Part shown: one piece after another, positions 1 to 63,741 of the stretch
Layout of the letters: every line of letters begins with the position of its first letter
Numbering within the stretch: the stretch's first letter is position 1
Origin: Octopus bimaculoides
Lineage: Eukaryota
Length of the DNA stretch: 63,741 nt
Direction of reading: 5' to 3'
NCBI RefSeq assembly: GCF_001194135.2
Contig: NC_068982.1
Location: 6,508,710 to 6,572,450, forward strand
The notes under the pieces: generated by a model
What the model was told of the DNA's origin: nothing
Database searches by the model: none
The model's input: only the letters and a program-made list of their open reading frames with translations
Translations under genes and position numbers: made by a program

Positions 1-113
1 ATATATATATAATAATATTAGGGACAAAATCCAAAATTACAGGTAAAAAATTATAGATAAAGTAACCAATTTTCAAGAACTCATCGATGAAAATCCACTA
101 TCACATATAGAAA

Positions 114-149
<36 letters not shown>

Positions 150-159
150 AGGGGAAACC

Positions 160-508
160 CAAGTACCTGGTGCCTTGCTGTACTCAAAAAGACCCTGTCC
201 TTCACAGCAGAAGTGTTAAGGCTGCATCACCTGGTGAAGAGGTTTGGCCTGCAAGAGTCATGTCCTGGTGTCACATAAAAAGCACTCATGCTAGTGCCAC
301 GTAACAGTGCTTGTGCTGGTGCCATGTTGAAAGCACCCAACATACACTGTAAAGTGGTTGGCATTAGGAAGGGCATCCAGCTGTAGAAACCAAGCCAAAT
401 CAGACTGGAACCTGGTGCAGTTCTCTGGCTTGCCAGCCGTGGACAAACCGTCCAACCCATGCCAGCATGGAAAACGGACGTTAAAGGATGATGGTGATGG
501 ATGATGAT
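160..508 (+). mobile_element. Family C (RTE-type 3' end derivative)
   Basis: GGCATTAGGAAGGGCATCCAGCTGTAGAAAC core, CCAACCCATGCCAGCATGGAAAACGGACGTTAAA end and degenerate (GAT)n tail, shared with ~20 other copies in the window. Confidence 0.85.
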
Positions 509-924
509 AAAAAAGAGACACATGGAGAATAAACTTAAGACAACTGATTGTCTAGGAATCTATATTTAATGTAGTCATATTATATCATATATTAAATGGA
601 TTTCCAAGCTCATTCTGCAAATTTAAACATAGTCAGCTTATGAGCAGCTGAGAGATGAGCCTGGGAATCCACATAACATATGACGTAATCTGTTATGATT
701 ACATTAAATAAAGGTCCCTAGTGAGTTGTTGCAAATTTAAACTCAATCTTTTGTTTATTATGCTTGTGCCACACTAAGTGTCCTCCTATTAATCAGATCA
801 TTGGTAAATAATTGAAATTAAGAATTACCCAACAGCAGAATCTAATCTGTATAATTACTGTCTACAATGCTGGACTATTTCACACATGCGTGCATACAAA
901 CACACACACACACATACATACATA

Positions 925-990
925 CCCAGACCCCAGTCGAACTGTCCAACCCATGCTAGAATGGAAGACGGACGTTAAACGATGATGATG
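925..990 (+). mobile_element. Family C terminal fragment
   Basis: TCCAACCCATGCTAGAATGGAAGACGGACGTTAAACGATGATGATG. Confidence 0.8.
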
Positions 991-1103
991 CTTCAGCTGA
1001 AAGAGGTTATCTTGTTATGACTGCACACATGGGTGAATGGTTAAATATATGAAACTGTAGGAGCCAAGGATAGAAAGATGTTAATTAGTATCATTATCGT
1101 TAT

Positions 1104-1283
1104 CAAGGAAGAATCATTAGCATGCCCGGCTAAATCCTTAGTGGCATTTCATCCGTCTTAACATTCTGAGTTCAAATTCTACCGACGTTGACTTTTTCTT
1201 TCATTCTTTATTAGTCGATAAAATAAGTACCATCTCCACCTCCCCCAAAATCGATGCCCTTGTGGCAAAATTTGAAATCATTA
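1104..1283 (+). mobile_element. SINE family B, decayed
   Basis: TTCTGAGTTCAAATTC B-box-like motif followed by GTCGATAAAATAAGTAC. Confidence 0.7.
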
Positions 1284-1303
1284 TCGTTATTATTGATCTT
1301 ATC

Positions 1304-1343
<40 letters not shown>

Positions 1344-1816
1344 ATGATAGTCACTGAAGGAGGAGTGAGATTACTAGATTTACTCTGCCAAATTATTATT
1401 TTTTCACTATAATGGCTATAGATTGCCACTGGGCAAATTTTTAGCTTGCTTTCTCACAAAAAAAAAAAAAAATGCAAACAGTCTGCAGTGTGAACATCTT
1501 ACAGTATTTCATAGATTTTTCTTTTTTTTTTCTCTATTTAAATTATGACTAAGTAAATTATAAGTGTGAGATATCAACTACCTCAAACTGCCAAAATGCC
1601 AATTACAATTTTTGTAAAACTGTAAGAAATATGATTTGCTAGCATTATAGATGCTTAAAACATATTTTATGACATGATGCTAGATGTGTGTAAAATAAGT
1701 CTACATTATGTAGTAAATTCAACAAATCTTAATCTATTTATGTATCATATGCACTGTTATGAATAGTACATATGATACATCAATACATCAATGTGTGTCT
1801 GTGTATGTGAGTGAAG

Positions 1817-1818
<2 letters not shown>

Positions 1819-1866
<48 letters not shown>
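1819..1866. repeat. (TG)n microsatellite
   Basis: direct reading. Confidence 0.95.
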
Positions 1867-1869
<3 letters not shown>

Positions 1870-2180
1870 GGCACGTGGCTTAGTGGTTAGGGTATTTGGC
1901 TTATGATTATAAGGTTATGAGTTCAATTCCTATTGATGTGTTGGTTCCTTGAGCAAGATACTTTACTTCACATGGCTCCGGTCTACTCAGCTGGCAAAAA
2001 TGAACTTTACCTGCATTTCAAAGGGCCGGTTTTGTCACATTCTGTATCATGCTGAATCTCCTTGAGAACTATATAAAGGGCAGATATGTCGGTGGGGAGC
2101 TCAGCTGTCTACATGTCAGCTTCACAAGGTGGCTGCTCCATTGATCAAATATTGTCGTAACTGAAGGAGTACACGATACA
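1867..2180 (+). mobile_element. SINE family F (tRNA head plus CORE-like domain)
   Basis: TGGCTTAGTGG A-box, GAGTTCAATTCC B-box, then TCCTTGAGCAAGATACTTTAC..CTCAGCTGGCAAAAATGA; related copies at 8190 and 17755. Confidence 0.8.
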
Positions 2181-2267
2181 TGTGTGTATTGTAATAATGT
2201 TCTACCATAAAGAGCCAGCAAAAATGCTGCTAAGCATTTCGTCTGCTCACTACCTTATAATAATAGC

Positions 2268-2560
2268 AACCAGATCTCAAAATCTAATCAGTATGTGCTA
2301 GTCACGTGACCAAAGAGCCTTTAAAATTTCATCCAAGTCCGTTTAGTGATTTTTGAGATATCTTGTCCACAGACAAACAAACAAACATGACTGAAAAACA
2401 GTACCTCCACCTTTACTAAGGCAGAGGTAATTATAACAACAAGAGTACTCAGAGAGTGCAAACCTCTGCCAACCATACACCAATGTCCTCTTAATTAACC
2501 GGAGATGATTTTTAAAATGTGAATATCTGAAATAAACTTGACTGCTCTGTTAGAACTTTC
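2268..2560 (+). mobile_element. Helentron/HINE-like non-autonomous element, 3' end joined head-to-tail to the next 5' end
   Basis: 3' hairpin ACCTCCACCTTTACTAAGGCAGAGGT (2403-2428) followed immediately by AACAAGAGTACTCAGAGAGTGCAAACCTC; both halves match the unit at 61242-61607. The class call is from memory of similar elements. Confidence 0.65.
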
Positions 2561-2871
2561 GACCACTACATCAACCCACCTGGCTTTTAACTTGGTTTGA
2601 CTCTTTTTCACATTTCTCATTTCCTTCCAAAGAAGCAGTTGGGATGGAGCTTTCACTTGTAACTTGTTAAACAGCAGAATCTTGGAATCAAAGAGGTTTG
2701 AAACAGAATAAGTTGAATGTATGTCTGTGATTGTTGTTTGTTTGTGTTTGTTTTGCTTGGGAAGAATGTACTTCTGAAAGAAGGCTTTTGGTTACACCAG
2801 CGAACTCTGTTGCTGTTGTATTAGGATTCAAGTCTTTGCAATAATTTTCAATGACAACAAGACGTACATGC

Positions 2872-3060
2872 ATAGGCGTAGGAGTGGCTTTGTGGGAAGT
2901 AGCTTGCTTGCGAACCACATGGTTCTGGGTTCAGTCCCACTGCGTGGTACCTTGGGCAAGTAATTTTTATTTTAGCCTCAGGCCAACCAAAGCCTTGTGA
3001 GTGGATTTGGTAGACAGAAACTGAAAGAAGCCCGTTGTATATATGTATATATATATATGT
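2872..3060 (+). mobile_element. SINE family A, 5' half
   Basis: ATAGGCGTAGGAGTGGCT..GGTTCAGTCCCAC tRNA-like head and CACCTTGGGCAAG CORE-like motif. Confidence 0.85.
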
Positions 3061-3061
3061 T

Positions 3062-3225
3062 GATTAGATTGACCTCAGTATGCAACTGGTACTAAATTTA
3101 ACGACCCCCAAAAGGATAAAAGGCAAAGTTGACCTTGGCGGAGTTTGAACTCAGAATGCAAAGACAGACGAAATACCGCTAAGCATTTCGCCTAGCGTGC
3201 TAAGGTTTCTGCCAGCTCGCCGCTT
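3062..3225 (-). mobile_element. SINE family B
   Basis: reverse complement of GGCGAGCTGGCAGAAAC..TTCTGAGTTCAAACTCCGCCAAGGTCAACTTTGCCTTTTATCC. Confidence 0.85.
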
Positions 3226-3711
3226 TTTGATTCCATATAATAGACAAGGAAGGAATCCTGTCCAGTTGCATGGCTTGAGAAAAAGAAAAAGATATGAATA
3301 ATAGCATTGTATATTACATGAAGAATCTGATATCTTCTGACACACCAAGTGAAATATTTTCTTGTCAGTCATTTAATAGGAACAGGAATCAATATCGTTA
3401 AACAAATTAGTGATACCAACATTCAAAAACTGTCATGTTAAATTTTTTTTCTCTGAGGGATATTTTTGAGTCTGTGATTTTTTTTTCAATAAATAAATAT
3501 TTTTAGAATAATTATTTACTGTTTTTTTTAAATTTTTTATTGTTATGATTTGTTGCTGCGAATATGTTCAAGTGTCATCTGCCCAGAGCTAATGATTTTC
3601 TACAAGAATTTCGAGTAATTTGTTGCACGAATACTGTAAAATGTCAAAATTTGATTATGATTTAGAAAATTATTTAAAAAACTACAACAACAATGGTTTT
3701 TAGTTTTGGCA

Positions 3712-3905
3712 CAAGGCCAGTAAGTTTTGGGGCAGGAGTAAGTTGATTCCACTGACTCCAGTGCCTAATTCATATTTATTCTATTGACCATGAAATGTTA
3801 AAAAGTAAAGTTAACATTGGCAGAATTTGAACTCAGAATGCAAAGATGGACAGAATGTTTATCAACATTTTGTCCTGTATGCTAACAATTCTACCGCTCA
3901 CCACT
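3712..3905 (-). mobile_element. SINE family B, decayed
   Basis: GAATTTGAACTCAGAAT and flanking family motifs. Confidence 0.7.
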
Positions 3906-4062
3906 CTAAATAACAACAACAACAACAACAAGAAGAACAACAACAACAATACTAATAATTATAATTATTTCAATATATATTTGATAAGGAAAGTAAATAA
4001 GATAGATCCTGTATCATACAATATTATAAATTTTCATCATTAAAAATATGTAAATAATTGCC

Positions 4063-4347
4063 ATAGGTGCAGGTGTAGCTGTGTGGTAAGAAGCTTGCTT
4101 CCCAACCACATGGTTCTGGGTTCAGTCCCATTGCGTGGCACCTTGGGCAATTAATTTTTATTTTAGCCTCAGGCCAACCAAAGCCTTGTGAGTGGATTTG
4201 GTAGATGGAAACTGAAAGAAGTCCGTTGTGTGTGTGTATATATATATGTATTAGAAGGTTTGGAGGTGATATACAGGAATTATATATTAGAAAAAATAAT
4301 AAGGTACTCAGATATCTGGATGGTTGTACATTTACAGATTTTTATTA

Positions 4348-4387
<40 letters not shown>

Positions 4388-4620
4388 ATATATTTATGTG
4401 TGTGTTACTTTGTGTCTGTGTTTGTCCCTCCACCATCGCTTGACAACTGATGTTGGTGGGTGTGTTTATGTCCATGAAACCTAGCTGTTCAGCAAAAGAG
4501 TCTGATGAAATAAGTACTAGGTTTACAAAGAATAAGTCCTGGAGTCAATTTCTTCAACTAAAAGCAGTGCTCTAGCATGGCCACAGTCAAATGACTAAAA
4601 CGTGTAAAAGAGTAAAAGAG
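4063..4620 (+). mobile_element. SINE family A, full length
   Basis: tRNA-like head, internal TA/TG microsatellite, 3' CATGGCCACAGTCAAATGACT..(GTAAAAGA)n tail. Confidence 0.9.
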
Positions 4621-5700
4621 AACTCCTGCCCACTTGAATGTGTTTTCCTTTACACTTAGGAGTGAAAACAAACGACTCAAAATCACTCCTTTTATTTCTA
4701 GATATCATCTTAAGGTTTGCTGTATTGTATGTGTTACCACAAACTTAGCTGTTGCTTTTTATGCATATGGTGACTCTAAGATATTTTCCTCTAAACACTT
4801 CTAATTTCTTATGACAACCAGTGTATAATCTTGAGTAATTATTTAGTCTTTCGTCATTTCTTCTGCAAATATGAAGGTAGACAGGTCTGAACTTGTCTCT
4901 TGCACTTGCCAAAATAATTGAAATAATATTAGCTATTGACTAATATTGTTTCTGGCTCATCATATAATCATTTCCAGTTAAAATTCTCACTGCATTGAAT
5001 ATGTTAACACTAACTATCAGCAAGACAGTTTGATAAATCCGTTGCAGCCATTTCATTGCCTTTTTTTTCTTTTTTTCCCTTCTTTCTTTGACAGGAAACA
5101 TTTATTCTTAAGATCTCAGTTCACTCACCATAGTTAGGTACAATAGTCTAGCCAACCATTCAGAAAGATCTCTCTCACTCTCTCTTGCTCTCGCTTTCTC
5201 TCTCCCTCTTGCTCATTGTTGCAAGAAATGCTGTTCATCTAATGAGGTGGAAGCTTAACTACCATGTGTAAAAGAATTGTCTATCTATTTTTCATTTAAT
5301 ATATCATATTTATTTTCCTTTCTTCAGGAAGAAGGAACCCAGAAGCAACATTCTACAGAGTTAGAGAAACATTTTTTTTTTATTTAAAATTCATATTATA
5401 TAGAAGTGTATGGAAGTTTGTTTTTTTTAATTCTTTCGTAAGTTTACTTTTGGTTTTTCAAAATAGACTAAAGTTAGATTATTCCTCCATACAAAGTTAA
5501 TTCAGATTATAAAACATCCTGGTAGAAAGCTCTAATCAGTGGCAAGGCTTCTATAAAATGTACGGTAAAGGGGTAACCCATTAGCATTTTAAACCAGTCG
5601 GATCCAGCCTAAATATTCTACCTGTTTCCTGTTCAAACTGGCCAGATCCAGCCTCTCATACCTACCATACAATGTCAATCTAAAAATAAACAATCACATC

Positions 5701-5766
5701 ATTGGCGTAGGGGTTAAGAGCACAGGCTACTAATCCCAAGATTCTGAGTTCGATTTCAAGGAGTGA

Positions 5767-5841
<75 letters not shown>

Positions 5842-6024
5842 CATCGAAAAATATCTTAGGAATGAGAACCCAGGTTTGAAATTTCCCCAAGACACCTGAA
5901 GAAGGCTGGAAGGTATATCAGCTGAAACGTTGTGTTAACAACAGACACGATGAGGACAAATATCTGTCGAATGTGAATAATGTAAATAATTTACATAATT
6001 CCTCATCTCTTAAATATAGAACTG
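5701..6024 (+). mobile_element. Family D: tRNA head, (AAT)n and hammerhead-containing tail
   Basis: TGGCGTAGGGG A-box, GAGTTCGATTTC B-box, (AAT)n at 5771-5838, hammerhead motif at 5891-5936, end CTTAAATATAGAACTGT. Confidence 0.85.
5891..5936 (+). ncRNA. Minimal type-I hammerhead ribozyme motif
   Basis: GACAC-CTGAAGA-A-GGCTG..CAGCT-GAAAC-GTT-GTGTT: CUGANGA and GAAA cores, stems I and II, palindromic AACGTT. Confidence 0.7.
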
Positions 6025-6479
6025 TATTATGAGATAATGTATGATTAATTATAAACAATGTGAATGAATAAGTGTTACGCTTGACACAGTTATCTGAATG
6101 CTAAGGGTTAGACTTTGATTTTTCTTGCTTTCCATTTTCTCAATATGCTTCCATAAAGCATATTGTCTAATGCTTTAAATTTTTCTACTTGTAGCCTTTA
6201 TTTTATCCATCATTTCTCAGTTATACTGAATATTCTTCTCAGAGAAATCCATTTCAAATCAACTTTCTCTCATGTTATCGTTTGTTTTTTTTTTCTTTTT
6301 TTATTACTCCAATGACTCTTTAATGGCCACATGAAAATCAAATAAGCATGAATTATTTTTTTAATCCAGAAATATAGATAAACAATTCTATCCATAGTTA
6401 AATCATTGTGTGTGCATGCACATGTGAGTATATATACATGTGTGTGTATGCATACACACACACACACAAATGAGCACCT

Positions 6480-7400
6480 CACACAATCTCCTCTCTATAT
6501 CCTCCCCCTCCACCCATCACCTCTCTCCCACTGCTGATCTCCCTTGATGCCATACTATTCATTCTTGCTACCTGGAACCATTTCAATTGTTAGCCATTCT
6601 TTATCCATTAATATTGTTCTCTCCACCCACACATTACAAGGATTCATCCCTCCAGCACTGAACCCAATTATTTTCCATCATGCACAATGCCTGCCTCTCG
6701 CTTCTCTTCTTCTTCGCCCCGTGGCATTTCGCTCTTGCTCTCTCTCCCTGTCAACTGCCCCATCATCATTATCTTGCTGCTTCTCCACACTCCTCTAACT
6801 GCTGCATCACTGGTTATCCCTCACTCATTATCCATCACTCCTTACATTCACCCTTAAATCTTACCGAATCATTACAGTTGTTCCTTACCTCCTCTCTCAT
6901 CCCCTGCTCCCTCATTTCTTGCTCCACCTAAACTCTTCCAAACTCCCCCCCCTAGTTCCTCTGTCCCTGTTCACTTCTTCTTGCTGCATATCCCAAGGGG
7001 CCACCCAAGCACTTCACCACCACTGCTTAACTTCTTGCATCTCCTACTGGTTAGTCTTACTCTCTAGTCAAAATGTGACATCCATGCAGTGCCTCTTCAA
7101 CAAAAATTACTCTGTCCTCACACTTTCCCAGACTGTAACAATTCATCCCCTTACATGTACCTGATCCCTCTCTCCCTCGAGATTCATAGTCTTGCAAGTT
7201 GCATGGCATCTCCGCTGGTGTTTGTGGTACAAAAAAAGGAGACCTGCTCTAAAGTTAATGGCATTAGGAAAGGCACCCTGCTATAGAAGCCATGCCAAAG
7301 CAGACACAGGAGCACGATGCAGTCCTTAAACCCATCACATCAAAACAACTGACCCATGTCAGCATAGCACATGGCCATTAAATGAAGACGATGATTTCTG
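6480..7400 (+). mobile_element. Pyrimidine-rich body ending in a family C-type 3' end
   Basis: CT-rich body, then GGCATTAGGAAAGGCACCCTGCTATAGAAG..CCCATGTCAGCATAG..TTAAATGAAGACGATGAT; same layout on the minus strand at 15870-16700. Confidence 0.5.
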
Positions 7401-7639
7401 CAACTTAATTTTTGGGCACTTATATAATTGCTATCAGACCATAGACATAGACTGGTTGATGAATCATGATGGAGTATCAACACTGAGGGCGAATTTAAAA
7501 GGAATACTACATGGTGAAAAACTTTTGTCACCTCATGGATTGGCTATCATTAAGACATCAGGCAAAATGCCTTGTGGTATTTAGAATGGCCATTTACATT
7601 CTGAGTTGATATTAGTTAGCAGATGAAGTAAGGTATAAC

Positions 7640-8100
7640 AAGCTGTAGTGTTTTCTTCCTTGCTGTATGGAGCTGAAACATTCATAGTCAATAAAGCTGA
7701 AGTAGATAAGTTACAAGTATTTATGATGAGACAGCCATGGCAAATTATGAATATCACTCCGTTTGACAAGATCAAGAGTGAAAAGATCCTGTGGTGTGCT
7801 GGTTCACTTCCTATGATGGAAATCCTCGTTGATAGAAATTTATGTTGGTTGGGACACATACACAGGGTGAACAACAGCTGACTCCTCAGACATTCTCCTT
7901 TGCTATGAAATATGCAAGAGGAAAAGAAACCATGGAAGCCCTAGATGGAGAGTCAAAGATACTGCAAAAAGGAACAGGAAGTGAACAGGAACCGATCGTA
8001 ATAAATGGCAAATTCAAACAAAAAAACAACCAGAACGGAGAAAGCTTCTCAAGTGATGCCAAAACCATGAACAGTCATAGTTGCAACAATTGACTGCAAA
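7640..8100 (+). pseudogene. RTE-BovB-like LINE, post-RT C-terminal fragment
   Basis: LLYGAETF..MR..IMNI..DKIKSEKIL..AG..WLGHIHRV motif series typical of RTE ORF C-termini; contains stops and frameshifts. Confidence 0.85.
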
Positions 8101-8143
8101 TAAGAATAAAATAATTATACAACTTTGCCATTAGCTTCTTTTA

Positions 8144-8189
<46 letters not shown>

Positions 8190-8570
8190 TGGAGGCACAA
8201 TGGTCCAGTGGTTAGGGCAGCAGACTCGCAGTCGTAGGATTGCAGTTTCAATTCCCAGACCAGGCACTGTGAGTGTTTATTGAGTGGAAACACTTAGAGT
8301 TCTACTAAGCTCCAGTAGGGGGTGGTGGTGAACCCTGCTGTACTCTTTCACCACAACTTTCTCTCACTCTTTCTTCCTGTTTCTGTTGTGCCTGTAATTC
8401 AAAGGGTCAGCCTTGTCACACTGTGTCATGCTGAATCTCCCCAAGAACTACGTTAAGGGTACACGTGTCTGTGGAGTGCTCAGCCACTTGCACGTTAATT
8501 TCACGAGCAGGCTGTTGCGTTGATCGGATCAACTGGAACCCTCATCATCATAACCGACAGAGTGCCACGA
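8190..8570 (+). mobile_element. SINE family F variant with a different tRNA head
   Basis: TGGTCCAGTGG A-box, CAGTTTCAATTCC B-box, 3' half AAAGGGTCAGCCTTGTCAC..GATCAACTGGAACCCTC shared with 1867 and 17755. Confidence 0.8.
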
Positions 8571-9279
8571 TGATATATATATTAAGGTAGCAAGGTGGCA
8601 AAATTGTTAATGCAATGTGCTGTCTAGGTAGGAAAGGTAGGCAGTGCCTACCTTAGATAAAGTAGATCGATAGCAACATTTTCCTTTTACGGCAAAATAT
8701 ATACCTAATTCACTAAAATTATGAAGGTTACTCTGATTACTATGTATAGAATGCAAGATATTTTATTTTTTTGTAGATTAGGCAGGCATAATTCATCCCT
8801 GCTTTTCAATCTCAGTATTTAAGCTACACATAATACTGCTGTAGTACACATGCTGCGTACATTTCTACAACAACGTTTTCTTTATGTCCTATAAAAGCAG
8901 AAGTAAATCTGCCTTCAACTCAGTCGCAAGCCTGTGTTTCACTTATTTTTTCGTGTGTTTTACTACATAAAGTCTTACTACAACTGCTTACCCTGAGTAA
9001 TTACAGATGGCACGTGCTTACTGTCTATAATAGAGAATGAGAGAAGAGAAGTTAACGAAAGAGACATAAAGACAATAGTACTTAAATATTAAATACAATT
9101 ATAATTTCTAGGAAAAATTATAATTCACTTACCTTAATAATATGCAAATTTATTTACATGTGTTAATGCAAATAAAATGTGTGTGTATTTGTGTGTGTGC
9201 ATGTGTGTATATATATAAACTTATATATATACTTGTAAATATGTGAGAGCATGAGAGAAAGAGTTGTTTGTTTGTGTGT

Positions 9280-9337
<58 letters not shown>

Positions 9338-9576
9338 CTTATATTCAATGACTATGAAAGGAACAAGCATAAAGCCATGTTTTATTATTTATCAACGTGC
9401 TGACCAGTTGCACATGACATTTATTTTCAAAAATAAATGTAACAATGTTTTTCGAGTCAACCTTTTTAAATGTTTTTGTATTTGTTTTTTTGTTTTTTTT
9501 TTTCAAAAAGTTTGAATGAGAAAGACAAATACTTGGTAAGAGATTGCAAAAGAGAAAATCAGAGAGAAAGAGGAAC

Positions 9577-9609
<33 letters not shown>

Positions 9610-9702
9610 GAGAGAATGAGAGGCAGACATAAAGGGAATGGGAGAAATCAACAGATACCCACAGAGAGAGGGAAGGGTGAGTGGTAGTTTACAGCAGTCG
9701 GT

Positions 9703-10131
9703 TACTCTTTTACTAGTTTCAGTCATTTGACTGTGGCCATGCTGGAGCACCACTTGTAGTCCAATAAATCGACCCCAGGAATTATTCTTTGTAAGCCTAG
9801 TACTTATTCTATCAGTCTCTTTTTTGCCAAACCGTTAAGTTACGAGGACGTAAACACACCAGCATCAGTTGTCAAGCGATGGTGAGGGGGACAAACACAG
9901 ACACAAACAACAAACACATACATATACATATGTACATATATATATATACATATACATATATATATACGATTGGCTTCTTTCAGTTTCTTTCAGTTTCCGT
10001 CTACCAAATCCACTCACAAGGCTTTGGTCAGCCCGAGGCTGTAGTAGAAGACACTTGCCCAAAGTGCCACACTGTGGGACTGGACCCAGAACCATGTGGT
10101 TGGAAAGCAATCTTCTTACCACATAGCCATT
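9703..10131 (-). mobile_element. SINE family A, full length
   Basis: reverse complement of the family A pattern. Confidence 0.9.
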
Positions 10132-10346
10132 TTTATTCCATTTTCTCATTGGTGACATAACAGGTTCAAATAACAGTTGCAATCAGACAGAAATCTTTTT
10201 TTTTTTTTTCCAAACAAAAAGAATTCAGCCTAATGATGCTCTTTAATGCTTTGGAGGTAAAATATCTATTAACAGGTTACCTTTACTTTGTATGACTAAT
10301 AGAAAGTCAGACCTGCTGCCTTTGATGCAAAAACCAGAATCTCTGA

Positions 10347-10657
10347 TATTATTTACATTTGATGGATATTTGTCCTCATCTTTTTTGTTGTTAACCCAAT
10401 GTTTCGGCTGATATACCCTCCAGCCTTCATCAGGTGTTTTGGGGAAATTTCGAAGTTGGGTTCTCATTCCTAAGGTATTTTTCAATGTTATTATTATTAT
10501 TAATTATCATTAATCAGGTCACTGCCTGGAATCAAACTCAGAAACTTGGGGTTAGTAGCCCGTGCTCTTAGCCACTATGACATACACCAAGTTAAAGACA
10601 AATATCCGTCAAATGTAAATAATGTACATAATTCCTCATCTCTTAAATATAGAACTG
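10347..10657 (-). mobile_element. Family D, inverted architecture with 13-bp TSD
   Basis: minus-strand head, AAT and hammerhead unit (10347-10583) plus a plus-strand terminal ~70 bp; flanked by CAGAATCTCTGAT and CAGAATCTATGAT. Confidence 0.85.
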
Positions 10658-10723
10658 CAGAATCTATGATGTTTGAAATCCCAATTTCTGAAGACTGTTT
10701 TAAAATAGTATTTCTATATATAT

Positions 10724-10724
<1 letters not shown>

Positions 10725-10755
<31 letters not shown>

Positions 10756-11230
10756 TTAACGTCCATTGTCCATGCTGGCATGGGTTGGACGGTTTGACCA
10801 GGTTAGCACACTGGGAGGCTGCATCAGACTCCAGTCTGATTTGGCATGGTTTTTCTATGGCTGGATGCCCTTCCCAATACACCATCCATTCCAAGAATAT
10901 AATGGGTGCTTTTACATGCCACTGGCAGGGGTACCGTTTGTGTGCCACCAGGGTACCTTTACGCACCAGCAGCACAGGTGCCAGTTTGCATGGCACCGAT
11001 ATCTGCCACGACTGTGATTTTGCTTGGCTTGAAGGGTCTTCTTAAGCACAACATAATGCCAAAGATCTCGATCATTGCCTCCGTGAGGCCCAATACTGGA
11101 AAGGAACTCAGCCATTTTGCCTCCATGAGGCCCAACACTCGAAAGGTGTTCTTTACATGTGACCAGCATGGGTACACTTGGCTTGACATGCACTTGTGCT
11201 GGTCGCATGTAAAGAACACCTTTCGAGCGA
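10725..11230 (-). mobile_element. Family C with a decayed RTE ORF C-terminus
   Basis: (CAT)n tail and core; the minus strand encodes VLGLTEAMI.. and DRDLWHYVVLKKTLQAK-like remnants. Confidence 0.8.
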
Positions 11231-11429
11231 TGTATAGGTATGGTGAAACGAAACTAAAGAACACTTTCAAGGGCAGAGTTTGTTGCAAATTCTTGAGTGA
11301 CCTTAATTGTGGATTTCTATTCTGGTTAGAGTGTCATATATTTTTTCCCTCCAAAAAGCTGATCTCCTCCACTTCTAATGTATGAATTTTACATATTCTT
11401 GAAAGTAGACAGACACATTTTTATGTTGT

Positions 11430-11510
11430 ATACCAGTGGCCCTCAACCATTTTTTTAAACTATGGACCCTTTCATTTCCTATTTTATTCAGGTGGACTCT
11501 CAAAAATATT
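11430..11510 (+). mobile_element. hAT/Charlie-like MITE end fragment
   Basis: CAGTGGCCCTCAACCATTTTTT..ATGGACCC resembles CAGTGGTTCTCAAC hAT termini (recalled); no partner end seen. Confidence 0.35.
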
Positions 11511-11544
11511 TGATGTTTAAAACATCCAATTATGTTCTTATAAT

Positions 11545-12058
11545 TAAATCAAAATCAAAATCGCTGACGTGGCTGATGACAGTACCGCCTGATTGGTACT
11601 TGTGCCAGTGGAATGTTAAAAGCACATCTGAGCATGATCGTTACCAGGGCCAAGGATTGGCTCCCGAGCCGGTGACATGTAAAAAGCACCATTCGAGCAT
11701 GATCATTGCCAGTGTTGCCTTACCGGCATGTGCTGGTGGCATGTGAAAAACAACATTCATGCGTGGTCATTGCCAGTGCCACTGGACTGGCTCCCCATGC
11801 AGGTGGCACGTAAAAAACACCTTTTGAACATGGTCGTTGCCAGAACCGCCTGACTGGCCCTCATGACGGCGGCATGTAAAAGCACCCACTACACTCTCGG
11901 AGTGGTTGGCATTAGGAAAGGCATCCAGCTGTACAAACTTTACCAGATCAGATTGGGCCTGGTGCAGCCTTCTGGTTCACCAGTCCTCAGTCAAACCATC
12001 CGACCCATGCCAGCATGGAAAGCAGATGCTAAACGACAAGGAAGATGATGATGAATTA
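11545..12058 (+). mobile_element. Family C with ~5 internal hairpin units
   Basis: five TGCCAG..GTGGCA(C/T)GTAAAAAGCACC-type units, then core and GAT tail. Confidence 0.85.
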
Positions 12059-12139
12059 AATTTGATCAGGAATTGCATAAAAAAAGAATAGTTAAAATAT
12101 CTTGGGTCTAGTCAGAGTATAACTAGAGTCAAGTGCATC

Positions 12140-12232
12140 AACACCAGCAATATCAAAATCAAATCAGATCCCCGTCGAACCATCCAACCCATGCCAGCAT
12201 GGAAAACGGACGTTAAACGATGGTGGTGATGA
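12140..12232 (+). mobile_element. Family C short derivative
   Basis: ATCAAAATCAAATC joined to CCAACCCATGCCAGCATGGAAAACGGACGTTAAACGATG. Confidence 0.7.
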
Positions 12233-13214
12233 ATTTTAACCACAAAATCTTATATGAACTCCCAAATATCATATGGATTGTTAACTATGGTAATTTTTAT
12301 ACTGATTTCCATTTCTTGTATTACATAGAACAGGCCTTATCCTCTCATCAAAAGCTTTGATGTAGTCTCTCATGTATTGAATTCTTCCCAGGTATTACGT
12401 ATGTAAAATGTTCTCTCATCAAACTAGTTTGAATCAACTAAGTCCTGGCCACTGTTTTTGTTTGTAGAATTAAACTGCTAAATTTTTAAAAGGTTTTTTT
12501 TTTTCTTTGTCATGTAAAGCGTGGCTGGCATTCATGTTGTGACTACACAGGATTTGTACATTATTGTCTTTGTGTCGTCAGTTGAAAAATTTATTTCACA
12601 TCTATCACCGAATGGAAGTCTTTTAATCTTAACATTTAATCCGCAACCATCCTAAATCTTTTAACATTCTGTCAGGCATTATATATTATATACCCTACAT
12701 ATCTAATTTTATGTTATTCTTTTGTCGGTCTTTACATCTATATAAAATATATTTGATATTTTACTTTACAAGTATCCTGGAAGCAACATAGTCATCAATC
12801 TGCATACACTTACATGTGTGTGTGTGTGTGTGTGTATGTGCACGTGCATGTGTGTGTGTGTGTGTGTGTATGTGCACGTGCATGTGTGTGTGTGTGTGCA
12901 TTTCCACAATGTAAACAGACTACTGTTTATTGCAACAACAGCCCTTATTTATTTTTAGTGAAGTTTCAGGACAACATAGGGTGGATTAAATGTTGTAATG
13001 AACATGATGTGTGTATGGGTTTTAAATGTCTCTGAAATGTTCAAAGAGAACATTGTATAAAGCAAGGCAAATATCATCATGGCAGTGTTATCTGAATTTC
13101 AGCCTCCTGAAGCCTTGCTAATGATGTGTATCCACCATTTCACAGTTAAACAAAATTTATCCCCTCAGATATATATAGGAACAATGAATAATAACTTCAG
13201 GCAGAATTATTAGT

Positions 13215-13410
13215 ATGCCTGGCGAAATGCTTAGCGGTATTTCATTCTGAGTTCAAATTCTGCGGAGGTCGACTTTGCCTTTCATCCTTTTGGAGTCGAT
13301 TAAATAAGTACCAGTTACACACTGGGGTTGATGTAATGGACTTAACCCGTTTGTCTGTTCTTGTTTGTCCCCTCTATGTTTAGCCCCCTGTGGGCAGTAA
13401 AGAAATAAAA
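13215..13410 (+). mobile_element. SINE family B (TTTAGCCCC tail subtype)
   Basis: TTCTGAGTTCAAATTC..GTCGACTTTGCCTTTCATCCTTTTGGAGTCGATTAAATAAGTACCAG. Confidence 0.85.
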
Positions 13411-13437
13411 GAATGAATAATAACTTCACTGATGTTA

Positions 13438-13585
13438 CAGATAGCTTGCTGGGCTGAAATAAAACCGATGTTTGCTGCTTTCTATTGAAACAGCATTAAA
13501 TTAAAGTAGCCATTAAGATGCATAATGCTGTGGTTTGCTCTTTCAACTGCATATACCAAATTTATTTCAGCCCAACAAGCTTTCT
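13438..13585. repeat. Small foldback / MITE-like element
   Basis: AGCTTGCTGGGCTGAAATAAA (13443) versus TTTATTTCAGCCCAACAAGCT (13561-13581), 20/21 inverted match. Confidence 0.7.
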
Positions 13586-13812
13586 GCAATATCTCAATAG
13601 TCGCAAAATGTCAGAGGGGACAAATTTCAAACCAGGTATGTGATGACAGGGTACACACTACTTGCAATGCCCAAGGAGACCTAGACACACTCTTGTGCTA
13701 GGATGATGTTTGCCTCTGTTTGATATATATTGTATTTTTAATATATAGCTATGGAGAGACTTTTTTTTATTATCTCAGACAAAAGCTACAGCATCATGCC
13801 TTTCAATGGCAA

Positions 13813-14240
13813 AGGTGCAGGTATGGCTGTGTGGTAAGAAGTTTGCTTTCCAACCACATGGTTCCAGGTTCAGTCCCACTACATGACACCTTGAGCAAGT
13901 GTTTTCTATTATAGCCTTGGGTCAATCAAAACCTTGTGAGTAGCTTTGACAGACAGAAACTGAAAGAAGCTCATCATGTGTGTGTGTGTGTGTGTGTGTG
14001 TGTTTCATTGAGTCTGTATTGGTCCCCCAACTCCACTTGACAAGCAGTGTTGGTATGTTTACATCCCTATAACTTAGCAGTTCAACAAGAGGACATGATA
14101 GCATAAGTATCAGACTTTACTAATAAAACGATAAGTACTGGAGTCGATTCATTCGACCAAAGTTTCTTGAAGGCAGTGCCCCAGCAAGGCCACAGTCTAA
14201 TGACTGAAACAAGTAAAAACAAAAACAAAAGATAAAAAGT
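13813..14240 (+). mobile_element. SINE family A
   Basis: family A head, body and tail. Confidence 0.85.
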
Positions 14241-14384
14241 AAAAAAAAAAGAAAAAGAAAAAATATTTTCATTTAATGCTGTTTTGATTTCAGACCCCAA
14301 ATTGAATTAATTTTTAAAATTTCATGTTTTCAAAAACAGATTTGACATCTATTAAATCAATTTTATGTTAGGAATAATATTCTT

Positions 14385-14512
14385 TTCTACTCTAGGCACA
14401 AGGACCAAAATTTTGTGAGAAGGGGCCAGTCAATTAGATTGACCCCAGTACCCAACTGGTACTTAATTCATTGACCCCGAAAGTATGAAAGGCAAAGTCA
14501 ACCTCGGCGGCA
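14385..14512 (-). mobile_element. SINE family B, 3' part
   Basis: CTGGTACTTAATTCATTGACCCCGAAAGTATGAAAGGCAAAGTCAACCTC. Confidence 0.8.
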
Positions 14513-15035
14513 TGTTAGGAATGATATTACAGTAAAATCCTTCTAACTGTAAACCAATGAATGAGTCTTAAAGTGGTTGCTAGAAATAGCAACTAAATCT
14601 CCCTCACAATCTTTTTAGAAAGAAATTGCCTTACTGGATAATTGATACTTTATTTTCATACTCTACCTAAAGAAAGGATGGGATGGGCATGGTTGTGATG
14701 TACGATCTGCTTAATCAGAGTAGACCTGGGGTTTAATAATAATACCTACTCAATTATAAATAAAAATATTTTCTCCCAAATATGCTGTGATAGTAGCTCG
14801 AAAATCAATACATTGATTTTTCATTATCTCTATTATTACTAAACTGTTTGCACATTTTTTTCCATATCCAAATTCTCTTATGTAATCATAGCTAATAAAA
14901 TCATACTGAATTTATTAAATATATCTTTCTTCCTGTCAATAATATTCAAAAGAAAGTGTTCTGACACAATTAGGTAACATACATGCTCATACTGATACAC
15001 ATGCACACACATACATATATGCACACACTCATACA

Positions 15036-15110
15036 CACATTGGAAGGATGCACATTGGAAGGATGCACATTGGAAGGATGCACATTGGAAGGATGCACAT
15101 TGGAAGGATG
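15036..15110. repeat. 15-bp minisatellite (CACATTGGAAGGATG) x5
   Basis: five perfect copies read directly. Confidence 0.95.
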
Positions 15111-15869
15111 ATCTCTGTTTTCAGAATGTAAATTATAATTTTTGTTTTGTTTAGCTCCAGATCTGCTCTGATCCATCAGACTTAGTCAAAAGGTAGGTCT
15201 TGAGATAGAGTTCTGCTCAGCAGGTTGCCCAGGTGGACCTAGGAATATACCAACAAATGGTGCATGCAGCAGCCTGTTGCAACAGTGCATGACCTAACCT
15301 AACCTAACCTAAACCCAGTGAGAGACACAGCTCATATATAGTCACTTGGCTTGCAAGAAATAGCTGTCAAATATTTGTTGGATGACTTCCCAGTGTCTTA
15401 TTAAAAGAAGACTGCATTAGATGTTACATTCAGTTCATTTGTTTCTCACAAAAAGCTGGGATGCTTATTTATGACCAGAAAGCTTTTTGATTGTATGCCT
15501 GCCGGATCAAATCTGATCTGGGGCTAAACAGATTTATATATATATATATATATATATTAAAATTAACAGAATGAGATAAAAATCCAAGGCTGTGAAGGAT
15601 TTCAGAACATTTATAAATATAATGGAACTGCAGATACAATATCCCTGCATATCTCACGTCTGTTTTCATTCCTCCACTTCGCTCTCTATTTCGTATCTTA
15701 TCTAAAATAACTTTTGCTCAACCATTCTCCCGCACCATCTCTGGGTTTTTATCTCATTCTGTTAATTTCTTTATATATACACACGTTGATATATGACCTA
15801 CGTTGGACTCCTCATTCCCATAATCACCAAACCTGGAGCTTAACTATGGTTTATCCATAGCACTTACTC

Positions 15870-16700
15870 AGCATTACCTGACACCTTTGGGTCTAATTGA
15901 CACCATTACCTTTCAATGGCTGGATGCTCTTCCTGATGCCAACTACCTTATGAAGTGTACAGATTGCTTTTTTAAGTGGCACCAGTGCCAGAGCTTTTAT
16001 GTGACACCAATATGGACAGGGTCATCAAGTACCTTATGAGACAAAACCCCCTAAATTGGAGGGGAGAGAGGGGAAAGTAGTATTGGGTGGATTTCAGGTA
16101 TGGAAGGGTCAGATATAGGTGCCTTGCTACAGGGTAGATACATAGATACCCCAGTTGGAAAACAAAGGAAAGTGAGGGGGAGAGTAAGATAAAGAGAGCA
16201 ATAGTGAGAGAGATGATGGATAAGATGTGTTGGGACAAGTCCTTAAGGGGACACTGGGGGTGGTGAGAATAGGTGAGGTGATACAGGGATTTGGATTGAG
16301 TGAGTGGGCAGGATGAGGTGACTGTAGCAAATGATGGAGAGAAATATAGGAGGGACTTGGCAGGAGGGTGTGGTAGATATGTGAGGGCATTGAGGGTGAT
16401 AGCAGGAATTAAGGTGTTGATGATGGAGAGCAGCAGTGGGAGGGGAGGGAAGGCACAGAAAGGAGATGATTGGCAGAAAGAGTAAGCAGGGGAAGAAAGG
16501 TAACTGGGGGTGGGTGGGGATGGCAAAAGGTAATTGAGGTGAGAGGTAACTAGGTGGAGGAAGGTAACTGAAAAAGCTAGCTGGGTGTAGTATGCATTTA
16601 CTCTGCTTTCAGGTGATAGAGGAAGTGATGGGTATTAGGGAATGAAATGTGGGGGAGCGAGAGGGTTGATGGGACAGAGAAGATGGAGGTAAACATTACC
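15870..16700 (-). mobile_element. Purine-rich body with a family C-type end
   Basis: GGCTGGATGCTCTTCCTGATGCCAAC core followed by ~650 bp of GA-rich sequence. Confidence 0.5.
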
Positions 16701-17317
16701 AAGGTGGTTTTAGGTTAGCAATTTTGCAGTGGTGGATGGATTATGACAAGCAATAATATCACTTGATAAAAGTGAATCTGAGCTTATCCATTTCTAAATA
16801 GAAAATTTTCTGATGTAATAAACCTTATGTCACCTTCAATCTATTTCTGACGACTCCCTTTAATAGCTTCTGCTTTGCTTACATAAACTCCTGAGAGACG
16901 ACCCTTGCAAGTACAGATCTCAACCCTATACTAGTCTCCTGATGATATTGATAACTTAATTCTCCTAAAATTCTTTGTTGTTAGATGTAAGCAGGTTTTC
17001 AACAAAATGACTCTGAGTTCTTCAAAGTCTTTTAATAGAAATAACAAGTGTTATGCTGTTTAACTTATATCTTATTTTATGATTCTCTTACGCCATTTTT
17101 ATTTATAAAGAGAATATCTTTACATTTCCTTTCAGGTAACTCCCTTGTTGCTCCATCAAGTTTTAGTTTCATGCTGTCAGTTTAAAATTCTTCTTGCTGT
17201 ATAATGTTTCCACATATAAAGTTACACGAAAGACAAAAAAATAAAAAAGGCAAGATTGTGCAAGCAATAAGTAAATGGATAAAACGATAGTTCTCAAGTG
17301 TGAAAGAAATCATTAAA

Positions 17318-17670
17318 CATCATCATCATCATCATCGTTGTAGTTTAACGTCCGTTTTCCATGCTGGCATGGGTTGGACGGTTTGACTGAGGTCTGGAGA
17401 GCCAGCAGCTGCACTGGACTTCAATCTGATCTGTCAAGTTTTCTACAGCTGGATGTCCTTCCTAACACCAACCACTCCGAGAGTGTAGTGGGTGCTTTTT
17501 ACGTGCCACAAGCACAGGGGCCAGTCAGGTTTGCCTGGCATTGATCACATTTGGATAGTGCTATTTACACGCCACCAGCACTGGGGCCAGTCAGGGGGTA
17601 TTGGCATCAGCCATTATCAGTTGGTACTTTTTATGTGCCACCAGCACAAGAGCCAGTCAGGGGGTACTGT
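17318..17670 (-). mobile_element. Family C
   Basis: (CAT)n-TTTAACGTCCGTTTTCCATGCTGGCATGGG, core and ~3 internal units. Confidence 0.85.
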
Positions 17671-17754
17671 CATCTTATATATATGTGTATGTATGTCTGT
17701 GTGTGAGGTGTGAATCTATATATGTATCTCTGACATGTATATCAATATATGTGT

Positions 17755-18030
17755 GTGTGGTGTGTAGTTTAGGGGTCAGGTTATTCATCTCATGAGTTCA
17801 ATTTCTAATGATGCATTGTACCCTTAAACAAGGCACCTAACTTCACGTTGATCCAGTCCACTCAGCTGGTAAAAATGAATTGTACCTGTAATTAAAAAGG
17901 GTCAGCCTTGTCAGATTCTGTGTCACACTGAATTTGCCTCAGAACTGCATTTAGGGTATTCTTTTTAATTTCATGAGCAGGCTGTTCTGCTGATCAGATC
18001 AAATGAAACAATCATCATGGTAATGAAAAG
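17755..18030 (+). mobile_element. SINE family F, decayed
   Basis: GAGTTCAATTTC, CCAGTCCACTCAGCTGG, AAAGGGTCAGCCTTGTCA. Confidence 0.75.
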
Positions 18031-18086
18031 AATGCCAGTTTCATATATGTGTGTTTGTGTGGGGGGATATCTATATATGTGTATAC

Positions 18087-18141
<55 letters not shown>

Positions 18142-18330
18142 CATACATATATATGAGTGTATGTGTGTGTGTGTGTGTGGTATATACGTACATATGTAGG
18201 AAAAAATAAGTTCAAAAGAGAACAATTCAAACTTTTTGAGAGATCCAATAAGAGAGAAAGAATGATTTCTAATAAATATTCATCATATTCATAAAGAACA
18301 GCCAGAGCAAGTAATAAGAATATGAAAACA

Positions 18331-18621
18331 GTAGTTGAAAAATATCGTTATAGGTATAAATATACCATAAACAATTATAGAAAGATGGAGGAGTAAAAAA
18401 GATGTTGAATCAAAATTAGATTTAATACAAAATAGGATTCAATACATACGCATGTTTCAAAGGACAATACAAATATGTAAGAAAAAATTATAATGATTGT
18501 CCGTTGAATCACGTGTATGTATTGAATCCTATTTTGCATTAAATCTAATTTTGAGGCAACATATTTTTCTCCTCCATTTGTCTATAATCGTTTATGGTAT
18601 ATAACGATATTTTTCAACTAC
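18331..18621. mobile_element. Foldback MITE with ~140-bp inverted arms
   Basis: GTAGTTGAAAAATATCGTTATA..AAAATAGGATTCAATACATAC mirrored by GTATGTATTGAATCCTATTTT..TATAACGATATTTTTCAACTAC. Confidence 0.85.
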
Positions 18622-18624
18622 ATA

Positions 18625-18663
<39 letters not shown>

Positions 18664-18848
18664 TCTCAACACCGCAAATATAAAATTCTTGCCTGAAGAT
18701 GGAGGCTGGTGGTATCTGATGATACAATCAAGTCATAAGCATTATTTTGGATCAACATGGGTTCAATATTTTTTGTATATCAACTTGCCCAAGTAGCTTG
18801 TCCTTACATTTAGTTCCATATACACACACACATATATATATATATATA

Positions 18849-19682
18849 CTGGTGACAAAGGGCCTCTCGCTCAGAGTGAAAGGTAAATTGTACGCTTCAT
18901 GTGAGCGAACTGCCATGCTTCACGACAGTGAAACATGGGCCGTAACTGCTGAAGACATGCGTAGACTCGAAAGAAATGAAGCTAGAATGATCCACTGGAT
19001 GTGTAATCTCAGTGTGCACACATGATAGAGTGTAAGTGCCCTGAGAGAAATGTTGAACATAAGAAGCATTGGATGTGGCGTTCGAGACAGACGTTTGTGT
19101 GGGATGAGGTGCTGAAGCATGACCTTCAAACGTTGGGCTTCACAGAGGCAATGACAAAAGACCAAGACCTCTGGAGATATGCTGTGACTGCGAAGACCCG
19201 GCAAATAAAGTGAGTTCAAAGCTGTAACCTACACCAAAGTCGCATAACCATCCCACTCAAAAGTACCTTGGATTGTAGGGTGACATGCCGTGCTTGAGGA
19301 GACCTATTGAGGCCTATAGAAATTGTAGTTGTGATCCCTGTGCTGGTGGCACATAAAAAGCACCATCCGAATGGGGCTGATGCCAGCGCCGCCTTGACTG
19401 GCTTCCATGCCAGTGGCACATAAAAAGCACCAACCGATCGTCGTCATTTCCAGCCCCCTCAGGCCCCTGTGCTGGTAGCACGTAAAAAGCACCCACTACA
19501 CACTCAGAGTGGTTGGCGTTAGGAAGGGCATCCAGCTGTAGAAACATTGCCAGATCAGATTGGAGCCTGGTGCAGCCTCCCGGCTTCACAGACCCCAGTT
19601 AAACTGTCCAACCCATGCCAGCATGGAAAATGGATGTTAAACGATGATGACGATGATGATGATGATGATGATGAGGATGATG
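18849..19682 (+). mobile_element. RTE-clade LINE, 5'-truncated (ORF C-terminus plus family C 3' UTR)
   Basis: LSLRVKGKLY..TAMLHDSETWAVTAEDMRRLERNEARMIHWMCN and WDEVLKHDLQTLGFTEAMTKDQDLWRYAV, contiguous with the family C array, core and (GAT)n tail. Confidence 0.9.
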
Positions 19683-20635
19683 ATATATGTATACACACAT
19701 ACTTATATGTGTGTGTATAGATAGATAGATAGATAGATAGATAAAGACATGTGCACACACACTTCTTTTATTTATATCTTCTAATTTATTCAGGTTAATT
19801 ATCGGTTTCATTGCAAATTACTCAAGAGAAACCCAGTTTATGTTCCCATTTGCTGTTTATATATTTCATACATTTTGAATAAAACAACAATCCCTGAGAA
19901 TATCTGCTATGTTATACTTTTGAACCGAAACATCTAAATTATTGCAAGTAACAGTATATATGTTTTAAACCTTTCTTTGTGTAGTTCTATGCTAATGGAT
20001 ATGTAATCTGTAAAAAAAGAAAAAAATCAAATTTAGATATTTCCTGTTTCTAGAATTGATTCATAAAATTCTGTTATTTTCCATATAAAATGATTTTCGA
20101 ACCATTTAAGACATTCCAGCTTCCATTATCTTAATAATACTGTGACTTCTGTATTTGAATCGTCAGTTGTTTTATTTCCATCTTTCTTTACCGAAACTTA
20201 TTTTAAAGCAGTGACAAAGTGCGATGGGTATTTTTTTCTTTTTTCTTCTTTTAATAATGTTTTAATTCAGCATAAATTACAAAGTCATTACAGTCCACTC
20301 CTGAACAAAAAAAATTGCATACACTTGAATGTATGCACACACACAGGAGAGAGAGAGATAGACAGACAGATAGATAGAGACAGATAGACAGACAGACAGA
20401 CAAAGAGACAAGTGCTATTTATGTATGTGTTGATAGATATCGCTGGCATCGTTTGTCAATTTGTTCTGGAAATCAGATAGAAATTTTGTTATTTTTTGTG
20501 TAATAATGACAAAATGTATTTTACTTTATATTCAGTATTGTTGCTTTAATACAACTGGCTCTCAGAATATCCAGGGATTTTGTACTGAATGCTCATAGAG
20601 TTTTCCAGGAATTGCTGTCATATCCTAATGTTTTT

Positions 20636-21180
20636 CATCATCATCATCATCATCATCGTTTAACGTCCGCTTTCCATGCTAGCATGGGTTGGACGATTTG
20701 ACTGAGGACTGGTGAAACCGGATGGCAACACCAGGCTCCAGTCTGATTTGGCAGAGTTTCTACAGCTGGATGCCCTTCCTAACGCCAACCACTCAGAGAG
20801 TGTAGTGGGTGCTTTTACGTGTCACCTGCACGAAAACGGCCACGCTCGAAATGGTGTCTTTTATGTGCCACCCGCACAAGCCAGTCCAGGGGCACTGGCA
20901 ACGATCTCGCTCGAAAATCCTACAGGAGCCAGTCAGGCGGTACTGGCAACGGCCACGCTCAAAATGGTGCATCTCATGTGCCACCCGCACAAGAACCAGT
21001 CCAGGGGCACTGGCAACGATCTTACTTGGCTTGCCGGGTCTTCTCACGCACAGCCCATTTCCAAAGGTCTCGGTCCGTAGTCATCGCCTCGGTGAGGCCC
21101 AATGTACGAAGGTCTTGCCTCACCACCTCAGCCCAGGTCTTCCTGGGCCTACCTCTTCCACGGGTTCCCTCAACTGTTAG
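20636..21180 (-). mobile_element. RTE-clade LINE 3' fragment (family C)
   Basis: minus strand encodes VEGTRGRGRPRKTWAEVVRQDLRTLGLTEAMTTDRDLWKWAVREKTRQAK*, followed by the 3' UTR array and tail. Confidence 0.9.
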
Positions 21181-21754
21181 GTCAAAAGAAAAATATTTCT
21201 CATCATTTGTGCTAGAATAAAACACATTAACTCACTCTGCTAAGCAGTAATGAGTTTTCTTATTTTCTTAATGTAATTTTACTAATGTTGAGAATTTTTT
21301 TTTTGGTTTTGCTTCATTGCGAAAAATAAATGCATCAGTGGATAGCAAAGAAAAGGATTGTCTGACAAGGTTGTTTCTAAAGAAAATTTACAAAGGCAAT
21401 TTTCAGAATACATAAATTTTATTACATTTAGGAAATAGGTTTGTTTTTATTTGGTAAATGACATTTCAGGAAGGAACCATCTCACTTGTGAAGAAATCAG
21501 AGTCAAAAGGTTAATAAAAGTATCATCAACAATTATCAGATTGTTTCACAAATAACAGTTTTGATATTGGGTACCAAACATTTTGCATGAAATATACTTT
21601 GAATAATTAAGATTACTTCATTTGTCAATGACAGAAGCAATATGAAATTGGAAGGAACTGGAATATGAAATATTGTGTAACAAATATTCATTAAGATTAC
21701 ATAGAGCAAAATAAGATTATTTTAAAAAAATGTCTTTGATTTGTTTGTTTTTTC

Positions 21755-22116
21755 CTTGTTTCCGTCATTAAACTACAGCCATTCTGGAGCACAACATTAA
21801 AGAATTTTAGTTGAAAGAACCGACCCAGTACTTATATTTTCTGTTAAGCCTTGTACTTATTTTATCATTCTTTTTACTGAACTGCTAAGTTATGGGGACA
21901 TAAACACACAAATACTGGTTATCAACAAGTGGAGGGACACATGCGGATACTAGCATACACACATGACAAGCTTCTTTCAGTTTCCATCTGCTAAATCCAC
22001 TCACAAGGGTTTAGTCAGCTCAAGAATATTGTAGAGGACACTTGGCCAAGGTACCATGCATTGGAACTGAACCCAGAACCATGTGGTTGGGAAGTAAACT
22101 TCTTGCCACACAGCTG
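21755..22116 (-). mobile_element. SINE family A, decayed
   Basis: family A motifs in reverse. Confidence 0.8.
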
Positions 22117-22220
22117 CATCTAGTGGAACTGAATGGCATGGATAAGTAAAGTTCCAGAGAAAATACATTATACAATCATGTCCCTTTGCAAACAAATTTC
22201 ACATCACATACACGCGCGCG

Positions 22221-22270
<50 letters not shown>

Positions 22271-22380
22271 CGCACACACGCACACACACACACACACACA
22301 CAAATAGATATGTATGTATGTGTATGTAACCTTTGCCTTTTGTCTAGAATTTGTAAATTAAATTCATTTATATATATGTG

Positions 22381-22754
22381 TGTGTGGTAAGTAGCTTGCT
22401 TACCAACCACACGGTTCCGATTTCAGTCTCACTACATGGCACCTTGGGCAAGTGTCTTCTACTATGTCCTCAAGCCAAACAAAGCCTTGTGAGTGGATTT
22501 GGTAGATGGAAACTGAAAGAAGCCCATCGTATATATCTATATGTATGTGTGTGTTTGTGTGTGTCCCCAACATCGCTTGACAACTGATGCTGGTGTGTTT
22601 ACGTCCCTCATAACTTAGCAGTTTGACAAAAGAGACCGATAGAATAAGTATTAGGCTAACAAAGAATAAGTCCTGGAGTCGATTTGCTCGACTAAAGGCG
22701 GTGCTCCAGCATGGCCACAATCAAATGACTGAAACAAATGAAAGAATAAAAGAA
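22381..22754 (+). mobile_element. SINE family A
   Basis: family A pattern. Confidence 0.9.
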
Positions 22755-22773
22755 TTTATACACACACATATAT

Positions 22774-23050
22774 TACTCTTTACCTTTTTACTTGTTTCAG
22801 TCATTTGACTGTGGCCATGCTGGAGCACCGCCTTTAGTCGAACAAATCAACCCGAGGACTTATCCTTTGTAAGCCTAGTACTTATTCTATTGGTCTCTTT
22901 TGCCAAACTGCTAAGTTACGGGGACGTAAACACACCAGCATCTGTTGTCAAGCAATGTTGGGGAGACAAACACAGACACACAAACCCACACACGTATATA
23001 TATACATATACATATATATGACAGGCTTCTTTCAGTTTCCATCTACCAAA
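22774..23050 (-). mobile_element. SINE family A lacking its tRNA head
   Basis: 3' two-thirds of the family A pattern, abutting the 5S copy. Confidence 0.9.
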
Positions 23051-23051
23051 A

Positions 23052-23168
23052 CACTTACAGCACCCAGGTTTTCCAAGCGGTCACCCATCTAAGTATTCAG
23101 TAGGCTCGACATTGCTTAACTTCGGTGATCGGACAAGAACTGGTGCTCTCAACGTGATATGGCCGTAA

Positions 23169-23170
<2 letters not shown>
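23052..23170 (-). pseudogene. 5S rRNA copy, near full length and diverged
   Basis: minus strand CTTACGGCCATATCACGTTGAGAGCACCAGTTCTTGTCCGATCACCGAAGTTAAGCAATGTCGAGCC..AGATGGGTGACCGCTTGG..GGTGCTGTAAG matches the metazoan 5S layout; solitary, with several substitutions. Confidence 0.9.
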
Positions 23171-23220
<50 letters not shown>

Positions 23221-23224
23221 CACC

Positions 23225-23255
<31 letters not shown>

Positions 23256-24532
23256 GCATACATATTTATATGTGTGCAGATTATTTAAATCACTTACAAT
23301 CTTCCTGTAAATTGCTAGAATCATTTTTATTTTAGATTGACAGGAATGGAAAAGAGAAAACTTATATTATTTTTTATTTTATTTCACTTCAATTTTTCCT
23401 GACTTTTACTGATGATCAACCAGATTATTGTAAGTAAACCATCCTGAAAATTGCCTTTATACTCTTCTTTGAGAATAATTTCATCCGTTACATATTGTCT
23501 TATTCTTAAGAACCATACTTTGTAACATCATACATTAATTGGCATCGTTTCTTGATATGCAGTTTAGTGATTGAGTAACAGGATAAAATAGGGTGATAAT
23601 TTGTTGAATTTCATTGCTAATTTACTAATTGACAAAGCAAAAGTTGATAAAATTTACTGAATAAATACTGTTTGGATTGAATAAACTTTTTCTTCTCTGC
23701 AACAATAGATCGATAACTAAGCAACACTAATATTTGCCACAAAGTTACTCAATTTAGTAACTTTTATGAGATTAACTTGGTGACAATTGCATTAAAAGAA
23801 CCTTGGTTATAAATGCATTGGAATAACATAATGTATACAATTGGCTTATGAAATGGAAAGATTGTCTGCATACAGTTCCCATATTGTAGAGAGGTAAAAT
23901 TACAAGGCTGTAAAACTTGTATAGTTAATGATAGCTGTTGCCTTTGATGAGCTGGTAATGTATCACTGTTCCTACTTTATAGGTCATGAAATTTTATCTC
24001 ATCTCTGACGGTCTATTCATGGAACTACGTAGTTATATTTAATTATAAGTCTTGCAACTGGATAATTGAACATTGGTCATGTCTGTAAAAAAAAAAAAAA
24101 AAAAATCTATTATTATCCTCAGTTTGTAAATGATAACAATCATTGGTGACCCAAACTGCAAAGTACATCAAAATCAATCACCGTGTATCACATGGTGATG
24201 TTCCATATTTAACTAAGGCACCAATTTCTCATTGTCAATCCCTTTCATAAATCTGATTGATTTAAAGCCAATACAAGAATTTCGTCATAGACAAGTGATA
24301 TATTGATCTACAGAAATCAATCAACTTCTCACTTCTTTACACAACTTGACCATCCAATCTCTCAGAAAATAGCAAAATCTTCCTCAAATTACACTCCACA
24401 ATCTTATAATAGAAAGAACACATTAGACGATGACACTGTCTGGTAAAAGATAGGTGGTCATGGCCAGAAAGCCTTTGGACATTGTTCTACCCATGCAGAG
24501 TTGGCCTGGGGCTAATTAACACCTCATCCCTC

Positions 24533-24616
24533 CTTCTTCTTCTTCTTCTTCTTCTTCTTCTTCTTCTTCTTCTTCTTCTTCTTCTTCTTCTTCTTCTTCT
24601 TCTTCTTCTTCTTCTT
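24533..24616. repeat. (TTC)n microsatellite
   Basis: direct reading. Confidence 0.95.
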
Positions 24617-24993
24617 CAATAAAAACAGAATCTCACTGTTTGTTTTAAGTATAATCAAGATCTGTAGATTTTTGAGCAAAATGTCTTTTCTTCATATTAG
24701 ATTATTTCGTAGTTCTACAACATGACCAAATTCCCTAATACTCAAAATATACTCCGTTATATATATCTCCTGTTATAGTAAATATTTATCAAAACTAAAC
24801 TTTATTCCAAATAATTATCTCTTTTGTACTGAAGCATTTGTCAGTTTCTCTAATCTACACCAATTTATATTCCTTATTCCTATCTTTTATGAAATTTTGA
24901 TCTTTCCAAACTTACAAGATTTCTTTCTGATTTCCAGAACAAATTGTCAATAATGCTGGTGATATCTGTCAACATATACATAAATAGCACTTC

Positions 24994-25600
24994 NNNNNNN
25001 NNNNNNNNNNNNNNNNNNNNNNNNNNNNNNNNNNNNNNNNNNNNNNNNNNNNNNNNNNNNNNNNNNNNNNNNNNNNNNNNNNNNNNNNNNNNNNNNNNNN
25101 NNNNNNNNNNNNNNNNNNNNNNNNNNNNNNNNNNNNNNNNNNNNNNNNNNNNNNNNNNNNNNNNNNNNNNNNNNNNNNNNNNNNNNNNNNNNNNNNNNNN
25201 NNNNNNNNNNNNNNNNNNNNNNNNNNNNNNNNNNNNNNNNNNNNNNNNNNNNNNNNNNNNNNNNNNNNNNNNNNNNNNNNNNNNNNNNNNNNNNNNNNNN
25301 NNNNNNNNNNNNNNNNNNNNNNNNNNNNNNNNNNNNNNNNNNNNNNNNNNNNNNNNNNNNNNNNNNNNNNNNNNNNNNNNNNNNNNNNNNNNNNNNNNNN
25401 NNNNNNNNNNNNNNNNNNNNNNNNNNNNNNNNNNNNNNNNNNNNNNNNNNNNNNNNNNNNNNNNNNNNNNNNNNNNNNNNNNNNNNNNNNNNNNNNNNNN
25501 NNNNNNNNNNNNNNNNNNNNNNNNNNNNNNNNNNNNNNNNNNNNNNNNNNNNNNNNNNNNNNNNNNNNNNNNNNNNNNNNNNNNNNNNNNNNNNNNNNNN
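24994..25600. other. Assembly gap
   Basis: N run; 76 bp duplicated on both sides. Confidence 1.
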
Positions 25601-25684
25601 GATTTCTTTCTGATTTCCAGAACAAATTGTCAATAATGCTGGTGATATCTGTCAACATATACATAAATAGCACTTCACTTAATA

Positions 25685-25890
<206 letters not shown>

Positions 25891-26162
25891 ATCTCACAGG
25901 TATCTCTAGCAAATACTTTGTTACTTTTATTCACCTCACTACAAAATTTAGTCGGTTTTAATCTTTTCACTTTCCAATGGTTTGATTAGAAAGAAAGGAA
26001 TTCTATCCACGGTCTTTACAAGTCCATCAAGACTGGTGCAATCGATGTGGTTGCTGTACTTCTTAAACAACAGCAAGAATATCAAGGCAGGTTCTAGAGA
26101 ACTGGCTTTTTGAGAAAGAAGCCTAGGGAATAGCAATTAGTACAGAACATGCAGGTTACACA

Positions 26163-26440
26163 CATCAGCATCATCATCATCATTATTTAATGTCCGTTTT
26201 CCATGTTGGTACGGGTTGGGCGGTGTGAAGCTGACCAGCTGAAGGACTGTTCAGGCTCCATGTCTGTTTTGGCATGGTTTCTATGGCTGGATGCCCTTCC
26301 TAATGCCAACCACTTTACAGAGTTTACTGGGCACTTTTACATTGCACCAGTATGGGTGCTTTTTACACAGCACCAGCTCTTATGAACCCACAAGATTAGG
26401 GATGCTCAGCAGATAGGGTTGCAGGGGACAATGAGAGGGA
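26163..26440 (-). mobile_element. Family C variant
   Basis: (CAT)n tail and GGCTGGATGCCCTTCCTAATGCCAACCACT core. Confidence 0.8.
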
Positions 26441-26482
26441 AAGAAAGAAATTGATTTGTTCTGGGTATATATATAATTATTT

Positions 26483-26712
26483 CTTTATTGCTCACAGGGA
26501 GCTAAACATAGAGGGGACAAGCAAGGACAGACAAAGGGATGAAGTCAATTACATCGACCCCAGTGCGTAACTGGTACTTATTTCATCAACCCCAAAAGGA
26601 TGAAAGGCAAAGTCGACCTCAGCTGAATTTGAACTTAGAACGTAACTCAGATGAAATACCACTAAGCATTTCACCCTGTGTGCTAACGCTTCTGCCAGCT
26701 CACCGCCTTGGG
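26483..26712 (-). mobile_element. SINE family B, full length
   Basis: reverse of GGCGGTGAGCTGGCAGAAGCGTTAGC..GTTCAAATTC..TTTAGCTCCCTG. Confidence 0.9.
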
Positions 26713-27544
26713 TATATATATATATAATGAAACCATCTAGTTCCATGGAATAGAGAGAACTTTCTAGAAACAGTAGACAATAGAGTGAGGAAATAGCATG
26801 TCTGGACCAACAGTGATCAATAACTAATTATCATTAAAGAAAACAATATTAGAGAAAAAGTGGTCCTTCAAAGACTGTAAAATTTATAACACAATCCACA
26901 TTTTTTTCTGCGTTTCCCATATCCTATATATACTTAGTACTTGCAACCCAGTCACAGCGTGGAAAGATTTATAGCAATTCTCGGGGATCAAAACAAAAAT
27001 TAATATATACTTTCTTTGAATGCATAACTTTTGGTATTTGGATTTGTTTAGAGTGCAGTGGAAAGTAGAATCTGTAGATCACAATTTTCAGAATGCAATT
27101 TAGTTTCATGACAAATGTGTCAGTGGAAATTTCACGACCTTATCCTATATACAGCTAAATACAAAATAAACACTTGGGAAGAAAAACAAAAAGAAAAAAA
27201 AAGAAAGAAAGAAAGGGCTTTGTTGTTTTGAATTCCATCCTTTGTATTTGCAATACATTCTTCTGTCACTAGCTATTAGAAATTCTTCTCATATAAGTGT
27301 CCAGTCTACAAATATAAGAAATTCTCTGATCTCTAAGTATGACAAAAACAAATGAGTGAAAATATTTCTTCCCAAAAATATTGAAACAAGCATAGAAAAA
27401 AGGTTCTTTTTTCTCTAGACCAGAGAACTAGTTACCATCAATGATAATAAAAGATATAAAAATAACATTCTCCTATGATATTTTTGAAACATTTTCTCCT
27501 CTTTCAGCATATGATCACACCAAATCCTGGATGACCATCCACCA

Positions 27545-28263
27545 AAATGTGAAGGATACCTCTATACATTAAATGACCCTAAAATTCTTCCACCTCCCAA
27601 CCAGCAGTAAGACCATAACCCGTGGTGGCCAGCCCACTTATGCGTACCTTTCCTTCTTTGGACACAAAACCCTGCTTGCAAAGACCTGTTGAGGCAAGTG
27701 AAATCAAAATCGAAATTGAACCAAATTTGATGACTGGCACCCATGCCAACCTTCCCTCATCGGACACTAAACTCAGCATGTAAAGACCTGTTGGTGCAAG
27801 TGAGATCGAAACTGAACCAAATTTGATGACTGGCACCCGTGCCAGTGGAGTGCTAACAGCACCATCTGAGAGGGATCACTGCCAGAGCAGCAGTCTCAGT
27901 CCTGTGCCGGTGGCAGGTAAAAAGCACCATTTAAGCACAGTTGTTTCCAGCTTCGCCTTACTGGCACTTGTGCCAGTCGCATGTGAACAAAACATTGGCT
28001 GACTCCTGTGCAGGTGGCACATAAAAAAAACATTTGAGAGTGGCCGTTACCAGTACCACCGGACTGGCTTTCGTGCCGGTGGCACGTAACAAGCACCCAC
28101 TACACTCTCGGAGTGGTTGGCATTAGGAAGGGCATCCAGTTGTAGAAACTCTGTCAGATCAGATTGGAGCCTAGTATAGCGATCCGCTTTGCCAGTCCCC
28201 AGTCAAATCGGCCAACCTATGCTAGCATGGAGGGCGGACGTTAAATGATGATGATGATGATGA
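27545..28263 (+). mobile_element. Family C with a long 3' UTR
   Basis: two ~100-bp direct repeats (AAAGACCTGTTG..ATTTGATGACTGGCACCC), ~4 hairpin units, core and tail. Confidence 0.85.
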
Positions 28264-28646
28264 TACACTCTACATACACATAGAAATATAAAGGCATATG
28301 ACCAAATGTTTTGGAATGTTGGACACACTATTGTTCGGTTGATTCTTGGATCAGCTAGTGAATTGTGTCCTTGACGAAGGCATTTTAATTGATGTTACTG
28401 AAAATGACAATATGGTTTACAATATGATTGGCTGTAATTCACTCTGCTAACTTAATGCGTTGAAAACCCAGGTTAGCCTGTAAGCCTAAAGCAAACCATA
28501 ATATTATTTCATAATAATGTAATATTTCTGTTGTCATTAAGGAATGCATTAGAGCAAGAAATAACTTGCAGAAATCTGAGATCTGGTTCCAATTATTGGT
28601 TCAAACATCTTCATTTTGTGTTGCTAATGTCTTTGAAATATATATA

Positions 28647-28679
<33 letters not shown>

Positions 28680-30242
28680 ATTAAACCATTCCATTCTTCT
28701 TCTTCTTCTAAGAATATAAATTCTATATCTAGTGAGAAAAGATATATTTCTTGTGTTGATAATTTCTGCAACTGAACAATAAGTAATTGTGTACACTCCC
28801 CCAGGGATGTCTTGGTTCATCATTCTCATTTCACAGACTTTTTCGAAATGATTATTTTCACCATAGAAAATAAAAATTTCCTTTTCTAAACCAATTTCAA
28901 AATTCTGGCAAATCAGCCTTCTTTCATGTGAAATTTCTCTGTAGTTTGCTTCATAAGCTTTAATTAGCATTCTCTGCTATTTATTCTTGTTTTATATTTA
29001 TTTTCTTAATTTATTTATTCAACATATGTCACACATTACATTGCAATGCAACACACACACACACACACAATGTACACATCTCTGATCCTATCATAATAAT
29101 AAAAATATTCTATGGAAAAAAATTAAAGAAAGAGACATTCATTTATGTTTTTTTTTAATAAAAATATTTATTCCAAACATAATTCAGAATTTCTTTTCCA
29201 TTAATTGAGTTGTTTCATCAGGATTCCATCTTCATTTCTCATCTCTTTGAAGTTCTGAATAAAGAAAATGAAATTCTGAAATAGGGATTTAGTTTTCCAT
29301 TGCAAGGACATTAGTAAGCCCAGGTATATGACAACATTATTTGCTCCTTTGTTTTTGGTTTTTGTTTTTGTTTTTTTCACTTTTTTAATGTGGATCCACT
29401 TTTAATAGTTTCTATAATGGAATTCTTTCCATGTCTTCAGATTGTACAATTATAACCTCAGAAATCAATAGTTCTTTTAATCTTCTTGATTAGCAGAACT
29501 TTGATGTTATGTACGTTTTGAATGTTTAAAAGACAAAAAAAAAAAAAAAAAAAAGAGAACATACCCATTACTTCATCATACTTTACCATGTTTTTCTTGA
29601 GAACAATAAGCATTCTTCAGACAGATTTGGCTAACTTTATTGATTTCTTGGAAGATTTTATGTGAATATGTTTATGTATGTGCTTGTATGCTTGCACATG
29701 TGTAAAGAAATAAAAGTATATAAGGAATACATCTCCAAGAATTGAAGAATATCTGAGAATATATGATGGTGCTCCCATTATTCATTTACATGACTTCCAG
29801 AAGTCCAGTTTTCACTAGCATAATATCAATTGCTGCTTTCTTCCTTTGTGCTGCAATTATGAAATCAAAGGAGTTACCTTAATTCTTTTAAGAGAAATGT
29901 TTCTAGATCACATCATCTCAACTGTGTAGTTTAGCTTATCAGGTGAGCATCATTTTCTATAGAAAATATTCATGGTCAATGGCAGGAATACGTATTTGCA
30001 ATACTCTTCCACAAAAACAATCTAGGCCTTTCTAAGCTTCAAGCAATATTTTTAGTGTATAAAACAATCCCAAATTTTAGGCCTTTCAGAGTAATTTTAT
30101 GTGTCAGGATACAGTTTTTGCATTACATATTTTTCTATGCTTCTTGTTGTATCAAGACATTGAAGATGCAACATATGCAGAGCTACTAAAAAGTTCTTGG
30201 TTTTGGATAAAAGAAAATACAGGAGATCATTTGATAATGATT

Positions 30243-30420
30243 TTATTCAACATATTCCCCTCTCAGATTCACACACTTATTGCAGCAGTCCTTAAGTTTT
30301 TCTAAGCCTTGTAAAAGAACTCAGAAGGTTGGGCCTCCAACCAGGCCTTTCATGATATCCTTAAAGCATCACCTTGTATGAAGGTTTTATTTGATCTTAA
30401 GAACAGGCTGACTTGAGTTA
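30243..30420 (-). pseudogene. mariner-type transposase C-terminal relic
   Basis: minus strand WLEAQPSEFFY / GLEKLKDCCNKCVNLRGEYVE* (one frameshift) resembles the mariner C-terminal W..Q..EFF..G..KL..KC...GEYVE motif. Confidence 0.65.
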
Positions 30421-30889
30421 GTTTGGAAATTTATATGCTGTGGAAGGAAATGTTACAGCAGTGAATAAAGACAAGAAATACAGGACTGCAGTGAATGATG
30501 GATTAGAAATGTGATCACAACACTTTCAACTTTTAAAAGCTCGAATAAATTCAAGGAACATATTTACATTTGATGGATATTTGTCCTCATCTTGTCTGTT
30601 GTTAACACGTTTCGGCTGAAATACCCTCCAGACTTCATCGGATATGAGTAGCATATGTGAACCAGTATTAAAGAAGGATAGGAAAATATTAGACTTATAA
30701 ACCCTAAAATTCACTCCGTAATTGCCCATGGGCATATAGCGTAGAGGTTAAGAGTGCAGGCTACTAACCCCAAGATTCCGAGTTCGATTCCAAACAGTGA
30801 CCTGAATAATAACAATAATAATAATAATAATAACAACAACATCGGGGAAATATCTTAGGAATGAGAACCCAGGTTCGAAATTTCCCCAG

Positions 30890-30935
30890 GACACCTGATG
30901 AAGACTGGAGGGTATATCAGCCGAAACGTTGTGTT
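30890..30935 (+). ncRNA. Minimal type-I hammerhead ribozyme motif
   Basis: GACAC-CTGATGA-A-GACTG-GAGGGTATAT-CAGCC-GAAAC-GTT-GTGTT; all core nucleotides intact, one stem II mismatch. Confidence 0.8.
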
Positions 30936-31176
30936 AGCAACAAACGAGATGAGGACAAATATCTGCCAAATGTAAATAATGTACATACAGGGGTTGGACA
31001 AAATAATGGAAACACCTAGTATCATAGCATCATAATTTTGAAATATCTATAAAACCATCAAAAGTTTGTTTATTTTTATGTTTTTTGATTTATTATTAGT
31101 GTTGCTTAATACGTTTTGCTAAAATTGCTGTTTCTTTTAAGATGTCATCAGAAAATGGTAATTAAAATTCATTAAA

Positions 31177-32200
31177 ATGACAGATTTATCGAACTTTCAA
31201 AGAGGTCAAATTGTTAGTGCTCGTATGGCAGGCGCTAGTGTAACAAAAACAGCCAAAATGTTTGGTGTATCAAGAAGTACTGTCTCAAAAGTAATGACAG
31301 CTTTTGAGAAAGAGGGAAAACCTTCTTGTCGACACAAAACTCCGGAAGAAAACCCAAGCTTTCAGATAGGGACCATCAGACTCTTACATGAATTGTTAGA
31401 AAGGATCACAAAAGTACAGCTCCCAAAATCACTGCAAAGCTTAATGACCACCTCGAGAGCCCAGTTTCCACAAAAACTGTCTGCTGGAAGCTGCACAAAG
31501 CTGGATTTCACAGGAGGGCTGCAATCAGAAAACCACTACTTTCAAAAACAAACATTGCAAAGCATTTAGAGTGGAGTAAAAGCCTACAGAATTGGTCCCT
31601 AGAGAAGTGGAAGAATGTTATTTTCTTGAACAAGTCATCCTTTACCCTATTTCCAACCACTGGCCAAGTATACATGTAGAGACATCCAGAAGAAGCATTT
31701 GATCCAGACTCTAGTCTTCTAAGTGTTAAACATGGAGGAGGATCTGTAATGATCTGGGGGGCTGTATCTTGGAAATCCACAGGGCCAATGGTTTTCCTTC
31801 ATGGCAGAATTAATAGTCAAGACTGTTTAAGCATTTTATCTAATCAAATTCATTCTATGGTTGTAGAACTGAGGGTAACACAATCTTTCAGTATGATAAT
31901 GCACCAATTCACACAGCTAAAGTTGGTATTGAATGGCACGAGGAACATTCTAGTGAAGTTGAACATCTTATCTGGCCACCACAGTCCCCAGATCTCAATA
32001 TTATTGAACATTTATGGTGCATTTTAGAAAAAACAAGTAAGGAGTCGATATCCTCCACCATCATCACTACAAGAACTGGAGACTGTTTTAGATGAAGAAT
32101 GGACAACAATTCCTTCGGAAACAATTCAAACTTTGAGCAAGTCCATACCTCATAGGAATTCAAGCTGTAATTACTGCCAAAGATGGTTCTACCCCATATT
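31177..32200 (+). pseudogene. Tc1 DD34E transposase, frameshifted
   Basis: HTH MTDLSNFQRGQIV..VSRSTVSKV; VKHGGGSVMIWGA; DNAPIH..WPPQSPDLNIIEHLW, spread over several frames. Confidence 0.95.
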
Positions 32201-32618
32201 ACTCTTTTACTTTTTTAACTTGTTTCAGTCATTTGACTGTGGCCATGCTGGAGCACCGCCTTTAGTCGAGCAAATCGACCCCAGGACTTATTCTTTGTAA
32301 GCCTAGTACTTATTCTATCGGGGTCTTTTGCCAAACTGCTAAGTTACAGGGACGTAAACACACCACAATTAGTTGTCAAGCAATGTTTGGGGGGACAAAC
32401 ATATACACACATATACACACATATACACATATATATATATATACATATATATGATGGGCTTCTGTCAGCTTCCAACTACCAAATCCATTCACAACACTTT
32501 GGTCGGCCCGAGGCTGTAGTAGAAGACACTTGCCCAAGGGTGCCACGTAGTGGAACTGAACCCGGAACCATGTGGTTGGTAAGCAAGCTACTTACCACAC
32601 AGCTACTCCTGCGCCTAT
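32201..32618 (-). mobile_element. SINE family A inserted in the Tc1
   Basis: full-length copy flanked by ATATT on both sides. Confidence 0.92.
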
Positions 32619-33164
32619 ATTAAAATTAATTTATTTGAAATCTTAAGGTGTTTCCATTATTTTGTCCAACCCCTGTAATTCCTCATCTCTCAAATATAGA
32701 ATTGAAACTTAAGGAAGGTTGGCTGCTATTATTTTCAGTTTGGGCATCAGCAATGGAGACCTATGTCATTAATGACTATAATTTGTTGAAGACCTAACGA
32801 TATATTTAGAATAGAGCTGGAGATGGTTTTGCTATATCAAAGGAAGTTTTCATATTAGTAATATGATATTACCGAATTACAATAGGAACATTCACATTTC
32901 TCATTTCCTGTCTTTTCCAGTTACCATGGTTACTGTATTCAGAAATCACTTTATACCAAGAGTGAAAAGTTATAACCTGTCATTGTTTAGCTTCTCAAAT
33001 GCTTAAAAGAAAAGATTTTGAGATCATAGATTGTGAACCAACTGTTATTTCATGTGTTTTTGATTTTATATTTTTGTATTTAAGCAGGGAGAAGGCACTA
33101 TGAAAAAAAAAACAAAAAAAAACAGAAAAAGAAAGCGTAAAGAAATTCAAGAAATCTCAGTATC

Positions 33165-33604
33165 TCTTATCTCTTATCTTTTACTTGTTTCAGTCATTTA
33201 GACTGCGGCCATGCTGGGGCAATGGCTTGAAAAATTTTTAGTCAAATGAGTCAACCCCTGAACCTTAGGGCCCCCTGGGACATTTTTTTTTTCAAGTGCT
33301 GTACTTTATCAGACCCTTTTGCCAAACCATTTAGTAATGGGGAAGTAAACACACCTGAACCAGTTGTCAAACAGTGGGATGGAGGTGGGAGAACAATCAC
33401 AGACCATTGAGACACATGCACACATAAATATATACACATATATACAATGGGCTTCTTTCAGTTTCCATCTATCAAATTCACTTACAAGGCTTTGGTCAGC
33501 CCAAAGCTATTGTAAAAGACACTTTCCCTAGATATACAATGGAACAGAATCCAGAACTATGAACTTGGGAAGCAAGCTTTGTACCACTCAGCCATGTCTG
33601 CTTG
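33165..33604 (-). mobile_element. SINE family A, decayed
   Basis: family A motifs in reverse. Confidence 0.8.
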
Positions 33605-34289
33605 TAAAATTATCCTCAAGATTTTTGCCCACATTGAAGAAGTATTAATTATTAAAACTAAGGAGTTTACATTCACTAAATAACCTCTCCCCATCTCTGT
33701 ATGTTTTCTTAGAGTTGAGGATGTTTCTAAGGTTATCATGTCAATGTTGTTGAGGTGTCTTTCAGAGCTGTATGTCCTTTTGCTAAAATAGTAGAGTATG
33801 AGATAAATAAAAGTTACCTACATTTTCTCATAGCTTGGGTAACAACTAAGAGGCTTCCTCACCAGACAGGCTGAACAAAAATGTGTCCAATGACTGAAAT
33901 GGCACTACAGCCATTTAAATTTTCTTCAACCTGAGATTTTTTATAGATTTTGCATTATCTAGATTTTGCGATGTACTTGTTTGGCAAGTGATTTTGACTT
34001 GCGGTTTTGTGTTGAAACGAATGCACTAGCTGTCATGACATCAATTTGACGAAATCTGCACCTGAGCGTAAAATTTGGCCATTGTACGAGCATGCACAAA
34101 AATGACCACAACACGGATTCACTACCAGACTCAGCTCATTTTTTCATCAAATTGGTCTTACCCATTAATATAGATTTCAATTTTTTGAAAAATGCTGAAA
34201 TTTGATGAAAAATATTTCATGGCTATCAACAGATATCTTATTAATGGTAATTTATTACCGTATACCTCAGCTAGTTGCCTAATAAACAG

Positions 34290-34503
34290 CTACTATTTTC
34301 TGACCAATTCTGATTCTGTAGTACAAATGTCTTGTTTTCATAAGTTTTGAATTAAAATCTTCGACCAAACATTAGTCACAATTTATGTTCTTAACAATAG
34401 CTGAGTGATAACTAAGTTAATTTACTAAATTCTTTGTTATATTTAAAATTAATTGAAAGAAACATAGAGCATCCCAACAGATGTGTGGTAATGAAAGGGT
34501 TAA
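34290..34503. mobile_element. TTAA MITE family 1, lacking its left end
   Basis: body matches 40217-40437; ends GAAAGGG-TTAA. Confidence 0.8.
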
Positions 34504-34530
34504 AATATATAATAGAGAAACAATTCTTAA

Positions 34531-35088
34531 CCCTTTTGATACCAACCCAGCTGAAACCGGCTCTGGCTCAGAGAACAAATGTCTTGTTTTCATAAATTTT
34601 GAATTAAAATCTTCCACCAAACATTAGTCACAATTTATGTTCTTAACACTAGCTGAATGATAATTAAGTTACATTATGTACATTTGACAGATATTTGTCC
34701 TCATCTTGTTTGTTGTTAACACTTTCAGCTGATATATCTTCCAGCCTTCATCAGGTGTCTTGGGGAAATTTCAAACCTTGGTTCTCACTCTTAAGGTATT
34801 TTTTGATGTTATTGTTATTATTATTATTCAGGTCAATGCCTGGAATCGAACTCAGAATCTTGGGGTTAGTAGCCTGTTCTCTTAACCACAACACCATATG
34901 CCAATGGGCATCTTGTTAGCAATAAACAAGATGAAGACAAATATCCATCAAATGTGAATAATGTACATAACTCTTCATCTCTTAAATATAGAACTGATAA
35001 CTAAGTTATTTTACTAAATTCTTTGTTATATTTAAAGTAATTGAAAGAAACACAGAGCATCTAAAAAAAAATACAGGAAACGAAAGGG
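34531..35088. mobile_element. TTAA MITE family 1, interrupted by family D
   Basis: TTAA-CCCTTTTGATAC ... AACGAAAGGG-TTAA. Confidence 0.85.
34672..34995 (-). mobile_element. Family D, inverted architecture with 13-bp TSD
   Basis: flanked by GATAATTAAGTTA (34659-34671) and GATAACTAAGTTA (34996-35008); the motif occurs once in the neighbouring empty MITE copy. Confidence 0.9.
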
Positions 35089-35764
35089 TTAAGGGAAGTG
35101 ACTCCTCCAAAACTAACAAAATAGCTTTGTAAATATAAGAGAATTGAAATTAGCTTTTATCAGTCAGACAGCCAAAATCAAGTTGTTAAAGTGATTGTTA
35201 ATGCTTTCTGAAGATGTTTTTAATTTGTTCTTGTCTAAATTGCAGTAAAAAAAAAAAAAAGAAAACAGTAAATGATAATAATCTGACTTTTCTGCTTACT
35301 CTGTTTTTTTTTTTACCATTATTTTTTAATGATTGTTATTATGCTGTAGAAAAAGTAGTTGCTAATGTTTAGATCTTACTTCATTCACTTTGATTCAAAA
35401 TTGTTTTCTAAACGTAAAATCGTTATAACAGTGTTTCCATTAATTTCACAGCTATAAGAAATGTAATACTAATTTTCTTGTTTTTATTATTTATTTATTT
35501 CTTGTGATACATTTCTTTTTCAAAATTTTGATGCTGACTTGACAAATTTCATGGATAAATCTTGATAAGATTTGCATTAGTTTATTCTGAGACAGTAATC
35601 AAACTGCTGTACAGTAGAATTACATTGCTAGAGTCGTTCAAGATTACTCAGTAACCAATTCAACAGGACATAATTAGAAGAAACTGTATTGAATTCTTAA
35701 ATATTTATGTGATGATCATTATGTGGTTTACAACTTTCTTTCAATCGTAGGGAAATATTAATGT

Positions 35765-36310
35765 ATTTACATTATTTACATTTGACAGATATTTGTCCTC
35801 ATCTTGTTTGTTGTTAACACAACGTTTCAGCTGATATACCCTCCAGCCTTCATCAGGTGTCTTGGGGAAATTTCGAACCTGGGTTCTCATTATTATTTTA
35901 CAAATAATAATAATGATAATAATAATAATAAGGGGCTGAAAATGTGAAACACATAGGGGCTGAAATAAGGGTGGAGCACTTGCAGAAAACAGCACTGCTT
36001 GGAACCACTCTAATACTCCGGAAGGTGCTCGAAAAATAAGAGGTGTTACTTTATTTCAGTGGTAGTGAACAGCTGACATCGTAGTACATCTCCAGTGTAA
36101 GAAGTTGTGCAAAGCAATGATGATAATAATAATAATAACATCGAAAAATACCTTAAGAATAAGAACCCAGGTTCGAAATTTCCCCAAGACACCTGATGAA
36201 GGCTGGAGGGTACATCAGCCAAAACGTTGTGTTAACAACAAACAAGATGAGGACAAATATCCGTTAAATGTAAATAATCTACATAATTCTTCATCTCTTA
36301 AATATAGAAC
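35765..36310 (+). mobile_element. Family D inverted pair enclosing an R4/Dong fragment
   Basis: minus partial at 35765-35892 (hammerhead 35816-35861); plus part at 36120-36310 (hammerhead 36188-36233, GAAA mutated to AAAA). Confidence 0.85.
35931..36125 (+). mobile_element. R4/Dong-clade non-LTR retrotransposon 3' fragment
   Basis: KHIGAEIRVEHLQKTALLGTTLILRKVLEK* plus a short 3' UTR, flanked by (AAT)n. Confidence 0.8.
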
Positions 36311-37966
36311 TGTACTCCCTAAAATTTAATCTCTGATATTTTTGATTGGGGACAATGGAATAAGTCATTTATAGTATCTTTTTTTTTATTATTACTGTTA
36401 CAATCTACCTCTGTTTGCTATCTTTTTCTGTATTGGTGTATATTTATGATTCTTAAGACTTAGGAAGTTCATTATGAAACATAATTAGTTTTAAAGCAAA
36501 TTAGCAATAGAAATCTACTGGAAATAAATTTATGATTCATTTCTATATGAACTTTAATATAAGTACTCACCTTCTGTATACCAAAAGGAAAGACGTTAGA
36601 TAAATTTTAGTTACCTGCCAAACTAAATGATAGAAATTCTAAAATTGTCTTTGTAAAGTTTATTCAATATTGTGCACAAGAAACATTATCTAATCAATAA
36701 TGTATTCTTTTACAGTATTTTCTTTTGTATTTCTATTTTCTTTTTTTCTTTTTTCACAAAACAATGACATAAAAAATAAAATTGCAATGAGAAAGCTTTG
36801 ATTTCTTTGCAGAATAGAAAGTCATATGGACGTTTCTTGTATACGTTTCTGAATCTTGTATCCAGGCCAAATATTTTCTTTTATGTATGCCACTTCTAAT
36901 TCTAGAATGGAACATTTTTCTCTGTCATCAACATCCAAAATCGTGTGCAGATTTTGATTTCTCTGCTGATAGTATTCTATGTGCCAAAGATTAATTCTGA
37001 TCAGACATGCTTTGAGAAGGCTTGATATAACAATGACTATTCTTATGAATCATGGAAATTGAGCTCCAGGAGGAGCCTTGCAAGACACATTCGTTTCTCA
37101 ACGTAGATGCCATGCTGGATTTAATGAAACTGCTGAACCTGCCATGGGTAAGATCCAATGGTGAAAGCAGATTGTTTTGTGTTAGATGCATTACCTCATT
37201 TTATGTTGTGAGTTATTTCATGTGGAAACAGAATAAGATATGAAATGATGATGCTGAAGAGGAGAAAAAGAAATGGTGATAACAAGAAGAAGACAGTTAT
37301 CTTTAATTTAGAAACCAATAATTCATTTATTCCTTGCACTCTGTTCTAAGATATTTTGACATCACCCTCTTCCTTTTCATCCTATTTTCAATTATTCGCC
37401 ATATTCACCCTTCCCATTCTTGTTATTTCTCCTTAGATAAGAAGTCTGATCTTCCATGTGTAAAACTGCATTCATTGGTCTAGTACTCTTTCAGCTAATA
37501 TTAACACTTTTTACTCCAAGTGTGTTATTAGAGCATTTGAACGGCAAAGAAAATAATCCTCGTACAAATTATGCAATTAATATTAAATGGAAAGCAATAC
37601 TCGTATGTGTGCATGTCTGAAGAGAGTGATTGCTGTCTGTTGTTAATTTCCTGTTGTATTCTGGTGTTTATTTTGCTTTGTTTGTCACTTGCTGTGTCAT
37701 GCTGACTCTGCCTGAGAATTCATATAAAGGTAGAAGTTTCTGTGTCAGAATACTAAACCAATTATATGTTCATTCAATGAGCAGGTGATACAGCTGATCA
37801 AACAATGCAGCTGAAAAATCAGGGTCAGAGATTCTTAACTGGCCAAAACTTTGAAGTCACTGTCAACAGTATTCTTGTTTAAGAATAATAAATTTGTGCT
37901 CTACACAAATATATAATGCCTCAGATTAATGTAAAATTGTTTTTATAATTAAACATAATAACAAAT

Positions 37967-38352
37967 ATAGGCGCAGGAATGGCTGTGTGGTAAGTAGCGT
38001 GCTTACCAACCACATGGTTCTGGTTTCAGTCCCACTGTGTGGCACCTTGGGCAAGTGTCATCTACTATAGCTTAGGGCTGACTAAAGCCTTGTGAGTGGA
38101 TTTGGTAGACGGAAACTGAAAGAAGCCCGTCATATACATATAAATGTATGTGTATGTTTGTGTTTGTCCCCTGCTAACATCGCTTGACAACTGATGCTGG
38201 TGTGTTTATGTCCCCCGTCACTTAGCAGTTTGGCAAGAGAGACCGATAGAATAAGTACTAGGCTTACAAAGAAGAAGTCCTGGAGTTGATTTGCTCGACT
38301 AAAGGCGATGCTCCAGCATGACTGCAGTCAAATGACTGAAACGAATAAAAGA
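37967..38352 (+). mobile_element. SINE family A, full length
   Basis: family A pattern. Confidence 0.92.
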
Positions 38353-39864
38353 ATATATATATATATATATATATATATTGTTATAATGGGACTCCTTGTC
38401 CACCTGTATGTTGTGAGCTCTGTCATATTCTTGTCACCACTATTATGTTGTGGCAGTATTCCACGTCTTATTATCTTTGGTGGAGGGAGAGAAATCTTCG
38501 AACTGGTCTTACCAGGCCAGACAGGTGGAAGAGTAGGTGACAGACAAAACCTTGACAATAAATCGAAGCGTCGACAGCAGGGTGTAGATTTAGTTATCAT
38601 CAGGACCTAACAGATCAGATTCCTGGCTTTGAACTAGCAGGATGTCATGAAGAGGATCTTGAATACAAGATAATGGATGAGACTCTAATATTCCTTGTTA
38701 GATGGAAACTGCAGGACCACATGGAGCAGTGCCCTGTGACTCCTATAGTATGCGCAACCGAAACCCTTTGGAAAGGGCGTCCTATGGGACAACCTAGATG
38801 AGACGATGTAGCACTTCTGAATCCAGCCTTGCCCTCTGCCACATTCACAAGAAGATCTTTGTGCTGCAGTCACTCCTCTGGCCGCTGGGCTGCCTTCCAC
38901 TTACCCTCAGCTATTACACACACACATGCACACACACAGACACTCACATGCACGCACACAGACACATGCATGCACGCGCACACACACATGAACACACACA
39001 CACACTGAGGATGATGATGGTAATTTCTGGATGTATTCATGTATTTTTCTCAGGATTTGATCTCACATCAGAACTAATTCTATCGAGATTTAGAGAAGTA
39101 TTTCAAATAAAAATACATTACACATTAAATTGATGTAAAGCAATGCACCAGAATATACTATCTTCATATCTACCTGAATGGTTGCTTTTTCATCAATATA
39201 TTTTGAAACTTCTTTTATTCTTATCACACATATTACAATCAATTGTGTCTATATTCTACCGAGGAAATTTTATGCCTTCAATAATTCAACTAGTCTTTCA
39301 AGTCTTTCACAGAACCAAGATAAATATATTATGTCACTCTCCATTCACTTATTAACCATAATTTCATTATTTGTTGTTATTTGCATTATAATATATGACT
39401 CTTCTTATTAATAACTTTTTTCATAAATCAGTGACAAAGCTTGTTAAAATGCATGGCTAAATCAGAAATCTTGAAATGCTGTGACAATGACTGGTGGCTG
39501 CACTGAAAGCAGAATGAGCTACTATCATCTAAACAGTCTGAATTTCATAAAACAGAACAATCTACATCCATCAACACCATTACTATAATCAATGCTGTTG
39601 TTATTATTGATGGCAGCAATAATCTTTAACAGTGATATTAATCTTTGACAGTAAATATTAGTTTGTTTATCCTAAGCTTCTATAAATTAGATGAATCTAT
39701 AAAAAATTCCAATACACCATTACATTATATTTCCTCTATGAGTAGTGATTCCCTATCAGATTCATCCCCACACTACTAAAGATCAAATTTACTTCACACT
39801 GTAGTCCATGTTTAATAATTCCAGAGTTACCTCCCCTGTTTCTTCTAATCAGAATTAGTCATTT

Positions 39865-40166
39865 AGTGAGTTGTTCGCATCTGCCAGTGCCGCCGAACTG
39901 GCTCCTGTGCAGGTGACACATAAAAAGCACCATTTTGAGCGTGGCCGTTGCCAGTACAGCCTGACTGGCCCCTGTGCCAGTGGCACGTAAAAGCACCCAC
40001 TACACTCTCGGAGTGGTTGGCGTTAGGAAGGGCATCCAGCTGTAGAAACTCTGCCAAATCAGATTGGAGCCTGGTGTAGCCATCTGGTTTCACCAGACCT
40101 CAGTCAAATCGTCCAACCCATGCTAGCATGGAAAGCGGACGTTAAACGACGTTGATGATGATGATG
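39865..40166 (+). mobile_element. Family C with 2 internal units
   Basis: well-preserved core and tail. Confidence 0.9.
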
Positions 40167-40216
40167 AATAAAAGCAGAATTTTAATCAACTAAAATGCCT
40201 TAGCTTGATACATTAA

Positions 40217-40437
40217 CCCTTTCGTTACCAACCTGTCTGAAACCGCCTCTGGCTCTGTAGTACAAATTTCTTGTTTTCAAAAGTTTTGAATTAAAATCTG
40301 CCACCAAACCTTACTCACAATTTATGTTCCTAACACTAGCTTAATAATAACAAAGTTATTTTACTAAATTCTTTGTTATATTCAAAGTAATTGAAAGGAA
40401 CAGAGAGCATCTTAACAGAAATATGTTAACGAAAGGG
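40217..40437. mobile_element. TTAA MITE family 1 (piggyBac-like), intact
   Basis: TTAA-CCCTTTCGTTA ... TAACGAAAGGG-TTAA; 11-bp TIR and TTAA TSD. Confidence 0.9.
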
Positions 40438-40821
40438 TTAAGTATATTGGCACTCATTTTTACTATTAAGTTTTCATTTCATTAGCACCCCAAGGTGTTT
40501 CCCTGTCATTTTACAAAACTCCAAGTTTTCTTTTCCCAGCTAATTTATTAATTACTTTACCCCAACACCCATCCATTCTAATCACATGAGGGTTTTATTA
40601 TACTTAAAAGAACCAGTGTAAATAGTGATTATTTAATGAAGACAATTGAAAAGACATCACTTTAAAAATGAGATTATTTGATTTACTCTCGCCAATGCAA
40701 GTCATTAATATTCAATTATCAAACTAAAAAGATATTTTATACTTCACAATTTATTATCCTCATCTAATTGCCTTATTATTATTATTACTATTATTATTAT
40801 TATTATCATTATTATTATTAT

Positions 40822-41035
40822 TGACTGAGAGAGCAGTGCATGCTATCAAAATGACGCTGGGGTACAAATATGCAAAGTCCAGTATATCCATCATGACTAC
40901 CCTTCTGGTACATGCATGACAACCATATGTGTGTGACATGGTGATCTCATATCAAGATAAACAGTGCATGACCTTGCAGGTGGGGCCCAATTAGAATTTT
41001 CTTCAGGTCAAATAGCCCATCCTGCTCAAATGGTT
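40822..41035 (-). mobile_element. Unclassified interspersed repeat with a (TAA)n tail
   Basis: abuts an (ATT)n tract; single copy here, recalled from memory as a common octopus repeat. Confidence 0.4.
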
Positions 41036-41257
41036 TGTTTAACAATTTTGAACAAAACACAAATGTTTCTAGGGGTGAATTATTCAAACCTCAAAGAATT
41101 CCTCTCAACACATGTCTATGATACTCCTCCACTAATTCTACTTGTGATCAGAGATGCACATATCATCAACCACCAAGGGACATGCTCAACTGGTTATGGT
41201 CAAACAACTGACAAGCAAATCTGTGGTATTGAGCAGAATATTATTAATATTATTATT

Positions 41258-41626
41258 GTCATTGCCTTTGCACAGCTTCTAACGCTCCAGATGTACTACG
41301 GTGCCAGCTGTTCACTACCAGTGAACTAAGGTAACACTTCTTATTTTTCGAGCACCTTCCAGAGTATTTAAGCAGTTCCAAGCAGTGCTGTTTTCTGCAA
41401 GTACTCCACCCTTATTGCAGCCCCTATTTGTTCCACATACTTCTCGAGATTTTTTCTCACTGTTCCCAGGGCTCCGACAATTATTGGTACTACTACCACC
41501 TTTTTCATCGACAACAACTGCTTAACTTCCCAAGCTAACCTGTCATATCTCTCGACTTTTCTTTCTTCCTTATCACATACCTTGTTGTCAGCTGGGCATG
41601 CTATATCTATGATCCAGCATAGTTTG

Positions 41627-41632
<6 letters not shown>
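41258..41632 (-). mobile_element. R4/Dong-clade non-LTR retrotransposon 3' fragment (restriction-like endonuclease domain)
   Basis: WIIDIACPAD..KVERYDRL..VVVPIIVGALGTV..LQKTALLGTA; same 3' UTR as 35931-36125; AAT/ATT tracts on both sides. Confidence 0.88.
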
Positions 41633-41683
<51 letters not shown>

Positions 41684-41692
41684 GTTATTAAC

Positions 41693-41897
41693 ATGCAGTG
41701 GGCTGGCACAAGTGTTAGCACACCTAGCAGTATTTTGTCTGTCTTTATGTTCTGAGTTCAAATTCCACCTAAGTCAACTTTGCCTTTCATCCTTTTGGGG
41801 CAGATGAATTAAGTACCAGTCGAGCAATGGGATCGAAGGAATCGATTAGTTCCATTCCCCAAAATTTAAGGCTCTGTACCTACAGCAGAAAGGATTA
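41693..41897 (+). mobile_element. SINE family B
   Basis: GTTCTGAGTTCAAATTCCAC..CTTTGCCTTTCATCC..AAGTACCAG, (ATT) tail. Confidence 0.8.
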
Positions 41898-42755
41898 TTA
41901 TATTAATGTGCAGAATGAAGAACCAAATAAAGGAAATATGATTTGCTTAGCATATAATTAAAATATATTGAAATTATTTTTATTTGTAATCTTAATAGCA
42001 ATTTCCGTTTGCTAAATAGCATATTACTTCCAGTATGCATTTCCCCAAGGCAGTTTGTGCTCACACTACAAAGTTATGGCTAACATTTGGCAAATCTTTC
42101 AATTCTCTTTTATAACCATGCTTTCTGGCTATTAAACATCTTCACCTGATATCAACAGCAGTGTAAAAGTTTCATTAAGATTTGACCATACTCAACATGG
42201 ATGAGATTTTTACTGTCTTTTGTTGACTAATTTCCCAAGTGATTTCACTGAAGCATGCAGGAAGATATTGCAGTAATTACATGGGCTGGTTGCTGGATCA
42301 ATCCCCCTTGGATGGTCGGAGGAAAGGGGGAAATGGTAAGGAATTCTGAAGATTTGTACAGCTTACTTGAAGGAGGCTGCAGAACTACTAACTCAAAGTA
42401 AAGCGGATAATGAATGGATTACTAAGATTAAAAGAATAATAAAGAAGTATTCTCCTATAATAATATATCTATTTGTAAGCTAGATTTTCCAGTTGAATCT
42501 CTTTTCTTTACAGAATCTATCCAATAGTATGGCTAGTATACTTGAAACTTTTTCACTGATACAAAACAGTTTTTAGAGATTATTCTAATTATACTAAAGC
42601 TAAAAATAATGTATGTTCATAATTTAACCATTTTCTCAATTCCTGGTAGGATTTTCCTATCAATCATATTCTTTTATATTGCATGTTTATTTGAATTGAA
42701 TACATTTAGACAGAAACTTTCTATATGTCATTTATTCAGGGTTTAAAAATAGTTT

Positions 42756-42756
<1 letters not shown>

Positions 42757-42831
<75 letters not shown>

Positions 42832-42852
42832 TATGTATATGTATATATGTAC

Positions 42853-42884
<32 letters not shown>

Positions 42885-42948
42885 GTATGTATATGCATAT
42901 ATATGTATATGTGTATATATTTATGTAGATATTATCTATATGTATACA

Positions 42949-42997
<49 letters not shown>

Positions 42998-43100
42998 ATA
43001 TAGAAGCATATGTGTTTATATATTTGTGTGTGTGTGTATTTGTGTATGCTTGTGAGTGTGTGTATGTCTGTCTGTGCATGTGTGTTCATGCGCTCTATAA
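42757..43100. repeat. Compound TA/TG microsatellite
   Basis: direct reading. Confidence 0.95.
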
Positions 43101-43337
43101 GCTAATCATTTGGGAATTTTTCAAGGCAAAAGATTGCAAAATAGCTTGAAATTGTGAATATAAAGTGGCTGTTTTCAGAACAAATATTATTTGCAATTTT
43201 CTAAATCTAGATCTATTTGAACATATTAGCTCCATAATTTGATAAAAATAATTATTAGGTCAATTTAGAATTAGGCATTGGGGAAAGATTCAGTTTGAAA
43301 TTCTGGTGGCTTAGTGAAAGATTTAAGAAAATGAACT

Positions 43338-43369
43338 ATCATCATCATCAACATCATCAACATCAACAC

Positions 43370-43457
<88 letters not shown>

Positions 43458-43720
43458 TAGTGTTTTAAATCCGGATTTTTCCCCCATTAACAGCGGGTGG
43501 CCAGATCTACCTCAGTACCATAGCAACTGAGGTAGGCAGGTGCAGCCCACCCCGACCTTTGGGTTGACTGGTGCCCATTCTCTTTTGCTATCAAGAGGCT
43601 TTTTTGGAACTGGATTTTCTACGGGGAGTATGCCCTTGCTTACCCCCAACTTCAATCTCTAGACATTAGTAGTCCTGAGACCAAGGTCTCTACCACGTTT
43701 TTTAAGAAATGTGGTGGAAA
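43338..43720 (-). mobile_element. Long (CAT)n tract with a divergent family C-like end
   Basis: (CAT)n at 43338-43456, TTTTAAATCCGGATTTTTCCC, GGATTTTCTACGGGGAGTATGCCCTTGCT; 10-bp hairpin at 43507-43535. Confidence 0.5.
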
Positions 43721-44624
43721 ACTAGCTCAGGAAGGCAGGGACGCTACTCCCTGGGACCCCTTTCAAAGCCCCACTACCAATAATACATTTCCATCTTCAG
43801 TCTCTAACTCCTTACAAACTTTGTAGACGAAAGATATGGCAACTTTTACAAATTCGAGATATTTCTAAATCGCTATGCTCAGCCTTTATAACCACAATAA
43901 CAGCATGCCTCTACATTTATGGAGTAAGCTGAGAGTCTGCCATTATTATTTTCTGAAACAAAGATTATACAGAGCTAGCAAAAAATGCAGCAATTACCCA
44001 AAAAAGGTATGTCCTCAAATACCTTACGTACACTGTATATGTGTATGGATCATCATCTTTGTTTTAACATCCGATTTTCCATGCCTGCATGGGTTGGATG
44101 GAATTTGCTAGGGCAGATTTCCTTGGGCTTTTTGCTCTTTCTGTTGAAAATACTCACCTATTCTAAAGGAAGTTAATATTTCCATGACCAGATATGTTCA
44201 AACGGAATGCTAGGAATGAATGACACTGTTTGTTTGACAATAACTCATGTTTACAATTGTCACATGACATCAAGATAAGGAAACATACACACGCATGCAT
44301 ACACACACGCATACATGTATATGTACACAATGTGCTTCTTTCACTTTCTTTTTATCAAATCCTCTTTTGTGGCTTTGGTCAGTTCAAGGCAATAGCAAAA
44401 GACACTTGCCTAAGCTGTATGCATGTGTGTACGTATGTGTGCATGTGTGCATGCATGTGTACATATATATGAATGTGTATATGTTTGATTGCACACGTGT
44501 GTGTGCATGCATGTGTATGTGTATACATTTGTGTGTACACTTGTGTGTGTGTGTGTTGTTGTACATGTGAATGTGTGTGTATGTGTGTAGCAGTGTGCAT
44601 AGCAGAGTGTGGTGGTGTGTGGCT

Positions 44625-44805
44625 TAGTGATTAGGCTATAGAAGTTATGATCTTCAGATTGTAGTTTCAATTCCTGGACCAGGCTTAAGAATAAACACTG
44701 GGGTGATTTGCTTAATTAAAACATTGAAGGCAGTGGCCCTAAAGGCTGCAGTCCAATGACTGAAACAAGTAAAAAGAATAATAAAAACTTAAAATAAAAG
44801 ATAAA
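44625..44805 (+). mobile_element. Short SINE: F-type head joined to an A-type tail
   Basis: GTGGCTTAGTGATTAGG..GTTTCAATTCC, then GCAGTCCAATGACTGAAACAAGTAAAAAG. Confidence 0.55.
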
Positions 44806-45539
44806 AAGCTTTTAATCATTGCTGTTTTAATGTAATATGAGGGAAATGAAGCTACTATGTCTAGCAGACCAACTTCCAACACAGAGGTTTCTTTGTTGTA
44901 TCATGACTCTACATGTATCCTGTTAATTTGCATTGCATATTGGTAACGCTAATTGCTTACCAGAATCATTCTACATCATAAAGGAAACAATACCTGGTAC
45001 ATGTACGCAAAATTAAATTTCTAATCTTCTAATTGTGTTAGCTCCAAAATAAATTAAAGATACTTTAATTGTAATCTGGTGGATTTTAATTTGAAATATA
45101 GTTCTATTAGTAATACTGTCTATATAATTGATTGCTGAGCTTCTTTAAAGGTCAGAATTCTGAGATTGGTATTTGAAAATGATAAGAACCAATGATTTTT
45201 GGGAATTGGAATTTATATGGATGACTAACTCATCCATTTGTAATTTAAGGAAATAACATTTGAAAAATTAACCTCTATTTTTGTCACTATAATACTTTAG
45301 AAACTAGGTTATGCCATACTAAATTAGGAAATAGAGAGATGGAAAATAAATCTGTTGATACCAAATAATGTGACATCATTTCTGGTTCTCTAAAAGAAAC
45401 TGGTCATTTTAAAGTGTTCATATTTAAGATGGAACCATCCATCATAGAAGTTTTCCTGTTATGTTCTAATAAACAGCGCAAAAGAATTATTTTACTAAAT
45501 CTTTTTAAATTCTAGATTTCCAAAACTGAAATATACAAT

Positions 45540-45812
45540 ATGTTCCCTGCCAGTGGCACACAAAAAGCACCATTTGAGCGTGTTCAATGCCAGTGCTGCC
45601 TGACTGGCTCCCATGCCAGTGGCACATAATAAGCACCATTCGAGCGTGGTTGATACCAGTGCTGCCTGACTCACCCCCGTACTGGTGGTGGCACATAAAA
45701 AGAAACACCCAGTAGACTCTCAGAGTGGTTGGTGTTAGGATCAGATTGGAAGATCAGATTGGAGCCTGGTGCAGCCATCTTTTTCACCTGTCCTCAGTCA
45801 AACCGTCCAACC
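45540..45812 (+). mobile_element. Family C with 3 internal units
   Basis: units and partial core. Confidence 0.8.
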
Positions 45813-45891
45813 TCATTGAAACCATATCTCTTTTTTTAATACTCAACTGTTTCCATGTTTCTTCCCAAAATTAGAAAATTAGTTAAACCAC

Positions 45892-46370
45892 ATCGTCATC
45901 ATCATCATCGTCGTCGTTTAACGTCCGCTTTCCATGCTGGCATGGGTTGGACAGTTTGACTGAAAGCTGGCAAACCAGGAGGCTGCATCAGGCTGGAATC
46001 AGATCTGGCAATTTCTACAGCTGGATGCCCTTCCTAATACCAACCACTCCACTCCAAGAGTGTAGTGGGTGCTTTTTATGTGCCACCGGCATCAGGGCCC
46101 GCCAGATGGTACTGAGATCGACCATGCTTAAATGGTGCTTTCTACATGCCACCAGCACGGGTACCAGTCAGGCAGCACTGGCAATGATCACACTCGAATG
46201 ATGCTTTTTACGTGCCACCGGTACAGGTGCCAATCAGGTGGGATTGTTATCAGCCATGACAACGACTTCACATGACTCAACAGGCCTCCACAAGCACAAC
46301 TTATTGCCCAATGATTGAAGGGTACTCTTAAATAGGCTGGTTATGCTGCACTGGCATAGGCCATGGTTAA
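45892..46370 (-). mobile_element. Family C
   Basis: tail, core, ~3 units and upstream UTR. Confidence 0.85.
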
Positions 46371-46467
46371 ACCTATTTGAAGATAATTTTTTCATAAAAA
46401 TCTACATTCTTTCTTTGTTTTTGTAGTGTATAAACTATACAATTGTTAGAAATTCAGCAAATTACTC

Positions 46468-46673
46468 ACAGTTCTATATTTAAGAGATGAGGAATTATGT
46501 ACATCATTTACATTTGACAGATATTTGTCCTCATCTTGTTTGTTGTTAATACAACATTTCGGCTGATACACCCTCCAGCCTTCATCAGGTGTCTTGGGGA
46601 AATTTCGAACCTGGGTTCTTATTCCTAAGGTATTTTTTGTTGTTACTATTATTATTATTATTCAGGTCACTGC
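46468..46673 (-). mobile_element. Family D with a truncated head
   Basis: complete 3' end, hammerhead at 46548-46593, AAT linker; stops at CAGGTCACTGC. Confidence 0.85.
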
Positions 46674-46758
46674 ATGGTGTAGGTGTATAACATGGTGTAG
46701 ATGTACCACATGGTGTAGATGTATCACATGGTGTAGGTGTATGACATGGTGTAGATGT
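46673..46758. repeat. 18-bp tandem repeat, ~4.8 copies (CATGGTGTAGRTGTAYNA)
   Basis: direct reading. Confidence 0.9.
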
Positions 46759-46759
46759 T

Positions 46760-47091
46760 TGTTGGTGCAAGATAGCTATGTAGGTTTCTATGTTCTTGAA
46801 ATTCTCTTGTTTCCGAAGGTGGAATTGATAAGACTCATAAGCCACATGCGCCTCACCAACGAAAAATTCTTCGAATTTGTTAATCACTTCAGATCGGTCA
46901 TTTTTCTGTTCTTCATTGTCAAATTGTAGTCCTTCATATATATCAAAACATTCTTTTCCAATAGTCACCAGAAATACAGAAGTTTGAAATCCAGTATCGA
47001 CTTCATTTGAGAGTCGACTGGCAATTGAGTAATTCAATAAGTTTCGTTTAAATCTTCTCCAATTGCTAGCCACATTTCCTGATAAAGACAT
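46760..47091 (-). pseudogene. Ty3/gypsy gag N-terminal fragment
   Basis: LSGNVASNWRRFKR..SVFLVTIGKECFDIYE..KFEEFFV..YQFHLRKQ..ETYI matches the gypsy gag pattern; truncated. Confidence 0.85.
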
Positions 47092-47211
47092 TCACTCTGG
47101 AGGCAGGACACTTGCAGAAAAAGGCCTTGCAGACATCTTTCAAATCAAAAGAAAAAAATTAATTTACAATTCTATGAAAAATTCTTTTTTTTTCTTTTCA
47201 AATCCTTTGGG

Positions 47212-47229
47212 ATCCCATTTCTGGCACCA
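47212..47229 (-). other. LTR retrotransposon primer-binding site (tRNA-Leu type)
   Basis: minus strand ..TACCACA|TGGTGCCAGAAATGGGAT, 16/18 to the recalled TGGTGTCAGAAGTGGGAT Leu PBS; ~120 bp upstream of gag, after a CA end. Confidence 0.8.
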
Positions 47230-47669
47230 TGTGGTATAATGAAGCTTGAGAATATTGGTTAATAAAGAGAAAGACAATTCAGCATGAGATAAGAATACAG
47301 AAAGGAGAGGAGAGATTAAATTTGGAATTCTCATTGTGATACATTTTGCACGGAAAGTTAAAGTAAGCTTAATGTAAAAAAACAAAGAAAAGATTTTTTT
47401 AATCAGAAAAATTATACAGAATTATAAAATTCGGAAAAACATATCTTTCAAGATCCACAAGTTTTAGAATATATTTTTAAGTTTTTAATTAATCTTTATA
47501 AACTATTAGCAAAGCATATACAGTAATGGCTTCTTACTGTTAGGGACCCGAATGTGTTCTTTTTAAACTAAAGAGTTCCCGTTATGGTAGGTGACTAATG
47601 AAAGGAAGATAATACTACAAGTAGATTGGATAGACAGGAACTGAAAAGGGGACAGAATATCTTATAGGT

Positions 47670-47765
47670 TTTGTTACAATTCACTACATTCTGAGTTCAG
47701 ATTTAACCAAGGTTAACTTTGCTTGGCATCCTTTCTGAGTTGATAAAATCAAGTACTCGTCCAGA
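47670..47765 (+). mobile_element. SINE family B fragment
   Basis: CATTCTGAGTTCAGATTT..CTTTGCTTGGCATCCTTTCTGAGTTGATAAAATCAAGTAC. Confidence 0.65.
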
Positions 47766-47770
47766 GTGGT

Positions 47771-47808
47771 GGGTTAGGGTTAGGGTTAGGGTTAGGGCTA
47801 GGGTTAGG
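47771..47808 (+). repeat. Interstitial (TTAGGG)n tract, ~6 units
   Basis: GGGTTAx4 GGGCTA GGGTTA GG. Confidence 0.9.
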
Positions 47809-48670
47809 TGAGATGTCTTTCACAATTTGTCCTCTCAGAAGTCTGAGTTCTTGGACGATAGACTTTAAATCATCTAGCTTTAAATCACCATCTGACTTCT
47901 TAGTGCTTTTTGCAGAGTTCATGCAGTCACACAAATTTGGGCCAAGTCTCTGGTCCTTTCTTTCCTCCCCTTAATCTCAGAAGGCACAAGATATAAAAGG
48001 GAGATGAGTGTTTCCCTTATCTGCCTGATTAAGTTATAGAAATAAAAGCACGAAAGAGCTTTTGATGGTGTGGGTGAGTCAGCTGACTTCCTTTATTAGC
48101 ATCATGCTGTCACAGTAATTGTAATAGTCAGTCGCAAATAGGTAAAGTTACATGAGAGATAGCTGCAAGTAAGAGACAGACAGTTCTGATCATTTACTGA
48201 TTATAGTTTGAATGAGAAATTGATACAGAAAATGGAATTGATAGAAAGGATGATAAGAAAAGCATATAAAACAAAAATCTGCTCAAGCAATAATACTGTT
48301 AATGTACAAAGACCTTAATGTCAAAGTGAGTTAGCTGAAGATTATATAACCTGTCTACCTAAATGTTCTCAGTGGTATCTAACTTACATTAAGTATTTCT
48401 TAATTGGACATGAAGTTTGAGGCATATAAAATCAGTCTATATAACTTAGTCAAATTTTAACATGAAATAGCATGAAAGTATGTTTCCTCACAGATGTTAT
48501 AAGTGTCCATTATAAGTCATTGGTATTCCTTCAAGAAGATAATTGGGATCAAAAGCACTTTCATGTTATGGTTCCATTTCCACTAATCCTTTCAACCATA
48601 TTTTGTGGACTTTATAAAAAGGAAAGCAATGTAATTTTTTATAATTTTCCTCTTTTAATAATTGATAAAC

Positions 48671-49084
48671 ATAGGCATAGGAGTGGCTGTGTGATAAATA
48701 GCTTGCTTACCAACCACATGGTTCTGGGTTCAGTCCCACTGCATGGCACCTTGGGCAAGTGTCTTCTACTATAGCCTCAGGCCAACCAAAGCCTTGTGAG
48801 TGGATTTGGTAGATGGAAACTGAAAGAAGCCTGTCGTATATATGTTTATATATGTGTGTGTGTGTATGTGTTTGTGTGTCTGTGTTTGTCCCCCCCCCCC
48901 AACATCACGACAACCGATGTTGGTGTGTTTACGTACCCATAACTTAGCGGTTCGGCAAAAGAGACCGATAGAATAAGTACTAGGCTTACAAAGAATAAGT
49001 CCTGGGGTTGATTTGCTCAACTGAAGGCGGTGCTCCAGCATGGCCACAGTCAAATGACTGAAACAATTAAAGAGTAAAAGAGTA
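48671..49084 (+). mobile_element. SINE family A, full length
   Basis: family A pattern. Confidence 0.92.
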
Positions 49085-49967
49085 TATAGGTAAAATGAAA
49101 GTTAGGGGTTTAATAGTCATTAAGCTTTATTACAGACTACATATCTACAAGTTTCTTTAACTACACACAACTTTTCTTTCATTTATCATTTAAATTGCTG
49201 ACAAATGAGTATTGTTTTGCTTCAAAATTTTTGCTCAGGAATTATACCAACTTTTGGAGAATGATATATTTAAAAAAATTTCTATAACAAATAGTGTATA
49301 ATTAAAGTGAGATTGTGTAATAAAAATTAATAAAAATAACAGTTTAGTAGAAAATGCTAATCCTGAAAGATTCATTATATTTCTTTCTTCTCTTCTGTTT
49401 AAAGCATGTTTCCATTTCAGAATCTTGTAGAGATTGATGGAACTAACCAACTGATTGCTTCTCATTTGTACAACTCTCCTCAAAGAAATGCTAATAGAAT
49501 GAAAGATACAAAGGTGAAATCTCTTGGATTGATTTTTAGGAGTGATTGATCTATCAATCAATGCCGTTATTTTAATTTTCTTGAAAATAAATAAATAAAT
49601 GTCCTGAATAGAAATAACTTCAGATTTTTAAAGCTTAAAATTTAATCTTTTGTTGCTATGGTGATAGAGATTTTGAGAAAAAGACCGATTTGATCTGAAG
49701 CATCAAGATGACAGACTGCAAAAGTGAAACACAAATAAGAAAATACATGACGGGTAAAAAGATTTTTTTCATTTTCAAAACTACCGAGACATATAATTGA
49801 AAATTATTTAAAACATTTAAATAATCAATTTAAAAAGGTGGGTCATCAATTTGAAGCGAATAATATATTTATTCAAAATTTTGTTATCGATATGTCTAGG
49901 AAACAATTTATGAGAGAAAAAAAAAAAAAAACAACCAAAAACATCAAATAAAAAAAAGAAATTAAAA

Positions 49968-50350
49968 AGTGCAGGAGTGGCTGTGTGGCAAGGAGCTTGC
50001 TTCCCAACCATATGGTTCCTGGTTCAGTCTCACTGTGTAGTACTTGGGCAAGTGTCACTGTAGCTTCGGGCCGATCAAAGCCGTGTGAGTGGATTTGGTA
50101 GATGCATACTGAAAGAAGCCCATCATATATATGTGTGTATTTCTGTCTGTTTGTCCCCCACAATCACTTGACAACCAATGCTGGTGTGTCTACATCCCCG
50201 TAACTTGGCGGTTTGACAAAAGAAACCAATAGAATAAGTACTAGGCTTACGAAGAATAAGTCCTGGGGTCAATTTGTTCGTTCAACTTGAGGTGGTGCTC
50301 CAGCATGGCCACAGTCAAATGACTGAAACAAGTCAAAGAAAAGAAAAGAA
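49968..50350 (+). mobile_element. SINE family A
   Basis: family A pattern. Confidence 0.9.
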
Positions 50351-50404
50351 TTGTGTAGTGGCCTTGTGTTGGTCATAATCTGGCATTATAAAACAGAGGA
50401 GAGG

Positions 50405-50440
<36 letters not shown>

Positions 50441-50946
50441 GAGCAGAAAGTGTGTATTAGGGAGAGTGGAGGAAATGGATGAGAAGTGGCTTTTCAGCAG
50501 TTTGTGACTTCAGAGTGTAAGCAAGTGTAAACATGACATAATAGAATGCTGTGGTATTGACTTAATAAGATATTATATGATAATCCACTTAATGGCATAA
50601 TGGAATGTAAGTTGTGCTGATGTAATAGAACGCAGACCTGATAGAGAGGAGACAGAGAAATGTGATTTTTAGGAAACCTTTTATCATGTATGTGAAGATA
50701 AGGTGAATGCAAGTAAAATGAAATGTCTGATGTATACATATGGACATATATCAGCATGTGTGGGTGTGTGTGGGGGGGGGGGGGAATAGAATTTAGTCAA
50801 TTATTGTCAGCCGTGGGAGTAAACTATTCATTGTGCTTCATTTTGTCTTGCAATATTCTTATTAAGAATAACACCTTGCTAAAGATATCTTAGAACGCTT
50901 TTAACTTCTATTCAGTCATTAACCCACTGGATGTATAAATAAAATT

Positions 50947-51620
50947 TAAGGCAGCAAGCCGGACAAAATGCTCAGTGGCGTTTTGTCTGTTTTTACGTTC
51001 TGAGTTCAAATTCCGCCGAGGCCGATTTTGCCTTTCATCCTTTTTGCAGGGTCGATAAATTAAGTACCAGTTGCGTACTGAAGTCGATTTAATCGACTGG
51101 TCTCCTCCCCCAAAATTTCGGGCCTTTTGCCTAGAGTTGAAAAAAACATTTGTTTCTTACAAGGTGGCGAGCTGGCAGAAACGTTAGCACTCCGGGTGAA
51201 ATGCTCAGTGGTATTTCATCTGTCTTTACATTCTGAGTTCAAATTCCACTGAGGTCGACTTTGCCATTCGTCCTTTTGGGGTCAATGAAATAAGTACCAG
51301 TTATGCACTGGATCGATATAATTGACTATCCCATTTCCTCAAAAGTTTTCAAGGCCTTGTGCCTAGACTAGAAATAATTATTTATGGCGATTAAGGTAGC
51401 AAGCTGGCAGAATCGTTAGCACACTGGGGGAAATGCCTAGCGGTATTTCATCTGCCGCTACGTTCTGAGATCGAATTCCTCCAAGGTCATCTTTGCCTTT
51501 CATCCTTTTGGGGTCGATAAATTAAGTACCAGTTATGCACTGGGGTCAATGTAATTGACTTAATCCCTTTGTCCTTGTTTGTCCCCTTTATGTTTAGCCC
51601 CCTGTGAGCAATAAAGAAAT
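50947..51620 (+). mobile_element. Three tandem SINE family B copies
   Basis: heads near 50947, 51160 and 51392, each with TTCTGAG..AAATTC and ATAAATTAAGTACCAG; two tail subtypes. Confidence 0.9.
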
Positions 51621-51834
51621 GAATATATAAATCAAATTTACTTGAACAAACTCTTGATATACAAGTGCCAACAACAATTTAGTTGACTGACTCTGATGTC
51701 ACCCAAGTTTCTTTAAGCAATAAATAATATGGCAGAGAGTTCCAAAAGAATTGTATTTGTGCTGCTTGCCATTTAACTGCCACATTATTCATGTGAAAGC
51801 AGAAATCCAAGTATTATGAACCATTTTTTTCTTT

Positions 51835-52057
51835 TTCTTCTACTCTAGGCTCAAGGCCCGAAATTTTTGGGGAAGGTGGGACCAGTCGATTAGATTGACT
51901 CCAGTACACAACTGGTCCTTAATTTACACAACTCGACCCTGAAAGGATGAAAGGCAAAGTCAACCTCTGCAGAATTTGAACTCAGCACGTAAAGACAGAT
52001 GAAATACCACTAAGCATTTCGCTCGGCATGCTAATGTTTCTGCCAGCTCACTGCCTA
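51835..52057 (-). mobile_element. SINE family B
   Basis: reverse family B pattern. Confidence 0.88.
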
Positions 52058-52589
52058 AGTATTATGAACTTTTAGAAACATAATAATGGAACAAATGCTC
52101 CATAAGTGATATAATTAATGAGGTATGTAAGATATCCATCATCGTGTTCAACTGAAGAATTCCTTGCCTTAATCTAAATTAAAACAACAATATAACAATA
52201 AATATAAGAAGGCCATGGCAATTCAATCTATTTAACTCACCCCAGAATTGGTCAGCAAACATTCTAAAATGTGCTGGACTTGTGGTTTGTTCTTAAGATT
52301 TCAATTACTAAAAGTATGGTAAAACAGGAATCATTACGGTTGTTTAATAGCATCAACACTTGTAACTTGTCTACTAATATTTGACTTCATTGAGCCACTT
52401 TCTTCAAGTCTTCTCTTAGAACAAACACAAGACACAAAGGGCGTGGACGAGGGAATTAATTTAACAAATGAATAAAACTTAATCTTCGTAAGTACTTTGC
52501 AGCGATGAAGATGTTGAAAGGATTTTAAGGATCTCTTCATAGGACTTTGACTCAGATATATGTTGGTAAATAAACCATTTGTTAATTAC

Positions 52590-52780
52590 ACTGAAATAAT
52601 ATTTACAAACGTTAGGAAGAGCAGCATCCAGCCATAGGAAGCATGTCAAAGAGGACAATGAGGCCTGATGCTGCTCTTCAGCTTCCCAGCTTTTGTCAAA
52701 CCATCCAAAGAATGCTAGCATGGAAAGCGGATGTTAAATGAGGATGATGACAGCTATGACGACGATGATGATGATCATGA
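52590..52780 (+). mobile_element. Family C 3' part, decayed
   Basis: TTAGGAAGAGCAGCATCCAGCCATAG..GCTAGCATGGAAAGCGGATGTTAAATGAGGATGATG. Confidence 0.75.
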
Positions 52781-52849
52781 TACCTATTTACAAGATGGAT
52801 TGGTCTCATGATTGCTAAATGCATTAGTTAGTCAGGAACATAATATTCC

Positions 52850-53000
52850 ATCCAAAATTTCAGGCCTTGTGCCTAGAGTAGAAAAGAACATTTGTTTCTT
52901 ACAAAGTGGCAAGCTGCCAGAAACGTTAGCATGCCAGGCGAAATGCGCAGTGGCATTCCATCTGTCTTCACATTCTGAGTTCAAATTCCACCAAGGTCGA
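52850..53000 (+). mobile_element. SINE family B (tail of one copy plus head of the next)
   Basis: AAAATTTCAGGCCTTGTGCCTAG..GCTGCCAGAAACGTTAGC..GTTCAAATTCC. Confidence 0.8.
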
Positions 53001-53212
53001 CAGACAGAAATGAATTGAGTAGTTTAGTGTTTTTAACCATAGCATTTTAATATTCCAGTAGGTTGACACATGTCTATCTTGTGCAGCCAATAAATATCTG
53101 TAACATCTTTGGACAGATATTCATGACATATTTTATTGCATATTGAAATTATAGCCTTTTGTGCAATAAGATTAGTCAAGCAGTGCAATACAACTCTGCT
53201 TTGCAACCTTCA

Positions 53213-53600
53213 TCATCATCATCAACATCATCATCATCGACCGCATCATCCTCTTCCTCATCACCATCATCATTGTCATCATCATCAATATCATTCTCAA
53301 CATCGACATCGTCATCATCATCTTCCTCATTACCATCATCATCATCATCCTCACCATCATCATCATCAACATCATCGTCATCTGCATCATCTTCATCATC
53401 ATCTACTTTCCATGCTGGTATATCTGGTACAGGTTGCCACAGTCAAAACCAGCACCACTTAGACAAGTTGATGGATCGTATCTCACATTTCCTTCTTAAC
53501 TTGGTCTCTGTGCCATTGGATATCCATCCTAACACCAACAACTTTACAGGGTGTACTCATTGCCAATTTTTCTTTCTTTTCTCTTTTAGCACCAGCACTA
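53213..53600 (-). mobile_element. Degenerate (CAT)n expansion plus a decayed family C end
   Basis: ~190 bp CAT-rich tract, then TTTCCATGCTGG..GGATATCCATCCTAACACCAAC. Confidence 0.65.
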
Positions 53601-54125
53601 GAGAGATGTCATGTCTTTAATGGAAGTATAGGGTCCTTACACTTTATGGAGTGTACAAGGTAGGCATTTCATAGCCTCAGCGCTAAGGAAGTAGCCATGA
53701 CCTTCACTAAAAGGACCTCTTGGCTAAAGGGACCTCGGGATCCCCACCACTTGACCCACTTGCCAGCCAGTATACAGAGCGAGAGGTAAGAGTAAAACGA
53801 TGATAATGAAATTATTGCATATAGTGCTCAGGTGTATTACAATTCATCAAAGGTGCATGTAAAGTGCAATAGGATTATGTGCAAAAGTGAGGAAAGTGAA
53901 CAGTGTAGGAGTCATGATATACATGTGTGCGTGCGTATGGACGGGGGGTGGGTGGATATCAGGTGTGGTGTTGGTGAATTTTGGGAAGCCAAGAGATTTT
54001 AAAGGATGTGATGGAGATATAAAAGCTAAAAGCATGAATAACAGTGATGAAAGGGGTGAGTGATGGGGAAATGATTGGTAAGGGAGCTCAGTATTCTGAA
54101 ATAAGTATGTGTATTCCAGATAAAA

Positions 54126-54308
54126 TGATCAAGGGGACAGGGCTATGCGAGTAGGTTAACATGACCAAGAGGACAGGGCAATGACAGTAGGTTAACATGA
54201 ACAAGAAGATAGGGCAATGACGGTAGTTAACATGACCAAGAGGACAGGGCAATGACAGTAGGTTAACATGGACAAGAGGACAGGGCAATGACAGTAGTTA
54301 ACATGACC
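54126..54308. repeat. 35-36 bp minisatellite x5
   Basis: GGTTAACATGACCAAGAGGACAGGGCAATGACAGTA units. Confidence 0.92.
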
Positions 54309-54578
54309 CACTGTTATCTAAAAAAAACCCCACATTCATCCAAATATTTTGATATCAATTTATCATATCCTTCCTTGTCACACACAACTCATACAATATC
54401 TGGTGGCCTTAATTCAGTACAGGGTTGGCCAAAATCACGTAACAATAAATCAAAACGATTTAATTCCAAGATTTATTTATGTTTAACAAATGAATGAATT
54501 TAATAAAAGCATCCTAATACGAAACATTATGACAATTGTTCAAAACTGAATGAAGTCCTTGAGCGACACAATTTTCAA

Positions 54579-54742
54579 ATAGGCGCAGGAGTGGCTGTGT
54601 GGTAAGAAGCTTGCTTCCCAAGCACATGGTTTCAGGTTCAGTCCCACTAGGTGGCACCTTCGGCATGTGTCTTCTACTATAGCTTCAGGCTGACCAAAGC
54701 CTTTTGAGTGGATTTGGTAGACGGAAACTGAAAGAAGCCCGT

Positions 54743-54814
<72 letters not shown>

Positions 54815-55735
54815 NNNNNNNNNNNNNNNNNNNNNNNNNNNNNNNNNNNNNNNNNNNNNNNNNNNNNNNNNNNNNNNNNNNNNNNNNNNNNNNNNNNNNN
54901 NNNNNNNNNNNNNNNNNNNNNNNNNNNNNNNNNNNNNNNNNNNNNNNNNNNNNNNNNNNNNNNNNNNNNNNNNNNNNNNNNNNNNNNNNNNNNNNNNNNN
55001 NNNNNNNNNNNNNNNNNNNNNNNNNNNNNNNNNNNNNNNNNNNNNNNNNNNNNNNNNNNNNNNNNNNNNNNNNNNNNNNNNNNNNNNNNNNNNNNNNNNN
55101 NNNNNNNNNNNNNNNNNNNNNNNNNNNNNNNNNNNNNNNNNNNNNNNNNNNNNNNNNNNNNNNNNNNNNNNNNNNNNNNNNNNNNNNNNNNNNNNNNNNN
55201 NNNNNNNNNNNNTTCAGGCTGACCAAAGCCTTTTGAGTGGATTTGGTAGACGGAAACTGAAAGAAGCCCGTCGTATATATGTATATATATATGTGTGTAT
55301 GTGTCTGTGTTTGTCCCCCCAACATCGCTTGACAACCGATGCTGGTGTGTTTACGTCACTGTAACTTAGCGGTTCGACAAAAGAGAATAAGTACTAGGCT
55401 TCCAAAGAATAAGTCCTGGGGTCGATTTGCTCGAATAAAAGCGGTGCTCCAGCATGGCCGCAGTCAAATGACTGAAACAAATAAAAGAGTAAAAGAAAGA
55501 GTATATATATATTTGTACGTGTTTATTGTTCGTGTCATTGTCTGTCTCCGCCACCATCACTTGACAACCGATGTTGGTGTGTTTATGTCCCCATCACTTA
55601 GTGGTTCAGCAAAAAAAAAAGAGACCAATAGAATAAGTACTAGGCTTACATAAAATGAGTCCTGGGGTTGATTTATTCGACTAAAGATGGTGCTCCAGCA
55701 TGGCCCTAGTCAAATGACTGAAACAAGTAAAAGTG
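54579..55735 (+). mobile_element. SINE family A spanning a gap, with a duplicated 3' half
   Basis: head at 54579, gap at 54815-55212, body to ~55502, second 3' half at ~55540-55735. Confidence 0.85.
54815..55212. other. Assembly gap
   Basis: N run. Confidence 1.
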
Positions 55736-55918
55736 TAAATAAATTGAACTGTAAGTATTTGTGGAATTTTGATTTATTGTCGGGCGACTTTTGGCCAACT
55801 CTGTATTTACTTATCTTTATGCATCTGTGTTCAGTCTGGGCCTGATTTTACAACTTTTCCATTTGGTTATTGCATAGCAAATGAGAAGAGACACTGAGGT
55901 CGAAAGCATCCTTGGCTT

Positions 55919-56083
55919 ATAGGCACAGGAGTGGCTGTGTGGTAAGTAGCTTGCTTACCAACCACATGGTTCCAGGTTCAGTCCCACTGCGTGGCACCTT
56001 GGGCAAGGGTCTTCTGCTATAGCCTCGGGCCGACCAAAGCCTTGTGAGTGGATTTGGTAGACGGACACTGAAAGAAGCCCGTC

Positions 56084-56115
<32 letters not shown>

Positions 56116-56361
56116 NNNNNNNNNNNNNNNNNNNNNNNNNNNNNNNNNNNNNNNNNNNNNNNNNNNNNNNNNNNNNNNNNNNNNNNNNNNNNNNNNNNNN
56201 NNNNNNNTTTACGTCCCCGTAACTTAGCGGTTTGGCAAAAAGAGACTGATAGAATAAGTACTAGGCTTACAAAGAATAAGTCCTGGGGTCGATTTGCTCG
56301 ACTAAAAGGTGGTGCCCCAGCATGGCCGCAGGTCAAATGACTGAAACAAGTAAAAAGAGAA
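55919..56361 (+). mobile_element. SINE family A, young-looking (CpG retained); gap at 56116-56207
   Basis: family A pattern. Confidence 0.92.
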
Positions 56362-56379
56362 TATGACAACATCCCTAGC

Positions 56380-56565
56380 GCAGGTGCCCACTACACTCTA
56401 TAAAGTGCCCAGTGATAGGAAAAGCATCTAGCCGTAGAAACCAGATCATGGAAGGTGTTCACCTCTTATTTGTATAGGAGAGCAGGACTCTGAACAAAAA
56501 CTGTGATACCTACTCCAACCCATGCCAGCATCAAAAGTAGATGCTAAGTGACGATAATGATGATG
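56380..56565 (+). mobile_element. Family C 3' part, decayed
   Basis: CCCACTACACTCT..AGGAAAAGCATCTAGCCGTAGAAAC..CCAACCCATGCCAGCATC. Confidence 0.7.
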
Positions 56566-57718
56566 ACTTCAAGGCAATTTTTTGGAAAGTGAAATAACTT
56601 AGAATAATTTTGAAATATTGACATTTGTTTTATCGTCAAATATAAATATTAAAGATATTATATATTAAATATTTCACATTTTCATCATTTACAAATGGAA
56701 TGAAAATTCATTTTGCCATGTTTCAAAATTAGTCTGTTGGATATTGAATCATAAATAAATAATTTTAATACTTGAACTTTTAGAGAATATTAAAGTTGGC
56801 TATGCATCATGTATGTACTTTATAATTTGTATTCATGTTATAATTTGTGTTCATGTTATGTTATTCTGTTGAAGATAAAATCTTAAGAATGATAAAGCAT
56901 ATTTTAGGAATATTTTTGCTGTTTTGTATGTCAAAATGATACTTTGGTTTACAGAAGCAGATTTTCCCAAAACTAGTTTCCTTCATATTTACTTAAACCA
57001 CACTAAACTTAAAAATTCATACTTGATATTTCATACAATCAAGAAAACACAGTAAATATTCATTAAAATACATTATGAATTTGTTCTGAATAACTTAGAA
57101 AAATAAACTATTCAGAAACTGAAAATATACTTACTAACTGTTGAAGTATACTTCAAGATTGATCTCATACAGCTTCTTTAGATTCATAAATATAAAAGAT
57201 AATAATGAAAGATATTGATTGGGATGAATTTAATATGGCTTTGTCACTTCAGTCTTGAAAGTCTCCATAAAATTGCCATTTGCTATCTGAATGTATGTAC
57301 AAACAGAATTATTTACTTTCCAGTTTCATACAAATTACATATCACATAATTTGATGCCACTTCAATTTTTATTCCATTTGAAAAATTGCTTTTTTTTTTC
57401 TATTTTTTGTTAACCATCATTTAGACTTTAGAAAATATAAGAAAGAAAGAAAAATAAACAAAATAATTTTTATTTGTTTCTTTTTCAGCCAAAATTATTT
57501 AAATAAACAATGGTAAAAATGAAGCAAGATAAATGTATTTATACTTTTATTGTAATCTTCAACCATTCCAGGAGGATGTTTCTAATAACAATATTCTTCC
57601 TGTCTTTTGATGAATTTTTACAATCACCGAGAATTATAATTGGTATATGCAATACACCTTAAAAAATAGATTTTTCACAAATTTTGTCTACTGAATACTC
57701 ATGCCTGCATTCCTTTAA

Positions 57719-58060
57719 TCATCATCATCACCATCATCATTTAACGTCCGCTTTCCATGCTAGCATGGGTTGGACGATTTGACTGAGGACTGGTGAACCA
57801 GATGGCTACACCAGGCTCCAATCCGATTTGGCAGAGTTTCTACAGCTGGATGCCCTTCCTAATGCCAACCACCCCGAGAGTGTAGTGGATGCTTTTACAT
57901 GCCACCGGCACGAAGGCCAGTCAGGAGGTACTGGCAACAGCCACGCTCGAAATGGTGTATTTTACATGCTACCTGCACAAGGGCCAGTCCAGCGGTACTG
58001 GCAACAAACTTGCTCAAATGTCTTTTCACGTGCCACTGGCACAAGTGCCAGGAAGGCGAG
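57719..58060 (-). mobile_element. Family C
   Basis: tail, core and ~3 units. Confidence 0.9.
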
Positions 58061-58207
58061 AAGATTAATTTCCATTTTTGTATGAACATTTTATCACTCG
58101 TAGTTTGAGGCATAAAATAATCATTTGCAAGTTGGACTTGAAATGAGTTGTTGCTGTTTCATATCGAACAACAAATGTACTTTTATGTTTCTACCTAAAC
58201 TACAATT

Positions 58208-58879
58208 TCATAAATATATAGGGATTGACAGTAACCTGCTTCTCCAACATACTGAGAATTCAGAAATAGCAGTCAAAGAACTACTGATTTCAAAACTACA
58301 AATTATTACTCTAGATTGATAGCGATATTTTTGATACACACAGAACAAAAAACAGTAGAGAAGAGTATAAAAAAACCACCTGCCTTTAGTTAATTTAGTA
58401 CGATCGTTTCACAGTTAAGAGTAAAGAATACTCTATTCTGATCTTCAGCTAAATATTCTAATAAATTTGTTAGTTATTTAGACATTAACAAATTTATTAG
58501 AATATTTAGCTGAAGATCANNNNNNNNNNNNNNNNNNNNNNNNNNNNNNNNNNNNNNNNNNNNNNNNNNNNNNNNNNNNNNNNNNNNNNNNNNNNNNNNN
58601 NNNNNNNNNNNNNNNNNNNNNNNNNNNNNNNNNNNNNNNNNNNNNNNNNNNNNNNNNNNNNNNNNNNNNNNNNNNNNNNNAACGATCGTACTAAATTAAC
58701 TAAAGGCAGGTGGTTTTTTTACTCTTCTCTACTGTTTTTTGTTCTGTGTGTATCAAAAATATCGCTATCAATCTAGAGTAATAATTTGTAGTTTTGAAAT
58801 CAGTAGTTCTTTGACTACTATTTCTGAATTCTCAGTATGTTGGAGAAGCAGGTTACTGTCAATCCCTATATATTTATGA
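58208..58879. repeat. Near-perfect large palindrome / foldback containing a gap (58520-58680)
   Basis: 58681-58879 is the reverse complement of ~58208-58410 with few differences; the inner arms meet around 58475-58487. Confidence 0.9.
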
Positions 58880-60634
58880 TTATAAATGATTTTTACCGAA
58901 AAGGTTTTTTCATACTGAGCTACCCGGCAAAATTGTTAATTATTAATTTTATTACTAATTGACGATTCCCTGCCCTGCATATCTATATTTTAAACTACAA
59001 TTTCTGTAGAAATTAAAAACTACTCAGCAATGTTTGTTTGATATGACATATGTTGAGGTCAAATTTGCCTTTATGTCAATGTTAGAAACTAATATCATAT
59101 TAACAACTGAATATTTATTTTTACTCTAATATTGCTGCAGTGCTTACATACATACATGTATATGCATGGGCAAGCATGGTTGAGCAGTCAAGATGTTCAC
59201 TTCACAGCCTCATGGTTCTGGGCTCAGTTCCCTTGTGAGGCATCTTTGACAATTGTTCTCTACTATACATAGATCTGGGTTATTTAGCAGATGGTAACTG
59301 ACAACAAAGTTACTTCTCTTATGTATGTGTGTCAGTTACCTTGCCTTGACATGTTCTAAATGCAAGCAGAGCATCACGATCATACAAGTTGTGTTGCATG
59401 TTCCCAGTTACTCATGTGCTCAACTAATCAACACTGGCTGTTTTATTATGGTTTATGGGGTAAACTTCATTGGAAGTGAGCAAGTTTACCCATAAAATAT
59501 CCTGATTGAAGATTCTGGAAAATTTAGCTTATAGTTATAAAAAACTGACAAATATAACTTTAGACGAGAGCATTTAGCATTTCTTAGGAAATTGTGTCAC
59601 TCTACTCAGTGAATTAGTCTCTTGCACTCTTTCATTTTTGCTTACTCAACATGCTGCTGTCATACTCAGCAAAAGATGTCAACCCTGAATTGTAGTTTTG
59701 AATCACACACATTAATGATATGCAGTATTTTTAATTCCTACTTACTTCATCTCTGAACTGCTTTCATAATATTATCCAGCATGATGTATTGCTGAAGCAT
59801 CCTAACTATTATGTTTGTTGTTTCATGAACATGGTTGCATCAAATTACTTACATGTACATGTGTAAATATAAATGATGTGGGTTGATAAATTATATGAAA
59901 ACACCAATAGAACTTGGTCATCCTTATCTTCACACACATCCTACTTAACGCTATAATCTACCAACAAAGAATTCACGACTAAACACCTCACTAAAAATTG
60001 GTATGATACCATTTCTAGCTTGACCAGAAGTGTTATCAAGTGTGAGAATCTTACTTTTGGTGATTTCTCAAAGAGATGGATCAAAGAAGCTGTTTAAAAA
60101 CTTCTTACTAAAGGCACAATTGATTGCTGGAACCAGCTTGCCAGGCACACATAGTCAGAGCTTTTGCAAATGGTAAGAGCAAAATTATTGCTTTTAGTGA
60201 ATTCTCAAAAACAAGAGCTCAGAAATAAGCAATGTAGAAGAGAAAGCGTTGTGATAATTATTTTACTTTATGTTATAAGAATTTATTCACCAATTTTAAT
60301 TTTTGTTTAAGATATGTGAAATAAATTGTTTTAACCCGTTCCCCGGCAACTTTTTGGGGGAGAAAATGTTTCATTTTCAGACGAATGTTTTTTTATCAGA
60401 CAAGCCTGCACTCTCATCTGATGTATCCAAGTTTCTAATAGAAGGTTCATACTCATTGTCATCTTCTGCGCTTGACATCTGGGCATAATTTATAAGAAAA
60501 ATAAACCAGATAGAAACTGAGAAATGCCGAGAATTGACGTATAAACTCGTCTGTGGCTGTTTTTGAAATTATATGTCTTGGACAAGTTTACTCATCACAC
60601 TCTGAAGACGACAAAATGGGTGAAGAATTGGGTT

Positions 60635-61100
60635 TGCCCACACCGGGCAAAATGCTCAATAGTATTTTGTCTGCTGCTGCATTCTGAGTTCAAATCCCAC
60701 CGAGGTTGACTTTGCCTTTCGTCCTTTCAGGGGTCGATTAAATAAGTCCCATTTACGCACTGGGGTCGATGTAATCGACTTACCCCCTCCCCGCAAATTT
60801 CAGGCCTTCTGCCTATAATAGAAAGGATTAGTATTATTATTATTATTAGTAGTAGTAGTAGTATTAGTTAAAGGCGCCAAGTTGGCAGAACTGTTAGCAC
60901 GATGGGCGAAGTGCTTAATGGCATTTTGTCTGCTGCTATGCTCAAAGTTCATATTCCACTGAAGTCGTCTTTGCCTTTCATCCTTTTGGAGTCAATAAAT
61001 CAAGCACCAGTTAAGCACTGGAGTCGATACAATTGACTAGACCTCCCTCCTCTCAAAATTTCAGGCCTTGCGCCTATAGTAGGAAGGATTATTATTATTA
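60635..61100 (+). mobile_element. Two tandem SINE family B copies
   Basis: heads near 60635 and 60870, separated by an ATT/AGT tract. Confidence 0.88.
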
Positions 61101-61241
61101 GTTCTTTTCAGGATAAGAACTTGAACTTGTCATTGGTTGATAAAAATCTAATTTTTTATAAAAGCAAATTGAATTCTTTATAAAAAAAAGGGTGCAAAAT
61201 TGATAATATGTATATGATAATTTCTATATTAACCAGTAAAT

Positions 61242-61607
61242 AACAAGAGCACTCGGAGAGCACAAGCCTCCACCAAAGCGACACCAATGTCCTTTCAACG
61301 ATTAGCTGGAAATGATTTTTAAAATGAGAATATCTGAAATAAACTCAACTGCTCTCACAAATGAGAATACTAAAAATGAACCTGACCACTCTCAAAAATT
61401 AAGTATAAAAACCGAAAACATAATCCAGAATCCTTGTCCAGAACCTGATTGTTCCCCAAATCTAATCACTTTGTGCCTGTCACACGGTCAAATATCCCTG
61501 AAAGTTTCATTTGAATCCATCCAGCAGTTCTTGAGATATCTTGTCCATGGATAAACAAACAAACATGACTAAAAACAATACCTCCGCCTTCGTTAAGGAG
61601 AAGGTAA
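61242..61607 (+). mobile_element. Helentron/HINE-like non-autonomous element, full unit
   Basis: AACAAGAGCACTCGGAGAGCACAAGCCTCC start, (AAAC)n, 3' ACCTCCGCCTTCGTTAAGGAGAAGGT hairpin; matches 2268-2560. Confidence 0.65.
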
Positions 61608-62084
61608 CGAGGTTGTATTGTAGACTGATAATTCCTAATGCACATGTTAGGTAGTTTCAAGAAGAAAATATAAAATCAATGCATTCTTCAAAATATTTTT
61701 ACTGACTTCCAGATGCTGTCACTGATTCTGAGGACAGCAAACTGAAAAATCTTCCCTAATTATCCATGATCTAGCTGACATGCTATCACTATAGCAACGT
61801 TGCTTTATAGCTAGACACACTCAATCAGAAAACAGCCAAAATCTAGGAAAATGATTGAACACCAATTTTCTCCATAACCCTAAGGCATTAATTAGATATA
61901 AAGAAATAATTGTCAGTTCTTCGAAAAGTATTTTCCTATTCACAATGCAGAAATTTCTTACTCCTGCCATAGGATGATAGCTTCAAAAGTAGCTGGAAAT
62001 CTGTTTGATCAGTGCTGGCAATGATGTTCACTTTACATTTCAATTTTCACAGTACATGATACATTTGCAGTTGTACATTATATT

Positions 62085-62530
62085 TATTTATTTCTTGCCC
62101 ACAGGGGGCTAAACATACAGGGGACAAACAAGGACAGACAAAAGGATTAAGTTGATTACGTTGACCCCTGTGCATAGCTGGTTCTTATTTAATCGACCCC
62201 AGTGCATAACTGTTTCTTATTTAATCAACACTGAAAGGATAAAAGGCAAGTTGACCTCGGTGGAATTTGAACTCAGAATGTAACAGCAGATAAAATACTA
62301 TTAAGCATTTCACTTGGCATGCTAGTGATTCTGCCAGCTCGCAGCCCTATGTATGAAAATATATTTATTTGTTTATTGCCCACAAGGGGCTGATACTTAT
62401 TTAATTGACCCCGAAAGGATGAAAGGCAAGTCGAACTCGGCGGAATTTGAGCTCAGAATGTGACGGTAGACAAAATACTGTTAAGCATTTTGCCTGGCAC
62501 GCTAACAATTCTGCCAGCTCACCACCTTCG
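62085..62530 (-). mobile_element. Two tandem SINE family B copies
   Basis: reverse family B pattern twice. Confidence 0.88.
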
Positions 62531-62654
62531 GTTAAATATTATATTAGTTGACTGCTGTTGTTAGAACTGCTGTACAAAGAAATCCAAGTTATATAAAGTC
62601 TATTTCTCTTTTGATGCAGAAAATGCTTCAAACCTGAACAGCTGCTGATCATAT

Positions 62655-62860
62655 TTAACCATTTAGCATTTAAACTGGCCGTCTCTGGCCCAAATATTCC
62701 ACCTGCTTTGAGTTCAAACCAGCCGAATCTGACCTCTCACATCAATCCAACAAAATCTCTCTCAAGAAACCTCAAAGCTACAACAGCATGAATAATTAAT
62801 TCAAAACAACATAAGTGAATAATCATTACATTAGAAATAGTAATCTAAGACCTAAAGGGT
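62655..62860. mobile_element. TTAA MITE family 2, decayed
   Basis: TTAACCATTTAGCATTTAAACTGGCC ... CTAAAGGGTT; similar to the flanks of 5574-6110. Confidence 0.65.
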
Positions 62861-63256
62861 TGTTGTGATTTTAGTTTTGATCACGTGACTTTGATTGTCT
62901 CGATTGCCGTTATTTACCTGCAGTGCACCTGCTCAGAGTTCTGTTCTGGCACAACGTGTTCGGTGTTAGTTTTTAGTTAGTCAAGACTGCAGCACCTCGC
63001 TGCATAAAACCATTATTGCGTTGAAGTTTAGTTTTGCTTACAATTTAACAATCTTTGTTTGTATTGTAGATTACTGTATTTTTAGTTGATTAAAACCTAA
63101 ACTCAGATATTTCAGTTTGGGTTTATAACAAGGGTTACGATAGAAATTTGGTGTACACTGGATTATTTTACATTTCTGAACTAAGTTCAAGACAAAGTTT
63201 CAAATTTTCAAGTTTGACTGAAAAGTAAGATTTCGTTATTATTCAGATTATAATAA

Positions 63257-63299
63257 ATATAGGTGCATGAGTGGCTGTGTGGTAAGTAGCTGGCTTACT
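63257..63299 (+). mobile_element. SINE family A head, truncated
   Basis: ATAGGTGCATGAGTGGCTGTGTGGTAAGTAGCTGGCTTAC, followed by unrelated sequence. Confidence 0.8.
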
Positions 63300-63741
63300 T
63301 CCGGTTTACTCACTGCGCCAGATTGGCTACTTGCTGTGAACGAAGATAGACATGAGTTTCGGCTCTGTCTATAGAAGAAAAAAATTGAAGAATTCGCCAG
63401 GGTAAGTCGTTTTTGTTGCTCAGCTGGGCAGCAATTTATTGCTTCTATTTATTTCTTAGTAAATTGTTGTCCAGCGGTGTGGTATCTTTGCTTTCCTTGG
63501 CGAGTTTTTTGTGTGTTCGTTGTACGAACAAATTTTGTATTCGCTGTTTGTGGGAGGCGAGTTCGCTTGCCCATAGTAGCGAAAATTTAAAAGCAGCTTT
63601 GAGTGAAGAAAACTTTTTGTGAATTTTGACGTACAACTACAGGTAAGACTTTTGTGTTTTTTGGGATTTAGTGGGGGTTTGTTGCTCGTGTTTATTTATA
63701 TTTATATCGAGCAGGGAGTCTCCACTGAATTCCACGCATTT

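What the first reader, a model, noticed from the sequence alone, without database searches (positions are those of the whole stretch)
30731..30987. Family D: a tRNA-headed SINE-like element carrying a hammerhead ribozyme (candidate Penelope-dependent SINE or retrozyme)
Seen: a ~300-bp non-coding unit at 6 loci (5701, 10347, 30559, 34672, 35765-36310, 46468). It has a tRNA-like head with A box (TRGCGTAGNGG) and B box (GAGTTCGATTCC), an (AAT)n linker, then GACAC-CUGAUGA-A-GGCUG(loop)CAGCC-GAAAC-GUU-GUGUU. This gives both hammerhead cores, a 5-bp stem II, a 5-bp stem I (GACAC/GUGUU) and a predicted NUH site after GUU. Eight motif copies lie at 5891, 10393, ~30603, 30890, ~34718, 35816, 36188 and 46548. 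Established: Penelope-like elements carry minimal type-I hammerheads in their terminal repeats, and Schistosoma Sm-alpha and metazoan non-LTR retrozymes combine Pol III-like boxes with hammerheads. Inference: this is a Pol III-transcribed, self-cleaving non-autonomous element mobilised by a Penelope-type RT rather than a LINE. I do not recall it described in cephalopods, but could not check.
Basis: partly seen in the sequence, partly recalled or inferred. Interest (0 to 1): 0.9.

Follow-up and report, generated by a model that had tools for sequence, protein, structure and literature searches.

The report
Octopus SINE with Penelope-type hammerhead tail
A roughly 330-bp mobile DNA family in an octopus genome joins a tRNA-like promoter head to a tail carrying the minimal hammerhead ribozyme typical of Penelope-like retrotransposons, and its insertion scars point to copying by Penelope-type machinery rather than a LINE; similar elements are known in flatworms and as animal retrozymes, so this is a new example, not a new principle.

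Summary
Its consensus is a textbook Penelope-like-element (PLE) minimal type-I HHR: CUGAUGA, an extra A before G10.1-C11.1, a 5-bp helix II, GAAA, a palindromic C15.2/G16.2 with no loop III, a GUU site and a 5-bp helix I.

No copy in the window is fully intact: 5 of 8 are broken and there are no compensatory changes. Rfam hammerhead models do not hit it. The head has A and B boxes at exact tRNA spacing, but neither ARAGORN nor Rfam sees a tRNA.

Four of six loci are composites of a copy plus an adjacent inverted 5'-truncated partner arm, with a 22-33-bp terminal extension at one end only. Three are flanked by 12-15-bp target-site duplications, one confirmed by a paralogous empty site. This matches published PLE insertion architecture and shows that head and tail move as one unit.

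There are no tandem copies, so nothing retrozyme-like here. No PLE lies in the window, so the partner is untested. The host is an Octopus. The closest precedents are schistosome Sm-alpha/Sj-alpha, the tRNA-derived HHR-bearing SINEs. Verdict: new member of a known kind, moderately interesting.

The parts
5703..6026 (+). Copy 1, simple insertion. Head 5703-5770 (5'-truncated by about 13 nt), (AAT)23 linker 5771-5839, tail to the long 3' end. HHR motif 5891-5936 has N7=A and a G.U at 10.1-11.1.
   Evidence: no convincing TSD
10350..10657 (.). Composite 2. A head-linker-tail arm lies on the minus strand (10350-10577; short 3' end at consensus position ~141; head truncated at ~19). An adjacent inverted 70-bp arm carries the long 3' end (10588-10657, +). 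HHR 10393-10438 (-) is broken (16.2 G>A, 1.2 U>G). The TSD CAGAATCTMTGATRT lies at 10335-10349 and 10658-10672.
30560..30639 (-). Composite 3, inverted 5'- and 3'-truncated partner arm (tail consensus 59-141). Its HHR remnant at about 30603-30646 is dead (U4>C and a deletion at the cleavage site).
30640..30722 (+). Composite 3, an 83-bp spacer of unknown origin between the partner arm and the head. It has no other copy in the window.
30724..30987 (+). Composite 3, the main arm and the finding's own interval. Head 30724-30804 (A box 30737-30747, B box 30780-30791), (AAT)n-type linker, then tail. HHR 30890-30935 has an intact core and one A.C mismatch in helix II. The arm is cut at 30987 by a Tc1/mariner insertion.
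32678..32704 (+). Composite 3, the continuation of the tail (ATTCCTCATCTCTCAAATATAGAATTG) after the Tc1/mariner at 30988-32675. The composite's TSD AAAYTYAAGGAA lies at 30547-30558 and 32705-32716.
34672..34996 (.). Composite 4. A full-length head-linker-tail arm lies on the minus strand (34672-34910; short 3' end at consensus ~152). An inverted 83-bp arm carries the long 3' end (34914-34996, +). HHR at about 34718-34759 (-) is dead (deletion of CGUU). The TSD TGATAAYTAAGTTA lies at 34658-34671 and 34995-35008. The composite sits in a piggyBac-like MITE, and the paralog at 40213-40442 shows the empty site.
35762..35891 (-). Composite 5, inverted partner arm (tail consensus 22-152). HHR 35816-35861 is the best-preserved copy, with only a G.U at 10.1-11.1.
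36116..36314 (+). Composite 5, arm with the long 3' end. It is preceded by (AAT)n and a 180-bp 3' fragment of another repeat (35934-36115). HHR 36188-36233 is dead (G12>A).
46468..46677 (-). Copy 6, 5'-truncated inside the head (only GCAGTGACCTG is left), with linker, tail and the long 3' end. HHR 46548-46593 is degraded (C15.2>U, G1.3>A).

Best explanation
Family D is a composite non-autonomous retrotransposon (SINE) of an Octopus genome.

Anatomy:
- The 81-nt 5' module has Pol III type-2 promoter boxes: A box at +14 and B box at +58, 44 nt apart. It most likely drives transcription through an (AAU)n linker and a 174-nt 3' module. The unit contains no T4 terminator.
- The 3' module looks like a Penelope-like-element terminal (pLTR-type) sequence. 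It carries a minimal type-I hammerhead at tail consensus 52-97, with predicted cleavage after GUU92. It ends in a 9-bp hairpin (AGAUGAGGA/UCCUCAUCU).

Mobilisation. A PLE reverse transcriptase and GIY-YIG endonuclease supplied in trans recognises this tail and integrates the RNA by PLE-style target-primed reverse transcription. That leaves 12-15-bp target-site duplications. It often leaves a second, inverted, 5'-truncated arm primed 22-33 nt inside the 3' end, so the terminal extension is present at only one end of the insertion.

The hammerhead has no loop III. Its ACGU palindrome can form helix III only between two RNAs, so any cleavage needs dimers. Its role (transcript processing, or simply a passenger inherited from the PLE terminus) is unknown.

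Shown here: the family, the motif, the box spacing, the composite architecture, the TSDs, the empty site, and co-insertion of head and tail.
Inferred: Pol III transcription, the PLE enzyme as partner, the internal second priming, and any ribozyme activity.
For: - Family and motif are far above chance.
- Helices I and II are 93.9% paired over 8 copies, against 25-50% in shifted registers.
- Four of six loci are composites of two inverted arms. One end of each composite lacks the last 22-33 bp.
- Junction positions differ between composites. The head starts at position 1 in one and about 19 in another, and the arms are 70, 80 and 83 bp. They are therefore independent events.
- TSDs of 15, 12 and 14 bp enclose the whole composites. 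One is confirmed by a paralogous empty site at 40347-40358.
- This is the published PLE insertion pattern: an inverted 5'-truncated copy at the 5' end, a 30-40-bp one-sided 'tail', and variable TSDs (PMC8557442).
- Dual min-HHRs 100-700 bp apart on opposite strands were noted for PLE-derived motifs (PMC4209133). Here the pairs are 286 and 369 bp apart.
- No head-only copy exists. Five of the six tails with an intact 5' end join head sequence.
- The 3' end has neither poly(A) nor a microsatellite.
- The translated tail matches only Octopus bimaculoides proteins. Octopus genomes carry active Penelope families and about 900 mostly unclassified SINE families (PMC13282606).
Against: - No autonomous PLE, and no RT or GIY-YIG motif, is in the window. 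A shared PLE tail is therefore unproven.
- Rfam hammerhead models give no hit even at E<=10 on the best copies. This is expected for a motif without helix III, but it is still a negative result.
- There are no compensatory changes in helices I and II. Five of 8 copies have lost a core base or the cleavage-site register.
- The head is not recognised as a tRNA.
- Composite 3 has an 83-bp spacer, and composite 5 has a fragment of another repeat, between the arms. At least two templates therefore did not start at a Pol III start site in the head.
- No partial tandem (pLTR) arrangement is seen.
- There are only six loci, all from one 64-kb window.
Confidence: 0.6

Rival explanations
1. Family D is an ordinary LINE-dependent tRNA-SINE, with for example RTE or an R4/Dong-like LINE as partner. 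The inverted arms come from L1-style twin priming. The hammerhead-like motif is a captured or fortuitous passenger.
For: - TSDs of 12-15 bp fit LINE target-primed reverse transcription equally well.
- The internal (AAT)n resembles the (TAA)n 3' end of another repeat in the window (41238-41757). The last bases of the head (AGGCAGTGAC) resemble that repeat's end (AGGCAATGAC).
- LINEs dominate octopus genomes.
Against: - D's 3' end has no poly(A) or microsatellite, and it has no similarity to any LINE-like 3' end in the window.
- In composite 3 the main arm is full length while the partner arm duplicates internal positions 59-141. In composites 2 and 4 the arms overlap by 36-59 bp. Twin priming on one RNA gives adjoining segments, not overlapping ones.
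- Four of six loci being composite is far above twin-priming rates as I recall them; that figure is from memory and was not checked.
- The motif carries four independent PLE-specific hallmarks.
Confidence: 0.12
2. Head and tail are separate elements. A PLE-derived tail unit (solo pLTR or truncated PLE) inserts preferentially into (AAT)n microsatellites, which happen to end an unrelated tRNA-SINE and a LINE-like repeat.
For: - PLEs show a microsatellite insertion bias (PMC8557442).
- Every intact tail 5' end abuts (AAT)n. In one locus the upstream partner is the 3' end of another repeat rather than the head.
Against: - In three loci the TSDs enclose the inverted arm, head, linker and tail as one insertion. 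One has an empty-site paralog. The tail-derived partner arm abuts the 5' end of the head, not the linker.
- No (AAT)n lies downstream of any tail.
- No head-only copy exists in 64 kb.
Confidence: 0.08
3. Family D is a non-LTR retrozyme. It would propagate through hammerhead-processed circular RNA and rolling-circle reverse transcription, and the window merely shows monomeric remnants.
For: - Animal retrozymes are 150-400-bp AT-rich HHR repeats linked to PLEs. Many families have monomer copies (PMC7229834; bioRxiv 10.64898/2026.07.22.740005).
- The arm at 34914 starts within about 3 nt of the predicted cleavage site.
Against: - No head-to-tail tandem of D exists anywhere in the window.
- Copies have fixed 5' (head) and 3' termini rather than boundaries permuted around the cleavage site.
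- Several arms span the cleavage site uncut.
Confidence: 0.07
4. The hammerhead-like motif is a chance resemblance in an otherwise unremarkable repeat and has never been catalytic.
For: - There is no Rfam hit, no covariation and no intact copy in the window.
- ViennaRNA's lowest-energy dimer is not the hammerhead dimer.
Against: - The full descriptor was found in 0 of 200 simulated windows.
- The consensus has all the unselected hallmarks of PLE min-HHRs, including the extra base before 10.1 and the 15.2/16.2 palindrome.
- The motif sits in an element with PLE-type insertion scars.
Confidence: 0.05

Closest known systems
Sm-alpha / Sj-alpha SINE-like retroposons of Schistosoma
   Same: Both are short dispersed Pol III-type elements with a tRNA-related head (Sm-alpha derives from tRNA-Gln-TTG) and a type-I hammerhead downstream, at high copy number (PMC2770079).
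   Different: As I recall, Sm-alpha carries a canonical, efficient hammerhead with a helix III and loop-loop contacts. D has the minimal PLE variant with no loop III. The D head is not recognisable as a tRNA, and D has an (AAT)n linker. The phylum differs. Sequence homology was not tested, because no Sm-alpha sequence was available.
[quoted passage not shown] 2017)
   Same: Identical motif architecture: an extra nucleotide between 9 and 10.1, G10.1-C11.1, a palindromic 15.2-16.2, no loop III and a dimer requirement. They are often found dispersed, or as pairs on opposite strands 100-700 bp apart.
   Different: Here the carrier is not a truncated PLE. It is a unit with its own Pol III-type head, and no RT/EN ORF adjoins any copy in the window.
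Metazoan non-LTR retrozymes (coral, mussel, axolotl, Xenopus)
   Same: Both are non-coding, AT-rich HHR-bearing elements of about 150-400 bp, proposed to borrow PLE machinery.
   Different: Retrozymes are defined by tandem repeats and circular RNA. D is dispersed with fixed ends, shows no tandems here, and has a promoter head.
PLE insertion architecture (Evgen'ev & Arkhipova 2005; Craig et al. 2021)
   Same: An inverted 5'-truncated copy next to the 5' end, a short extension at one end only, variable TSDs and frequent 5' truncation.
   Different: No partial tandem or pLTR is seen. The extension is 22-33 bp rather than 30-40 bp. The element is non-autonomous.
Classical tRNA-SINE/LINE pairs (shared 3' tail model, Ohshima & Okada)
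   Same: A modular head-body-tail design in which the tail is presumably the recognition signal for a reverse transcriptase supplied in trans.
   Different: The tail looks PLE-derived rather than LINE-derived.

Membership tests
PLE-type minimal hammerhead (min-HHR) | Conserved core C3U4G5A6N7G8A9 ... G12A13A14, with A15.1-U16.1 and an H17 cleavage site | tested here: met
   The consensus CUGAUGA...GAAAC-GUU| passes the strict descriptor. The core is intact in 3 of 8 copies (5891, 30890, 35816). It is mutated or shifted in register in the other 5.
PLE-type minimal hammerhead (min-HHR) | Helices I and II base-paired | tested here: met
   Helix I is 5 bp (GACAC/GUGUU) and helix II is 5 bp (GGCUG/CAGCC). 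93.9% of cells are paired, against 25-50% in shifted registers. There are no compensatory changes, so there is no evolutionary support.
PLE-type minimal hammerhead (min-HHR) | Extra nucleotide between A9 and 10.1; G10.1-C11.1; palindromic 15.2-16.2 with no or a palindromic loop III | tested here: met
   The extra A is present in all 8 copies. The 10.1-11.1 pair is G-C in 5 copies and G.U in 3. 15.2-16.2 is C-G with zero loop, giving an ACGU palindrome. The criteria come from PMC4209133.
PLE-type minimal hammerhead (min-HHR) | Located in the terminal repeat of an element encoding a PLE RT and GIY-YIG EN (or sharing sequence with one) | not testable with these tools
   No PLE motif appears in the six-frame translation of the window. 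No other octopus DNA could be retrieved.
PLE-type minimal hammerhead (min-HHR) | Self-cleavage as a dimer | not testable with these tools
   This needs an in vitro transcription assay. The ViennaRNA cofold was uninformative.
Canonical type-I hammerhead (Rfam Hammerhead_1 and related models) | A match to the covariance model, including a closed helix III | tested here: not met
   No hammerhead family was reported at gathering score, nor at E<=10 on 30500-31050 and 35700-36360.
tRNA-derived SINE | Internal Pol III A and B boxes at tRNA spacing | tested here: met
   TGGCGTAGTGG is at +14 and AGTTCGATTCC at +58 of the head consensus, 44 nt apart. Both are present, with decay, in all four heads.
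tRNA-derived SINE | Head recognisable as a tRNA (cloverleaf or sequence) | tested here: not met
   ARAGORN finds nothing in the window. It also finds nothing in the head consensus down to a 70% threshold. There is no Rfam tRNA hit at E<=10. A resemblance to Ser/Thr-type tRNAs rests only on memory.
tRNA-derived SINE | Short, non-coding, dispersed, TSD-flanked, with frequent 5' truncation | tested here: met
   The unit is about 330 bp, at six loci, with TSDs of 12-15 bp in three of them and 5'-truncated copies present.
tRNA-derived SINE | 3' tail shared with an autonomous partner; Pol III transcription | not testable with these tools
   This needs the whole genome and expression data.
Non-LTR retrozyme | Head-to-tail tandem repeats, each with a type-I HHR | tested here: not met
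   TRF and self-BLAST find no tandem D copies in the window. Genome-wide status is unknown.
Non-LTR retrozyme | Expression as circular RNA | not testable with these tools
   No RNA data are available.
PLE-mobilised insertion | An inverted 5'-truncated copy abutting the 5' end, and a short extension at only one end | tested here: met
   The four composites are 10350-10657, 30560-32704, 34672-34996 and 35762-36314. In each, one arm ends at consensus ~141-152 and the other at 174. The criteria come from PMC8557442.
PLE-mobilised insertion | Partial tandem arrangement forming pseudo-LTRs | tested here: not met
   None is present in the window.
Sm-alpha / Sj-alpha | Sequence homology to the schistosome elements | not tested
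   No Sm-alpha sequence was available. Only the architecture was compared.

The most novel reading that the evidence does not exclude
Family D would be the first documented SINE in the strict sense (a Pol III tRNA-type head) whose retrotransposition partner is a Penelope-like element rather than a LINE, shown directly by PLE-type insertion scars. It could be one of many. Octopus genomes hold about 900 'unclassified' SINE families covering about 11% of the genome, so part of the octopus-specific SINE expansion may have been PLE-driven. In that reading the many 'orphan' dispersed minimal hammerheads of animal genomes ride on such SINEs. The ribozyme, active only when two SINE RNAs pair, could act as a concentration-dependent switch separating the promoter head from the RT-recognition tail.
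Probability: 0.35. Interest if true: 0.6.

Novelty: new member of a known kind. Interest (0 to 1): 0.45.

Why it matters
SINEs are defined in textbooks as LINE-dependent. A tRNA-headed SINE bearing Penelope-type insertion scars would give concrete structural evidence that PLE enzymes also mobilise Pol III transcripts in trans.

It would also explain what carries at least some of the thousands of dispersed minimal hammerheads reported in animal genomes. It would help to classify the large pool of unclassified octopus SINEs.

The composites are natural records of the poorly understood PLE integration reaction. They show a second, inverted priming event 22-33 nt inside the 3' end. Because the unit is only about 330 bp, it would make a convenient substrate for the in vitro PLE system that the field lacks.

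Practically, the element also contaminates gene models. One copy is annotated as the N-terminus of a dystrobrevin beta isoform.

Tried and rejected
1. Rfam at gathering score and at E<=10: no hammerhead or tRNA hit. I judged this uninformative for a helix-III-less motif, but it is recorded as a failed membership test for canonical hammerheads.
2. ARAGORN on the window, and on the head consensus at relaxed thresholds: nothing.
3. Covariation counts for helices I and II and for a 3'-terminal 9-bp hairpin: no significant support.
4. A search for a PLE in the window: Pfam on candidate ORFs and PLE motif regexes on the six-frame translation found none.
5. Fetching more copies or a partner PLE:
   - The translated tail used as a protein query found only two O. 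bimaculoides proteins. One gene range was too long to return DNA and the other was not on record.
   - Queries from another repeat's ORF and from the Tc1 transposase returned only loci of other organisms (L001-L004). These have no D copy and no similarity to the window.
   - Exact-pattern scans of metagenome contigs (two scans) and of prokaryotic genome contigs (one scan) found nothing.
   - A window-ORF look-up found nothing.
6. A literature search for D sequence strings returned 0 papers. [quoted passage not shown] 2021 (PMC8557442). Lunse 2017 and Ferbeyre 1998 are not held.
7. Classifying the (TAA)n-ended repeat at 41238-41757 as an R4/Dong LINE: no Pfam, NCBIfam or PDB support. This remains a lead from memory only.
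8. TSDs for copies 5703-6026, 46468-46677 and 35762-36314: none convincing.
9. ViennaRNA dimer folding did not return the hammerhead dimer as the lowest-energy structure.
10. Rejected: nested independent insertions as the origin of the composites. The TSDs enclose both arms, and the pattern recurs in four of six loci.
Full report
**What is there**

The window is AT-rich eukaryotic DNA (35% GC, 1258 N).

The full unit has three parts:
- an 81-nt head;
- an (AAT)n linker of 3 to 23 units;
- a 174-nt tail.

Full copies lie at 5703-6026 (+), 10350-10577 (-), 30724-30987 (+) and 34672-34910 (-). Tail-only pieces lie at 30560-30639 (-), 35762-35891 (-), 36116-36314 (+), 46468-46677 (-), 10588-10657 (+) and 34914-34996 (+). 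Copies differ from the local consensus by 1.5-10%.

- The family's real 3' end lies about 30 bp further on: ...ACATAATTCCTCATCTCTTAAATATAGAAC.
- The given interval ends at 30987 only because a Tc1/mariner sits inside the tail. This transposon spans 30988-32675 and has 32-bp perfect inverted repeats and a TA duplication. The tail resumes at 32678.

**The hammerhead**

The consensus reads GACAC-CUGAUGA-A-GGCUG-(GAGGGUAUAU)-CAGCC-GAAAC-GUU|GUGUU.

The core pattern with up to one mismatch occurs 11 times against 0.58 expected. A full descriptor requires both helices, the core, the 15.2/16.2 palindrome, U16.1 and H17. It never occurred in 200 simulated windows.

The motif has all four features that Cervera and de la Pena (2014, PMC4209133) list as unselected hallmarks of the minimal hammerheads of Penelope-like elements:
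- a G10.1-C11.1 pair;
- a palindromic 15.2-16.2;
- no loop III, so that helix III (ACGU) can form only between two molecules.

The caveats are real:
- Rfam's hammerhead models do not report it, even at E<=10 on the best copies.
- No copy in the window passes the strict descriptor. Two pass with a G.U at 10.1-11.1, and three pass with one helix mismatch.
- Five of eight copies have lost G12, U4, 16.2, 15.2 or the cleavage-site register.
- Helices I and II are 93.9% paired, against 25-50% in shifted registers. There is not one compensatory change.

The copies are decaying fossils. The ribozyme claim therefore rests on the consensus.

**The head**

TGGCGTAGTGG and AGTTCGATTCC fit the Pol III A-box and B-box consensus. 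They start 44 nt apart, exactly the tRNA spacing. The full-length 5' end lies 13 nt before the A box.

However, ARAGORN finds no tRNA in the window, nor in the head consensus at thresholds down to 70%. Rfam's tRNA model is silent.

'tRNA-like promoter head' is justified. 'tRNA-derived' is an inference. The unit has no T4 run, so a Pol III transcript could read through to the flank.

**How it was inserted**

This is the main new evidence. Four of the six loci are composites of two inverted arms.

| Composite | Main arm | Partner arm | Between the arms |
|---|---|---|---|
| 10350-10657 | head-to-tail, minus strand | 70-bp plus-strand tail arm | short gap |
| 34672-34996 | head-to-tail, minus strand | 83-bp plus-strand tail arm | short gap |
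| 30560-32704 | full plus-strand copy | 80-bp inverted arm | 83-bp spacer |
| 35762-36314 | 5'-truncated | 5'-truncated | (AAT)n and a fragment of another repeat |

In every composite one arm ends at tail position about 141-152. The other arm carries the last 22-33 bp.

Target-site duplications enclose three of the composites whole:
- CAGAATCTMTGATRT (15 bp);
- AAAYTYAAGGAA (12 bp);
- TGATAAYTAAGTTA (14 bp).

The third composite sits in a piggyBac-like MITE. The paralog of that MITE at 40213-40442 shows the uninterrupted site with a 12-bp overlap.

The junctions differ between composites in head start and arm length. They are therefore independent insertion events, not copies of one rearranged master.

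This is the architecture that Craig et al. (2021, PMC8557442) describe as characteristic of PLEs and not seen in LINE target-primed reverse transcription. It comprises heavy 5' truncation, an inverted 5'-truncated copy next to the 5' end, a 30-40-bp extension at only one end, and variable TSDs. Cervera and de la Pena also noted pairs of minimal hammerheads 100-700 bp apart on opposite strands. Here the pairs are 286 and 369 bp apart.

The overlapping arms do not fit L1-style twin priming on a single RNA. The overlap is 36-59 bp in two composites, and in composite 3 an internal segment is duplicated beside a full-length arm.

**Head and tail travel together**

In the window it fails:
- The partner arm, which is tail sequence, abuts the 5' end of the head.
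- The TSDs enclose head plus tail.
- No head-only copy exists.
- Five of the six tails with an intact 5' end are joined to head sequence.

The sixth tail (36116) follows (AAT)n and the 3' end of another repeat (35934-36115, paralog 41238-41438). Composite 3 carries an unexplained 83-bp spacer upstream of its head. These two cases suggest that whatever lies upstream of the tail can be carried along. On that reading the tail is the cis-acting mobilisation signal and the head supplies a promoter.

**What it is not**

There is no head-to-tail tandem of D in the window. Copies have fixed ends rather than ends permuted around the cleavage site. The retrozyme arrangement is therefore not met here.

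No autonomous PLE is present. No RT or GIY-YIG signal appeared in selected ORFs or in motif scans of all six frames.

**Host and wider sampling**

The open frame through the tail, used as a protein query, hit only two proteins, both from Octopus bimaculoides. One is a predicted dystrobrevin beta isoform whose N-terminus is an exonised D tail.

Every attempt to fetch more octopus DNA failed:
- gene range too long, or protein not on record;
- other TE queries returned loci from other organisms, without D;
- metagenome and prokaryotic genome scans were empty.

The partner PLE, the genome-wide head-tail linkage and subfamily covariation therefore remain untested.

**Comparison with what is known**

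- Hammerhead-bearing SINE-like retroposons derived from tRNA-Gln (Sm-alpha, Sj-alpha) have been known in Schistosoma for decades (PMC2770079).
- Minimal hammerheads in PLE terminal repeats, and thousands dispersed in animal genomes, were described in 2014 and reviewed in 2020 (PMC7761336).
- Non-LTR retrozymes are argued to be non-autonomous PLE partners (PMC7229834; bioRxiv 10.64898/2026.07.22.740005).
- Octopus genomes are rich in SINEs, about 11.6% of the genome and mostly unclassified. They also have recently active Penelope families (PMC13282606).
- No held paper links octopus SINEs to hammerheads or PLEs, and none contains D sequence strings.
- Repbase, Dfam and the 1994 octopus SINE sequences could not be checked.

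**Verdict**

Family D is best read as a PLE-dependent, tRNA-box-headed SINE carrying a PLE-type minimal hammerhead. It is a new member, in a cephalopod, of a kind already known from flatworm Sm-alpha elements and animal retrozymes.

Its most valuable feature is not the ribozyme, which is decayed and of unknown function here. It is the clean set of PLE-type insertion scars on a 330-bp non-autonomous unit.

Confidence in the overall model is about 0.6. Interest is moderate, at 0.45.

Noticed in passing
window 30988-32675: A Tc1/mariner transposon with 32-bp perfect terminal inverted repeats and a TA duplication is inserted inside the family-D tail. Its transposase is frameshifted, and the HTH domains are seen by Pfam. 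The closest proteins elsewhere are about 79% identical, on short ENA/Logan contigs.
   Followed up: partly
window 23052-23170 (-): A full-length 5S rRNA match (Rfam 84.9 bits) directly abuts an (AT)50 array at 23171-23271. It could be a gene, a pseudogene or the head of a 5S-derived SINE.
   Followed up: no
window 34527-35093, 40213-40442, 34309-34503: Copies of a piggyBac-like MITE (TTAACCCTTT...AAAGGGTTAA). One hosts a D composite, and another serves as its empty-site paralog.
   Followed up: partly
window 41238-41757 (-) and 35934-36115 (+): A repeat with a conserved C-terminal ORF (...IIDIACPADNKV...PIIVGALGTV...) ends in (TAA)n. Homologs about 70% identical occur in ENA assemblies of other organisms. 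There is no Pfam, NCBIfam or PDB match. From memory it resembles the restriction-like endonuclease end of R4/Dong-type LINEs. Its last bases resemble the end of the D head.
   Followed up: partly
protein P0002 (Octopus bimaculoides, GCA_001194135.2): The first ~33 residues of the predicted 'dystrobrevin beta isoform X1' are a translation of the D tail, including the hammerhead region. This is either an exonised SINE or an annotation artefact.
   Followed up: partly
window 47771-47808: An interstitial telomere-like repeat, (GGGTTA)6.
   Followed up: no
window 50986-51560: A 232-bp unit repeated 2.5 times in tandem. The unit looks like another SINE, with the B-box-like GAGTTCAAATTCC.
   Followed up: no
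window 46673-47091 (-): A gag-like ORF reads through an 18-bp tandem repeat (4.8 units) into the 5'-truncated D copy. The junction lies inside the D head remnant.
   Followed up: no
D tail consensus 109-117 / 152-160 (e.g. window 36244-36252 / 36287-36295): A 9-bp terminal hairpin, AGATGAGGA/TCCTCATCT, links the conserved box of the tail to the one-sided 3' extension. It is 92.6% paired. One G-C to A-U double change has a G.U intermediate, which is not statistically significant.
   Followed up: yes
window 34911-34916: The short arm of composite 4 begins within about 3 nt of the predicted hammerhead cleavage site (tail position 92|93), as a cDNA of a cleaved RNA would. The equivalent arm of composite 2 begins 15 nt downstream, and other arms span the site. 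With n=1 this is only suggestive.
   Followed up: partly
window 30640-30722: An 83-bp spacer between the inverted arm and the head of composite 3 has no other copy in the window and no explanation. It could be 5' transduction, template switching or filler DNA.
   Followed up: partly
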